Positions 1 to 64,000 of a stretch of DNA of 64,000 nucleotides are shown one piece after another. Location: assembly GCA_028826165.1 (NCBI GenBank), contig JAPDFW010000081.1, positions 806,001-870,000 of the forward strand, in the 5' to 3' direction. Position numbers and translations under genes: made by a program. Positions within the stretch are counted from its first letter, which is position 1; each line of letters opens with the position of its first letter. This stretch comes from Anaeramoeba ignava BMAN. Taxonomy: Eukaryota > Protista > Anaeramoebae. The notes below the pieces were generated by a model. That model searched no databases. It was not told the origin of the DNA and was given only the letters and a program-made list of their open reading frames with translations.

Positions 1-180
1 TGAAAAGAAAAAAAAAATATCAAAAAAAATTTGAAAAAATTTGCAAATTTTAAATGAAGGATAAAAAAAGTTTTAAAATGCAAAATCAAAAGAAGAACAA
101 GAACAAGAACAAGAACAAATAATAATAATTATAATTATAAATGTATTTTGATTTTGTATTTTGATTTTTCTTCTTTTTGG

Positions 181-1454
181 TTAAATAACTGAAACAGATA
201 AAATAGAATTTGTAGATTTTAATATTGTAAGATCTTGATCAGAATTAATTTGGATTTTTGGAAGAGAAGATCCTGGAAAATAAATTTCCATTGAGAAATT
301 TTGTTGAGTTCGAAATCCAAATTTTTGTTGAAATTTCGCATGAAGAAGTTTAAGATTCTATTATTAATTTTTATTTTTAAATAAAATTTCAATTAAAAAA
401 ATGGTTTTTTTTTTTGGATTCTTACATTAATTTCAGATTCATGAAGAAAAAAAACTTGGGATTGATTCAGAATCTCAAAGTAACAAGGAATAAATTTATC
501 AATATGATTTGATGTCATATTTAGATGATTTACACTTGAGTTGACTGGGTAATTCATAAATGCATTTGTGTTTAGATTTGTGGGTGTTGCAAAGGATGAA
601 GTATTTGAATGATAAATTTCATTTGAAATTGAATTTGGAAGTTGTTTTTGTTGAACATTCTGTTGTTGTGAGTTATCAAATGCTGAAAAAGGAAGTTTAG
701 GAGTTTTATTTGGTTTTAAACATGAATTATTTATCTTCGAATAATTTGAAAGGATTGAAAGAATTGGATCATTTTTTGCTGTTGGATCATTTTTAATTTT
801 TTGGATTTTTTGATTTTGTTCTTCTTTTTGGATTTTTTGATTTTTTTCTTCTTTTTGGATTTTTTGAATTTGTTCTTCTTTTTGGATTTTTTGAATTTGT
901 TCTTCTTGTTGGATTTTTTGATCTTGTTCTTCTTTTTGGATTTTTTGATCTTGTTTTAATTTTGCAGATCTTGTAACTCTTGAATATTTTGAGATTCTTA
1001 AATCATTCAAATTTTCAGATTTCAATTCCAAATCTAATTCAGATTTTTTTGTTGTTGATTTTTTTGTTTTATGCTTTTTGTTTGTTGATTTTGTTTTAGG
1101 GATCTTGTTTGTATCTAAAGGATCATCAATTTGGATTTCTTTCCGTTTTTTTTTTTGCTCTTTGATTTTGGAAGGGGTACTTCTAGTTGTTCTTTTATTG
1201 ATTTTTTTTTTAACTTTTTTTTTTGATCTTGATTGACTCAAAAGAAGTTTTTTTTTTTGCTTTTCGATTGTTTTTTTATAGAAGCCTCTTGGTTTTGAAT
1301 TACCACGGATTGTTTGGGGTCTGTGTTTATCATGAGAATAGTAATAACAACCGCAAGCATTGCACAAATCTAAGTAATCTGGAGGTGGACCTCTTCTCCA
1401 CATTGGAGTATTTTGTGTAAAACAATTTGAACAAGTTCGAACTTCGTTATTCAT
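181..1454 (-). CDS. GATA zinc-finger transcription factor with PB1/ubiquitin-like C-terminal domain; 2 exons (intron 358-425)
   Basis: N-terminal CSNC-x19-CNAC with TPMWRRGP, then a basic region. GTAAG donor at 425 and AG at 359/358 join in frame to the exon NLKLLHAKFQQKFGF...INSDQDL...VI*, with TAA at 181-183. Confidence 0.85.
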
Positions 1455-3053
1455 TTGATTAGAGAAATTAATTTGAAAAATTTTTTTTCTTTATTTTAAA
1501 AAAAAAATAAAGTAAAGATAGGAAAAAAAACAAGTAATAAAAAAAAATAAAGAAAAAGAGAAAGATAAAGATAATAAAGAAAATAAAAGAGAAAAAAAAG
1601 ATAAAAAGTGTTGAATAATATAATAAAAATAAAAAAAAGTGTATTGGTAACAAAAGTAAAAAAAAAAGGTTGTGAAAAAAAAAACGTGAGAAAAAATTGA
1701 TGGAAAAAATAAATTTTAAAAAAAAAAAAAAAGAAAATTTTTTTGTTCTGTTTTTTTTTTTAATTTAAAAAAAATTTTTTTAAACAACCCATAATAAAAA
1801 AATAATAATAAAAATAAAAGAGATAAAATCATTTAAAATTGATCATCTACAAAACAAATAATTTTATTTTATTTAAAACTTATATTTGAGTAATAAAAAT
1901 AAAAATAAAAACAAAAACAAATAAATAAAAATTTTTAATTTAAAATTTTTAATAAAAGTTTTAATTAAATTTTTTTTTTTTTGGATTTAAAAAATAATTG
2001 AGAAATCGAGAGATTGTATTCAATTGTTTGTTAATTGTTGATATAACTTCTTTTAAAATCAATGTTTAGGGGATCTAAATTTGAATTATTATTTCCTTTT
2101 AAAATATCCCCTAATTTAACAAATCTTTAAAGACAAAAAACAAAACTTTTTAATTTTAATTTATATTTTATATTTTTAAATTAATTAAAAACAGAAATGA
2201 TCAAAAAATAAATTAAATTAAATTAAATTAAAAATTAAATTTAAAAATAAATTAAAATTAAATTATAAATCTTGATTGCTATTTTGTCTTTTATTTATTT
2301 TTAAATTTAATTTAATAAAATTTAAATTAAAAAAAAATCAATCAGTAAAAAAAAAAAAAAGCAAAAAAGCAAAAAAAAAAAGGAAAAAATTAAGAAATTT
2401 TGAGTTATTGAAAATTTAATAAAAAATTTAAACAAAATTAATTAAAAATTTAAAAAAAAAATAAATAAAATTTAATAGTTAAAAAAATCCTATTCGGGGG
2501 TAGTTAATTTAATCAAATTATTTTTATTAATCATTGTTTAATTTTTGAATAATTTAAATTTTCCTTTTAAGAATTTTCCCTTTTAATTTTCTTTTTGATC
2601 TAAGTTTTGTTTTTAATTAATTAATTAATTAATTAATTAATTAAAATAAAATTTCTATTTAAATTTTATTAATTCAAAGTTGGAAAATTTCTATTTAAAT
2701 TTTTATTTAATTTTTAATTAATTCAAAGTTGAAAAATTTAATTTAGGGGTGATTATCCAAAAAAATCAATTTCAAATAGCAAAATTAACAAAAGAAAATT
2801 TTTTGGAAACTTAAATTGAAATCCTTTTAAAAAGTTTTATTTTGAAATTTGTAATTTTAAATAAATAAAATTAATTAAAAAATTCAAATTAATTGTTTCA
2901 TCAAATTTAATTTAATTTATTTTATTTTAAGAAATAAAAAAGATCAAAAATAAAAAAATAAAAAATAATAAAAAATAAGTAATTATGATGTTTTGTTTTA
3001 ATTACAGTTGAAATGATACTCTTTTTTTTTTAAAAAATCCTAAATTAAATTAT

Positions 3054-6000
3054 TTAATCAAATTTAGAGCAAAATCTACAAAAAAAATCTTCAGTTGAAT
3101 GAACATAATTCCAAGTACTTTTTCTTGTATTAATAACTCTTTCCAATCGATTACAGTTAATAGCACCAATAAAAGCATTTTTTTTGTAGAATAAATTTAA
3201 ATGAGGCAAAAACAGAATATTTTTTAATTGAATATTTTTTAATTCTGTATTTTTTAATTCTGTATTTTTTAATTCTGAATATTTTTTAATTCGATATTTT
3301 TTGATTCGATATTTTTTAATTGAATATTTTTTAATTCTGTATTTTTTAATTCGATATTTTTTGATTCTGTATTTTTTAATTCTGTATTTTTTGATTGAAT
3401 ATTTTTTAATTCGATATTTTTTAATTGAATATTTTTTAATTCTGTATTTTTTGATTCAATATTTTTTAATTCTGTATTTTTTAATTCGATATTTTTTGAT
3501 TCAGTATTTTTTAATTCAGTATTTTTTGATTCAATATTTTTTGATTCTGTATTTTTTAATTCAGTATTTTGTTGCTCATTAATTTCTAGAAACTTATCAA
3601 AAATAATATCTCCAAAAACTTGAAAATTTTCAGGAAAATGGATTTGATCTGAATCAGGTTCAATAACGGAAAACTCAAGTACTTTTGCTGGTTCTTCATT
3701 GTGTTTATCTTTTGTAGATCCATCTGGGATCAATGATATTTGGTAAATATTGTGATCCTTGAGTATTGATTTACAATGAGAAAGATAAACATTTGGCTGA
3801 ATTAATTCTTTTCTTTTTTCATATATCAATAATTCCACCAATTGTTTATTGCGTTTACCGAACATGATCTGCATCATGGATTCGAAAGCTGATCCGATTA
3901 TCCTATCCAAAAAATAAAGCCTTGAAGGATTGCGGAAGAGCTGCTTGCATTTTTGCTTGTGTTGTTGGAAATTGATCTTCTTTGACAAATATTCCTTTAA
4001 AGTTTGATAAAGAATTGCTGATGAGTTACGTTTTGTATGTGTGTGTTTTTGAGCACGTGATGACTTTGAATGTGATATCTCTCGCAATTGTGTTTCGAGA
4101 TCCATTTTAGCTTCAAAAAGCCTTGAATAGAATTCTCCATACAGTCTAAAGAACAGATAAAAATGCTTGCTTCCATAAAAGAGAGTTTCATTTTTTTCTT
4201 GTGGATTATTGGGTTGATTTATTAAGATCGGGCTTGCTTTCTTTTCCTTGAGCCAATGAACATTTGAGGAGTTGCCATGTTGAACTGTAAATTGTGTGTA
4301 TGATCCAATTCGCCAGAAATAGATCAGAAACTCGTTATAGAAATTGACAATCCGATGCTTGATTAGTTCTAGATCGTTACTTGTTAATATTGTTTCATTT
4401 GAACCGGTTTTTTTTGACAAGATTCTTTTCATCACAACTCCGCATGGCTCATTTGGATGCTCAAAAGAACGGAGCGAAGAAATGTAGTTGAACGAGAACA
4501 TCAAAATATTAATGATGAATTTGTGGAGGTTATTGTCTTGCAAATTGTATTTGATTAACGGATTCATTTCGTTTTGATTTCCACTATTCATCCACTTTCT
4601 CATGTGAATATCTCCTAGCATGTCTGATTTGAATAGATCGCAAACATATTTTTGTTTATCAAAATAAAAATATTTTTGATGAGTAAAAAAAAAATATTTT
4701 TGATGAGCAAAAAAAAAATAAGTGGAATAAAAAAATTTTTTCTTTTTTACATTTGAATTGGAAAAATTTTTGTTCGTAATCTTCAATTTCTTCGAGATGA
4801 TGCTGCTTGACATCTTTTGTGCTTTTTGAGTTTCGGATCTCAATTTCTTGTTTTGTTTTACTTTCTAATTCTATTAACTTCTTGATTCTATTTCTCAGAC
4901 GTTTGGTGATTGTTTGGATTGCAACGGGTGGCCTATTTGTTAATTCTCTAATAATATCATCTGTTTTATTTTGATAAATAAACCTCAGATTTTCTATGTT
5001 TGTTTTATTGTTTTTGAATAGGCTTAAAAAAAGATTGAAAGATGTTGAAAAATTGATTTTTTCATTAAGTTTTTCAAGTTCAATTATCAAAGTGTGGTTG
5101 TCTTGAATACTTGATTTCAATTGTTCTAATATTATTTTAAGTTCAGAAACGCTAATTTGGTTTAAGTTGCTTTGGGAAATTTGAGTTTCTGGAATTATGT
5201 TTTTTGTTTGCAAATTTTGGTTTTCCTGAAACAAAATTTAATTGTAATTTTATAAATGAATTTTAATTTTAATTTTAATTTTAATTTTAATTTTAATTTT
5301 TAATTTTAATTTTAATTTTAATTTTAATTTTAATTTTAATTTTATTTTTAATTTTAATTTTAATTTTATTTTTAATTTTAATAAATGAATTTTAATTTTA
5401 ATAAATGAATTTTATTTTTATAAATGAAATACCTTTTCATTTTGGATTTCGCTTTTTGAAGAAATCTCGCTTTGCTTGTCCATTTCAAAAATTTCTGAGA
5501 TTTGCTCAAATAATAACGAATTTGCAGGCAAAAGATCCTCCAATAATTTCATCAAACTCGTCTTAGGAATGACTTTCTTGATAAATAGATTAATCAAATT
5601 AAGAAAGTCTTGATAATCAACCGGATCCAAATAAGATTTAACAAAACGAAATCTTTCTTTCAATTTTGGAGTATAAGAAAAATCAGCTGATGAATTAGAT
5701 TTTTTGTTTTTTTCATGAGAAGAAAAACTATCCAAATTTTTTTTTTGATTTTGATTTTGATTTTGATTTTGATTTTGATTTTGATTTTGATTTTCAAGTT
5801 CGTTTTCTTCCATTTTTCTTGAATTTTGATTATTTTCATCCTGAAAATTGGATTGCTGATTTTCTTCATTGTTAATATTTAAAGATTCATTTGGAAAGCA
5901 TTGAATAAACTCATTCATCAACTCTATATTTGGGCCTATTATTGAATTTACCCTTGAAAGAAGTTCTGGAAAGTTTATTTCTCTTTGCTGATAATTTCTG

Positions 6001-7664
6001 AAAAGATCCATAAATTGAGCTGCTTTTTCAGGCTCAAGTTTTTGGTAAATTTGCTTCAGTTTTGTTTGGGAAATATCTTGTGAATTTTGCTGCGTTTCTT
6101 TCTGAGCATTTATTTCGTTTGTTAGAAAATTATGGAATTTCTCAATTAATTCTTTGTGACCAGCGAATAATTTATTGATTTTTTGCAAAACAATGTTTAA
6201 TTCAATTTTTTGTGTTTTGAAATCTTTCATAACTTGCAAAAATTGCTCAAAAATCTGTGGTTTATCTTGGAAGTGTTCCTTGACTTCATCCAGATAATCG
6301 ATAGCGAACTGGAATTTATTGCTTGATTTAAATTTTTCATATGGACTAAAATCAAAAAAAAAATTAAATTAAAAAATTAAATTAAAAAATTGAATTAAAA
6401 AAAATTGAATTAAAAAATTGAATTAAAAAATTCTTACGGCTCTTTGTTTTCGGTAATAAAAGTGGGTGTTGCATATTGGTTCGGTAATTGATTATAAGGG
6501 GGTGCGTTATTCGGTAAATTATAAATTGCCTTTTGTGGTTGTTGTTGATAATAAGGGAAAAATTCCATCGGAAAATTTGGAGGGTTTCCACTCCGATTTT
6601 GAGGAATTGGATAATAAAAACTGCGTGAGTAAGAATGTTCGTAAAATTCAGGATTTAGATTATGTGTATAAAAATTGGGTTGCTTTAAATGAGGGAAGAA
6701 ATGTTGTGGGTGAAAAAATGTTGTTTGTAAATTTGTTGATTGAAAAGGATTATTTTGTTGTAAATTATTTTGTTGTAAATTATTTTGTTGAAAATCATTA
6801 TTTTGTTGAGAATCATTATTTTGTTGAGAATTATTATTTTGTTGAAAATCATTATTTTGTTGAAAATCATTATTTTGTTGTGAATCATTATTTTGTTGAA
6901 AATCATTTTGTTGTAAATCATTTTGTTGAAAAGGATTATTTTGTTGAAAAGGATTATTTTGTTGAAAATTAGGATTTAAATGAGATTGTGATTGAGAATG
7001 TAATTGTGATTGAAAATTATTTTGTTGAAAATCAGGATTTGAATGAGAATGAAATTGATTTTGTAACTGATTTGATAATTGATTTTGTAATTGATTTTGT
7101 AATTGGGGTTGTAATTGATTTTGAAATTGATTTTGTAATTGGTTTGGAAATTGATTTCGTAATTGATTTGATAATTGATTTGGAAATTGATTTTGTAATT
7201 GATTTTGTAATTGATTTGGTAATTGATTTTGTAATTGATTTGGTAATTGATTTGGTAATTGATTTGGAAATTGATTTGGTAATTGGGGTTGTAATTGATT
7301 TGGTAATTGATTTTGAAATTGATTTGGTAATTGATTTGGAAATTGATTTGGAAATTGATTTGATAATTGATTTTGTAATTGATTTGGTAATTGATTTGAT
7401 AATTGATTTGGAAATTGATTTGGTAATTGGGGTTGTAATTGATTTGGAAATTGATTTTGTAATTGATTTGGTAATTGATTTGGTAATTGATTTGGTAATT
7501 GGTTTGGTAATTGATTTGGTAATTGATTTGATAATTGATTTTGGTAACTGTGGTTGTATTACGATATATCTTGAGTTGATCAAGGGTTGTTCACTAAAAG
7601 GGTTTATGTAATTTGGCTTTTCTTCATTTCTTGTTGGTTGACTAAATGGGTTGTTTCTTTGCAT
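3054..7664 (-). CDS. SIN3: Sin3-like paired amphipathic helix corepressor (divergent); introns ~6346-6437, 5226-5432, ~4624-4750; apparent 1-nt frameshifts near 7540 and 3270
   Basis: Three PAH-like repeats (AIDYLDEVKEHFQDKPQIFEQFLQVMKDFK...LFAGHKELIEKFHNFL), the segment NRPPVAIQTITKRLR, and Sin3a_C-type motifs FYGSKHFYLFFRLY...YSRL and LERVIN...YVHSTEDFF. Q/N-rich repetitive N-terminus. Confidence 0.8.
3215..3570 (-). repeat. 15-nt coding tandem repeat (KNTEL/KNIES pentapeptides) within the Sin3 C-terminal region
   Basis: Repeated units such as ttttttaattctgta and ttttttgattcgata. Confidence 0.85.
6745..7545 (-). repeat. 12-nt (NQLP/NQLS/NQFP) and 15-18-nt (QQNNDF) coding repeats in the Sin3 N-terminus
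   Basis: Tandem gtaattgatttg and gaaaatcattattttgtt units. Confidence 0.85.
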
Positions 7665-8014
7665 TTGAAATTTGTTTTATTTTGCTTTATTTTGCTTTAT
7701 TTTGTTTTATTTTTATTTTATTTTGTTGATAAATGAATAAAATTGATCTGATTTAAAATTTAATTAAAAAATTTAAAAAGAAAAGGAAAGGAAAAGTAAG
7801 CAAAAAAAAAAGAAAACTTATTATAATTATTTTTATAACAAAGAATTGGGGGATCCTAAGAAAAAAAATGTTATTTTTTTAATTTAAAAAAAAAATTTTA
7901 TTTTATTTTTTTTTCTCCTTTTTATTTTTTTTTCTCCATTTTTAATTTAATTAAAAAAAACTTTTTTTCATTTTTTTTCTTTTTAATTTTTTTTCCTTTT
8001 TAAATTTTTTTTAA

Positions 8015-11000
8015 ATGAAATTTTTTCTTCTTTTTTTCTTAATAATTTCCCAAATTTTAGCTAAATATTGCGAAGACACAACTTGTCAACAAGAAATATA
8101 TGACACAACTAGCTATAAAGTTGGTGATGATTCTTGTGTTTTTATTCATGTAGAAAATAGTACTCATGAAACAAGAGCTATTTTTTATCCTATTGTTGAT
8201 CAATTAAGCATTCTTAATATTCCCGGCTGTGTGTCATCATTTTATCTTAAATGAAATATAATTATATATATAAATATAAATATAAATATAAATATAATTA
8301 TAAATATAAATATAAATATAAATATAAATATAAATATAAATATAAATATAAATATAAATATAAATATAAATATAAATATAAATATAAATATAAATATAAA
8401 TATAAATATAAATATAAATATAAATATAAATATAAATATAAATATTAAATATAAATATTTAATATAAATATTTAAATATAAATATAAATATAAATATAAA
8501 TATAAATATAAATATAAATATAAATATAAATATAAATATAAATATAAAATATAAATATAAATATAAATATAAATATAAATATAAATATAAATATAAATAT
8601 AAATATAAATATAAATATAAATATAAATATAAATATAAATATAAATATAAATATAAATATAAATATAAATATAAATATAAATACAAAACATAAACATAAA
8701 TATAAAATAAATATAAATATAAAATATAAAATATAAATCTAAAACAAAATATAAATATAAACATAAATAAAATATAAATATAAATAAAAAAACATAAAAA
8801 AATAAAAATAAAACATAAATATAAAACATAAATATAAATATAAATATAAATATAAATATAAATATAAATATAAATATAAATATAAATATAAATATAAATA
8901 TAAATATAAAATAAATATAAATATAAATATAAATATAAATATAAATATAAATATAAATATAAATATAAACATAAAATATATAAAATATAAATATAAAATA
9001 TAAAATAAATTATAAATATAAATACATATAAAATATAAATATAAATATAAATATAAATATAAATATAAATATAAATATAAATATAAATATAAATATAAAT
9101 ATAAATATAAATATAAATATAAATATAAATATAAATATAAATATAAATATAAATATAAATATAAAATATAAATATAAATATAAATATAAATATAAATATA
9201 AATATAAATATAAATATAAATATAAATATAAATATAAAATATAAATATAAATATAAAATATAAACATAAATATAAATAATAAATATAAATATAAACATAA
9301 AACATAAATATAAAAAAAAATAAATATAAATATAAATATAAATATAAATATAAATATAAAATATAAATATAAAATAAAAAATAAAATATAAATATAAAAA
9401 AATAAAAATAAATATAAATATATAAAAAAAATATAAATATAAAATATAAATATAAATATAAATATAACATAAATTATAAATATAAATATAAATATAAATA
9501 TAAATATAAAACATAAATAATAAATATAAAATCTAAATATAAATATAAATATAAATATAAATATAAATATAAATATAAATATAAATATAAATATAAATAT
9601 AAATATAAATATAAAATATAAATATAAATATAAATATAAAATAAATATAAATATAAATATAAATATAAACATATAAAATATAAAATATAAATATAAATAT
9701 AAATATTAATAAAATAAAAATAAATATAAATATATAAATATAAAATATAAATATAAAATATAAATATAAAATATAAACATAAATATAAATATAAATATAA
9801 AATATAACATAAACATAAATATAAAATATAAATATAAAAATAAAAATACATAAAACAAAAAACAAAATAAACATAAACAAAACAAAAATAAAAAATATAA
9901 ATATAAATATAAATATAAATATAAATATAAATATAAATATAAATATAAATATAATTATAAATATAAATATAAATATAAATATATAAATATAAATATAAAT
10001 ATAACATAAACATAAAAATATAAATATAAAATATAAATATAAATATAAATATAAATATAAATATAAATATAAATATAAATATAAATATAAATATAAATAT
10101 AAATATAAAATAAACATATAAAATATAAAATAAAAATAAAAACATAAAATATAAAATAAAATAAAAATATAAAAATATAAATATAAAAATATAAATATAA
10201 ATATAAATATAAAATATAAAATAAATATAAAAATAAAAATAAAATAAAATACAATATAAAATAAATAAAATATATATAAATATAAAATATAAACATAAAA
10301 TAAATATAAATATAAATATAAATATAAATATAAATATAAATATAAATATAAATATAAATATAAATATAAATATAAATATAAATATAAATATAAATATAAA
10401 TATAAATATAAATATAAATATAAATATAAATATAAATATAAATATAAATATAAATATAAATATAAATATAAATATAAATATAAATATAAATCTAAATATA
10501 AATATAAATATAAATATAAATATAAATATAAATATAAATATAAATACAAATATAAATATAAATATAAATATAAATATAAATATAAATATAAATATAAATA
10601 TAAATATAAATATAATTAATATTAAATTTAAATCAAAATTAAAAATTAATTTTATTAAGCTGGTTGTGAATATGGAGCTGACGTAAATACAACAGTTTAT
10701 ATTAGTATTAACGGAATAAACTCCACAAAAGTACATGTTTATGATACTCAAAGTTTTATTGGGTCATATACAGTATTCATAAAATTAGATCAAGGAAAAG
10801 TTGAAAAATTAATGTGGGATGACAGTTTAAGTTGTAGTGATTGTAATGGAGGATGTATTGATGGACTTTGCGCCTTGAAAGTAAGCGATTATAATAAATG
10901 TTATGATGAATCTCGTGATATCAAGGTATTTGTTGCTTGGATTGGTAGAGATAGTGATAAAAGATATCTCACAAGTTCTAATTCTGTTCCTTCTCGATTT

Positions 11001-11060
11001 CAACGTTATGGTGTTTCTTCAGCTATTTCTAAAGCTTCTGAAGTCCCAAATACAATATAA
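8015..11060 (+). CDS. Secreted Cys-rich protein of unknown function (resembles plant Expp1-like proteins); 2 exons, intron ~8229-10659
   Basis: Signal peptide [16 protein letters not shown]. Exon 2 from 10660 is open in frame to 11060 (GCEYG...[10 protein letters not shown]...[10 protein letters not shown]...YLTSSN...SRFQRY). Family resemblance is from recall only. Confidence 0.7.
8255..10615 (+). repeat. ~2.4 kb (TAAATA)n microsatellite filling an intron
   Basis: Directly visible hexamer array whose variants are almost all A/T/C on the + strand. Confidence 0.95.
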
Positions 11061-11198
11061 TTTTAATTTAAGATCTCAAATAAGTTTTTCTTTTTTTTTC
11101 AACATTTTGGAAATAAATCCATTTTTCTTTTCTTTTTTATTTTAAATTTTTTCCGTTTTGTTTTTTGCTTTTTTTTTAAAAAGAAAAACAAATTTGAA

Positions 11199-12743
11199 TC
11201 AATGAAATGTGAAAGAAGAAAAAAAGATGTATAAGAAAATAGCAATAAATGAAGCAATTGCGAATTCAATATAAAAGGGAATTAAAGCAAATACGAGATA
11301 TTTCAAACCAAATTGAAGATAACAAACAAGTAAAAATTCGAAAATAACAAAAGGGAAAGAGAAAAATATTGTAATAACAAAGAAGGTATTCAGCGTATCT
11401 ATTCTTCTACTTATTTCAAAAACACCTCGGTAAAAAAGAAAAGGAGCTACAGCAACAAAAAATAAAGGCAAGAAAATCAAAAAATAATTCAATCCAATTC
11501 TTCCATCCAATTTCAATCCAAGAAGAATCAAAAATATTATTGTTGAAATTTCAATTATTAAACTAAATATATAATAACCTCGATCGCCGAAGAAGTCTTC
11601 TTTTAAAATTAATGCTAATACTCCACTAAAAATCAAAGTAGGCATGAATATCATCATCCAAGAATTTTTGATATTTCCTCCACTTTTTAATCCAATTATT
11701 AAAATTTGGAAAAATAATAAAAAGGATATCATCGAAACAACCAAATTATATTTTTTCTTAGAACTTTCAATATCATAATGCGCTTTAGCTAAAAATAGAC
11801 ATGAAAAAGCCAAAATTGGAAGAAGTACAATCATCAAAACAGGTATTGGACTTGATTTTGAATGTTTGTCAACATGAACATTTAATGCAACGAGGAAAAT
11901 AAAAACGCAAAGAATAAAAAATACAAGATCACCAACGATAAAATTATCAATTTGCCGAAGAATAACATTTTTCCGAATATGTTCTTCATGTTTTCTTTTC
12001 AATTCTTCAAATCTTTCTTTTCTTTCTTTAAATATTTGATAAATAGATTTTGATTTCGAAATTAATTCATTTCTTGGATTTGGAGTTGATTCAATATATC
12101 TCGTCATGTAAGATCTATAATCATTTTCTGCAAAAAAATAATATTGATCCTCTGTTTGGCGAAGATTCTTTAATTGGTTAAACAATAAAGAAATAGAAGA
12201 TTGTTTTCGAATAAGTCTTTGGGGTTTTTTATCTATAAATGACTTGAGTTGTGGATTTGAATTAGTGATTTTGGGTTCTTCAATTATTCCATAAATTGGA
12301 ATATCATTTGCAGATCGATAAACTAATTGATTTCCTAAATAACGATAATCACTATAAGTTGTAAATTGAGGATCTTTCAAAAGAAAATATCTCCAATATT
12401 TAAATGACATATTTCTCCAACAATTAACATCTTGGGATAAATCATTAAATGTTTGACAAGTCATTGAAAGTTTTAATAAAGAACCAGGTGATAAAAATTG
12501 GAAAATATAAAGATGAACTAAAAAATTAGAATAATAAAATTAATAAATTTGATTTATTTATTTATTAAGAAAATATAAACCATCTTCTGGAAGCATTTCA
12601 ATAAAAAGGTTTTCTTGTTTTGGTGGTTTTTTTAATTTTTTTGGAACTTCACTCATTTCTCCAGTTTTTAAAAATTTAAAATTATCGTTTGTTATTTTTG
12701 CTTTTAATTTATCTCCAAATTTTTGTATTGTAAATTGTTCCAT
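11199..12743 (-). CDS. F-box plus TMEM185-like multi-pass membrane protein, copy 1 (intron 12518-12580)
   Basis: Spliced F-box LPEDVHLYIFQFLSPGSLLKLSMTCQTFNDLSQDVNCWR. About 8 hydrophobic helices with repeated LGLKLDGxI...IFxPLF motifs. Confidence 0.85.
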
Positions 12744-12818
12744 TTCTTTATAAAAGAAATGAAAGAGAAAAAAATGAAAAAATTTAAAATTGAGAAAAAA
12801 TTTTTATTGAAATAAAAC

Positions 12819-14312
12819 TCAAAAAAAAAAGTAAACCAAAAAAATCAATAATTCAATATAAAAAGGAATAAAAGTAAACGAAATTGATTTTGGAATTGAA
12901 GATTCAAGATAACGAACAAGCAAGAATTCAAAAATTGAAAACGGAATCAAAACAAATTTGAATATCATAGTTTCAATAGAGCTAGATCGCCTAGGTTTCA
13001 TAATCCCAAAATAACGAAACAAGGGAAATAAGTCAAGCAGAAACAAAGGAAAAAAAACCTTGAGATAATTCAATCCAATTTTTCCATCTAATTTCAATCC
13101 AAGAAGAATAAAAAACAAGAACAGCATTGTGAATCCAAATGTTGAGAATGAACCAGAAAAATTTGGATCATCAAGTAAAAATAATACAGAAATTAAAATC
13201 AACATTCCAATCAAAACCAAGATTGGAATGAATATTATCATCCACGATATTTGGATAATTTCTCCGCTCTTTAATCCAATTACTAAAATTTGTGCAAATA
13301 CTAAAAATGATACTGATGACATAATTAAATCACTTGATTTGGAATCATCAAAATCATAAAAAAATTGGATCAGCAATAAAACTGACAAAACAAGAATTGA
13401 TACCAGCAAAGGAATGAAAAGATAAATTGGATTAAAACTTAACTTTTTGTCTATATAACCACTTAATGAGAGCAAAAAAATTAGAACACAAAATCCTAAA
13501 AATATCAAATCCGAAATGATCGCTCTTTCAAATTTTTGCACAATATTGATTTTTCGAGTGAATTTTTCTTGGTTTCTTTTCAGTTTTTGAATTTTTTCCT
13601 TTCTTTCTTTGATTTTTTCATCAATCAATTTTGATTTTGAAATTAATTCATCTCTTGGATTTGGAATTGATTCGAGATATTTAATTGTTCTAAATTTGAA
13701 TTCTTTTTCTTGAAAAACATAATTTTGTTCAGATACTTCTGGGAGATTCTGCATTTTGTTAATGAATAAAGAAATAGAAGATTGTCTTCGAATAAGTTTT
13801 TGAGGTTTTTTATCCATTATTGATTGTAAATTTGAATTGATAATTTTGGGTTCTTCAATTATTCCATAAATTGGGATCTCTTGATCATCATTTCTATTTT
13901 GGGAATAGCGATGATATTGATGAGCATTTATATTTTCAAAATCTTTCAAAAGAAAATATCTCCAATATTTAAATGAAATATTTCTCCAACAATTAATATC
14001 TTTGGATAAATCATTAAATGTTTTGCAAGTCATTGAAAGTTTTAATAAAGAACCAGGTGATAAAAATTGGAAAATATAAAGATGAACTAAAAAATTAGAA
14101 TAATAAAATTAATAAATTTGATTTATTGATTTATTAAGAAAATATAAACCATTTTCTGGAAGCATTTCAATAAATAAATTTTCTTGTTTTGGTGGTTTTT
14201 TTAATTTTGTTGGAACTTCACTCATTTCCCCAGTTTTTAAAAAGTTAAAATTATCGTTTGTTATTTTTGCTTTTAGTTTATCTTCATATTTTTTAATTTT
14301 AAATTGTTCCAT
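12819..14312 (-). CDS. F-box plus TMEM185-like multi-pass membrane protein, copy 2
   Basis: Same two-exon structure and motifs as copy 1. Confidence 0.85.
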
Positions 14313-14395
14313 TTCTTTATAAAAAAATGAAAGAGAAAAAATGAAAATTTTAATAAAAGATTGGGAAAAATTTTTTTATTTTTTGTTTTTGCTTT

Positions 14396-15913
14396 TTAAA
14401 AAGTCTTCAAAGAAAAAACCAAGTAAAAAAGACCGAATAAAGGAAAATATAAAGGAATAAAGGTAAATGAAATGTATTTGAAACCTGAGAATTGAAGATA
14501 ACAAAAAATCAAGATTTCAAAAATAATAAGCGGAATTAAAATAAATACGAAAAAAATCACAAAAATAATTTCAAGACCACCACGACTATGACTACTAGCT
14601 TTGAGGCTACTAATGCAAACGAGAGCTGAAAGAATATCAATTAAAAATAAAGGAGAGAAAACTTTGAAATAACCCAATCCACTTTTTCCATTTAATTTCA
14701 ATCCAAGAAGAATAAAAAATAAGAATAGGATTGAAGATGAGAATACTAAAAGAAAAGTAAATAAATTCGGTCCACCAATAAAAATCAATATTGAACCCAA
14801 AACTAATATTCCAGTTAAAATGAAAAAGAGTGTAAATATCCAAAGCCACGAGATTTGAATAATTTTCCCACTTTTTAATCCAATTAGTAAAACTTGAATA
14901 AATACTACAAATGATATTAATGAGAACATGAGATCACTTGCTTTCGAATATGAAAAATCGAAAAATGATTTAATGAAATTTAAACTTGAGAAAATGAATA
15001 TTGAAACAAGTAAAGGAATGAAAAAATAAAATGGATTTGAATTGAGGTTTTTGTCAACATAAATACTTAATGATACCAAAAAAACTATAATCAAAAATGC
15101 AAATAACTTGAAATCTGCAGCCATAAAGCCATCCAATTTTCTTATCAGCAAATTTTGTTTATTAATTTTTGCTTGATTTTTTAAAAATTCTTCATATTTT
15201 TCTTTTCTTTCTTTGATTTTTTGATTGATTAATTTTGATTTTGAAATTAATTCATTTTTTGGATTTGGAGTTGATTGAATATATCTCATCATATAAGATC
15301 TATAATCTTTTTCTGGAAAAATATAATTTTGATCTTCTTCTTTTTTTTCGCGAAGATTTTGTAATTGATTAAACATTAAAGAAATAGAAGATTGTCTTTG
15401 AATAAGTTTTTGAGGTTTTTTATCTATAAATGACTTGAGTTGTAAATTTGAATTAATAATTTTAGGTTCTTCAATTATTCCATGAATTGGGATTTGATCT
15501 TCTTTGGAATTTCCATAATAACGATAATAATTTTGCATTTCAAAATTATTCAAAAGAAAATATCTCCAATATTTAAATGACATATTTCTCCAACAATTAA
15601 TATCTTGGGATAAATCATTAAATGTTTGACAAGTCATTGAAAGTTTTAATAAAGAACCAGGTGATAAAAATTGGAAAATATAAAGATGAACTAAAAAATT
15701 AAAATAAAATTAATAAATTTGATTTATTGATTTATTAAGAAAATATAAACCATCTTCTGGAAGCATTTCAATAAATAGATTTTCTTGTTTTGGTGGTTTT
15801 TTTAATTTTGTTGGAACTTCACTCATTTCCCCAATCTTTAAAAAGTTAAAATCACCATTTGTTATTTTTGCTTTTAGTTTATCTCCATATTTTTGTATTG
15901 TAAATTGTTCCAT
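14396..15913 (-). CDS. F-box plus TMEM185-like multi-pass membrane protein, copy 3
   Basis: Same two-exon structure and motifs as copy 1. Confidence 0.85.
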
Positions 15914-16040
15914 TTCTTTATAAAAAAAAATGAGAAAAAAAGAAAAAAATGAAAATAATATTTTTTAATTTTTTTTTATTAAAAAGATCAAATTAAGAAA
16001 AATTGAAATAAGAATTCTTTCATTATTCCTCTTTTTTTAA

Positions 16041-17627
16041 TTAATAAAATCTTGAATGAGATAAAGAATTCAAACAAAGAATAACGCAAAAAATACCAGA
16101 AAAAGAAATATAAAAAGGAATAAAAGTAAAAGAAAGTGATTTATGATTTGAATTCCCAAGATATCTAATAAGTAAAATTTGTGAAATAAAAAGTGGAATA
16201 AGAATAAAAATGAAGCCAATAATAAAAAATAATCCACCAAGACAAAGAGAAAACAAACAAGGAATAAAATAAAATAAAAATAAAGGAATACAAATAATTC
16301 CATAACTCAATTCAATTATTCCATCTAATTTCAATCCAAGAAGAATAAAAAATAAACATACCATCATAAATCCAAATCCAGGAATTAGAAAAATAATACT
16401 TAAACAACAAAAAATTATTGAAAAAAAAATTAATATTCCAGATAAAATGAAAATTGGAGAAAATATTAATAACCAAGAATATTGAATAATTTTCCCACTT
16501 TTTAATCCAATTAATAAAACTTGGATAAATATAGCAAATGATAATAATGGTATAATTAAATCAAATACTCTAGAATTTGAATAATCATAAAAAGATTGAA
16601 ACAAAAATAAAATTGAGAAAATAAAAGTTGGAATAAGTAAAAGAATGAAAAGATAAAATGGATTAAAACTTAAATTTCTGTCAACATAAAACCCTAATAA
16701 TATTAAGAAAGTTATCAAACAAAGCCCAGAAAATAATATATTTGAATTAATCCAATTATCAATTTTTTGAGGTATTAAATTTTTTCGATTAATTTTCTCA
16801 AATATTTCTTTTCTTTCTTTCATTTTTCGATAAATAGATTTCGATTTTGAAATTAATTCATTTTTTGGATTTGGAGTTGATTCAATATATCTCATCATAT
16901 AAGATCTATATTCATTTTCTGGAAAGCCATAATGTTTATTTCTTGTTTCTTGTAACTTTTTTAATCGTTCAGCTAATAAAGAAATAGAAGATTGTCTTCG
17001 AATAAGTTTTTGAGGTTTTTTATCCATTATTGATTGTAAATTTGAGTTTCTAAATTGATTAGTAATTTCGGGTTTTTCAATTATTCCATAAATTGGATTT
17101 TTCTCATATTCATTGTTTCCAGTATTGGGTTGATGAGTATAATAGGGATCAGAATAATAAGGATAATTTTGAATTTCCAAATCTTTCAAAAGAAAATATC
17201 TCCAATATTTAAATGAAATATTTCTCCAACAATTAATATCTTTGGATAAATCATTAAATGTTTTGCAAGTCATTGAAAGTTTTAATAAAGAACCAGGTGA
17301 TAAAAATTGGAAAATATAAAGATGAACTAAAAAATTAAAATAATAAAATTAATAAATTTGGGTTATTGATTTATTAAGAAAATATAAACCATCTTCTGGA
17401 AGCATTTCAATAAATAGATTTTCTTGTTTTGATGGTTTTTTTAATTTTGTTGGAACTTTGCTCATTTCTCCAATCTTTAAAAAGTTAAAATTATCATTTG
17501 TAATTTTTGCTTTTAATTTATCTCCAAATTTTTGTATTGTAAATTGATTCGTTTCTCTAATTTTTGAAAAGTTAAAATCATCAATTGCTTTTTTTTCTTT
17601 TAATTTTTGTATTAAGAGTTGTTCCAT
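16041..17627 (-). CDS. F-box plus TMEM185-like multi-pass membrane protein, copy 4 (N-terminal motif partly duplicated)
   Basis: Same structure. Exon 1 reads MEQLLIQK...DDFNFSKIRETNQFTIQKFGDK...NFNFLKIGEM. Confidence 0.85.
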
Positions 17628-17756
17628 TTCTTTATAAAAAAAAATGAGAAAAGAAAAAAATGAAAAAATATTTTTTGCTTTTTTTTTATTAAAAAGATCA
17701 AATAAGAAAAATAGAAATAAGAATTCTTTTATTATTCCCCTTTTTTTTTTTCTTTG

Positions 17757-19275
17757 TTAATAATAATCAAGATCTTGAAAATCTTTATGAGAAGGAAATG
17801 GTTGACAGCATAAAAACAAATATAAAGGAATAAAAGTAAATGAAATGTATTCGAAACCTGAGAATTGAAGATAACAAAAAATCAAGATTTCAAAAATAGT
17901 AAAGGGAACCAAATATAACATAAAAATAAATCCAAATACAAGTTTAACACCTCGAATCATATGTTGTGTTTTCGAAATGGCCCAAAAAAATATAGAAAAA
18001 AAACCAATAAAAAATAAAAGAAAGAAAACCTTAAAATCACTTAATCCAATTTTTCCATCCAATTTCATTTCAAGAACAATAATAAATAGGAATGTCATTA
18101 GAGATAAAATCACAAAAAGGAAATAACGAAAAATCTTTCTCTGTAAAAAATTATTATTAAACGTAAAATTAATATTCCAATTAAAATCAAAACAGGAATG
18201 AATACAAATAACCAAGAATATTGAATAATTTTCCCACTTTTTAATCCAATTAGTAAAACCTGGATAAATATAACAAATGTTATTAATGAGACAATAAAAT
18301 AAAGTTTTTTGTTATTTTGTGTATCATAAAATGATCGAAACAAAAATAGAATTGGTAAAATCAAAGTTGGAATAAGTAAAAGAATGAAAAAATAAAATGG
18401 ATTAAAACTTAAATTTGTATCAATATAAAACCCTAATAAGATTAGAAAAGTCAGGATACAGAACTTAAATACTTGGATATCTATATCAATCCAAGTATCA
18501 ATTTTTTGAAAAATTAATATTCTTCGATTAATTTCCATTTGATTTTTTTTAAATTCTTCAAATCTGTTTTTTCTTTCTTTGATTTTTTGATTGATTAATT
18601 TTGATTTTGAAATTAATTCATTTCCTGGATTTGGGATTGATTGGATATATCTCATCATATAAGATTTATAATCATTTTCTGGAAAAATATAATTTTGATC
18701 TTCTTCTTTTTTTTCGCGAAGATTTTTTAATCGATTAAACATTAAAGAAATAGAAGATTGTCTTTGAATAAGTTTTTGAGGTTTTTTATCCATTATTGAT
18801 TGTAAATTTGAATTAATAATTTTAGGTTCTTCAATTATTCCATAAATTGGGATTTGATCTTCTTTGGAATTTCCATAATAATAAAAATTATTTTGCATTT
18901 CCAAATCATTCAAAAGAAAATATCTCCAATATTTAAATGACATATTTCTCCAACAATTAATATCTTTGGATAAATCATTAAATGTTTGGCAAGTCATTGA
19001 AAGTTTTAATAAAGAACCAGGTGATAAAAATTGGAAAATATAAAGATGAACTAAAAATTAAAATAAAAAAATTAATAAATTTGGGTTATTAATTTATTAA
19101 GAAAATATAAACCATCTTCTGGAAGCATTTCAATAAATAGATTTTCTTGTTTTGGTGGTTTTTTTAATTTTGTTGGAACTTCACTCATTTCCCCAATCTT
19201 TAAAAAGTTAAAATTATCGTTTGTTATTTTTGCTTTTAATTTATCTCCAAATTTTTGTATTGTAAATTGTTCCAT
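17757..19275 (-). CDS. F-box plus TMEM185-like multi-pass membrane protein, copy 5 (frameshift ~18110-18150)
   Basis: ORFs 18110-18997 and 17757-18215 overlap in different frames and together give a full paralogue. Confidence 0.75.
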
Positions 19276-19328
19276 TTCTTTATAAAAAAAATGAGAAAAA
19301 AAAGAAAAAAAATGAAAAAATGAAAAAA

Positions 19329-20867
19329 TTAAAAATAAAATGATCTTGAAAATAAAAGACAACAACCAATCACTAAAATTTCCAAATAAAAAGGAATAAA
19401 AGTAAATGAAATGTATTTGAAACCTGAGAATTGAAGATAACAAAAAATCAAGATTTCAAAAATAATAAAAGGACCCAAAACAACAGAAAGAATAACAACC
19501 AACAAAATGAAATCATTGTGTCGAAAATTATTATTTACATACTCAAGAACACAAATAAAGCAAGGAACCAAATCAACCAAAAACAAAGGAGAGAAAACCA
19601 TGAAGTAACTCTGTTTGATTGTTCCATCCAATTTCAATCCCAGAAAAATAAAGAATAAGAATATCATTGAAGATGTAAATAACAGAAAGAAATTATAATA
19701 ATTTTGCTGATTGTAGAAAATTCCTATTGTGATCAAAACTAATATTCCAACAAAAATCAAAATCAAAATGAGCACAAATAACCATGAAATTTGAATAATT
19801 TTCCCGCTTTTTAATCCAATCATTAAAATTTGGATGAATAATAAAAATGCTATTCCTGAAGTAACTCGATCAAATACTTTAGAATAATCAAAATCATAAA
19901 AAGATTTCAGTAGAAGTAAGCTTGAGAAAATTAAAATGGGAATAAACAAAGGAATTAAAATATAAATAGGATTTGAGCTTAAATTTGCGTCAACATAAAC
20001 ACTTAACAATATCAGAAAAGTCAACACACAAAATATAAAAAAAAATACATCAGAAATGATCAAGTTTTCAAATTTTCTGAGAATTGAATATTTTCGATTC
20101 ATTTCTGCTTGATTTTTTCTAAGCTCTTCAAATTTTTGTTTTCTTTCTTTGAATTTTTGATCAATTAATTTTGATTTTGAAATTAATTCATTTCCTGGAT
20201 TTGGGATTGATTGGATATATCTCATCATTCTAGGTTTATATTCTTTTTCTTCAAAAATATAACCTTGGTCAGTTATTTTTGGGATATTTTGTAATTGATT
20301 AATCAATAAAGAAAGTGAAGTTTGTCTTTGAATAAGTTTTTCAGGTTTTGGAGGAGAATTGAATCCAGTTCCGAGTTTTCAAGATTGTCATCAAATTCAG
20401 GTTCTTCAATTATTCCATAAATTGGGATATTTTCTTCATAATTTACATTATAGTAATAATTATTATTATAAATAGGGATTTCCAAATCTTTCAAAAGAAA
20501 ATATCTCCAATATTTAAATGAAATATTTCTCCAACAATTAATATCTTGAGATAAATCTTCATAAATTTTGCAAGTCATTGAAAGTCTTGATAAAGAACCA
20601 GGTGATAAAAATTGGAAAATATAAAGATGAACTAAAAATTCAAAAAAAATTAAATTAAATTAAATAAAACGAAATAAAATTTTTGAAATGATTTATTTAA
20701 AGACCTTCTTCTGGAAGCATTTCTATTATTAGATTTTCTTCTTCTGGTGGTTTTCTTAAATTTTCAGGAACTTCACTCATTTCTCCAATTTTTAGAAAAT
20801 GGAAATTATTGTTTGTTATTGTTGCTTTTATATCATCTCCATATTTTTGTATTTGGAACATTTCCAT
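19329..20867 (-). CDS. F-box plus TMEM185-like multi-pass membrane protein, copy 6 (frameshift ~20347; most divergent N-terminus)
   Basis: Starts MEMFQIQKYGDDIKA. Adding one A restores the KPEKLIQRQ segment seen in the paralogues. Confidence 0.75.
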
Positions 20868-20973
20868 TTCTTTATAAAATGAAAAAATAAAAGAAAAAAT
20901 GAAAAATTCGTGTTTCAATTTTTTTCATTTTTTTCATTTATTTTTTTTTCAATTTAGAAGTTTATTAATAAAA

Positions 20974-23552
20974 ATGGAATTTACAAAAATTGAAGATAAT
21001 CCACCATTAGATTCAGTATCTTCACTTCATTTCACACAAAAACCTGAAAATTTATTAACAGCAACATCATGGGATAATTTTGTATTTAAAAAAGAAAAAT
21101 TTAAATTTAATTTAATTTAATTTAATTTTAATTTAATTTAATTTTAATTTTAATTTTTAATTTAAAATTTTTCTTTAATTTAAGGTTCGAATTTGGTCAA
21201 TTGACAAAGATAAAGCAAAATTTATAGGCAAACAAGAATTTTCATCAGCTCCTTTATGTTCTTCTTGGTCATATGTTAATTTTATAATTCATTTATAAAT
21301 TATTCAATTTTTATTTCAATTATTTTTATATTTTATTATTTTAAAAAAAAAAAAAGGATTCAAAAGCTTTATTTATTGGAGGAACTGATAATCAAGCTTA
21401 TTTATGGAATCTTGAAAAAGAATCCATTGAATCTTTTGGAGAAGTAAATTTCCATTTCGAAATTAAAAACAAATCAAATTTGAAATCAAAATCAAATTAA
21501 AATTAAAATTAAAATTAAAATTAAAAACAAATTAAAATTTAAAAACAAATTAAAATTTAAAATCAAATTAAAAAACAAAATCAAATTAAAATTTAAAAAC
21601 AAATTTAAATTAAAATTTAAATTGAAATTTAAAAACAAATTCAAATTCAAATTGAAATTAAATTTAAAAACAAATTCAAATTTAAAAACAAATTCAAAAT
21701 CAAAAACAAATTTGAAATTATTTCTTTTAGCATTCCCAACCCATAAAAGAAATATTTTCTTTTCCAGAAAATCAAAATCTTATTTTAACAGGAAGTTGGG
21801 ATAAAACGATAAAATTTTGGGATTTACGACAAGGACAAAACCCAATAAACACAACTTTTCTTGAAGGAAAAGTTTTCAGGTTATTTAACTTTAAATTTTA
21901 ATTTTAAATTTATATTTATATTTATATTTTATTAATTTTTTTAATAATAATAATATTAATATTTAGTATGGATATGCGTTTTCCTTATCTTGTTGTTGTT
22001 GATTCTACAAAAGGAATCTATGCATTTGATTTAGGAAGTGGTTATAATTGTGTCCAAGTACAATTTTCTATAATTTATTTTATTGAAAACAAAAAACCTC
22101 TTTTTTATTCTTTTATTCTTTTATTCTTTTATTCTTTTATTCTTTTATTCTTTTTATTCTTTTATTCTTTTATTCTTTTATTCTTTTATCCTTTTATTAT
22201 AAAAGAGAACAAGATCTTCATTTAAACAAGCTCGTGTAATTTCTCTTTTTCCTGATTTGAAAGGTTATGCATTTGGTTCTATTGATGGTCGTGTATCTAT
22301 TACATATTTAAAGGAGTACAAATTCAAATTCAATTTTAAATTCAAAATCAAAATCAAAATCAAATTGAAAATGAAAATCAAAATCAAAATCAAAATCAAA
22401 ATCAAAATCAAAATCAAATTCAAAATCAAATTCAAAATCAAAATCAAAATCAAAATCAAAATCAAAATCAAAATCAAAATCAAAATCAAAATCAAAATCA
22501 AAATCAAAATCAAAATCAAAATCAAAATCAAAATCAAAATCAAAATCAAAATCAAAATCAAAATCAAATTCAAAATCAAAATCAAATTTAAATTCAAAAT
22601 CAAAATCAAATTCAAAATCAAATTCAAATTCAAATTCAAAATCAAAATCAAAATCAAAATCAAAATCAAATTCAAATTCAAATTCAAATTCAAATTCAAA
22701 TTCAAATTCAAAATGAAAATCAAAATCAAAATCAAAATCAAAATCAAAATCAAATCAAATTCAAATTCAAATTCAAATTCAAATTCAAAATCAAAATCAA
22801 AATCAAAATCAAAATCAAAATCAAAATCAAATTTTAAATTCAAAATCAAAACCAAAATTCAAAATCAAAATCAAAATCAAATTTAAAATTAAATTCAAAA
22901 TTAAATTCAAAATTAAATTCAAAATCAAAATCAAAATCAAAATCAAAATCAAAATCAAAATTAAATTTAAATTCAAAATCAAAATCAAATTCAAAATCAA
23001 ATTCAAAATTCAAATTTAAAATCAAATTCAAAATTCAAAATCAAATTCAAAATTTAAAATCAAAATTAAATTTAAAATTCAATTTTTATTTAAATTTAGA
23101 GAGGAAAAAGATAATAATTTTTCTTTTAGATGTCATTGGAAAGAAAATGAAATTTTTGCAGTAAATGATATTGCATTTCATCCAAAATATGGAACTTTTG
23201 CAACAGTTGGATCAGATGGATTATTTTATTTTTGGTGTAAAGAAACTAAATCAAAACTTAAAAAATCTATTCCATTTGAAAATTCAATCACAAGATGTAG
23301 TTTTAATCATGATGGTTCTATTTTTTCTTTTGCAGTTGGTTATGATTGGCATAAGGTTTAAAAATAAAAATATTAAATTAAAAAAAAGAGAAAAAAAAAA
23401 AAAATTAATTTTTTATTCCACTTTTTATTTTTTTAAAATTAAAATTTTTTCTTTTTTTCTTTTTTAAAAAGGGTTTTATTGGATCAACTGCAAAAAAAGA
23501 AAGAAGTTTATGTTTATATCTTCCAAAAGAAAAAGAAATTCAAGCAAAATAA
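20974..23552 (+). CDS. RAE1: Rae1/Gle2 WD40 mRNA export factor, multi-exon
   Basis: PPLDSVSSLHF...TSWDN, TGSWDKTIKFWDLRQ, GSIDGRV, FSFRCH, FHPKYGTFATVGSDG and YDWHKG. The last motif favours Rae1 over Bub3. Confidence 0.85.
22316..23099 (+). repeat. (AAAATC)/(AAATTC)n microsatellite intron in RAE1
   Basis: GT at 22316 and AG at 23098-23099 flank the hexamer array. Confidence 0.9.
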
Positions 23553-23668
23553 TAATAATTTCCAAAAAAATGAAAAATAAAAAGTTACAAAAAAAAAAAT
23601 TTAATTCATTTTTTCTTTTTTTAATTTTTTTTAATTTTTTTTAATTTTTTAAAGCAAAAAAAAAAAGA

Positions 23669-24861
23669 ATGACTGATTCAAATAAACCATTATTGGAGGA
23701 TCAAACACAAAATAACCAACAAATGATGACGGATGGTCAAAACATGAATTTTATGCAACAACAATATCCTCCTCAACAATTTCAACAATATCCTCCTCAA
23801 CAGCAATTTCAACAATATCCTCCTCAACAACAACAATTTCAACAGTATCAACAACAACAACAATTCCAACCCCAACCTCAACCTCAAATGAATAATCAAA
23901 ATTACCAAACTGATATGAGTGATTTGGTTGTTACTAAATTCAAGAATGCTCTGTAATTAAAATTAAAATTAAAATTAAAATTAAAATTAAAATTAAAATT
24001 AAAATTAAAATTAAAATTAAAATTAAAATTAAAATTAAAATTAAAATTAAAATTAAAATTAAAATTAAAATTAAAATTAAAATTAAAATTAAAAAAATTA
24101 AAATTAAAATTAAAATTAAAATTAAAATTAAAATTAAAATTAAAATTAAAATTAAAATTAAAATTGGTTGTTTAAAATTAAAATTAAAATTAAAATTAAA
24201 AATTAAAATTAAAATTAAAATTAAAATTAAAATGGCAATTTTAATTAAATTTTAAAATTAAAATTTTTGATTTAAATTTTCTATTTAATTAGTCCAACAA
24301 AATTTTGAAATGTGGTTTGATTTAAATTTGAACCAGGATTTATTTGCATTTTGATGGCAATTTTTGGTATTTTTCAAATAATTTTGATTTAAATTTTTCA
24401 ATTTAATTTTGATTTAAATTTTTCAATTTATTTAAATTTAAATTTAGATTAATTTTGATTTAAATTTTTAAATTTAGTTTTGATTTAAATTTTTCAATTT
24501 AATTTGATTTAAATTTTTCAATTTATTTTGATTTATTTTTTTAAAATAATTTTGATTTAAATTTTTCAATTTAATTTGATTTATTTTTTAAAATAATTTT
24601 GATTTAAATTTTTAAATTTAATTTGATTTAAATTTTTCAATTTAATTTGATTTATTTTTTAAAAGGTTGTTGGCTTTGTTGTTGCATTCCTTTCTGCGTT
24701 GATTCACGTAAATATTTTTAAAATTAAAATTGTTTTATTTTGTTATTTATTTTTATTTTTATTTTTATTTTTATTTTTATTTTTAAATTAATTTAGTTCA
24801 AGATGCTCATCATATTTGTCCTTCTTGCGGAAGGAAAATAGGAGTTTTTACACCTCTCTAA
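23669..24861 (+). CDS. LITAF-domain protein with Q/P-rich N-terminus; exon 2 (~24293-24366) looks corrupted
   Basis: Spliced C-terminus GCWLCCCIPFCVDSLQDAHHICPSCGRKIGVFTPL*. The first CxxC could not be recovered. Confidence 0.75.
23953..24292 (+). repeat. (AAAATT)n microsatellite intron in the LITAF gene
   Basis: Hexamer array between GT at 23953 and AG at 24291-24292. Confidence 0.85.
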
Positions 24862-25147
24862 ACTCTGAATTGATTTTCCTGATTTTTTGATTTTATTTTT
24901 TTTTTTAATTTTTTTTTTTTAATTTTTTTTTTTTGATTTTTTTTTGATTTTTAAAAAAGAAAATCAATTAATTTCCAAATTATGAGGATTAAGGAAATTT
25001 GAAGGAAAAAAAAATAAATGGAAAAAAAAAAAAAACTATTTTTTCATTTAAAAAGTTTTTTAGTAAATTCTATTATGAACCAATCAAGATTCTACAAAAA
25101 AAAAAAAAATTTGAAAGCGTAAATGAATTTTGAAAAAATAAATGGAA

Positions 25148-26387
25148 TTAAACACCAAAAAAAATATCAGCGATTGTTTCAATAATTCCTTTTCCTTTTC
25201 CTTTATCTTTTTTTTGAGCAGTTTTATTTTGTTTATAAATTTGTTGATTATTTTGATTATTTGAGAAATGATTTGGTTTTTGTTGGGAAAATGGTTCGAT
25301 TAAAGGTTGATTGTTTTGTTGAATTTGTGATAAAATATCCAAAGGAGCAAATCCAATGATAGTTGATGAATCCAAAAGTAAGAATCCTTTTTGCAAAGCA
25401 AGATATGCACTTTTTGAATTTGTGAATTTGATTCTAATCCAATTTCCTTCTCCAGGTAAATAATCTTCTAATTGCCAAAATTGTTGAATAAATTGTAATA
25501 TATTCTCAATTTCGTTACCGTTTATTCTATTAAAAAAAGGAAAATTATTTTTTAATTAAAAAAATTTTTTTTGATTTGAAATGATAAATGTGAGATTTAC
25601 CCAAAAACAACAATCCATGTATCAGAATCATCTTGATTCATATCATAAATTTGGTTTTGAGTGAGATTAGTATTATCATTATCATTTTCATTTTCATTAT
25701 CATTTTCATTATCATTTTCATTTTGATTAATAAAAGAATCAAAATTTTGAGAACGTAAATTTGAATTGAAATTTGTTTGTGGACTAAAATTGTTCATTTC
25801 TGAATCATCTGTATCCATAAATTTCTCATGGATATTCCTCATCGGATTAATAGGGGTTGATCTCATTGAATTTTTTGAATTTGAGAAAAAAAAATCATTT
25901 TGATTTGATTCCTCCATTTCATCATAAACAGATTTTGTTGGAGGTGGAGACATTTTCTTCAGCGAGCTCTTTATTAATCGATTAGAAGAAATGGGTCTTG
26001 GATTTGTAGGAAAGTTTGTCTTCGGAATATCAAGAGGTGTATGCAAGGGAGTCTTATTATTTGGGTTTCCTTTGATCTTATTTAGAAAAGGTGTTTGTTG
26101 TTGCTGAAGTGGTTTTTGCTGGCTTTCCTGTTTGTGTTTTATTTGTTGATAGTCGACAATATTTTGTGTATATAAGAAATTAAAGAATTTGTTTAATTGA
26201 TTGCTTGTTGTTTTTTATTCTATTTTTTTGTAATTTAAATGGGAAATTGAAATTTCAAATGCATTACTACTTGGGGTGAAAATGGCGCAAGAAAAGAAGG
26301 AACATAAGTTGTTTTTTGTGGACTTGCGCCGTGTTGTTGTGTTAATTCATTTGGTTTATGTGAAAAACCTTGGCGAGTAAATTGCAT
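25148..26387 (-). CDS. NUP35: Nucleoporin Nup35/Nup53 (MPPN RRM), multi-exon
   Basis: N-terminal YVPSFL. RRM reads DTWIVVFG...ILQFIQQF...GEGNWIRIKF...AYLALQK...IIGF. C-terminal amphipathic GIIETIADIFFGV*. Confidence 0.75.
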
Positions 26388-26558
26388 AAATTCAAAAAAA
26401 AATGAAAAAAATGAAAAAAATGAAAATGAAAAAAATAACGAAATTTGTTTTTGTTTTTGTTCATTTTTGTTTTTATTTCAAATTTGCAAAAGTATCTGTT
26501 CTTTTAATAAAAGAATCAAATAAAAAACGAGAATCCCAAATATTTTTTGGATAAATTT

Positions 26559-27038
26559 CTAATAATTTTTCTTCAAATTCTTCAAAATTATTTGTTGGTT
26601 TATTTTCATTTTTAATTTTTCATTTTCTTGTTTTAATTTTTTAATTTCTTTTTTTAATTTTTTAATTTCTTTTGAATTATTTTTTTCCTTTTCAATTTCT
26701 TCTTTTTTTAAAACTAAAAATCTTAATAATGAATTTGAATTTGAATTTGAATTTGAATTTGAATTTGAATTTGAATTTGAATTTGAATTTGAATTTGAAT
26801 TTGAATTTGAATTTGAATTTGAATTTGATTTTTTTGGTTGAATTGCAAATTGGAATTGATTATCATTTTCAATTTGAAAAAAAAGAGAAAATTGTGAAAA
26901 AAATTGTTCATTAATTTCTATTCCAGTTAAATCTTTAGTGACAGGACTTAATGAATCAAGAGTAGAATTAATTGGAAATTGAGTTCTTTTTGCCTTTTTT
27001 CCATAAGTCATTTTAATTCTAACACGTTTTTCATCCAT
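26559..27038 (-). CDS. Small protein with ubiquitin-like N-terminus, (SN)n insert and coiled-coil C-terminus
   Basis: 159-aa ORF. VRIKMTYGKK...STLDSL...LTGIEINEQ resembles a UBL fold. Confidence 0.45.
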   Translation of the reverse strand: MDEKRVRIKMTYGKKAKRTQFPINSTLDSLSPVTKDLTGIEINEQFFSQFSLFFQIENDNQFQFAIQPKKSNSNSNSNSNSNSNSNSNSNSNSNSNSNSNSNSLLRFLVLKKEEIEKEKNNSKEIKKLKKEIKKLKQENEKLKMKINQQIILKNLKKNY

Positions 27039-27081
27039 TATTTTAAAAAAAAAATGAAAAAAAAAAACGGAAAAAAAAACT

Positions 27082-28099
27082 TTATTTTTTTTTAATATGA
27101 ATAAAGTAAGAAAGTAAATAAAACATCATCATTAATGACAATACTGCAAGAATCAAAGGAAGATAAATATTAGCTCTTTTCTTTCGAATAAAAAAAATAA
27201 GATTACTTAAAAACATTTTAAAGTTTTTTCTTTGATTAGAATTTTTTGTTGTTTTTGGTTTTGTTTAAATTTGGGATTATTTTTAAGAAAAGTGGAATAT
27301 CGATAATTCATTAAAATAGCATCATGTTTTTCATTATTAATTTCATAAAAATCAGGTAATTTTTTGCTTTCTTCATATCCAATTTTTTTGTATAAATTAA
27401 TTGCTGCTTTATTATCAGCTTTAACATGCAAAGTAACCGATTCAACTTTTTTTTGAATAAATAAATGAGTGGAAATTTTACTGACAAGATATGATCCAAT
27501 TCCTTTTCTTCGGTGATCTTCTCTTACTCCTAATGTCTAATAAAATTTTCGAAATTAAAACCAAAACCAAAACCAAAACAAAAACCAAAACCAAAATTTT
27601 CTTTTTAAACAGATAAGATTAGAATTTCAAACCATAATATATCCTTGATCAATTCTTGGATACCACCAATCATCTATTTTTGTTGATATTTTTGCAGTTG
27701 CTACTCCAATAATCTTAAATTTAATTTTTGATTAAAATTTTTGATTATTTTAATTAATTAAGATTTTTTTAAATACTTCATTTGTTTGTTTAGTAATAAC
27801 AACAATTGATTCAGTTTCTGGACCGTATAATCTTTTATAAAAATTTTCATCATATTCTATTGGAAATAAAGTTTTCTAAGATTATAAATTAATAATAAAT
27901 TAAATTATAAATTTTGATATAAATTAAATTATAAATAAAATTATAAATTTTGTGATAAATTATTCCAAACATCAAGTGCAATAACTTGTTCAATATTTTG
28001 TTTGGTAATCTTCCCAAAATTAAAATCTTTCTCAATAAATAAAGCTTTTGGATCTTTATTTAAATTATCTTGTGAACGTTTCTTTAATGAATTTTCCAT
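27082..28099 (-). CDS. GNAT N-terminal acetyltransferase, Naa60/Naa50-like, multi-exon; hydrophobic C-terminal tail if a frameshift near 27245 is corrected (otherwise stop at 27207)
   Basis: LFPIEYDENFY, GYIM|TLGVREDHRRKGIGS, LHVKADNKAAINLYKKIGY and FYEI...HDA motifs. Confidence 0.75.
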
Positions 28100-28159
28100 T
28101 TACAATTTAAAAAAAAAATGAAAAAAAAAATTTAATTTTTTAATTTTTCATTTTTTAAA
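28100..28159. promoter_or_regulatory. 60-bp putative bidirectional promoter with a T-flanked TCATT initiator-like motif on each strand
   Basis: Lies between divergent ATGs at 28099 and 28160. aaaatgaaaa at ~28115-28124 and tttttcatttttt at ~28144-28156. Confidence 0.55.
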
Positions 28160-31100
28160 ATGAACCAAAAAAAACAACAAGAAAAATTAATTTTCTTTGA
28201 TAAAGCAGCATTTCTTTTATTTAAATTATTCAGTTTGGTTCTTGTTCTAATTTCATTTATATTAATTGTAGTGATTATTTATTTCTATTTTACATTTATG
28301 CTTCCAATGACAGCATCAGAAAACATAATAATTTTCACAATTCAAACAACAAGTGCAATTTGGATTATTTGGGGAATTTCATACAATTATGTCAAGGCAG
28401 TATTTACAAAACCAGGTTATCCACCACCAAATTTAATCACAAAAGAAGAACTTAAACAACTCAAAAAAAGATACAAATTAATAAAATCAAATCCTCATAA
28501 TTCTCGTGCTTTAAAAAAAATTCCTTATTGTCCGATCTGCAAAAATTTTAAACCAGAACGTACTCATCATGATGCGCTTTCTGGAAAGTGTGTTCTTCGA
28601 ATGGATCATTTTTGTCCTTGGATTAATAATACTGTTGGCTATAAAAATCATAAATTTTTTATTCTTTTTATGGTTTATCTTATTTTGGGTTGTATTTATG
28701 CTGCGATTTTATCTTCTTCCGCTTTTTTCTTTGATATTGGTCTTTCCGATCATCCTGTTGATCATCAAGGTCCTCTTATTTTTGTTTTTATTACCTGTTT
28801 AGTTGTTATTATTGGTGTTTCTTTTTTGGTTGGATTTCATTTTTATTTGTTGCTAACAAATCAAACCACAATAGAATTTTATCAAAATCAATTACCAAAT
28901 CCAAAATCAAAAAAAGTAGAATGATTTTATTATTAAAATTAATATTAAAAATTATTATTAATCAAATTGAAATTATTATTAAATTTATTATTAAATTTAT
29001 TATTAAATTTATTATTAAATTTATTATTAAATCTATTATTAAATCTATTATTAAATTTATTATTAAAATTATTATTAAAATTATTATTAAAATTATTATT
29101 AAAATTATTATTAAAATTATTATTGATTTTATTATTAAATTTATTAATAAAATTATTATTAAATTTATTATTAAATCTATTAAAATTATTATTAAAATTA
29201 TTAAAATTATTATTGATTTTATTATTAAATTTATTAATAAAATTATTATTAAATTTATTATTAAATCTATTATTAAAATTATTATTAAATTAAATCTATT
29301 ATTAAAATTATTATTAAAATTATTATTAAAATTATTATTAATCAAATTGAAATTAATTATTCCAATTTTTATTCCACTTTTATTCTTATTTTTTTATTAA
29401 AATTATTATTAAATTATTATTAAATTAAATCTATTTATTAAATTTAAAAATAAAAATTATTAAAATTATTAAAATTTTATTTTTATTAAATTTATTTTTA
29501 AAATGATTATTAAATCTATTATTAAAATTATTATTAAATCTATTATTAAAATTATTAGCAAAAAAATTTAAATTATTATTATTAAAATTATTCAGTTTAT
29601 TATTAAAATTATTTTATTTAAATTTATTATTAAATTTATTATTTAAATCTATTATTAAAATTATTATTAAAATTAACATTATTAAAATTATTATTAAAAT
29701 TATTATTAAAATTATTATTAAATTGATTATTAAAATTATTATTAAATTTATTATTAAATTTATTATTAAAATTATTATTAAATTATTATTAAAATTATTA
29801 TTAAAATTATTATTAAATTTATTATTAAAATTATTATTAAAATTATTATTAAATTGATTATTTAAATCTATTATTAAATTTATAATTCTAATTATTATTA
29901 AAAATTATTATTAAAATTATTATTAAAATTATTATTAAATCTATTATTAAATTTATTATTAAATCTATTATTAAATTTATTATTAAAAATTATTATTAAA
30001 ATTGATTATTAAATTTATTATTATTAAAATTATTATTAAAATTATTATTAAAATTATTATTAAATTTATTATTAAAATTATTATTAAAATTATTATTAAA
30101 ATTATTATTAAAATTATTATTAAAATTTATTATTAAATTTTATTATTAAAATTATTATTAAAATTATTTAGGTAAAATTATTTTTGTTTTTATTACTTTT
30201 AATTTATTATTAAAATTATTATTTCATTTTTATTTCCACTTTTTTTTATTAAATTTATTATTAAAATTATTATTAAAATTATTAAAATTTATTATTAAAT
30301 TTATTATTAAAATTATTATTAAATTTATTATTAAAATTATTATTAAAATTATTATTAAAATTATTATTAAAATTATTATTAAAATTATTATTAAAATTAT
30401 TATTAAAATTATTATTAAATTTATTATTAAAATTATTATTAAAAATTATTATTAAATCTATTATTAAAATTATTATTAAAATTATTATTAAATCTATTAT
30501 TAAAATTATTATTAAATCTATTATTAAAATTATTATTAAATTGATTGTTAAAATTATTATTAAAATTATTAAAATATTTTTAAAAATTTATTATTAAATC
30601 TATTATTAAAATCTATTATTAAAATTATTAAATTGATTATTAAATCTATTATTAAATTTATTAAAATTATTATTAAATTCATTATTAAAATTATTATTAA
30701 ATTGATTGTTAAAATTATTATTAAAATTATTATTAAAATTATTATTAAAATTATTATTAAAATCTATTATTAAATCTATTATTAAATCTATTATTAAATT
30801 GATTATTAAATCTATTATTAAATCTATTATTAAATTGATTATTAAATTGATTATAAAATTATTAAATTATTATTAAATTATTATTAAATCTATTATTAAA
30901 TCTATTATTAAATTTATTATTAAATTGATTGTTAAAATTATTATTAAATTTATTATTAAATCTATTATTAAAATTATTATTAAATTTATTATTAAATCTA
31001 TTATTAAATCTATTATTAAATTTATTATTAAAATTATTATTAAATCTATTATTAAATCTATTATTAAATTGATTATTAAAATTATTATTAAATTTATTAT

Positions 31101-31459
31101 TAAATTTATTAAATTGATTATTAAATTTATTATTAAATTTATTATTAAATTTATTATTAAATCTATTATTAAATTTATTATTGATCAAATTTAAAATTAA
31201 TTAGAAATAATAATGATTAATTATTTTTCTCTTTTATTCTTATTAAAAAAAAAACAAAAAAAAAAAGGGAAAAATAAGAAAATTTGATTTAGGAAAAAGA
31301 AAAAACTTTGATCAATTTTTTGGAACAACGAATCAATATTGGTTTAAGTTTTTATTTAATTTTGAAAACCCGAAAGGAGATGGAATTCATTTTATAAAAG
31401 CAGAAAAGAATTTAAATTATCGTTATTTAAATATTGGTGATTCGAATGTTATTATTTAA
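28160..31459 (+). CDS. DHHC-family palmitoyl acyltransferase (DHFC variant); intron 28916-31267
   Basis: Four TM helices, KPG motif, CPICKNFKPERTHH...CVLRMDHFCPWINNTVG, NQTTIE. Last exon FDLGKRKNFDQFFG...PKGDGIHF. Confidence 0.9.
28930..31185 (+). repeat. ~2.3 kb degenerate 12-nt (ATTATTAAAWYT)n array filling the DHHC intron
   Basis: Directly visible tandem array. Confidence 0.9.
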
Positions 31460-31642
31460 AATAAAAAAATTAAATAAAAGAATTTAAATAAAAAAAATTT
31501 TTTTTTTGCTTTTTATTTTTGTTTTTGTGGGCAAATTAAAAATTTTAATTAAAAAAATAAAAAAAATTTTTATTTGTTTTTTTTTTCATTTTTTTTTTCA
31601 TTCATTTTGGAATTTATTTTACTTTCTTTCTTTTAATTTGAA

Positions 31643-34083
31643 ATGAAAATTGTGATTTTTTCTTTAATTTTGTTACTTGTGGCAACAACTCTTGCCCACG
31701 GTAAATATTTTATTTAAAAACACATAAAAACACATAAAAACACATAAAAACACATAAAACACATAAAACACATAAAAACAACTTTTTTTTTATTTTTTCC
31801 TTTTTTTATTTAAAATATAATTACGTCATAAATTAAAACAAATAGTCAAAAAAACCACATTCAATATATAATTAAATTGAATAAATAAATTAAAATAAAA
31901 TAAATTAAATAAAATTGAATAAAATAAATTAAATTGAATAAATAAATTTAAATTAAATTAAATTAAATTGAATAAATTAAATTAAAATAAATTAATTAAA
32001 TTAAAATAAATTAAATTAAAATAAATTAATTAAATTAAAATAAATTAAATTAAATTAAATTAAATTTAAATTAAATTAAATTAAATCGAATAAAATAAAA
32101 TTAAATTAAATTAAATAAAATTTAAATTAAATTAAATTAAATTAAAATAAATTAAAATAAATTAAAATAAATTAAAATAAAATAAATTAAATTAAAATAA
32201 ATTATTGGAATAGTGAAATAATTTTTTGACAAGCAAAAAAAATAATTATTTTCTAATTTGGTTTTTTATTTAAATTTTTTATTGGTAATTAGGTAACTTA
32301 AAAGATCAACCACCAGCAGGAATTCAATGTACTGCTTGCGAAGAAGTTATGAAACTTGTTGAAAACTTTATGGAAAACCCAAAAACTGAAGATGAAATTG
32401 AGAAATTCTTAGAAGATGTTTGCAATATGCTTCCATCTTTCTTATCAGGACCTTGTGATAGTTTAGTTCAAGAATATCTTCCACAAATCATTAATTTGAT
32501 TGTTAATGGAGTTACACCTGATCAAATTTGCTCAATGATTGGATTATGTGCAACACCACCAAAAGCACCAAAAGGAATTGAATGTACAGTTTGTGAAATG
32601 GTTATGGAATTATTAGATAATTACTTACAACAAAACCACACTGAACAAGAAATTGAACAATTTTTAGAAGGAGTTTGCAATATGCTTCCATCTTATTTAT
32701 CAGGACCTTGTGACAGCATGATTCAAGAATATCTTCCACAAATTATCAACTTAATTGTTAATGGAGCTTCACCTGATAAGGTTTGCTCAATGATTGGATT
32801 ATGTGCAACACCAAAAAAACCAATTGGAGGAGAAATTGAATGTACAGTTTGTGACGAAGTTATGAAACTTGTTGAAAAATTTATGGAAGACAAAAGAACT
32901 GAAGATGAAATTGAGAAATTCTTAGAAGATGTTTGCAATATGCTTCCATCTCCTCTTAATACAATTTGTGATGGATTAATTGAACAATACATCCCAGTTA
33001 TTGTTAATCTTCTTGTTAATGATTATCCACCTGATAAAATTTGTGCTCTTATTGGATTATGCACATCTGAAACCGCACCAAAAGGAATTGAATGTACTGT
33101 TTGTGAAATGATTATGGAATTATTAGATACCTTCTTAAAAGATAATCATACAGATCAAGAAATTGAACAATTCTTAGAAAATGTTTGCAATATGCTTCCA
33201 TCTTTCTTATCAGGACCTTGTGATAGTTTAGTTCAAGAATATCTTCCACAAATTATTAATTTGATTGTTAATGGAGTCACACCTGATCAAATTTGTTCAA
33301 TGATTGGATTATGTGCAACACCAAAAGCACCAAGAGGAATTGAATGTACAGTTTGTGAAATGATTATGGAATTATTAGATAACTTCTTAAAAGATAATCA
33401 TACTGATCAAGAAATTGAACAATTCTTAGAAAATGTTTGCAATATGCTTCCATCATTCTTATCAGGACCTTGTGATAGTTTAGTTCAAGAATATCTTCCA
33501 CAAATTATTAATTTAATTGTTAATGGAGTTACACCTGATCAAATTTGCTCAATGATTGGATTATGTGCAACACCACCACCAACACCAAGCATATTCAAAG
33601 GAATTGAATGTACAGTTTGTGAAATTGTTATGAAATTATTGGATGGTTTCTTACAAAATAATTCCACACAACAAGAAATTGAACAATTCTTAGAAGGAGT
33701 TTGCAATATGCTTCCATCTTATTTATCAGGACCTTGTGATAGTTTAATTCAAACATATCTTCCACAAATCATTAATTTGATTGTTAATGGAGTTACACCT
33801 GATGAAATTTGCTCAATGATTGGATTATGCACATCAGAAACAAAACCAAAATCAACAAAATGCACCATTTGTGAAGAAGTAATGAAGTTGATTGATTCAT
33901 TTTTAAGTGATCAAAAGAACTGAAGCTGAAGTTGAGAAAGTTTTAGATATGGTTTGTAATTATGTTGGACCTTATAAGACTGATTGTGATGATTTGATCA
34001 ATTATTTCTATGATGATTTGGTTAAATGGTTTGTTAGCGATTTCCCACCAGAACAATTCTGCACTGATGTTAAGATTTGCTAA
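31643..34083 (+). CDS. Multi-saposin (SAPLIP, prosaposin-like) precursor with 7 saposin-B domains; intron 31701-32292; 1-nt frameshift ~33913
   Basis: Signal-peptide exon MKIVIFSLILLLVATTLAH. Seven CxxC...C...C...C...C units. The seventh is completed in the shifted frame (RTEAEVEKVLDMVC...FCTDVKIC*). Confidence 0.9.
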
Positions 34084-34371
34084 ATCTTCACACTTTCTTC
34101 TCTTTCTTTTCTCTCTTTTTTTTTTCTTTTGATTTGGATTTGAATTGGATTTGATTTGAATTTGATTGACCCAAACAAACACAACAAACAATCAAACAAT
34201 TCATTTTTTTTTCTTTTTCTTTTTCTTTTTCTTTTTCTTTTTCTTTTTCTGAAAGTAACTAAAAGTTACTGAAATTCAAAAAAACAATTTTATTTTTTTT
34301 TTTCTTTTGTTTTCATTTTTTTTCTTTTTTTAAAACAAACAAGCAAATAAACAAGAAAAATAAATAAGAAA

Positions 34372-36335
34372 ATGTTCCAACTTCCTTTTCTTGATAAAAT
34401 TTCTAAATGTAAATCAATACTTATTTCTGGATGCGGAGGAGGATATGATGTTTTTGCAGGAATACCAATTTATTTAGCATTAAAACAGATGAATATTACA
34501 GTTAATTTAGCGAATTTAAGTTTTTCACATTTATCACATTTACCCGAATCCAAAATCGATCACAGTATATATGAAGTAAATGCTGAAACAGTGAAACCAC
34601 AATTTTATTTCCCAGAATACTTCCTTTCACTTTATTTCAAAGAGAAACATAAAGAAAGCGTTACTATTTATACTTTCCCAAGACTTGGTTTGAAACCAAT
34701 TAAAAAAGCTTATAAAAAATTGACTAAATTTCTTAAATGTGATTGCATTATTACTGTTGATGGTGGCACTGATTCTCTTATGTTTGGTGATGAAGATGGT
34801 CTTGGCACTCCCGAAGAAGATTCTATTTCTGTTCTAAGTGTTGCTTCTTGTAAATCTGTTCCTATTAAAATTTTGGCATGTGTTGGTTTTGGAATTGATT
34901 CTTTTCATGGTAATTTTATTTATAATTTTATTTATAATTTAATTTATAATTTTATTTATAATTTAATTTATAATTTAATTTATAATTTAATTTATAATTT
35001 TATTTATAATTTTATTTATAATTTTATTTATATTTTAATTTATAATTTAATTTATAATTTTATTTATATTTTAATTTATTTTTATTTATAATTTAATTTA
35101 TAATTTAATTTATAATTTTTAATTTTTAATTTAATTTTATTTTATTTTAATTTATAATTTTTAATTTATAATTTAATTTATAATTTAATTTATAATTTAA
35201 TTTATAATTTTAATTTTATAATTTTTTAATTTATTTATTTTTAATTTATAATTTTTATTTTATTTATAATTTTAATTTTATAATTTTAATTTAATTTATA
35301 ATTTTATTTATAATTTATTAATTTATAATTTAATTTATAATTTATTTATAATTTAATTTATAATTTAATTTTATTAATTTTTATTTATAATTTTATTTAT
35401 ATTTTAATTTATAATTTTATTTATAATTTAATTTATAATTTAATTTATAATTTAATTTATAATTTTAATTTATAATTTATATTTAATTTATATTTTTAAT
35501 TTATAATTTTATTTTTAATTTTTATTTTTATTTAATTTTTTTAATTTTAATTTATAATTTTAATTTAATTTTAATTTTTTATTTTATTTTTATAATTTTT
35601 TATTTATAATTTTTATAATTTAATTTATAATTTTATTTATAATTTAATTTATAATTTAATTTATAATTTTATTTAATTTATAATTTAATTTATAATTTTA
35701 TTTATAATTTTATTTATAATTTAATTTATAATTTAATTTATATTTTTAATTTATAATTTAATTTATAATTTAATTTATAATTTAATTTATTTTAATTTAT
35801 AATTTTATTTATAATTTAATTTATAATTTAATTTATAATTTAATTTATAATTTAATTTATAATTTAATTTATATTTTAATTTATAATTTAATTTATAATT
35901 TTATTAGGAGTTTGTCATTATCAATTTTTGGAAAATGTTTCAACATTAATTAAAGAAGATGGATTTTTAGGAGCATTTTCATATATGAAAGAAATGGCTG
36001 AAGTTAAAGAATATATTGAAATTTGCGATTATGTTTTTGAAAAAACACAAGTATCAATCGTAAATGCATCAATAGTAAATTCAATTGAAGGAAAATTTGG
36101 AGGAGATAATTCTAGAATGCAATCAAGAGTTTCAAATTCAACTCTCTTTATAAATCCTTTAATGTCTTTGTGTTGGAGTTTTGATATTGAGAAAGTTGCA
36201 AAACATATTTTATATACAAAAAATATTGAAAACACTAAAACTAGATTGGAAGTTGGTAATAGAATTAATGAATTTCGTGAAAAATTACAAAAGGAAAAAA
36301 AGATTAAAATTTGTGAGCAAGTTTTGAAAGTTTAA
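34372..36335 (+). CDS. DUF1152-family protein; intron 34910-35907
   Basis: GCGGGYDVF, NLSFS, YFPEY, VDGGTDSLMFGDEDGLGTPEED, GFGIDSFHG|VCH, SIVNASI and INPLM motifs. Confidence 0.8.
34915..35900 (+). repeat. (TTTATAATTTAA)n-type 12-nt array filling the DUF1152 intron
   Basis: Essentially pure A/T tandem array. Confidence 0.9.
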
Positions 36336-36655
36336 AATTAAAATCAAAATCAAAATTAAAATCAAAATTAAAATTAAAATCAAAATTAAAATTAAAATTA
36401 AAATTAAAATCTAAAATTAAAATCAAAATTAAAATTAAAATTAAAATCAAAATTAAAATTAAAATTAAAATTAAAATTAAAATTAAAATTAAAATTAAAA
36501 TTAAAATCAAAATTAAAATTTAAAAGAAAATTTTTAAAAAATTAAAATTAAAATTAAAATTTAAGAAAAATCAAAATAAAAATTAAAATCAAAATCAAAA
36601 TCAAAATTAAAATTTTAATATTTAAAATCAAAATTAAAATCAAAATTAAAATCAA
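36336..36655. repeat. (AAAATT/AAAATC)n intergenic microsatellite between convergent genes
   Basis: Visible hexamer array. Confidence 0.85.
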
Positions 36656-36781
36656 TTTTTTTCAGAAAATTTTTTTAAAAGAAGAAAATAAAAAAGATTT
36701 AAGAAAAGATCTAAAAAAAAAAGAATTTAAATTCAATTTAATTTTCTAATTTCAATTTCTATTTTCATTTTAATTTTCATT

Positions 36782-39700
36782 TTAATTTTCATTTGAATTT
36801 TCAGATTTAGATTTAGATTTAGATTTGGATTCAGATTTGTTTTCATTTGAATTTTCACTTTCATTTTCATTTGAATTTTCACTTTCATTTTCGCTTTCAT
36901 TTTCACTTTCACTTTCATTTGAATTTTCATTTGAATTTTCAGATTTAGATTTAGATTTAGATTCAGATTTAGATTTAGATTTAGATTTGGATTCAGATTT
37001 AGATTCAGATTTAGATTTAGATTTAGATTTAGATTTAGATTTAGATTTAGATTTGGATTCAGATTTGGATTCAGATTTGGATTTAGATTTAGATTTAGAT
37101 TTAGATTTAGATTTAGATTTAGATTTAGATTTGGATTTAGATTTGTTTTCATTTGAATTTTCATTTTCATTTTCATTTTCATTTTCATTTTCATTTTCAT
37201 TTTCATTCGAATTTAAATATTTAAGAATAATTTCCATTCGTCGATTTAATTGCCTGGAATTTGGATTAACAATTTGTTTCGTTTGATTTTGATTTATATT
37301 GTTCTTTTGATTTTTTTTCTTTCCATCTTTATAATCTTGATCTGAATCTGAATTTGAATCTGAATGTGATTTTGGATTTTTTTCACTAACTGTTTGATTT
37401 TGGGAATTAAGATTATCAAGTAATCCAATTTTTGAGTCTTTTTTAATACCTTCCCAATTTCCATATCCATGCAAATAAACACCAACAAATAACAGAGAAT
37501 CTTCACGTTCACCCCAATTAGAATTCCAACTTGGTTGTACAAGAGAAGTTCCAATTCGGAATTCTTCAATTGGATTTTTTAATTTTGATATTTTTTGTTC
37601 AATTATTTCTAAAACTCCTATTCGATTTAATAAATCTGATGCGTTAACTTCAATCCCACTCTTTAAACGAAGAACTACATCTTTATTCATGGAAATTTCA
37701 TCTAACGATCTTGGATTCATTCCCTTTTTTTTGCTTGATTTTTCTAGTGGAACAAATTCAGAGTCAGAATCAAAATTTGAATCTTGATTTGAATTTTCTT
37801 TTTTCTCTTTTTCTTCCTTTTCTTTTTGTCTTTTTTGCACAACATTATTTCTTAAATTCACGCATTCTTTCGATTTGCTAACTAATTTTTTTGCGAATTT
37901 TTCGACAAATGATTTTGGAAGAGATGAAAGTTTAGCATCTGAAATGAGATTTTGGATTCTTTGTGAAGAAATGCCAAATTTCATAATTGCTCTGATAAGA
38001 GCTTTTGTTTGTTTTTCAGTAAGTTTTTCTTTATGTTTGTGTTGTGTTTGTGTTTGTGTTTATGTTTATGCTTATGTTTATGTTTGTGTTTGTGTTTGTG
38101 CTTATCTTTATGCTTATGTTTATGTTTATGTTTGTCTTTTTTTTTATTATGATGATGCTTTGCTCTTTTTGTTTTGCTTTTTTTCTCATCTTGATTTTTT
38201 CGTTTCTTTTTATTTTTTGTGTTTTTATTTTTGTTTTTAAAATATTTCATCTTCTCTTCATCAAATAATATCTTTGATTCACTCAATCTGTGATTTTTTT
38301 TTGATTTATGAGAACGAGTTCTTCCAAAAAAAGAAAATTGATCTGGACGTTCGTCTTTTGAAATCAAATTTTCCCAATAATTTCCTTCATCTTTCTCTTT
38401 TCTTCTCTTTGAAAAATCCTCAATTTTAAACGAGTTTAGAAATTCGGAGCTTGGATTCATTTCTTTGTCATCGCGTTTCTCAGCACGAGCAAGAATATCA
38501 TCAATATTCTCATTGATAGCTGCTTCAAGTCTTTTCAACTCTTCTTCGTCATAGCTAAAATAGTAATCGTCGTTAAAGGAAGAATTTTTCTTCTGGGAAT
38601 TTTTGAATAATTTTTTGGTGCCAAATTTCAAAATCTCATCGACATCTTCCTTTTTCAAAGTGGATTTTTTCTGGTTAAGAATAAGTTGTCCAGAAGTATC
38701 CATTTGTTGAATAACAAGCTGGTCAAGAACCATTTTGCGTTTTGCTCTTTCGAGAATTTCTTCCTCGATTGTATCTTTTGTGATAAATCTGTAAATATTC
38801 ACTGCCTTTGTCTGTCCAATTCGATGACAACGAGATTCTGCTTGCAAGTCATTTTGTGGATTCCAATCAGAATCAAATATGATAACTGTATCCGCAGTTG
38901 TTAAGTTGATTCCAAGTCCTCCTGCGCGTGTTGAAAGGAGGAAACAGAAATCTTCTGATCCTTCTTTATTGAAATGATCCATTGATCTTTGCCGCTCGTC
39001 TCGAGACATAGAACCCTGCAATCTTTGATACGGATACCGTTTTCGTGCTAAATATTCTGCAAGTATATTCAAACTCCTAACCATTTGAGAAAATATTAAC
39101 ACTCTTCTTCCACTTTCCTTGAGTTTTGATAGGAGTTTGTCAAGAAGAATGAATTTTCCTGATGAGTTGATTAAATTTACAATTTCTTGTTTTTCTTGTT
39201 TGTTCTTTGTTTTAGATATTTTTTGTTTTTTTGCTTTGGTTTTTTTGGTGTGTGATTTTTTCTTGTGCAATTTTTCGTTTTGGTTTGTTATGTTTGTTTG
39301 GGATGAATTTGAGGAATTATGAGCTGGAAGTGGTTCTGTTTGCATTTTTTCAATATCAATTTCAACAATATCAGAATCAGAGTCTGAATTTGAGTCTGAA
39401 TTTGAATTTGAGTTTGAATTTGATTTGGATTTTGAATTTGATTTTGAATTTGATTTGGATGTTGATTCTTTTTCAGATTCGCTTTCATTTTTTGATTCAG
39501 ATTCACTTTCAGATTCACTTTCATTATCATCTTTAGAATTTGCTAAATGAGAAAAATGATCTCGTGCTCCTTCAAACAAAAATGGATGATTGCAACATTT
39601 CTTAAGCTCGGAAACAATATTTAATAAAGAAACTTTTTTGGATTGAGCTCCTTTGTTTAGTTCATGGAAATTTTTGGTTATTATCCATCGATAATACCGT

Positions 39701-42700
39701 TTCTGGAAAGGAGAAAGTTCAATCCTCAAAATCATCTCTGTTTTTTTTGGAAGAGATTTTTCAACATCAATTTTCAATCGGCGTAAAATATGAGGCCGAA
39801 TCTCTTCATGCAAATTTTCAATTTGAGATCTTTCCTTTAAATTCTGATATTTTGATAAGAAATTTTCTAACGAGGAAAATTTTTTGGGTGCAATAAAATG
39901 GAGAAGACTCCATAATTCCTCAATTGAGTTTTGAATTGGTGTTCCTGTGATTAGCAATCTGTTTGTGGAATTGAATTTTTGAAGAGTGATATGAATTTGG
40001 GATTGATTGTTCTTTAATTTTTGGGCTTCGTCGACAATTAAATAATTCCACCGAATTGATCCAAGAATTTTTTTATCAAATCGCACAATTTCATAAGTTG
40101 TAAGTAAAATATTAAATCGGATTTTGGAAGTTTTTTGATCCAGAAATTCAAAATCACGGATTAAAGACCTGCTTTGTTTGTTTCCTATATAAACAACGGC
40201 ATCTAACTCGGGAGCCCATGTTGCAATTTCCTTTTGCCATCCCGAAATTGTTGAAAGAGGTACAACAACTAAATGAGGCCCGTAATTCTTGTATTCATGA
40301 AATAGAAATGTTAAGAGTGAGATTGTCTGAATTGTATTGTGTGTCACAATATAGTCATCAGTAACATATAATTTTGATGGCGAGGAAATACTGATGCACT
40401 GCGCCATTTTTATTCCAACATATTCAATACTTGAAATTTTGCGATATAGTCGATTTTTTTGTATGCAGAATTTATTTGCATTTGTGATTGTTTTTTGATT
40501 TAAATTTATTATTCTAATTTTATCATAAATTTCTTCTATAAATGTTATTTGAATAAATGATTTTTTAGTTTCATTTTGAGCAAAAACAATTGATCCAAGT
40601 GACCAGAAAATTTCGCAAACATAATCCACAAGTTTGTTTAATACATTGCCACCTTTTTTTACTAATTCCAAAAAAATGGTTTGATTTTGAGAGTCATATC
40701 CTGTTCCAAAAATATCGATAATAGCTTGAAGAAACGATAAACGATACTCCATTTTATGAAATTGCATCTCTTCTGCAAACTTTATATCTTGTTTATCGCT
40801 TGTGAATATTTGAGAAATGATATCACTTGAATCTAAGGCTTTCCCTTCATTTTCAAGCGAGATTTGCAATAGGAAGGTTTGATTCCCATTTTCAAGAGGT
40901 TTTCGTATAATTTTAATTTGTTTGGGCAAATCCTCAAATCTTCTTAAACAAGTTTCAGTAAGTTTTTCTGGAATTTCCATTTCTATTTTGTGATATCGAT
41001 CATGAGTTAAATTATTGTATTCCACAAAATGGCTTGGAGATGTTAAATAGATCCCCATAAAATAACAAAGGGAATGGAACTGTGAGATTGAAAGTTGGGA
41101 AGGAAGAGCTTTTTTGAGAAAAGAAACAGGTTGAACAACAGGAATAAACAAATCTTTTTCAAGAATCAACTTTCGAATATTTGAAAGTGTTAATATTTCT
41201 TCTTTTTGAAATAAAGATTTTGTTTGTGAATCAGTTTGTAAGTTATAAAAGACTTTCCATAAATGCTGTTCACAACATTGAGTTGAGCCTCCATCTTCAA
41301 ATGAAACTTTATAAATGGGAAGATTGCCTTGTGGATAAATACCAGTGATTTCTGTCAATTTACCATTCACATCACAAATTTGTTGTCCAACATAAACATC
41401 TTCCATTCTAATCCAAGAATTTGCACCTAAAATCATTGCATCCAAAGGTTGAGCCTTTTTTTATTCAAAAAATAAAATTATTTTAATAAAATTATTTTTA
41501 ATAAAATTATTTTTTTTTACTTTTCCTAAACCCATTTCATCAGCAAGAATGCATTGAGTGCCATTGCACCAATTATAAAAAAGCCAATTCAATCCTTTGA
41601 GTTGATAATCACGCAAGGCACCGCCTGCAATATAGCTTGGTTGTGTTTGGATTTGAGTAAAATCGGGACGGCTTCTTATGTATTGATTGGCATAATATTG
41701 ATTCAAATTATTATAAAGCTCATTTCTTTTTTTGTAATTCTCAATCACATCCTTGAACTGAGTGATTTCTTCCTCGTCTTCCCACGTGCAATGATCGTAA
41801 GGCAAGCCTGACCATTTGACAAGATATTGTTTATTTCTGTCAGGTTTTTCATCCATAACAGATACAATACGCTCAGCAATAGCATAAGTTGAATATATTT
41901 CCTTTTGCATTTCCTTCTGAATCATCAATCTCTCAACATCTTCAGGTGAAGCTGTTTTTTTCCATTCAATTTCAGCGTTCAGATTTTTGATATAATTGAG
42001 TAATTTTTTATTTCCACGAAATTTCATAAGAAATTCTTGAGTTTCCCAGGTGTTGTGTATATGCGCCCAGCCTTTCCAGTTGATAAGATACTGGCGCACA
42101 ATAGCATTGTTCTCATCAATAGCATCACGATAGTCCATCACTTGTTCTATTTCCTCCTCATAGTCGCCTACCTGGTGATAAGATATCGGTTTTTGGGTTT
42201 GCTCTTCTGTTTGCTCGTCCTCATCTTCATCATCGTCTTCAAAATGGTAGCTTTGTCTGTATCCTGTTGTTTTCTGTCTTGTTTGATATCTGCGATTTCC
42301 TTCTTTTGCGTGTTTTGTTGTTTCATTTATTGATTTACCTGTTTTTTCTTGATCCGATTGCCGATTCTTTTTGGATTTTCTTGAATTTTTTTCAATATTT
42401 TTTTGATACTCATTTGGATCTTGATTTTTTGATTCCATTCCATTGAAAAGTGAGCTAGTTTGGTGAATCTGGAAATAATCTTCAAGATTTTCATGTTCCA
42501 TAAAAGAAAAGAAATCAAGACTTTCCTTTGTAGTTTCATTGAAATCAATTATTGAATCCTCCTGATTGATTTTGGGCTGATGAAGTGATGGCAATAGTGG
42601 TTCTTCCTGTTTAGATAATGTTTGTATTCCGTTCTGATTCAATTGCGTTTCTTGATTGGGATCATTTTCTGTAATTTCTTCTTTGCTTGACAATTGCATT

Positions 42701-43404
42701 TCTTGATTTTCTGCATAATTTATGTTCTCAATTGTTTTTGAGTTGATATTTTCTTTTTCTTTTTCTATTTCTATAGAAACGTTATCTTTCTCGTTTTTTG
42801 TTTCAATAATTTGGTTTGAAAATTCTTTGAGATTATTTTTAGGAGCGCTTGGGAATTTATGCATTTTTTGGTCCAAATTCGATATTTTTGATGGTTGGTT
42901 TTTTTTTTTAAAAAAGGAATTTGATTGTTTATTTAGAAATATATTCTGCTTTTTTTGTTGTGGGTTTTGTTTTGTAAAGTTGATGGGTGTTTGATTTTTT
43001 TGTTGGATTATTGATTGACGTTGCTGTGAAAATGGAGAGTTTGTTAATAAAGGAAAAATAGGATTTGAATGATTTTTAAGTTTTTGAATGTTAATATTTT
43101 TTCCAAAAGGATTAGTTTTTTTGATTGGATTTTTGATTTGTATTTTTGGTTTTAGATTGAATGTTGATTTTTGATTTGTATTTATATTTATATTCATTTT
43201 TTGATTGAATGTTGATTTCTGATTTATATTTATATTCATTTTTTGATTGAATGCTGATTTTTGATTTGTATTTATATTCATTTTTTGATTTGTTTCAATT
43301 TCCATTGCATTTTGTTTTTGAGTATTTGTTAAATTATTATTATTTGAAACTACTTTTTCTTTTGATTGACTTTTCATATTTTGTATAAAAGGTTTTGATG
43401 TCAT
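36782..43404 (-). CDS. CHD1: CHD1-type chromatin remodeller (double chromodomain, SNF2 ATPase, SANT/SLIDE DNA-binding domain) containing an intein; intron 41455-41520; 1-nt frameshift ~38042 in the (HK)n repeat
   Basis: [54 protein letters not shown]|[62 protein letters not shown] and [21 protein letters not shown]. Confidence 0.95.
40336..41454 (-). mobile_element. Class 3 intein (373 aa) with degenerate LAGLIDADG homing endonuclease, inserted in the CHD1 Walker A motif
   Basis: Begins AQPLDA. Block B CCEQHLW, block F AQCISI, block G IVTHN|T. Removing it restores GLGK-TIQT. HEN remnants [21 protein letters not shown] and IFWSLGS. Confidence 0.93.
41455..41520 (-). other. 66-nt spliceosomal intron exactly at the N-extein/intein junction
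   Basis: GGA AAA | GTAAAA...TAAAAAAAG | GCT CAA CCT. Phase 0, with an in-frame TAA. Confidence 0.9.
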
Positions 43405-43606
43405 AATAATAATTATTATTATTATTATTTATAATTATAATTATAACTAAAATTATAATTATTATTTTTTAAATACAATTTAAAATAAAAACAAAAAAAA
43501 ATGAAAAAGAAAAAAATGAAAAAAAAAAAAATTTTTTTTATTTATTACTAAATTTTTCAATTAAATTATTCATTTTTATTATTTATTATTTTATTATTTT
43601 TTTAAT

Positions 43607-45415
43607 TTAAAAAAAATCAAAAATTGATTTAATTCTTTCTAAAAAAGTTTTGTTTTTTTGAATTTCTTTTAAAATAACCCAATGTTCTGAATAATATTTT
43701 TGATTTAACCAAGAAAATAAAGATAAAAGTGGATTTAAATTTTCCCGAATACATTTTTTATGTTCGAAAATTTTCCAATTATCAAATCGAATAATAGAAT
43801 CGAAATCAACCATATTTTCTTTTTTGTTAATATGCAAGAATATAAAATCGCAATCCAAAATATCACAAAAAGCATCCAATTTTTCAAAATGTGATTTTTC
43901 TTTCAATAAACCATATTTACTGTTAAGAAATGGTTGATCTTCTTTTTTTCCACTTTTTGGATTCAATAACATTTTGATTTTAAAATTCTTCTTTGGAACA
44001 AAAAAACTACTTGGGAAATATTTCCAATCTTTCAAAATGCAAAAATTCTTTTTTTTATCATTTTTTTTTGGATCGTTTTCCGATTCCAAATCTGCTAAAT
44101 TAGCCCAAGTTCTCGTTGCACATCCAGTTTTAAAATGCAAGGAGAAAATACGCAAAAAGAAAAACAAAAGAATAAAAAAAATCAAGATCGAAATTAAGAT
44201 GATGAATTTTTTATTTTGATGCTGATCTTTTTCTGGTTTACGAAGCTCTTTTAATCTTTTCAAATTCTCTTTGATCAGTTTATGTTTTTGGGGAACAATC
44301 TCCTTATTTGATATGTTTTGTTGGATCTTGTTTTCTTCTTGATTTTGAATCAGATGATCCAATTTTTGTTGTTGAAATTCAAATACTTCATTCCTTTCTG
44401 TTTGGTTTCCAAAAATATTATTTAATCCAAAAAAGGAACTAATTCCAATCGAACTTGAAAGAAGAAGATATGGATAAGAAACATACTCAAAATCAACTCC
44501 AAATCCAAAAGGATTAAGGAAGAAAATTAACGGAGAAACCAAATTGATAAAAAAGAAATTTTTATTTGATTTTAGTTTCTGAAAAACAAACAAAATCCCC
44601 AAAAAAGAAAAAAACAAATGAATATGGAAATCCCACAAAAAGTTCCATATTCCTTCTTTCTTGAGAACTAATGCCATTTTCTCAAAACGATGGGTCGCAA
44701 ACCATAAGTTATTTAGAGATTGAAAAAAGGATTGTTTTGTCAAAAAAGAAACGAAAAATCCAAACAAAACAAAAAAACCAAACCAAAATAAAAAGGAGAA
44801 AAGGAAAATTTTGATGAAAGAAAAAAATTTTTTGCCTGCTAAATGAATACAATAAGGAATCCAAAATAAAAGTAAGATTTTTTGACCCGAAAAGGAAAAA
44901 AAAAGTAAAGAAAAAACAAAAAGCGATTCGTTTTGATTCAAGAAGGCTCCAAAAATCAGAGAAGATGAAATCATTAGAAAAGATCCAGGAACAATAGACC
45001 TACTTGCCTTTGCAATTGCAGTATTGAAAGAAAGAAAAAGAATAAAGAAAAATGTTGGAAAATTGCCAAAAACACGTTTAACACCAGAAACAAAATAACC
45101 CAAAGAAAAGGCAGAAAAACAAGCCATAGAAGAACGAAGAATGAAAAAAATAGTTATTTTATTAACAGATAATTTTGCAAAAGGAATTGCAATTAAAGAT
45201 AAAATGCAGTGGAAGAAATTTTGTGTATAATTTGTATTTTGTTGAAATCCAAACCCATAAATCAAGGAATGTATTGGTTCTAAATTATTATAAACCTCGT
45301 TTGAATCAACAGGAAAATCAAAAACAGAATAAACAAGAAATGAAGTTAAAAGAAGAAAAAGTGAAAAAGGAATTGAAGTCAAAAAAGAAATTAAAACAGA
45401 AAAATTATTGTTCAT
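43607..45415 (-). CDS. Divergent ALG9-like (GT22) multi-pass mannosyltransferase homologue
   Basis: DSNEVYNNLEPIHSLIYGFGFQ (cf. ALG9 DCDEVFNYWEP.H...G.G.QTWEY), many TM helices, luminal CILKDWKYFPSSFFVP. Confidence 0.7.
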   Translation of the reverse strand: MNNNFSVLISFLTSIPFSLFLLLTSFLVYSVFDFPVDSNEVYNNLEPIHSLIYGFGFQQNTNYTQNFFHCILSLIAIPFAKLSVNKITIFFILRSSMACFSAFSLGYFVSGVKRVFGNFPTFFFILFLSFNTAIAKASRSIVPGSFLMISSSLIFGAFLNQNESLFVFSLLFFSFSGQKILLLFWIPYCIHLAGKKFFSFIKIFLFSFLFWFGFFVLFGFFVSFLTKQSFFQSLNNLWFATHRFEKMALVLKKEGIWNFLWDFHIHLFFSFLGILFVFQKLKSNKNFFFINLVSPLIFFLNPFGFGVDFEYVSYPYLLLSSSIGISSFFGLNNIFGNQTERNEVFEFQQQKLDHLIQNQEENKIQQNISNKEIVPQKHKLIKENLKRLKELRKPEKDQHQNKKFIILISILIFFILLFFFLRIFSLHFKTGCATRTWANLADLESENDPKKNDKKKNFCILKDWKYFPSSFFVPKKNFKIKMLLNPKSGKKEDQPFLNSKYGLLKEKSHFEKLDAFCDILDCDFIFLHINKKENMVDFDSIIRFDNWKIFEHKKCIRENLNPLLSLFSWLNQKYYSEHWVILKEIQKNKTFLERIKSIFDFF

Positions 45416-45459
45416 GAAAGAGAAAAAAATGATTTTTGTTTTATTGAAAAAAATTTTTT

Positions 45460-45885
45460 TGAAATTGAATTTGAAATTGAATTTGAAATTGAATTTGAAT
45501 TTGAAATTGAATTTGAAATTTGAAATTGAATTTGAATTTGAAATTTGAATTTGAATTTGAATTTGAAATTGAATTTGAATTTGAATTTGAATTTGAATTT
45601 GAAATTGAATTTGAATTTTAATTTGAAATTGAATTTGAATTTGAAATTAAATTTGAATTTGAATTGAAATTGAAATTGAATTTGAATTTTAAATTGAAAT
45701 TGAAATTGAATTTTAAATTGAATTTGAATTTGAATTTTAAATTGAATTTGAATTTGAATTTGAATTTGAATTTGAATTTTAAATTTTAAATTTTAAATTG
45801 AATTTGAATTTGAATTTGAAATTAAATTTTAATTTGAATTGAAATTGAAATTGAAATTGAATTTCTTTTTAGAATTTGAATTTGT
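45460..45885. repeat. (TTGAAT/TTGAAA)n intergenic microsatellite
   Basis: Visible hexamer array between the transketolase stop and the ALG9-like start. Confidence 0.85.
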
Positions 45886-45887
45886 TT

Positions 45888-48800
45888 TTAAAATTCTTTC
45901 AAGGTATCATAAACTGGATTTTCTTTGAAATATTCAACCATTTTCTCTAATTTTTCAGCAACCTTTTCTGGAACAAGTTCAAAATGAGCAAAAATTTTAT
46001 TTGCAGGAGCAGAAACACCAAAAGTATCAATTCCCAAAGAAAAATGAGCGTATTTAAACCAAGTTTGGGTTGCACCAGCTTCAACAGAAAGGATGGGTAT
46101 TCCTTTTGGGAAAACAAGCCTCTTGTAATCAAGGGGTTGTTGAGCGAATAGTTTTTCAGCAGGCATTGAAACAACACGAACAGAAACACCTTTTTTAAGT
46201 AGAATTTGAGCAGCAGAAAAAGCAAGAGAAACTTCACTTCCAGTTGCAACAATAATAGCGGAAAATTTCTCGACTTCTGGATTAAGAACATAAGCTCCTT
46301 TAGCAACAGCTTCGACACTAGTTCCCTTAAGATGAGGAACGCCTTGACGAGTTAGTGCAAGAACTGATGGAGTGTTTTCAGTTGAAAGTGCATATGCATA
46401 AGCTCCAGAAACTTCGTTTCCATCACATGGTCGGAATAAAAGCAAATCGGGAATTAATCGCAACATTCCAAGCGTCTCAATTGGTGCATGTGTTGGTCCA
46501 TCTTCTCCAAGTCCAATTGAATCATGTGTCATCACATAAATCACCTTTGCTTTCGACATTGCGGATAAACGAACTGATGGTAATCCATACTGGATAAAGT
46601 TCAAAAATGTCGCGCAATAAGGAACCAATCCTCGAATTCTGCAGGATGCAATTCCGTTGCAAATCGCCATCATAGAATGCTCTCGAACCCCAAAACGTAT
46701 GTTTTTGGCTTCATAATTTTTAGGTGTAAAATCTCCACTTGAAAGCAAATAGGTATTATTGCTTGGTGATAAATCTGCTGAGCCTCCAAAAAGTCCTGGT
46801 ATTTTACTGTTTAAGGCATTCAAACATTTTCCTGAAAGTGACCGTGTTGCAACAGATACTCCAATGTCTTTTTCTCCAAATTTTGGAAGGATTTCAAGTA
46901 GTTTTTTATATTCAAAAATATCTCCATGTTTTTCTTTGTCAAATGTATAAAATTTGTTGTTGTTTTCCTCTGAGAACATCGATTCTAATTCTCCAGCAAG
47001 TTCAGGATGGGTTTTGCGATATTCACCAAATAGCTTATACCATTCTTCAACTTTGAGATTGTTTTTTTTTTGGACTTCTTGATAGAAATCTATCACTGAT
47101 TTGTCAACTTCAAATAGATTTTTCTGGATCAAGTCCCAATTCCTTTTTAAGTAATTTTACATTTTCAGCTCCCAATGGTGTTCCATGAACTTTTGATGTT
47201 CCTTGCCAAACTGATCTGAATCCTATTGTTGTGCGTACTGAAATGAGGGATGGTTTATCTGTAACTTTTTTAGCTTCAAGAATAGCTTTGTTGATTCCAT
47301 CATAATCAGCATCTCCTTTTTCAACTGTTTGAACATGCCAACCTAATGCCTCGAATCTGAGATTAACATTTTCAGTGAAAGTTATTGAAGTTGAGCCATC
47401 GATAGTGATATCATTTGAATCGTAAAGAACTATTAAGTTTCCTAATTTAAGGTGACCAGCCAAAGATGCTGCTTCATTTGATATACCTTTTTTTAAGGAG
47501 AATATTAAAAGAATTTTATCGAATTTTGAAATGAATATTTATATTTATATTTATATTTATATTTATATTTATATTTATATTTATATTTATATTTATATTT
47601 ATATTTATATTTATATTTATATTTATATTTATATTTATATTTATATTTATATTTATATTTATATTTATATTTATATTTATATTTATATTTATATTTTAGA
47701 TTTATATTTATATTTATATTTATATTTATATTTTATATTTATATTTATATTTATATTTATATTTATATTTTAGTTTTATTTATATTTATATTTATATTTA
47801 TATTTTATATTTATATTTATATTTATATTTATATTTATATTTATATTTATATTTATATTTATATTTATATTTTATATTTATATTTATATTTATATTTATA
47901 TTTATATTTATATTTATATTTATATTTATATTTATATTTATATTTATATTTATATTTATATTTATGTTTATATTTATATTTATATTTATATTTATATTTA
48001 TATTTATATTTATATTTATATTTATATTTATATTTATGTTTATATTTATATTTATATTTAGATTTATATTTATATTTATATTTATATTTATATTTTATAT
48101 TTATATTTATATTTATATTTTATATATTTGATTTTATATTTATATTTATATTTATATTTATATTTATATTTATATTTATATTTATATTTATATTTATATT
48201 TTAGATTTATATTTATATTTATATTTTATATTTATGTTTTATTTATTTTTATATTTATATTTATATTTATATTTATTTTATATTTATATTTATATTTATA
48301 TTTATATTTATATTTATAATTATATTTATATTTATATTTATATTTATATTTATATTTATATTTATATTTATATTTAGATTTATATTATATTTATATTTAT
48401 ATTTATATTTATATTTATATTTATATTTATATTTATATTTATATTTATATTTATATTTATATTTATATTTATATTTATATTCATATTTAGATTTAGATTT
48501 TAAATTAAAATTCGAATGGCAAATCCGTAATAAGAACAATAATATTATATTTTTTGTAAATAAAACAAACCTTCCATTAAACAACCATCACCAGCAAGAC
48601 AATAAATATGATTATTAAAAATATCAAAATTATCTTTATTAAAACGAGCAGCTAAATGTTTTTGAGCCATAGCAATACCAACAGCATTAGCAAAACCTTG
48701 ACCTAAAGGACCAGTAGTAACCTCAACACCTTTTGTTAAATGAGCTTCAGGATGACCAGGAGTAATAGAACCAATTTGTCTGAACTGCATTAAATCCTCC

Positions 48801-49054
48801 ATTTTCATATGTTCTGTTGTCAAAAAAAGCATTGAATAAAGAAGAGTTGATGCATGTCCATTACTAAGTATAAATCGATCTCTGTTCGGAAAACTGCATG
48901 GATTAAATGATGGAATTGTCATGTGTTGTGAATACAAAAGATGTGTAATTGGTGCACATCCAAGTGGTGCTCCTGGATGCCCTGAATTGGCTTTTTGAAT
49001 CATATCTGCACATAATCCTCGAATTGAATTAATAATTAATTCAGTTTTTTCCAT
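45888..49054 (-). CDS. TKT: Transketolase; intron 47487-48570; 1-nt frameshift ~47114
   Basis: [43 protein letters not shown]|[24 protein letters not shown] and [14 protein letters not shown]. Confidence 0.95.
47535..48500 (-). repeat. (TAAATA)n microsatellite (sense strand) filling the transketolase intron
   Basis: (TTTATA)n on the + strand. Confidence 0.95.
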
Positions 49055-49344
49055 TTTGTTTTTTTTTTGATTTTTGTTATTGAAAAAATGATTTTTTGGA
49101 AAATTAAAAAAAAAATTTCATTTTTTAAATTGGAATCTCGAAAAAAAAAAATACAAAATAAATAAATGATCTGCCAGAGAACATTTTATTTTTATTTTTA
49201 TTAGATTATTTTTATTTTTATTTTTTATTAGATTATTTTTTTGATTATTTTTTTTTGATTATTTTTATTTTTATTTTTTTTTGATTATTTTTTTTTGATT
49301 ATTTTTTTTTGGATTATTTTTTTTTTCTTTTCTCCAAAAAAAAA

Positions 49345-50541
49345 ATGGAAAATAATCCCTTTTTTACTTCTTGGTTTCTTTGTGATCTTTGTTTTGAAGA
49401 TTGTTTTGAACAAATTTCAATTTCCAAATTAACTTCTTGTGGTCACATTTTATGTCCAAAGTAAATAAATCACAAATAAAAAAAAAAGAAAAAAAATTTT
49501 TCAAATCTTTAAATAATATAAAAAAAAATTTTTAAATACTTAATAAAATTAAAAGATGTTCTTCTTTAATTAATGATTATTGTCCTATTTGTAAAACAAA
49601 ATGTACTTCAATTAATTTTGGTTCAAATGTAAGTAAAAAAAGAAAAAAAAGAAAAAAAAAAAAGAAAAATTTTTTTGCTTTTTTTTTTATTTAGATTGAA
49701 AATCTTCCAAAATCTACTTTAGACTTTTTTCAAGATTCTACTAAACTAATTGAAAAATTTTTAACAATTCAAAAGGTTTGGAAAAAATTGAAAAAAAAAC
49801 AAAGAAAAAGAAAGAAAAATTCATTCCACTTTTTTTTTTGTTTTGTTTTATTTTGTTTTTTTTAGTTTCAAAATTCACATAAACAAAGAGTTTTTATTGG
49901 AACAAAAAATAAAATGGAAAAATTAGAAGAGAAAGAAAAAGAAATTCAAGAATATAAAAAGTAAATTCAAAAATTTAAAAATCAAAAATCAAAAATCAAA
50001 AGAAAATTGTTTTTTTTTTAATTAATTTTTTTTCTTTGTTTTTTTGCTTTTAGAAAAAAATTAATTTTGAAAAATCAAATTAATAGATTAATTGAAGAGA
50101 ATGAAAATTTAAAAAATCAAAATTTGGAAATGAAAAAAAAAATTGAAAATTATCAAAATCCAAAAATTAAAAAATTGGAACAAAAAAATATTTTCCAAAC
50201 TCCAAAATCAATTTCAAAAACAATAAGATCAAAGAATAATTTAAATTTAAATTTAAATTTAAATTTAAAAGAAAAATGAAAAAGAAAAAGAAAAAGAAAA
50301 AGAAAATTATAATAAGATTAAGAAAAGAATTTATCAAAGTGATCAATGGGTTGGAAAAAGAGAAGGAAATATTGTAAGATCTCCTCATCCAAAAACTCCT
50401 TCTTTATCAAGGAAAATGATTAAAAAAAAGAATTTAAAACAAAATTCTTTAAAATCACCAAAATTTTTTGATGAAAATTTATCTTTTTTACTTTCTCCTG
50501 TTCCATCTTTTAAAAAAAGAAATATTAAAAAAAAAAAATAA
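49345..50541 (+). CDS. RNF212/Zip3-like RING plus coiled-coil protein, multi-exon; 3' end uncertain
   Basis: WFLCDLC...LTSCGHILCPK|C...CPICKTKC, then FFQDS...IQK|FQ, a coiled coil and an S/T-P-rich tail. Confidence 0.65.
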
Positions 50542-50671
50542 ATAATAAAAAAAAAAAAGGAGAAAAATATAAAAAAGGAGAAAAAAAAAAAAAAGAAAAA
50601 TTATAAAAGAAGAAAAAAAAATTTTTCATTTTTCATTTTTTTATTTTTTTTATTTTTTTATTTTTATTATT

Positions 50672-52711
50672 ATGAGTGCAACAATACCAAAAAAAAGAAT
50701 TCCACTTTTTCATCAATTTCTTGTTTGTTGTAGTAAACTTGGAGAAGATCTTTTATTAGAATTAAAACAAGGATTCTTCATTTTAAGAATGTTTGATGAT
50801 ACAAAATCTTCTTTTCTTGCAATTTATTTATTTGAACAATTTTTTGAATCTTATGAAATTGATCCAAATGAATCTTATACATATAAAATTCCAGTTAAAG
50901 TAAATATAATTTAATTTAAATAATAATTAATTAAAATTTAAATAATAATTAAAAATAAATAAAATAAAATAAAGTTATTAGTTGCTGTTTTTAAAAGTTA
51001 TCCTTCAATCGAAAAATGTGTTTTGCGATTTGAAAAAATTCCTGATGACCATTTAATTGCAGAATTTGTTTGTAAATTTGAAATTATTAGACAACATAGA
51101 ATTCCAATTGTTCAAAGTGAAATTTCACATGCAACTTATTCAAAAGATTCATGTCCAAATTGGGTTTCAATTCGCCCAAAATTAATGACAGAATGCATGT
51201 CAAAATTCCAAAACAATTTAAGAGAAATTACATTTCAATTAACAAGAGATAAATTAACAGCAAAAACTTATTATAGTGATGAAATGAAACAATTAATCAA
51301 AAAGAAAATTAAAACAGAAATTTCAATTTCATCGCAAGATTTTGATAATTATCAAATACAAAATAATCAATCAGAATATAACTTGACATTTTGTTTAAAA
51401 ACTTTCCGAGCTTTTCTTCAATTTTGTGAAAATTTAGACCATTCAATTAAAATTTATTTTGAAAGAGAAGGAAGTCCCATTTTATTTATGACAAAATCTC
51501 CTTTAGAATTTGAAATTCATTTTGTAACTGCAACTTTCAATTCAAATTCAACTCAAAGCACAAATGATAATGATAACGACAATATACAAAATACAACAAC
51601 ATCCAATTTACAAACAAATGATAGCAGATCAAGAAGCGTTCATAATTTTTCTAATTCTAATACCAATTCTAATTCAAACCAAAACATGAATTACAACAGA
51701 CCAATGCAAAAATTCAAATTTGGTCAAGACCCAAGAAATTTACCAAATGAACAACCTCATCAATTTGCTCATGCAAATATTTATAACATAAAACAACCAA
51801 ATTCTATTAAAAATCATGATTCATCAATTCGTCAATCCTTCACAAACAAAACATCCACAAAAAACTTTGCAATTCCAAATCAAAACAATTTCCAAAAAAC
51901 ATCATTTGCAAGACAAGAAATAAATCAATTTAATTCAAATTCAAATTCAAATTCAAATTCAAATTCAAGAATTCCAATGTTTAGAAATTTTGAATCAAAT
52001 TCAAATTCAAATTCAATTTCAAATGAAACTTCAAATCCAATTGTAATTGTTAAAGCAATGGAAACTGAAATTCAATATTCAGATTATAATAACAATAACA
52101 ACAATAATAACAATAATAATCATCAAATGAATTATAACAGAAATCAAATTGAAATGGAAACAAAACAAGATTCACAAAAAGTTTCAGATTTTTCTTCTAT
52201 TCATTCAAGTTTGGAATATATAAGTCCAAATGCTCCAACTCAAAAATCAACACACACTCATGTTATTCGTTCTTCTCCTTTTGAAGATGAATCAAAAAGT
52301 AGAGAACAATCAATGATGGTTTCAGACAATTCCCAAAATCAACAAAATATTCAAATGAAAGAAAATGATAGTGAATTTCTTTCAAGTAATCCTCTTGATA
52401 TTAATAAAGAACAACAATTCCATAGACAACAAGAAATGCAAAGACAAACAAAGGAAATTGAAATGATTTCTAATCAATACAAAAAGTATATTTCTTTATT
52501 TCTTATTCTTTTTTAAATTTAATTTATAATTTTATTATATTTATTATTTTATTTTAGGAACAAATCTAAAAATAATCACCAAAGTGAAGATGATTCTGAT
52601 GAAGTTGTTCCAGAAACAAGTGATTCTTCTGATGATGAAAAAAGTAATGAATCAAGTGATTCAGATCTTTCTGATAGTTTTGAAAAAATTCCTGGAACTT
52701 ATGATAATTGA
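50672..52711 (+). CDS. RAD9: Rad9 checkpoint clamp (9-1-1) subunit; introns ~50900-50974 and ~52486-52558
   Basis: CCSKLGEDLLLE, SSFLAIYLFEQFFESY, SIEKC, TEISISSQDFDNY, LTFCLKTFRAFLQFCE, IYFEREGSPI and FVTAT, followed by a long disordered tail. Confidence 0.85.
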
Positions 52712-52809
52712 AAAAAAGAAAAACAAATTTGATTTTTTGATTAAATTTAAATAAAAAGAAGGAATTTTTAATCTTTTATGCTTTTTATTAATTTCTATTC
52801 TATTTTCTT

Positions 52810-55398
52810 CTATTTTTTTTGTTTATATTTTTCATAAAGTTGATAAATTTCAGAAATTAAATTTGATTTTGGTAATTTTTGTAATTCAATCAATTGACAA
52901 AATTTTTCAAGAAAGAAAATTGAAATTTCTTTTGATATTGATATTGATATTTTGGAATTAAAGAAATTGATTATTGCTTGAAGAAAATTAATGTTTTGGA
53001 AATCAAAATCATTAAGAGAAGATTCAATTAATTCTTTTAAAGTTAGAGAATTGTCACTATAATGAATAATTGAGATAAGAAAACTTAAATATAAATCATT
53101 AGATATTTTCCCAAATCGAAAAGCATGATGAATAGTTTCTATGATAAAAGAATAGATTTTTTTTGAAAAAGGGTTTGATTTGTTTTTCGAATCAATTTGT
53201 GAATTTTCCATTTCATTTGAATTTGAGTCATTGTTCTGAATTTTGAAGCACATTGAAATTGATTTTAAAATATCTTCTGATAAATTTGTAAATTGAAAAA
53301 TAAGAGAGATGAATTTGTATTGAATTTTTTCTGGAAGTTCTCGAAAAGGTCCAAAAATTTGGAAATTCTTATTTTCCTTTTGAACAGTTGTGAAAAAAGA
53401 GGGAATAAATAAGTGCTGAATACTATCAAATAAAGCTAAATTGCCAACTGAATTCCTTGCAAAAATTAATAAAGTATCGATGATTTTCCCAGTTAATTTA
53501 ATATGATTATTTTGCAATTCCCAAATTGTTTTAGGAAGAAATTCCAACCATCGTTTTTCCAATTCATGAAATTCCTGATTTTCATTGGATTCATTTGTAT
53601 TTTTGTTTGTTTGTGTTTCTCGATTAATCAAGTCGCAAATTAATTCAATACATAATTGTTTAATTTGGAAATTTGAATCAAAATTTTCAACAAATGAAGT
53701 GAAATGTGTGAAGAATTGTTGAAGTTTTGTTTCAGTGAAAAAAAGAGAATAAGTTTGTTTTTTAGTAATGATTGTTTTTGTTTGATCTAATAACAGAAGG
53801 AGATTAATACGATCCACTCTATCAATAACAATATTATTTCCCTTATTGTTATTTTTATTGTCATTTTGATTGTTACTGTTGAATATTTCACTATTTTCCA
53901 AACTGAATAGATTGCCAAGATATGAAATAATTTGATCAGAAAAAGGTAAATATTTCTTTGATTTGAGAATATTTGGTGATTCATCAAAAATCATAAGAAG
54001 CACTTCACTTATCAAAAGGTTAATGGTTGTGAATTTCTTAGTAGTTTTGAGAGGAAGAGTCTTTGTTTCTGGATTTTTAATTGGAAAATGAGCCAAAATG
54101 AATTGTGGGAATTTTTTCTCAATTTCGTTGTTAACATAATAATAGTGATGAAATTCCAAAACTTGAAACATAAATTTGAATATTTCCAAAATGTCATTTA
54201 AAGCTTGAAGAAGAGTTGGATTTGTGTGAAAAGAAGAAGAGTCATTCGAGGAAATGTATTCGATCCACGAATCAAATAAAATATTTGTCAAATGCAGATA
54301 TTCCTCATTTGGTAAATCGAATGATGGGTTATTTTCGTCATTTTGATTTTCATCGTGATTTGGAACAGAGAACTGAGATATTAAAGAAGAGTTTGAAGGA
54401 TTTGAATGAGGTTTGAAAATGATAACTTTGTTGTTGTTTTTGTTTTCATTCCAAATATAATTTTCTGTTTTATAAGCGATATTCTTATTTGGTTGGTTTT
54501 CTTGAATCGATCTTGAAAATGATGATTGTTTGTGGATTTGCTTAACCAAGCAATTGAGATAATTATGGAGATGAGAAAGTACTGATATTCTAGTTTCAAG
54601 TGGTAATTTTCCTGATGTTTTGAGAGGAATTTCAATCATTCGGATAAAATTGAGTATGAATTTATGACTGTAATTCATTAATCCTTGTGAGAAATTGTCA
54701 ACCCAAAGTTTCAAGAATGAAAGAGAATCATCTCTAATTCCAGAATTAATGTGACTCATTGAAGCACAAATATGAATTGAGATGAGGGAGTAAAAGGGTT
54801 GAATTGCAGAAATTATGTTTGATTTTTTAATATTTTTATCATTTTTAATATCTTTATCATTTTTATCATTTTTAATATCTTTATCATTTTTAATATCTTT
54901 ATCATTTTTAATATCTTTATCATTTGATTTTTGTTTTTTTTGATTTTTGGAAAAGAATTCTTTGAATAATAGTAATAATGCTTGGCGAACACTTTTTTGT
55001 TCGTCTTTCATCAAAGGAACTACTTTGTCAATTATTTTATTCATATTTTCAAGTGTTTTATTTGGATAAAGAATAAATAACTCTCGAATTCCAATAATTG
55101 CATCTCTTCTTATTTTTTTATTATAATGACTTGTTTGTGTTAATAATCCATCAAGAGTTATTTGGCGAAATGTTTTTACTTCATTTTCATGATCTTGTAT
55201 AATTGATTGATTTGGCATTTCGATTTTTTTACTGCGAAATTTTGTGTTTGTAAATGATACACTTTTCAGTTTTTTTTTCCCTATTTTTCTTCTTCTTGTT
55301 TTGAAGTCAGCTTCTTTTTGTTTTTTTTTGTGTTTCTTTTGGTTTTTTTGGTTTTGTTGTTTTTGGTTTTGTTGTTGTTTTCTTTTTTTAGGAGGCAT
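52810..55398 (-). CDS. TEX10: TEX10/Ipi1 pre-rRNA processing (rixosome) protein
   Basis: DFKTRRRKIGKKK...TNTKFRSKKIEMPNQSI, LLTQTSHYN...RRDAIIG and ASMSHINSGIRDDSL. Single 862-aa ORF. Confidence 0.85.
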   Translation of the reverse strand: MPPKKRKQQQNQKQQNQKNQKKHKKKQKEADFKTRRRKIGKKKLKSVSFTNTKFRSKKIEMPNQSIIQDHENEVKTFRQITLDGLLTQTSHYNKKIRRDAIIGIRELFILYPNKTLENMNKIIDKVVPLMKDEQKSVRQALLLLFKEFFSKNQKKQKSNDKDIKNDKDIKNDKDIKNDKNDKDIKNDKNIKKSNIISAIQPFYSLISIHICASMSHINSGIRDDSLSFLKLWVDNFSQGLMNYSHKFILNFIRMIEIPLKTSGKLPLETRISVLSHLHNYLNCLVKQIHKQSSFSRSIQENQPNKNIAYKTENYIWNENKNNNKVIIFKPHSNPSNSSLISQFSVPNHDENQNDENNPSFDLPNEEYLHLTNILFDSWIEYISSNDSSSFHTNPTLLQALNDILEIFKFMFQVLEFHHYYYVNNEIEKKFPQFILAHFPIKNPETKTLPLKTTKKFTTINLLISEVLLMIFDESPNILKSKKYLPFSDQIISYLGNLFSLENSEIFNSNNQNDNKNNNKGNNIVIDRVDRINLLLLLDQTKTIITKKQTYSLFFTETKLQQFFTHFTSFVENFDSNFQIKQLCIELICDLINRETQTNKNTNESNENQEFHELEKRWLEFLPKTIWELQNNHIKLTGKIIDTLLIFARNSVGNLALFDSIQHLFIPSFFTTVQKENKNFQIFGPFRELPEKIQYKFISLIFQFTNLSEDILKSISMCFKIQNNDSNSNEMENSQIDSKNKSNPFSKKIYSFIIETIHHAFRFGKISNDLYLSFLISIIHYSDNSLTLKELIESSLNDFDFQNINFLQAIINFFNSKISISISKEISIFFLEKFCQLIELQKLPKSNLISEIYQLYEKYKQKK

Positions 55399-55481
55399 TT
55401 AAAATGAAAAAATGAAAAAATGAAAAAATGAAAAAATATTTTTTTTAATTTCATTTTTTTCTTTGCCTTCATAAAACAAAA
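55399..55481. promoter_or_regulatory. 83-bp putative bidirectional promoter with tandem TCATT motifs
   Basis: Four aaaatgaaaa units (TTTTCATTTT on the minus strand) before TEX10, and tttcattttt before the FG-GAP gene. Confidence 0.5.
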
Positions 55482-56765
55482 ATGAATAATTTCTTCATTT
55501 TAATTTTTTTGCTAACAATTTTCAACTTAACATTTGAATCAAAACAAATCTCAACATTCAAACCAGAACAAACAACAATCGGGGCAATGTTTGGATTCAG
55601 CGCAGCAATGAGCAACGGTTTCAGCGTAATTGGTTCACCATTCACCAACAAAACAGGAAATTCCGAAGGTTCAGTATATATATTTGAATATCAAAACAAT
55701 CAATGGAATCAAAAATATGAATTTAGCCCACAATATTCAAATCCTGAAAATTTCTTTGGTTTTTCCGTTGCAATTGATGAAGAATTTGTGGTTGTTGGTT
55801 CACCAAATTGCAACGACTCAGGAACAAGCAGTGGATCTGCATATGTCTATCAAAATACTGATTATGGCTGGGTTTTTTTCTGTGAAATTTTGCCGAATGA
55901 TTCACAAATTGGGGGTCATTTCGGTTACAGTGTAGATGTTTCAGGAGATCAAATAATTGTTGGATCTTATGGTACAAACGAATCAGGATTAAACTCTGGA
56001 TCCGCTTATATTTTTCAACAGCAAGAAATTATGTGGATTCAAAAGGCAAAATTTGTGCCGGCAGATTTAAATTCGGGGGACTATTTTGGATTTAGTGTTG
56101 GAATTTCTAATGAATATGCTATTGTTGGTGCGCCTCATCAAAGTGTTAATGGAATCGATAGCGGATCTGCTTATTTGTTTTATAACAATAGCGGTTCTTG
56201 GGTTCAGCATTCAAAGTTGTTTGCTAGTGATGGAAGTGGTTATGACAGATTTGCTTGGAGTGTGGCTATTGATAATAGTTATGCTGTTGTTGGAGCTTTT
56301 TATCATGAAAACCACGGTGCTGCGTATGTTTTTCAAAACCAGAATAACAACTGGAATCAGATCCAAATTTTGACAGCTAACGATGCTTTTGATCTTGATT
56401 ATTTTGGAAGAAGTGTCAAGATCCATAACAATTTCATTGTTGTTGGTGCTGATGGGAGAACTGATAACGGTATTACTGATAGTGGTGCAGCTTATGTTTT
56501 CCAGAATTCTAACGGAAATTGGATCCAAAGCGCAAAAGTTGTTGCTAGTGATGCTAAAGAAAATTGGTACTTTGGATATGCTGTTGATGTTAGTGATGAT
56601 CTTGTTATTGCTGGTGCTTATGGTGCTGATAATGATGGTTATCTAACTGGTCAAATGTATTGTTACTCTGATTTTGCTCTTCATAGTTCTGTTGTTTCTC
56701 CTTTTTTCCCTTCTTCTTCTTTCTTCTTTTTGTTCTCCATTTTTTTCTTTTTCTTTTTCTTTTAA
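55482..56765 (+). CDS. Secreted seven-bladed FG-GAP beta-propeller with a hydrophobic C-terminus (possible GPI signal)
   Basis: Signal peptide, seven FGxSVxI...VGAP...GSAY repeats and a Ser/Phe-rich C-terminal tail. Intronless. Confidence 0.85.
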   Translation: MNNFFILIFLLTIFNLTFESKQISTFKPEQTTIGAMFGFSAAMSNGFSVIGSPFTNKTGNSEGSVYIFEYQNNQWNQKYEFSPQYSNPENFFGFSVAIDEEFVVVGSPNCNDSGTSSGSAYVYQNTDYGWVFFCEILPNDSQIGGHFGYSVDVSGDQIIVGSYGTNESGLNSGSAYIFQQQEIMWIQKAKFVPADLNSGDYFGFSVGISNEYAIVGAPHQSVNGIDSGSAYLFYNNSGSWVQHSKLFASDGSGYDRFAWSVAIDNSYAVVGAFYHENHGAAYVFQNQNNNWNQIQILTANDAFDLDYFGRSVKIHNNFIVVGADGRTDNGITDSGAAYVFQNSNGNWIQSAKVVASDAKENWYFGYAVDVSDDLVIAGAYGADNDGYLTGQMYCYSDFALHSSVVSPFFPSSSFFFLFSIFFFFFFF

Positions 56766-57018
56766 ATCAAAAAATCAATAAAAAATAAAAAAAAAAAAAA
56801 GGAATAAAAAAAGAAAATCTTTATTAATTTTTTCAAATTTTTAATAATCTTAAATTAAATAAAATTTTTCCCTTTTTTTCTTTTATTTCTTTTCATTTTT
56901 TTCCTTCTTTTTTTTTTTCAAATCAAATTCTTTTTTTCTTTCAACAAAAAAAAAACACAAAAACACAATTAAAAATAAAACACACAAAAAGCAATTAAAA
57001 AAAATAAAACACAAAAAT

Positions 57019-60000
57019 ATGTCTGATAATGTAACCAAATATTTAAATTATTAAAAAAAATTTTTTTTTTCATTAGAAACGTTAAAATTCTCAATTCCAA
57101 AATTAATTTATAAATGGGATGATTTTAAAAAAACAATTTAATATAAAATCCAAATTAATTTATAAATATCAATATATAAATCTAAATATAAATATAAATA
57201 TAAATATAAATATAAATATGAATATAAATCCAAATTAATTTATAAATATAAATCTAAATATAAATCTAAATATAAATATAAATATAAATATAAATATAAA
57301 TATAAATATAAATATAAATATAAATATAAATATAAATACAATAAAAATAAATATAAATATAAATATAAATATAAATATAAATATAAATATAAAAATATAA
57401 ATATAAATATAAATATAAATATAAATATAAATATTTATAAAATATAAATATTTATAAAATATAAATATAAATATAAATATTAAATAAAAATATAAATAAA
57501 TATATAAAATATAAATATAAATATAAAATATAAATATAAATATTTAAAATAAAATATAAATATAAATATAAATATAAATATAAATATAAAATATAAAATA
57601 TAAATATAAATATAAATATAAATATAAATATAAAATATAAATATAAAATATAACATAAAATATAAATATAAATAAATATAAAATAAAATATAAAATATAT
57701 AAATATATAAATATAAAATAAATAAACAAATATAAAATATAAGTATAAATATAAACATAAATATAAATATAAATATAAATATAAAAATATAAATATAAAC
57801 ATAAATATAAATATAAATATAAAATATAAATATATAAATATAAATATAAATATAAATATAAACATAAATATAAATATAAATATAAATATAAATATAAAAA
57901 TATAAATATAAATATAAATATAAATATAAATATAAATATAAATATAAATAAAAACATAAAATAAAAATATAAAATATAAATATAAATATAAATATAAATA
58001 TAAAAATATAAATATAAAAATAATAAAATCTAAATATAAATATAAATATAAATCTAAATATAAATATAAATATAAATATAAATATAAATATAAATATAAA
58101 TATAAATATAAATATAAATATAAATATAACTAAATATAAATATAAATATAAATATAAATATAAATATAAATATAAATATAAATATAAATATAAATATAAA
58201 TATAAATATAAATATAAATATAAATATAAATATAAATATAAATATATAAATATAAATATAAATATAAATATAAATATAAATATAAATATAATTATAAATA
58301 TATATATAAATTTAAATATAAATATAAATATAAATCTAATTATAAATATAAATATAAATATAAATAAAAAAAAATTAAAAATTAAAAATTAAAAATTAAA
58401 AATTAAAAATTAAAAATTAAAAATTAAAAATTACAGCAAGACTCACAAAAAGAAAGTAAACAAAATCAAAGTGGAATATCAAAAATGCCCACAGATTTTA
58501 CTGAACAACATGATGATTTTGAAGATGATTATGATGGATTTGATGATGATGATGATGAATATGATGATGATGGAATAGTTGTTTTAGAAGATAATTTTGA
58601 AGAAGTAGAAACAGATTCATCTGATGATTCAGATAGCGATTATGATGACGATGATGATGACGACCATATTTTTAGTTCACAAAAAGAAATTGAATTTTCA
58701 CAAAATTCTGAATATTATTCCGATTTAAATCAAAAAGTTTTCCCTAGTTGGTCTCCAGATGAATTTATTGGCAAAAATCAACAGATTTTTTACTGAACAA
58801 CATGATGATTTTGAAGATGTTTATTGATATACCAAATCCAAGATTTGTTTGAAAGTTGGAAAGTTTTTTAGAAGATAATTTTGAAAGTAGAAACAGATTC
58901 AAAATATTAAATAAATATTAAATATTTAAAATAAATAGTTAAATAAATATTAAATAATAAATAAATATTAAATAATAAATATTAAAATAAATATTTAAAA
59001 TAAATATTAAATAATAAATATTAAATATTTAAAATAAATATTAAATATTAAATAATAAATATTAAATAATAAATATTTAAAATAAATATTAAATAATAAA
59101 TAATAAATATTAAATATTAAATAATAAATATTTAAAATAAATATTAAATAATAAATATTAAATAATAAATATTAAATAATAAATATTAAATAATAAATAT
59201 TAAATAATAAATATTAAATAATAAATATTAAATAATAAATATTTAAAATAAATATTAAATAAATATTAAATATTAAAATAAATAAATATTAAATAATATT
59301 AGTCCCTTGTAGAATTTTGATTAATTTCATCTCAAGAGTCCCAAAACAAGTTTTTCTAGATCCAAAAAATGAAAAATTAACAGATTCTATTTTTTCAAAT
59401 GAAACTAATTTACAACCAAAATTATCAATCAACGAACACTTTATCCCTTTTTCTTTTACAAGAACCTCTTCATTACTTCTTTCTGATGATGAATCAATTG
59501 AACCTGAAGAAGAAAGAGCACTCAAACGATCATCTGCAGTAATTTCACTACTTCTCTCACCTGGAAGAATTTCTAAAAATATAATTGAACAAATGACACC
59601 AACTATTTGTAATTATTTTAAATCAATTTTCACTTATTTTTTTCACTTATTTTTTTTTACTTATATTTCATTTAGTATCCCAACTATCTTATATTTTCCA
59701 TCCTCAAGCATTAGGAAGCATTATTCATTTTAGAACTCTTTTTGAATCTTTATTAACAACAATTCCTCAAAAAACGTTGGAAAGTTTAAAACAAAATTCA
59801 TTTGAAATTATGAGAATAATGTTCCATTTTACTCACATACAAGAAGTATCAGAATCAATTTGCACAATATTCTCTTTGGGAACATCTAAGAAATATAACT
59901 ATATTCAGCCAACACTTCAGTCATTTTTCAGAGAACTTTCAAATCCTCCCATGTTTTTCTTACCAAATATTTTCAAGCAAATTATTTTTCATTCAAAGGG

Positions 60001-61923
60001 TAAATTGGAACAAGTTAATTTAAATAATAATTAAAATATTCAAATAATAATTTAAATAATAATTAAAATATTTAAATAATAATTTAAATAATAATTAAAA
60101 TAATAATTCAAATAATAATTTAAATAATAATTAAAATAATAATTCAAATAATAATTTAAATAATAATTCAAATATTAATTCAAATATTTAAATAATAATT
60201 TAAATATTTATTCAAATAATAATTCAAATAATAATTTAAATAATAATTAAAATGTTAATTCAAATATTTATTCAAATAATAATTAAAATGTTAAAATAAT
60301 AATTAAAATAATTTAAATATTTATTCTTATTTTTTAGATTCTAACTCAAGGAACATTGGAGATTTTCTTTCTGTTTTAATTGACAAACTTCTATACAATT
60401 CACATGCTAATTTATTTTTTGAACACAGTTTCTCTTCAAATTCAGATTTTATTCAAGATATTATTGATGTGATTCAAAACAAAAAAAAACAATTTAGGGA
60501 TGAACAAGTTTATCAATTTTTGCGTCTAGTTCTTTTATTTCTTAAAAAAAGGTGAAAATTATTCATTTAATTTGAAATTCTGGAATTTTCCAATTTTAAA
60601 AATTTTATTATTTTTGAAATAATTAGTCAAGAAGAATTATTTGATTTTTCAAACATTTTTGCTGGTCCTCAAAAAATCGATAACAATATTGCCTTCTTAA
60701 GAAAAGATATTCTTTCACAACTTCTTTTACGTTCAAAGGATATTTGTGATTCCCTTATTAAACCAAAAATGGAAACAATTTCAAACATTCAAAATTCTTC
60801 ACTTGAAAATTCTCAATTGACATCAAATGAAAAACAACAAACACAATTTAAATACAAAAAAAAATATTACAAAAAATCAAGAAAATTACGAAAGAAAATC
60901 AGAAAAGCAATATTTAGAAAAGAAATACAAAAAAGAAAAATTTTATATTTCAATAAAAAAGAAATAGAAGAAGAAGAAAAAAAAGAAGAAGAAGAAAAGA
61001 AAAAGAAAAAGAAAAAGAAAATCAAAATTTAAATGAAAATTTAAATGAAAATGAAAAAAATATCAATATTAATATTCTTAATGATGAAAAAAAAGAAATT
61101 ATTCAATCAAATGCTCAATCTGGTTTGGAATTGAATATGGAAACTATTCAAATTGTTGAAATTATTTCACAAATTGCTGATTTTGAATTGGAACTTTATG
61201 AATTTGATCAACTTAAAGATGAGCTATTATTCTCATCATTTAATTTTGAATTATGGGATATTTTGATTAAATGGTTTTTTGATAAAAAGTAAATTTTTTA
61301 ATTATAATTAATTTAAAATTTTTTAATTATAATTAATTTAAAATTTTTTAATTTAATTGATTTAAAATTTTTTAATTATAATTGATTTAAAATTTTTTTA
61401 GAAACAACAACATTTATCATAATTTATTTTATCGAATTTTTGATGCTGCAGTCAAATTGGAAAATGAAGAAAGTCTTGAAATAATTCTTTTTAAAGCAGA
61501 TTTTGTAACAAAATTAATTACAATGTATCAAGAACAAATGAAATCGAACAAACACTGTTTAATTAGTGGATTTGTCATACTTTTTTGTAATGTTCTTCGG
61601 TTGAAATCACAAATGCTTCCAAAATATCATTATCTCCCAAAATTTTTAAATAATTTGCAAATTTGGAAAGATTTTGAAGAAACTTTAAATATTCAAACTT
61701 CAAGACAATTACCAAACACATCAAGAATGATTGCAAAACCTCATTTCTCATCAAAACTATTTGAAAACAAAGAGATTAATTATCATATTCCAGGTCATGG
61801 ACTTGGTTCTGGTTGTAAGTTGATTTTAATTAATTTTTTTATATTATAATTCATTATAATTCATTTTAATTTATTTCATTTTATTTTTTAGATGCTCAAG
61901 GATTGGGTTTTTTCGATAAATAA
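57019..61923 (+). CDS. SAPS-domain-like protein (PP6/Sit4 regulatory subunit-like), multi-exon, several apparent indels
   Basis: 12-nt first exon MSDN spliced to 58437, then an acidic tract. C-terminal WFFDK|NNNIYHNLFYRIF...ILFKADFVTKLI...ISGFVILFCNVL...WKDF resembles the SAPS domain. Stop at 61921-61923. Confidence 0.55.
57140..58430 (+). repeat. (TAAATA)n microsatellite, ending in (AAAAATT)n, filling intron 57031-58436
   Basis: Visible array between GT at 57031 and CAG ending at 58436. Confidence 0.9.
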
Positions 61924-62230
61924 GAACTTATTATCTTCTTTCTTTTATTTTTTTTCCTTTAATTCTTCATTTACTTTACTTTCCTTCTTTTCTTTAATCT
62001 TTTACTGATTTTGGTTCTTTTCTATTCTTTTTTAAGTTTTACTAAACAATAAACTTAAAATTTCATTTCATTTCATTTCATTTAAATGTTTTTTTTTTTT
62101 GATTGATTTTTTAATTTTTTCTATTTAAAAATTAAGAACGAAAAAGGAAAAAGAAAAAACCAAGAAAAAATAAAGAAAAAATAAAGTGAAAAAATTTTTC
62201 TTTTCTTTTTAATTTTTCTTTTTAAAAATT

Positions 62231-64000
62231 TCAAATCTTTTTATCTTGAAATAAATTTGAATTTTCTGTTATTCCAAAAAGTCTTTTATATCTTTTCATA
62301 GATGCTAATATTGCTTTTTTTGCATCTTCCGGACCTTTTGGATGAAGAACTTGAACTTCTTTTTCTTCACAATGTTTATAATCTGAAAAAAAACTCATAA
62401 TTTCCAAAAGTCTATAAGGTGGAAGATCACTCACATCTGTATAATCTCGAAATTCTGGATCATCTGCATGAATTGCGATAATTTTATCATCACTTTCGTG
62501 ATTATCTATTGTTGGAACCAAACCAATTGGTCTTGCACGAAGTAAAGTTCCTGGGAATACCTTGATTTAAATAAATATTTTTTTAAATATATTTTTTGGA
62601 TTTAAATATATTTTTTGATTTGAATTTAAATATATTTTTTAGATTTAAATATATTTTTTGAATTTAAATATATTTTTTTAGATTTAAATATATTTTTTGG
62701 ATTTAAATATATTGATTTAAATATATTTTTAGATTTATAAATATTTATTAGATTTATAAATATATTTTTTAGATTTATAAATATTTTTTGAATTTAAATA
62801 TATTTTTTGAATTTAAATATATTTTTTAGATATATAAATATATTGATTTAAATATATTCTTTTGAATTTAAATATATAGATTTAAATATATTTTTGGATT
62901 TAAATATATTTTTTAGATTTAAATATATATTTTAGATTTATAAATATATTGATTTAAATATATTTTTAGATTTAAATATATTTTTAGATTTAAATATATT
63001 TTTTTTAGATTTAAATATATTTTTAGATTTAAATATATTTTTTAGATATAAATATATTTTTTGAATTTAGATATATTTTTAGATTTATAAATATTCTTTT
63101 TAGATTTAAATATATTTTTAGATTTAAATATATTTTTGATTTAAATATATTTTTGATTTAAATATATTTTTAGATTTAAATATATTTTTAGATTTAAATA
63201 TATTTTTTTAGATTTAAATATATTGATTTAAATATATTTTTAGATTTATAAATATATTGATTTAAAATATATTTTTAGATTTAAATATATTTTTAGATTT
63301 TAAATATATTTTTAGATTTAAATATATTTTTTAGATTTAAATATATTTGATTTAAATATATTTTTGGATTTAAATATATTTTTGAATTTAAATATATTTT
63401 TAGAATTTAAATATATTTTTAGATTTAAATATATTTTTAGATTTTTTATTGATTTTAAATATATTTTTAGATTTAAAATATTTTTGGATTTAAATATATT
63501 TTTAGATTTAAATATATTTTTAGATTTTAAATATATTTTTAGATTTAAATATATTTTTAGATTTAAATATATTTTTAGATTTTAAATATATTTTTTAGAT
63601 TTAAATATATTTTTTAGATTTAAATATATTTTTAGATTTAAATATATTTTTAGATTTAAATATATTTTTTAGATTTAAATATATTTTTTAGATTTAAATA
63701 TATTTTTAGATTTAAATATATTTTTAGATTTAAATATATTTTTGGATTTAAATATATTTTTAGATTTATAAATATATTTTTGAATTTAGATTTAAATATA
63801 TTTTTTAGATTTAAATATATTTTTTTAGATTTAAATATATTTTTTAGATTTAAATATATTTTTTGGATTTAAATATATTTTTTAGATTTAAATATATTTT
63901 TAGATTTAAATATATTTTTTAGATTTAAATATATTTTTAGGTTTAAATATTTATTCAACAATTTTTCCTAATTAAAAATTTACTTCTGTTTGCATTAAAA
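62231..64000 (-). CDS. Family I soluble inorganic pyrophosphatase, 3' part (gene continues beyond the window); intron 62561-63983
   Basis: LMQTE|[35 protein letters not shown]...[10 protein letters not shown]. Short prokaryote/plant-cytosolic type. Confidence 0.85.
62565..63950 (-). repeat. ~19-21-nt minisatellite (TTTAGATTTAAATATATTT)n filling the pyrophosphatase intron
   Basis: Visible tandem array. Confidence 0.9.

Follow-up and report, generated by a model that had tools for sequence, protein, structure and literature searches.

An intron followed directly by an intein at the Walker A boundary of a CHD1 gene in Anaeramoeba ignava, and introns at the same boundary in intein-free P-loop genes

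The Walker A boundary GK/T (the slash marks the point of interruption) of a CHD1 gene in Anaeramoeba ignava is doubly interrupted, by a spliceosomal intron of 66 nt and then directly by an intein. We consider it fairly probable that this boundary is a hotspot for both introns and inteins in A. ignava, and that the CHD1 intron is not private to its intein. The gene lies in a window of 64,000 nt (contig JAPDFW010000081.1, 806,001 to 870,000), whose positions are used below. On the minus strand, the boundary reads GAA ATG GGT TTA GGA AAA (to 41521), then 66 nt, then GCT CAA CCT TTG GAT (from 41454). The intein sequence is AQPLD...YIVTHN, followed by host TIQTISLL. The features of the locus are as follows.

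41521..43404, minus strand: exon 1, the N-extein, 628 codons ending ...LADEMGLGK (translation and Pfam)
41455..41520, minus strand: spliceosomal intron, 66 nt, GT..AG, phase 0
40336..41454, minus strand: intein, predicted class-3 type, with degenerate LAGLIDADG endonuclease domain, 373 aa
41257..41265, minus strand: block B, His64-Leu65-Trp66, in 14/14 aligned inteins; Trp of the WCT triplet
41035..41073, minus strand: LAGLIDADG motif 1, degenerate, consensus ...LLGDG replaced by ...YLTSP, with Ser139 for the catalytic Asp
40699..40734, minus strand: LAGLIDADG motif 2, degenerate, consensus ...LMDTDG replaced by ...IIDIFG, with Phe249 for the catalytic Asp
40396..40398, minus strand: block F, Cys353, predicted initiating nucleophile, in Q352-C353-I354 (invariant in 14 inteins)
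40336..40344, minus strand: block G, Thr371-His372-Asn373, then C-extein Thr+1 (invariant in the alignment)
37981..40335, minus strand: C-extein, with the SNF2 ATPase remainder from TIQTISLL, Helicase_C and low-complexity tracts (Pfam)
36785..37984, minus strand: ORF that probably continues the gene and encodes the CHD1/Hrp3 HTH (SANT-SLIDE region; Pfam HTH_CHD1_Hrp3, 5.9e-14)

The CHD1 gene and its intron

Exon 1, intein and C-extein were each searched separately. Exon 1 encodes a low-complexity N-terminus, two chromodomains (Pfam Chromo, 5.9e-24, 2 stretches) and the start of the SNF2 ATPase, with PF00176 profile positions 1-31 matched at 41518-41607 (contig 847518-847607), upstream of the insert. 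The C-extein matches SNF2-rel_dom (Pfam, 1.2e-73, profile positions 31-289) and Helicase_C (2.2e-27). The SNF2 profile, which has 290 positions, halts at 31 before the insert and restarts at 30-31 after it. The ORF with the HTH is one base out of frame with the C-extein ORF, the frame switch lying in a Lys-His repeat near 38040-38060. Tandem chromodomains, a SNF2 ATPase and the C-terminal CHD1/Hrp3 HTH, the latter in this next, frame-shifted ORF, place the gene in the CHD1 subfamily. The full-length protein has about 2,100 aa or more, and the 66-nt intron is the only one seen across ~6.6 kb of coding sequence.

The intron has its donor GT at 41520 and its acceptor AG at 41455, is 95% A+T and contains three tandem units of ~15 nt. 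Unspliced read-through would add 19 codons before an in-frame TAA. The earlier note had described a 66-nt GT..AG intron ending at the first base of the intein, and a 647-aa product on intron retention; the former is borne out by the sequence and by the intein boundary in 14 homologues, the latter matches the ORF 41461..43404. Only removal of exactly 66 nt preserves the frame; splicing to the AG that comes next (41428-41427) would not.

A spliced junction at 41455-41520, which the same note had predicted, was found when a public run (X1) was mapped over 37900-43500. One joint, 41453->41520 at depth 8.8, skips precisely 66 nt with ends CT..AC (cut +1), that is, GT..AG on the minus strand; flanking contigs terminate precisely at 41454 and 41520. 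This junction comes from one contig in a single run of a single study, with the library type unrecorded, and joins ends, frame and genome-like composition in marking the 66 nt as a spliceosomal GT-AG intron. Most likely, the joined form is cDNA rather than an intron-less DNA allele. Removal of intron and intein together through an alternative 3' site was considered and rejected: the intein ends in ..AAT, not AG. Use of the next AG, three codons past the intein, would delete TIQ, and X1 shows no such joint.

The CHD1 intron resembles 15 other introns at GK boundaries of the genome in its GTAAA start and its A+T content (87-96%; the published value for A. ignava introns is 91.9%). Comparison of the 16 introns showed no likeness beyond A/T richness (z<=3.5), low complexity limiting what such a comparison can say about introner-type (transposon-derived) origins. 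The score of the CHD1 intron against a paralogue intron (z=1.95) is not above its scores against unrelated genes.

The intein and its endonuclease domain

The insert lies in frame within a conserved host motif, the host profile is contiguous without it, and intein-free paralogues read GLGK/TIQT or GLGK/TFQT. Pfam and NCBIfam returned zero matches for it, and it is identified as an intein because of a PDB sequence search, a representative protein library, alignment and fold. The PDB search matched the gp41-1 and DnaB inteins, and the library gave 8044 matches at E<=0.001, led by P-loop proteins from bacteria or phages. The closest relatives anywhere are just 25-31% identical over the full length, and neither protein library searched contains an Anaeramoeba orthologue. 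The best Foldseek matches are PI-SceI (2e-14), TliVMA and the class-3 DnaB intein 6bs8; matches at ~1e-4 comprise 6bs8, 6rix and Prp8 inteins. AlphaFold models the splicing domain with pLDDT >90 (residues 1-70, 90-110 and 340-373) and the endonuclease domain with low to medium confidence.

The first residue of the intein is set by 14 aligned homologues, all with AQPL straight after the P-loop GK. It is a non-nucleophilic Ala1, which is invariant in the intein family together with Q2, P3 and L4. H64, C353, T371, H372 and N373 are also invariant in the 14 sequences, and the +1 nucleophile is Thr. In the gp41-1 and DnaB inteins, the HLW of block B has its counterpart in a His-x-Trp (HLW / HQW), and Cys353 is aligned with the Cys of block F in 6rix and 6riz. 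The WCT triplet is present as W66, C353 and T371, which align to the corresponding residues of DnaB class-3 intein structures; the numbering of Tori and Perler puts the Trp of the triplet at position 12 of block B, its Cys at position 4 of block F and its Thr at position 5 of block G. Going by sequence and model, the CHD1 insert is a HINT intein of class-3 type, for which protein splicing is predicted.

We propose that the spliceosome joins ...GLGK to the Ala1 codon of the intein, and that the precursor protein would then excise the intein by a branched route via block F Cys353, with Asn373 cyclisation and Thr+1 attack, to yield GLGK-TIQT. The earlier note had put forward that GKT is rebuilt in two steps at a single codon boundary, first in the RNA and then in the protein; the sequence supports this. 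Active LAGLIDADG homing endonucleases have two helices that each end in a catalytic Asp or Glu. In the alignment columns around Y131 and G134 (motif 1) and L242, D247 and G250 (motif 2), the Asp of the intein family's consensus is replaced by Ser139 and Phe249, respectively. With both catalytic acids replaced, the endonuclease is probably dead, which makes present-day homing unlikely. The intein is probably an old, fixed resident.

Introns at the GK boundary of other P-loop genes

The idea that the coincidence is special to the CHD1 locus is not supported. A phase-0 intron interrupts the same GLGK/T boundary in both intein-free CHD1-type paralogues (on contigs C9 and C58), which have chromodomains and, further downstream, a CHD1 HTH domain, and in a Mot1-like SNF2 gene (contig C82) that likewise lacks an intein. 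At least 12 further intein-free P-loop loci have a phase-0 intron at GK/[ST] (11 distinct; two are copies). In the three CHD1-type genes, the intron may be due to shared ancestry or to parallel gain.

A genome search for the pattern GxxxxGK + GTAAR gave 46 matches, against 27 in a reversed control. Of twenty matches inspected, 6 proved to be kinases and 14 genuine P-loop introns, 12 of them at intein-free loci and 2 with an intein behind them. Set against ~740 Walker A sites without interruption, the at least 12 intein-free introns observed correspond to P<1e-7. The pattern shifted by one codon had 0 matches genome-wide and by two codons 1, unrelated, these being controls that do not match the exon-end context AAA/GT. 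A VAIK/GTAAR control for a Lys exon end also had 0 matches, but with only ~60 real VAIK sites above background it has no power.

An intron exactly at the N-terminal junction was found in 3/28 P-loop inteins read, those of CHD1, MCM9 and SRP receptor alpha. The SRP receptor alpha and MCM9 genes of the same genome likewise have a phase-0 GT..AG intron (89 nt and 317 nt, respectively) ending at the first codon of the intein. Their inteins, which start with Cys and read C[LF]AKNT... (class-1 type), have the HINT fold in common with the CHD1 intein but no other sequence relationship to it. In 10/28 inteins, a probable 3' splice site lies <=40 nt upstream, and in two of them (L002 and L056) 5 nt upstream, the near-upstream sites (5-39 nt) being judged by eye and not from RNA. 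The earlier note had called for a genome-wide count of inteins with an intron at position 0; among the 28 P-loop inteins read, the rate of such introns is above that in intein-free P-loops (~12/752, Fisher P=0.014). This excess suggests that introns may be linked to inteins directly, over and above any preference of the two for the same site. The coincidence was to be uninformative, according to the same note, if the intron were widespread in CHD genes without intein and there were no enrichment at other intein junctions. The first part applies, as the two paralogues show; the second does not, given the MCM9 and SRP receptor alpha junctions and the splice sites close to 10 inteins.

Origin of the shared boundary

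In our preferred reading, intron and intein would share one codon boundary because this boundary is a hotspot for both. P-loop inteins of the CHD1 intein's family are always inserted after GK, and the intron would not be a private by-product of the intein, because introns at GK/[ST] occur in many intein-free P-loop genes, including the paralogues. The CHD1 intron may be older than the intein, being common to the paralogues, or may have been acquired independently of theirs at a preferred position. Of the three origins proposed in the earlier note, an intron that pre-existed or is independent of the CHD1 intein fits best, while a repair scar and co-conversion are possible. If the intron came first, a non-canonical insertion would have been needed, since an intron in the target splits the endonuclease site and ordinary homing erases the intron. 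We infer the order of events and the class-3 chemistry, as well as an intron hotspot arising from endonuclease pressure (the barrier idea, PMC10710043).

Inteins could also have caused the introns. In its general form, this would make GK/[ST] introns the products of homing-endonuclease attack, from breaks that were end-joined or imprecisely repaired, with CHD1, MCM9 and SRP receptor alpha as preserved cases where an intron was born together with the inserted intein and did not shut it out; we regard this as doubtful. For CHD1 itself, the 66 nt would be a repair scar or filler at the left junction, or an intron co-converted with the intein, and the introns of the paralogues would be end-joining scars or remnants of intein loss, which we likewise consider unlikely. 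Exact-junction introns in two unrelated intein families (class-3 in CHD1, Cys1-type in MCM9 and SRP receptor alpha), their rate above that of intein-free P-loops, and the splice sites 5 nt upstream of L002 and L056 speak for such a role. So do the short tandem units of the CHD1 intron, as expected from templated insertions, and the families with introns at GK (including SNF2, kinesin, RecA/Rad51, AAA+ and ClpB-like), which host such inteins here or in bacteria. This mode of gain has been proposed for Bathycoccus PRP8 (PMC3749507), and A. ignava is reported to be capable of end joining (PMC10710043). However, the junction introns are alike only in A/T richness, even between CHD1 and paralogue, and five small GTPases, a family in which no intein was seen in this genome, carry the intron as well. 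Given the distance of the intein from its relatives and its probably dead endonuclease, any such event would be old, with its traces lost. The remnant version requires precise intein loss, which is thought to be rare.

That the intron is a decayed earlier intein, intronised dead intein DNA, and the present intein a second invader, we hold to be very improbable. Intein decay is one option given for the coincidence of intron and intein sites in PMC10710043, and pseudogenised intein copies (L010 and L014) are present in the genome, but the 66 nt are made up of A/T units in tandem and bear no sign of former coding, a site split by an intron gives no contiguous target for a second homing, and tandem inteins are not seen at the CHD1 site. 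It is even harder to believe that the double interruption is an artefact, with the 66 nt staying in the RNA of two genes or a pseudogene, or with the X1 joint stemming from an intron-less DNA allele. The joint does come from one contig of one run with unrecorded library type, but its GT..AG ends are exact and the reading frame is preserved across it. Moreover, halves of one SNF2 profile flank the insert, the intein residues are clearly constrained, and 14 other P-loop genes have the identical architecture. The chromodomain SNF2 intein in the published catalogue implies a spliced gene model (PMC10710043), and the culture, reported as a single isolate and possibly haploid, makes DNA polymorphism at ~30-50% depth unlikely.

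Among the 103 A. ignava inteins catalogued in 2023 is one hosted by a SNF2 protein with a chromodomain (PMC10710043). Gallot-Lavallee et al. (2023) assign the Anaeramoeba inteins of cluster 1, all of them in P-loops and with unusual N-termini, to class 3 (PMC10710043); their genome, with 19-20% G+C and dozens of inteins, is to all appearances the one studied here. They also report introns at or near intein sites in intein-free paralogues, which they read as a homing barrier. The main text of that paper treats introns where inteins are absent, and a CHD1 intron and intein at one codon boundary do not feature there, though its Fig. 5 may show an MCM case; nor does the main text count, across the genome, the GK introns of families that host no inteins (Rab, GPN, Rpt). 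In PRP8 of Bathycoccus, Monier et al. (2013) found a spliceosomal intron and an intein at the same codon of a nuclear gene, and raised the possibility of intein-primed intron gain (PMC3749507). In contrast, intron and intein adjoin in one gene in A. ignava CHD1, and both need to be removed.

The origin of new spliceosomal introns is a long-standing question, for which A. ignava offers dozens of dated landmarks, the intein sites, where introns gather. The CHD1 gene demonstrates that an intron and an intein can coexist at one codon boundary of a gene still in use. Such coexistence does not fit a simple view of the two as mutually exclusive, or of the intron as a barrier, and it constrains the order of events. 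Alone, the CHD1 case adds little to a catalogued intein, an association of introns with intein sites published in 2023, and the introns of the paralogues. Of more value is the pattern across the genome, with at least 14 introns at GK against none one codon later (a control outside the exon-end context) and 3/28 abutting inteins. If endonuclease attack were the correct reading, this would be a concrete, site-specific gain of spliceosomal introns driven by another selfish element.

Known class-3 inteins (mycobacteriophage Bethlehem DnaB, M. smegmatis DnaBi1 6bs8 and MchDnaB-1 6rix) share with the CHD1 intein a non-nucleophilic residue 1, the Trp/Cys/Thr set and insertion after GK, and many bacterial SNF2, DnaB, PhoH, FtsH and ClpB proteins have AQPL...THN inteins at this boundary. 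Unlike these bacterial and phage inteins, the CHD1 intein, 25-31% identical and with degenerate endonuclease motifs, resides in a eukaryotic nuclear gene and has an intron at its junction.

CHD1 and its insert

CHD1 is read from the minus strand, with the following parts:

43404 to 41521, minus: exon 1, the N-extein; two chromodomains, then the start of the SNF2 ATPase; last residues ...LADEMGLGK
41520-41455, minus: intron of 66 nt, starting GTAAAA and ending AAAAAG
41454 to 40336, minus: insert (intein) of 373 codons, AQPLD at its start and YIVTHN at its end
36785-37984, minus: next ORF downstream, with a CHD1/Hrp3 HTH domain, off by one base in frame

Past the insert, the SNF2 profile picks up again at position 30-31 (TIQTISLL), and Helicase_C comes next. 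The parts were analysed as separate pieces. The chromodomains, SNF2, Helicase_C and the CHD1/Hrp3 HTH domain of the downstream ORF identify the gene as a CHD1-type remodeller with a single interruption across about 6.6 kb, the one-base frame change aside. Position 37981 marks the end of the CHD1 ORF. The frame change lies at 38030-38070 (minus) within a Lys-His (AAACAC) repeat, from which one A is apparently absent; either the assembly slipped in this low-complexity tract or the frameshift is real. Upstream neighbours on the same strand are an Alg9-like mannosyltransferase ORF (43610-45415) and a transketolase-like ORF with pyrimidine-binding and C-terminal domains (45891-47132). Elsewhere in the window, G+C drops to 4.6% at 8001-10000 and 8.1% at 30001-32000, against a mean of about 20%.

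The 373-aa insert has no match in Pfam or NCBIfam. A PDB sequence search matched it to the gp41-1 and DnaB inteins, and an exhaustive profile-free search returned 8,044 proteins at E<=0.001. The top matches are bacterial and phage SNF2, DnaB, PhoH, FtsH, ClpB, RecA and terminase proteins, whose homologous inserts begin AQPL or AAPL directly after the P-loop GK. Invariant across an alignment of 14 sequences are A1 Q2 P3 L4, H64 L65 W66, Q352 C353 I354 and T371 H372 N373. The splicing domain is confidently modelled by AlphaFold, and in fold comparison the model resembles PI-SceI, TliVMA and the class-3 M. smegmatis DnaB intein. Judged by its residues, a non-nucleophilic residue 1 with a Trp/Cys/Thr triplet, the CHD1 intein belongs to class 3, the type to which Gallot-Lavallee et al. 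2023 (PMC10710043) assign P-loop 'cluster 1' inteins. Both LAGLIDADG motifs are there in the 14-sequence alignment, with Ser139 and Phe249 in place of the catalytic acids; this endonuclease has probably lost its activity, and the intein is probably an old resident.

Splicing of the 66-nt intron

The intron is 95% A+T, with three tandem units of roughly 15 nt. The 14-sequence alignment sets the first intein codon at 41454-41452, so that the intron's AG adjoins the intein. Evidence for splicing comes from one contig of X1 (library type not recorded; region compared, 37900-43500), the sole public run found to cover the CHD1 region. Its joint, 41453->41520 at depth 8.8, skips exactly 66 nt; the ends read CT..AC and, cut one base rightward, become GT..AG on the minus strand. 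Two long X1 contigs flanking the intron, of depths 18.6 and 38.7, terminate precisely at 41454 and 41520, a pattern that an assembly graph with joined and unjoined forms would give. X1 most likely contains cDNA. An intron-less DNA allele at the depth of the joint is unlikely, since the A. ignava culture is described as a single isolate, possibly haploid. The remaining X1 joints in 37900-43500 were discounted as lying in low-complexity tracts with sides of 21-27 nt.

The sequence, the alignment-fixed first codon and the 66-nt skip bear out the earlier note's claim that an intron abuts the N-terminal junction of the intein. Its further claim, that intron retention would give a 647-aa product because of an in-frame TAA, is likewise supported: read in frame, the intron runs for 19 codons to a TAA, which explains the 647-aa ORF among the listed ORFs. 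X1 contigs show 12 single-base differences from the assembly in 5.6 kb, seven of them in one 1,247-nt contig (41520-42766), so either X1 represents a different strain or allele or errors remain in the assembly.

Introns and inteins after the Walker A lysine

Introns and inteins were compared within the A. ignava genome, where seven SNF2-type genes were detected and the boundary state was assigned for six, the exception being the gene on contig C64.

The GLGK/T boundary (slash, the junction) in SNF2-type genes, by contig
CHD1 (window): intron, then intein
C9, CHD1-type: 64-nt GT..AG intron, intein-free
C58, CHD1-type: 299-nt GT..AG intron, intein-free
C82, Mot1-like: 66-nt GT..AG intron, intein-free
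C62 (locus L019), SNF2 gene: intron about 5 nt upstream of the boundary, in the last Gly codon; intein-free
C39, SMARCAL1/HARP-like SNF2 (locus L027, G000:C39:25154-30151): Cys1 intein at ...DDMGLGK/CVHKNT..., without a junction intron

The C9 and C58 genes have chromodomains and, further downstream, a CHD1 HTH domain. They share 66% identity with one another and 47-48% with CHD1. The C-terminal side of the C39 intein reads ...LGHN/TLQAIG, in an ORF open over 1650 aa.

Such introns are found well beyond SNF2 genes. In the genome (42.8 Mb, 147 contigs, about 20% G+C; the window is C71:806001-870000), GxxxxGK followed by GTAAR has 46 matches versus 27 in a reversed control. Twenty of the 46 were fetched and read: six are kinases reading GKV, and in the other 14, all P-loop genes, GK is followed immediately by a phase-0 intron. 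These comprise proteasome Rpt-like, ClpB-like, GPN GTPase, kinesin, Rad51 and AAA protein genes, six small-GTPase loci representing five distinct genes (two loci are copies of one gene), and MCM9 and SRP receptor alpha, both with an intein directly behind the intron. Shifted one codon later, the pattern has no matches, and two codons later a single, unrelated one, these controls being unmatched for exon-end context; a VAIK control lacked power. Uninterrupted Walker A sites number about 740. No similarity beyond A/T richness was seen among the GK introns, which speaks neither for nor against a common origin.

The CHD1 intein as query found a dozen related inteins within the genome, and a second intein about 35 further ones; the published figures for A. 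ignava are 103 inteins and 80.65% A+T. Among 28 distinct P-loop inteins whose N-junctions were examined, three carry an intron right at that junction, compared with 12/752 intein-free P-loops (Fisher P=0.014). In two (L002, L056) a 3' splice site lies 5 nt upstream, and 10 of the 28 in total have one within 40 nt upstream, the near-upstream sites being recognised by eye on the basis of AG, A/T richness and stops ahead of them. In MCM9 (L035, G000:C71:951200-953000) and SRP receptor alpha (L038, G000:C75:282200-284000), introns of 317 nt and 89 nt, respectively, end exactly at Cys1; the two inteins are 38% identical mutually and start C[LF]AKNT..., unlike the CHD1 intein. The abutment of intron and intein is real, with at least three instances in the genome. 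Introns and inteins alike have a hotspot at the boundary that follows the Walker A lysine.

Relative age of intron and intein

The earlier note had held that the coincidence would be uninformative if the intron were widespread in intein-less CHD genes and introns were not enriched at other intein junctions. The intron is indeed widespread in such genes; the second part fails, because introns are enriched at other intein junctions. Being typical of a genome-wide class and common to intein-free paralogues, the CHD1 intron is not a private by-product of the intein, and the most economical history is that it predates, or is independent of, the intein. An older intron comes at a price, as it requires non-canonical insertion: an endonuclease could not cut the split target, and the intron would be lost in ordinary homing. 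Alternatively, the intein may have arrived before the intron, which was then gained at a favoured site, or the intron may have arisen together with the intein or travelled with it. We consider a direct link between the two unlikely, although abutting introns are modestly over-represented at intein-bearing sites, which keeps the link in play.

The CHD1 intein itself is already known: Gallot-Lavallee et al. 2023 list a chromodomain SNF2 protein among the intein hosts. The abutment belongs to a published association: the same paper (PMC10710043) describes intein-free paralogues with introns located at the intein site or close to it, interpreted as a homing barrier. For a single PRP8 codon, Monier et al. 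2013 (PMC3749507) described intron and intein as mutually exclusive alleles and suggested intein-primed intron gain.

L002 (G000:C18:56365-60360), a Brr2/ASCC3-like helicase, and L056 (G000:C13:368907-372707), a second helicase-like gene, have their likely 3' splice site at -5 (..ag/GA AAA/intein), in phase 1 of the Gly codon, a position also found in the intein-free SNF2 gene on C62. A DEAH helicase duplicate (L010, G000:C68:372500-376500; intact version at C68:461500-465500) and a dynein AAA1 duplicate (L014, G000:C113:181700-184995) contain frameshifts and many stops and are pseudogenised copies, intein included. Two P-type ATPase paralogues (L071, G000:C55:172287-175499; L072, C102:19899-23123) carry Cys1-family inteins at the phosphorylation motif (..ASDK/C...), which is not a P-loop, yet here too the intein follows a Lys.
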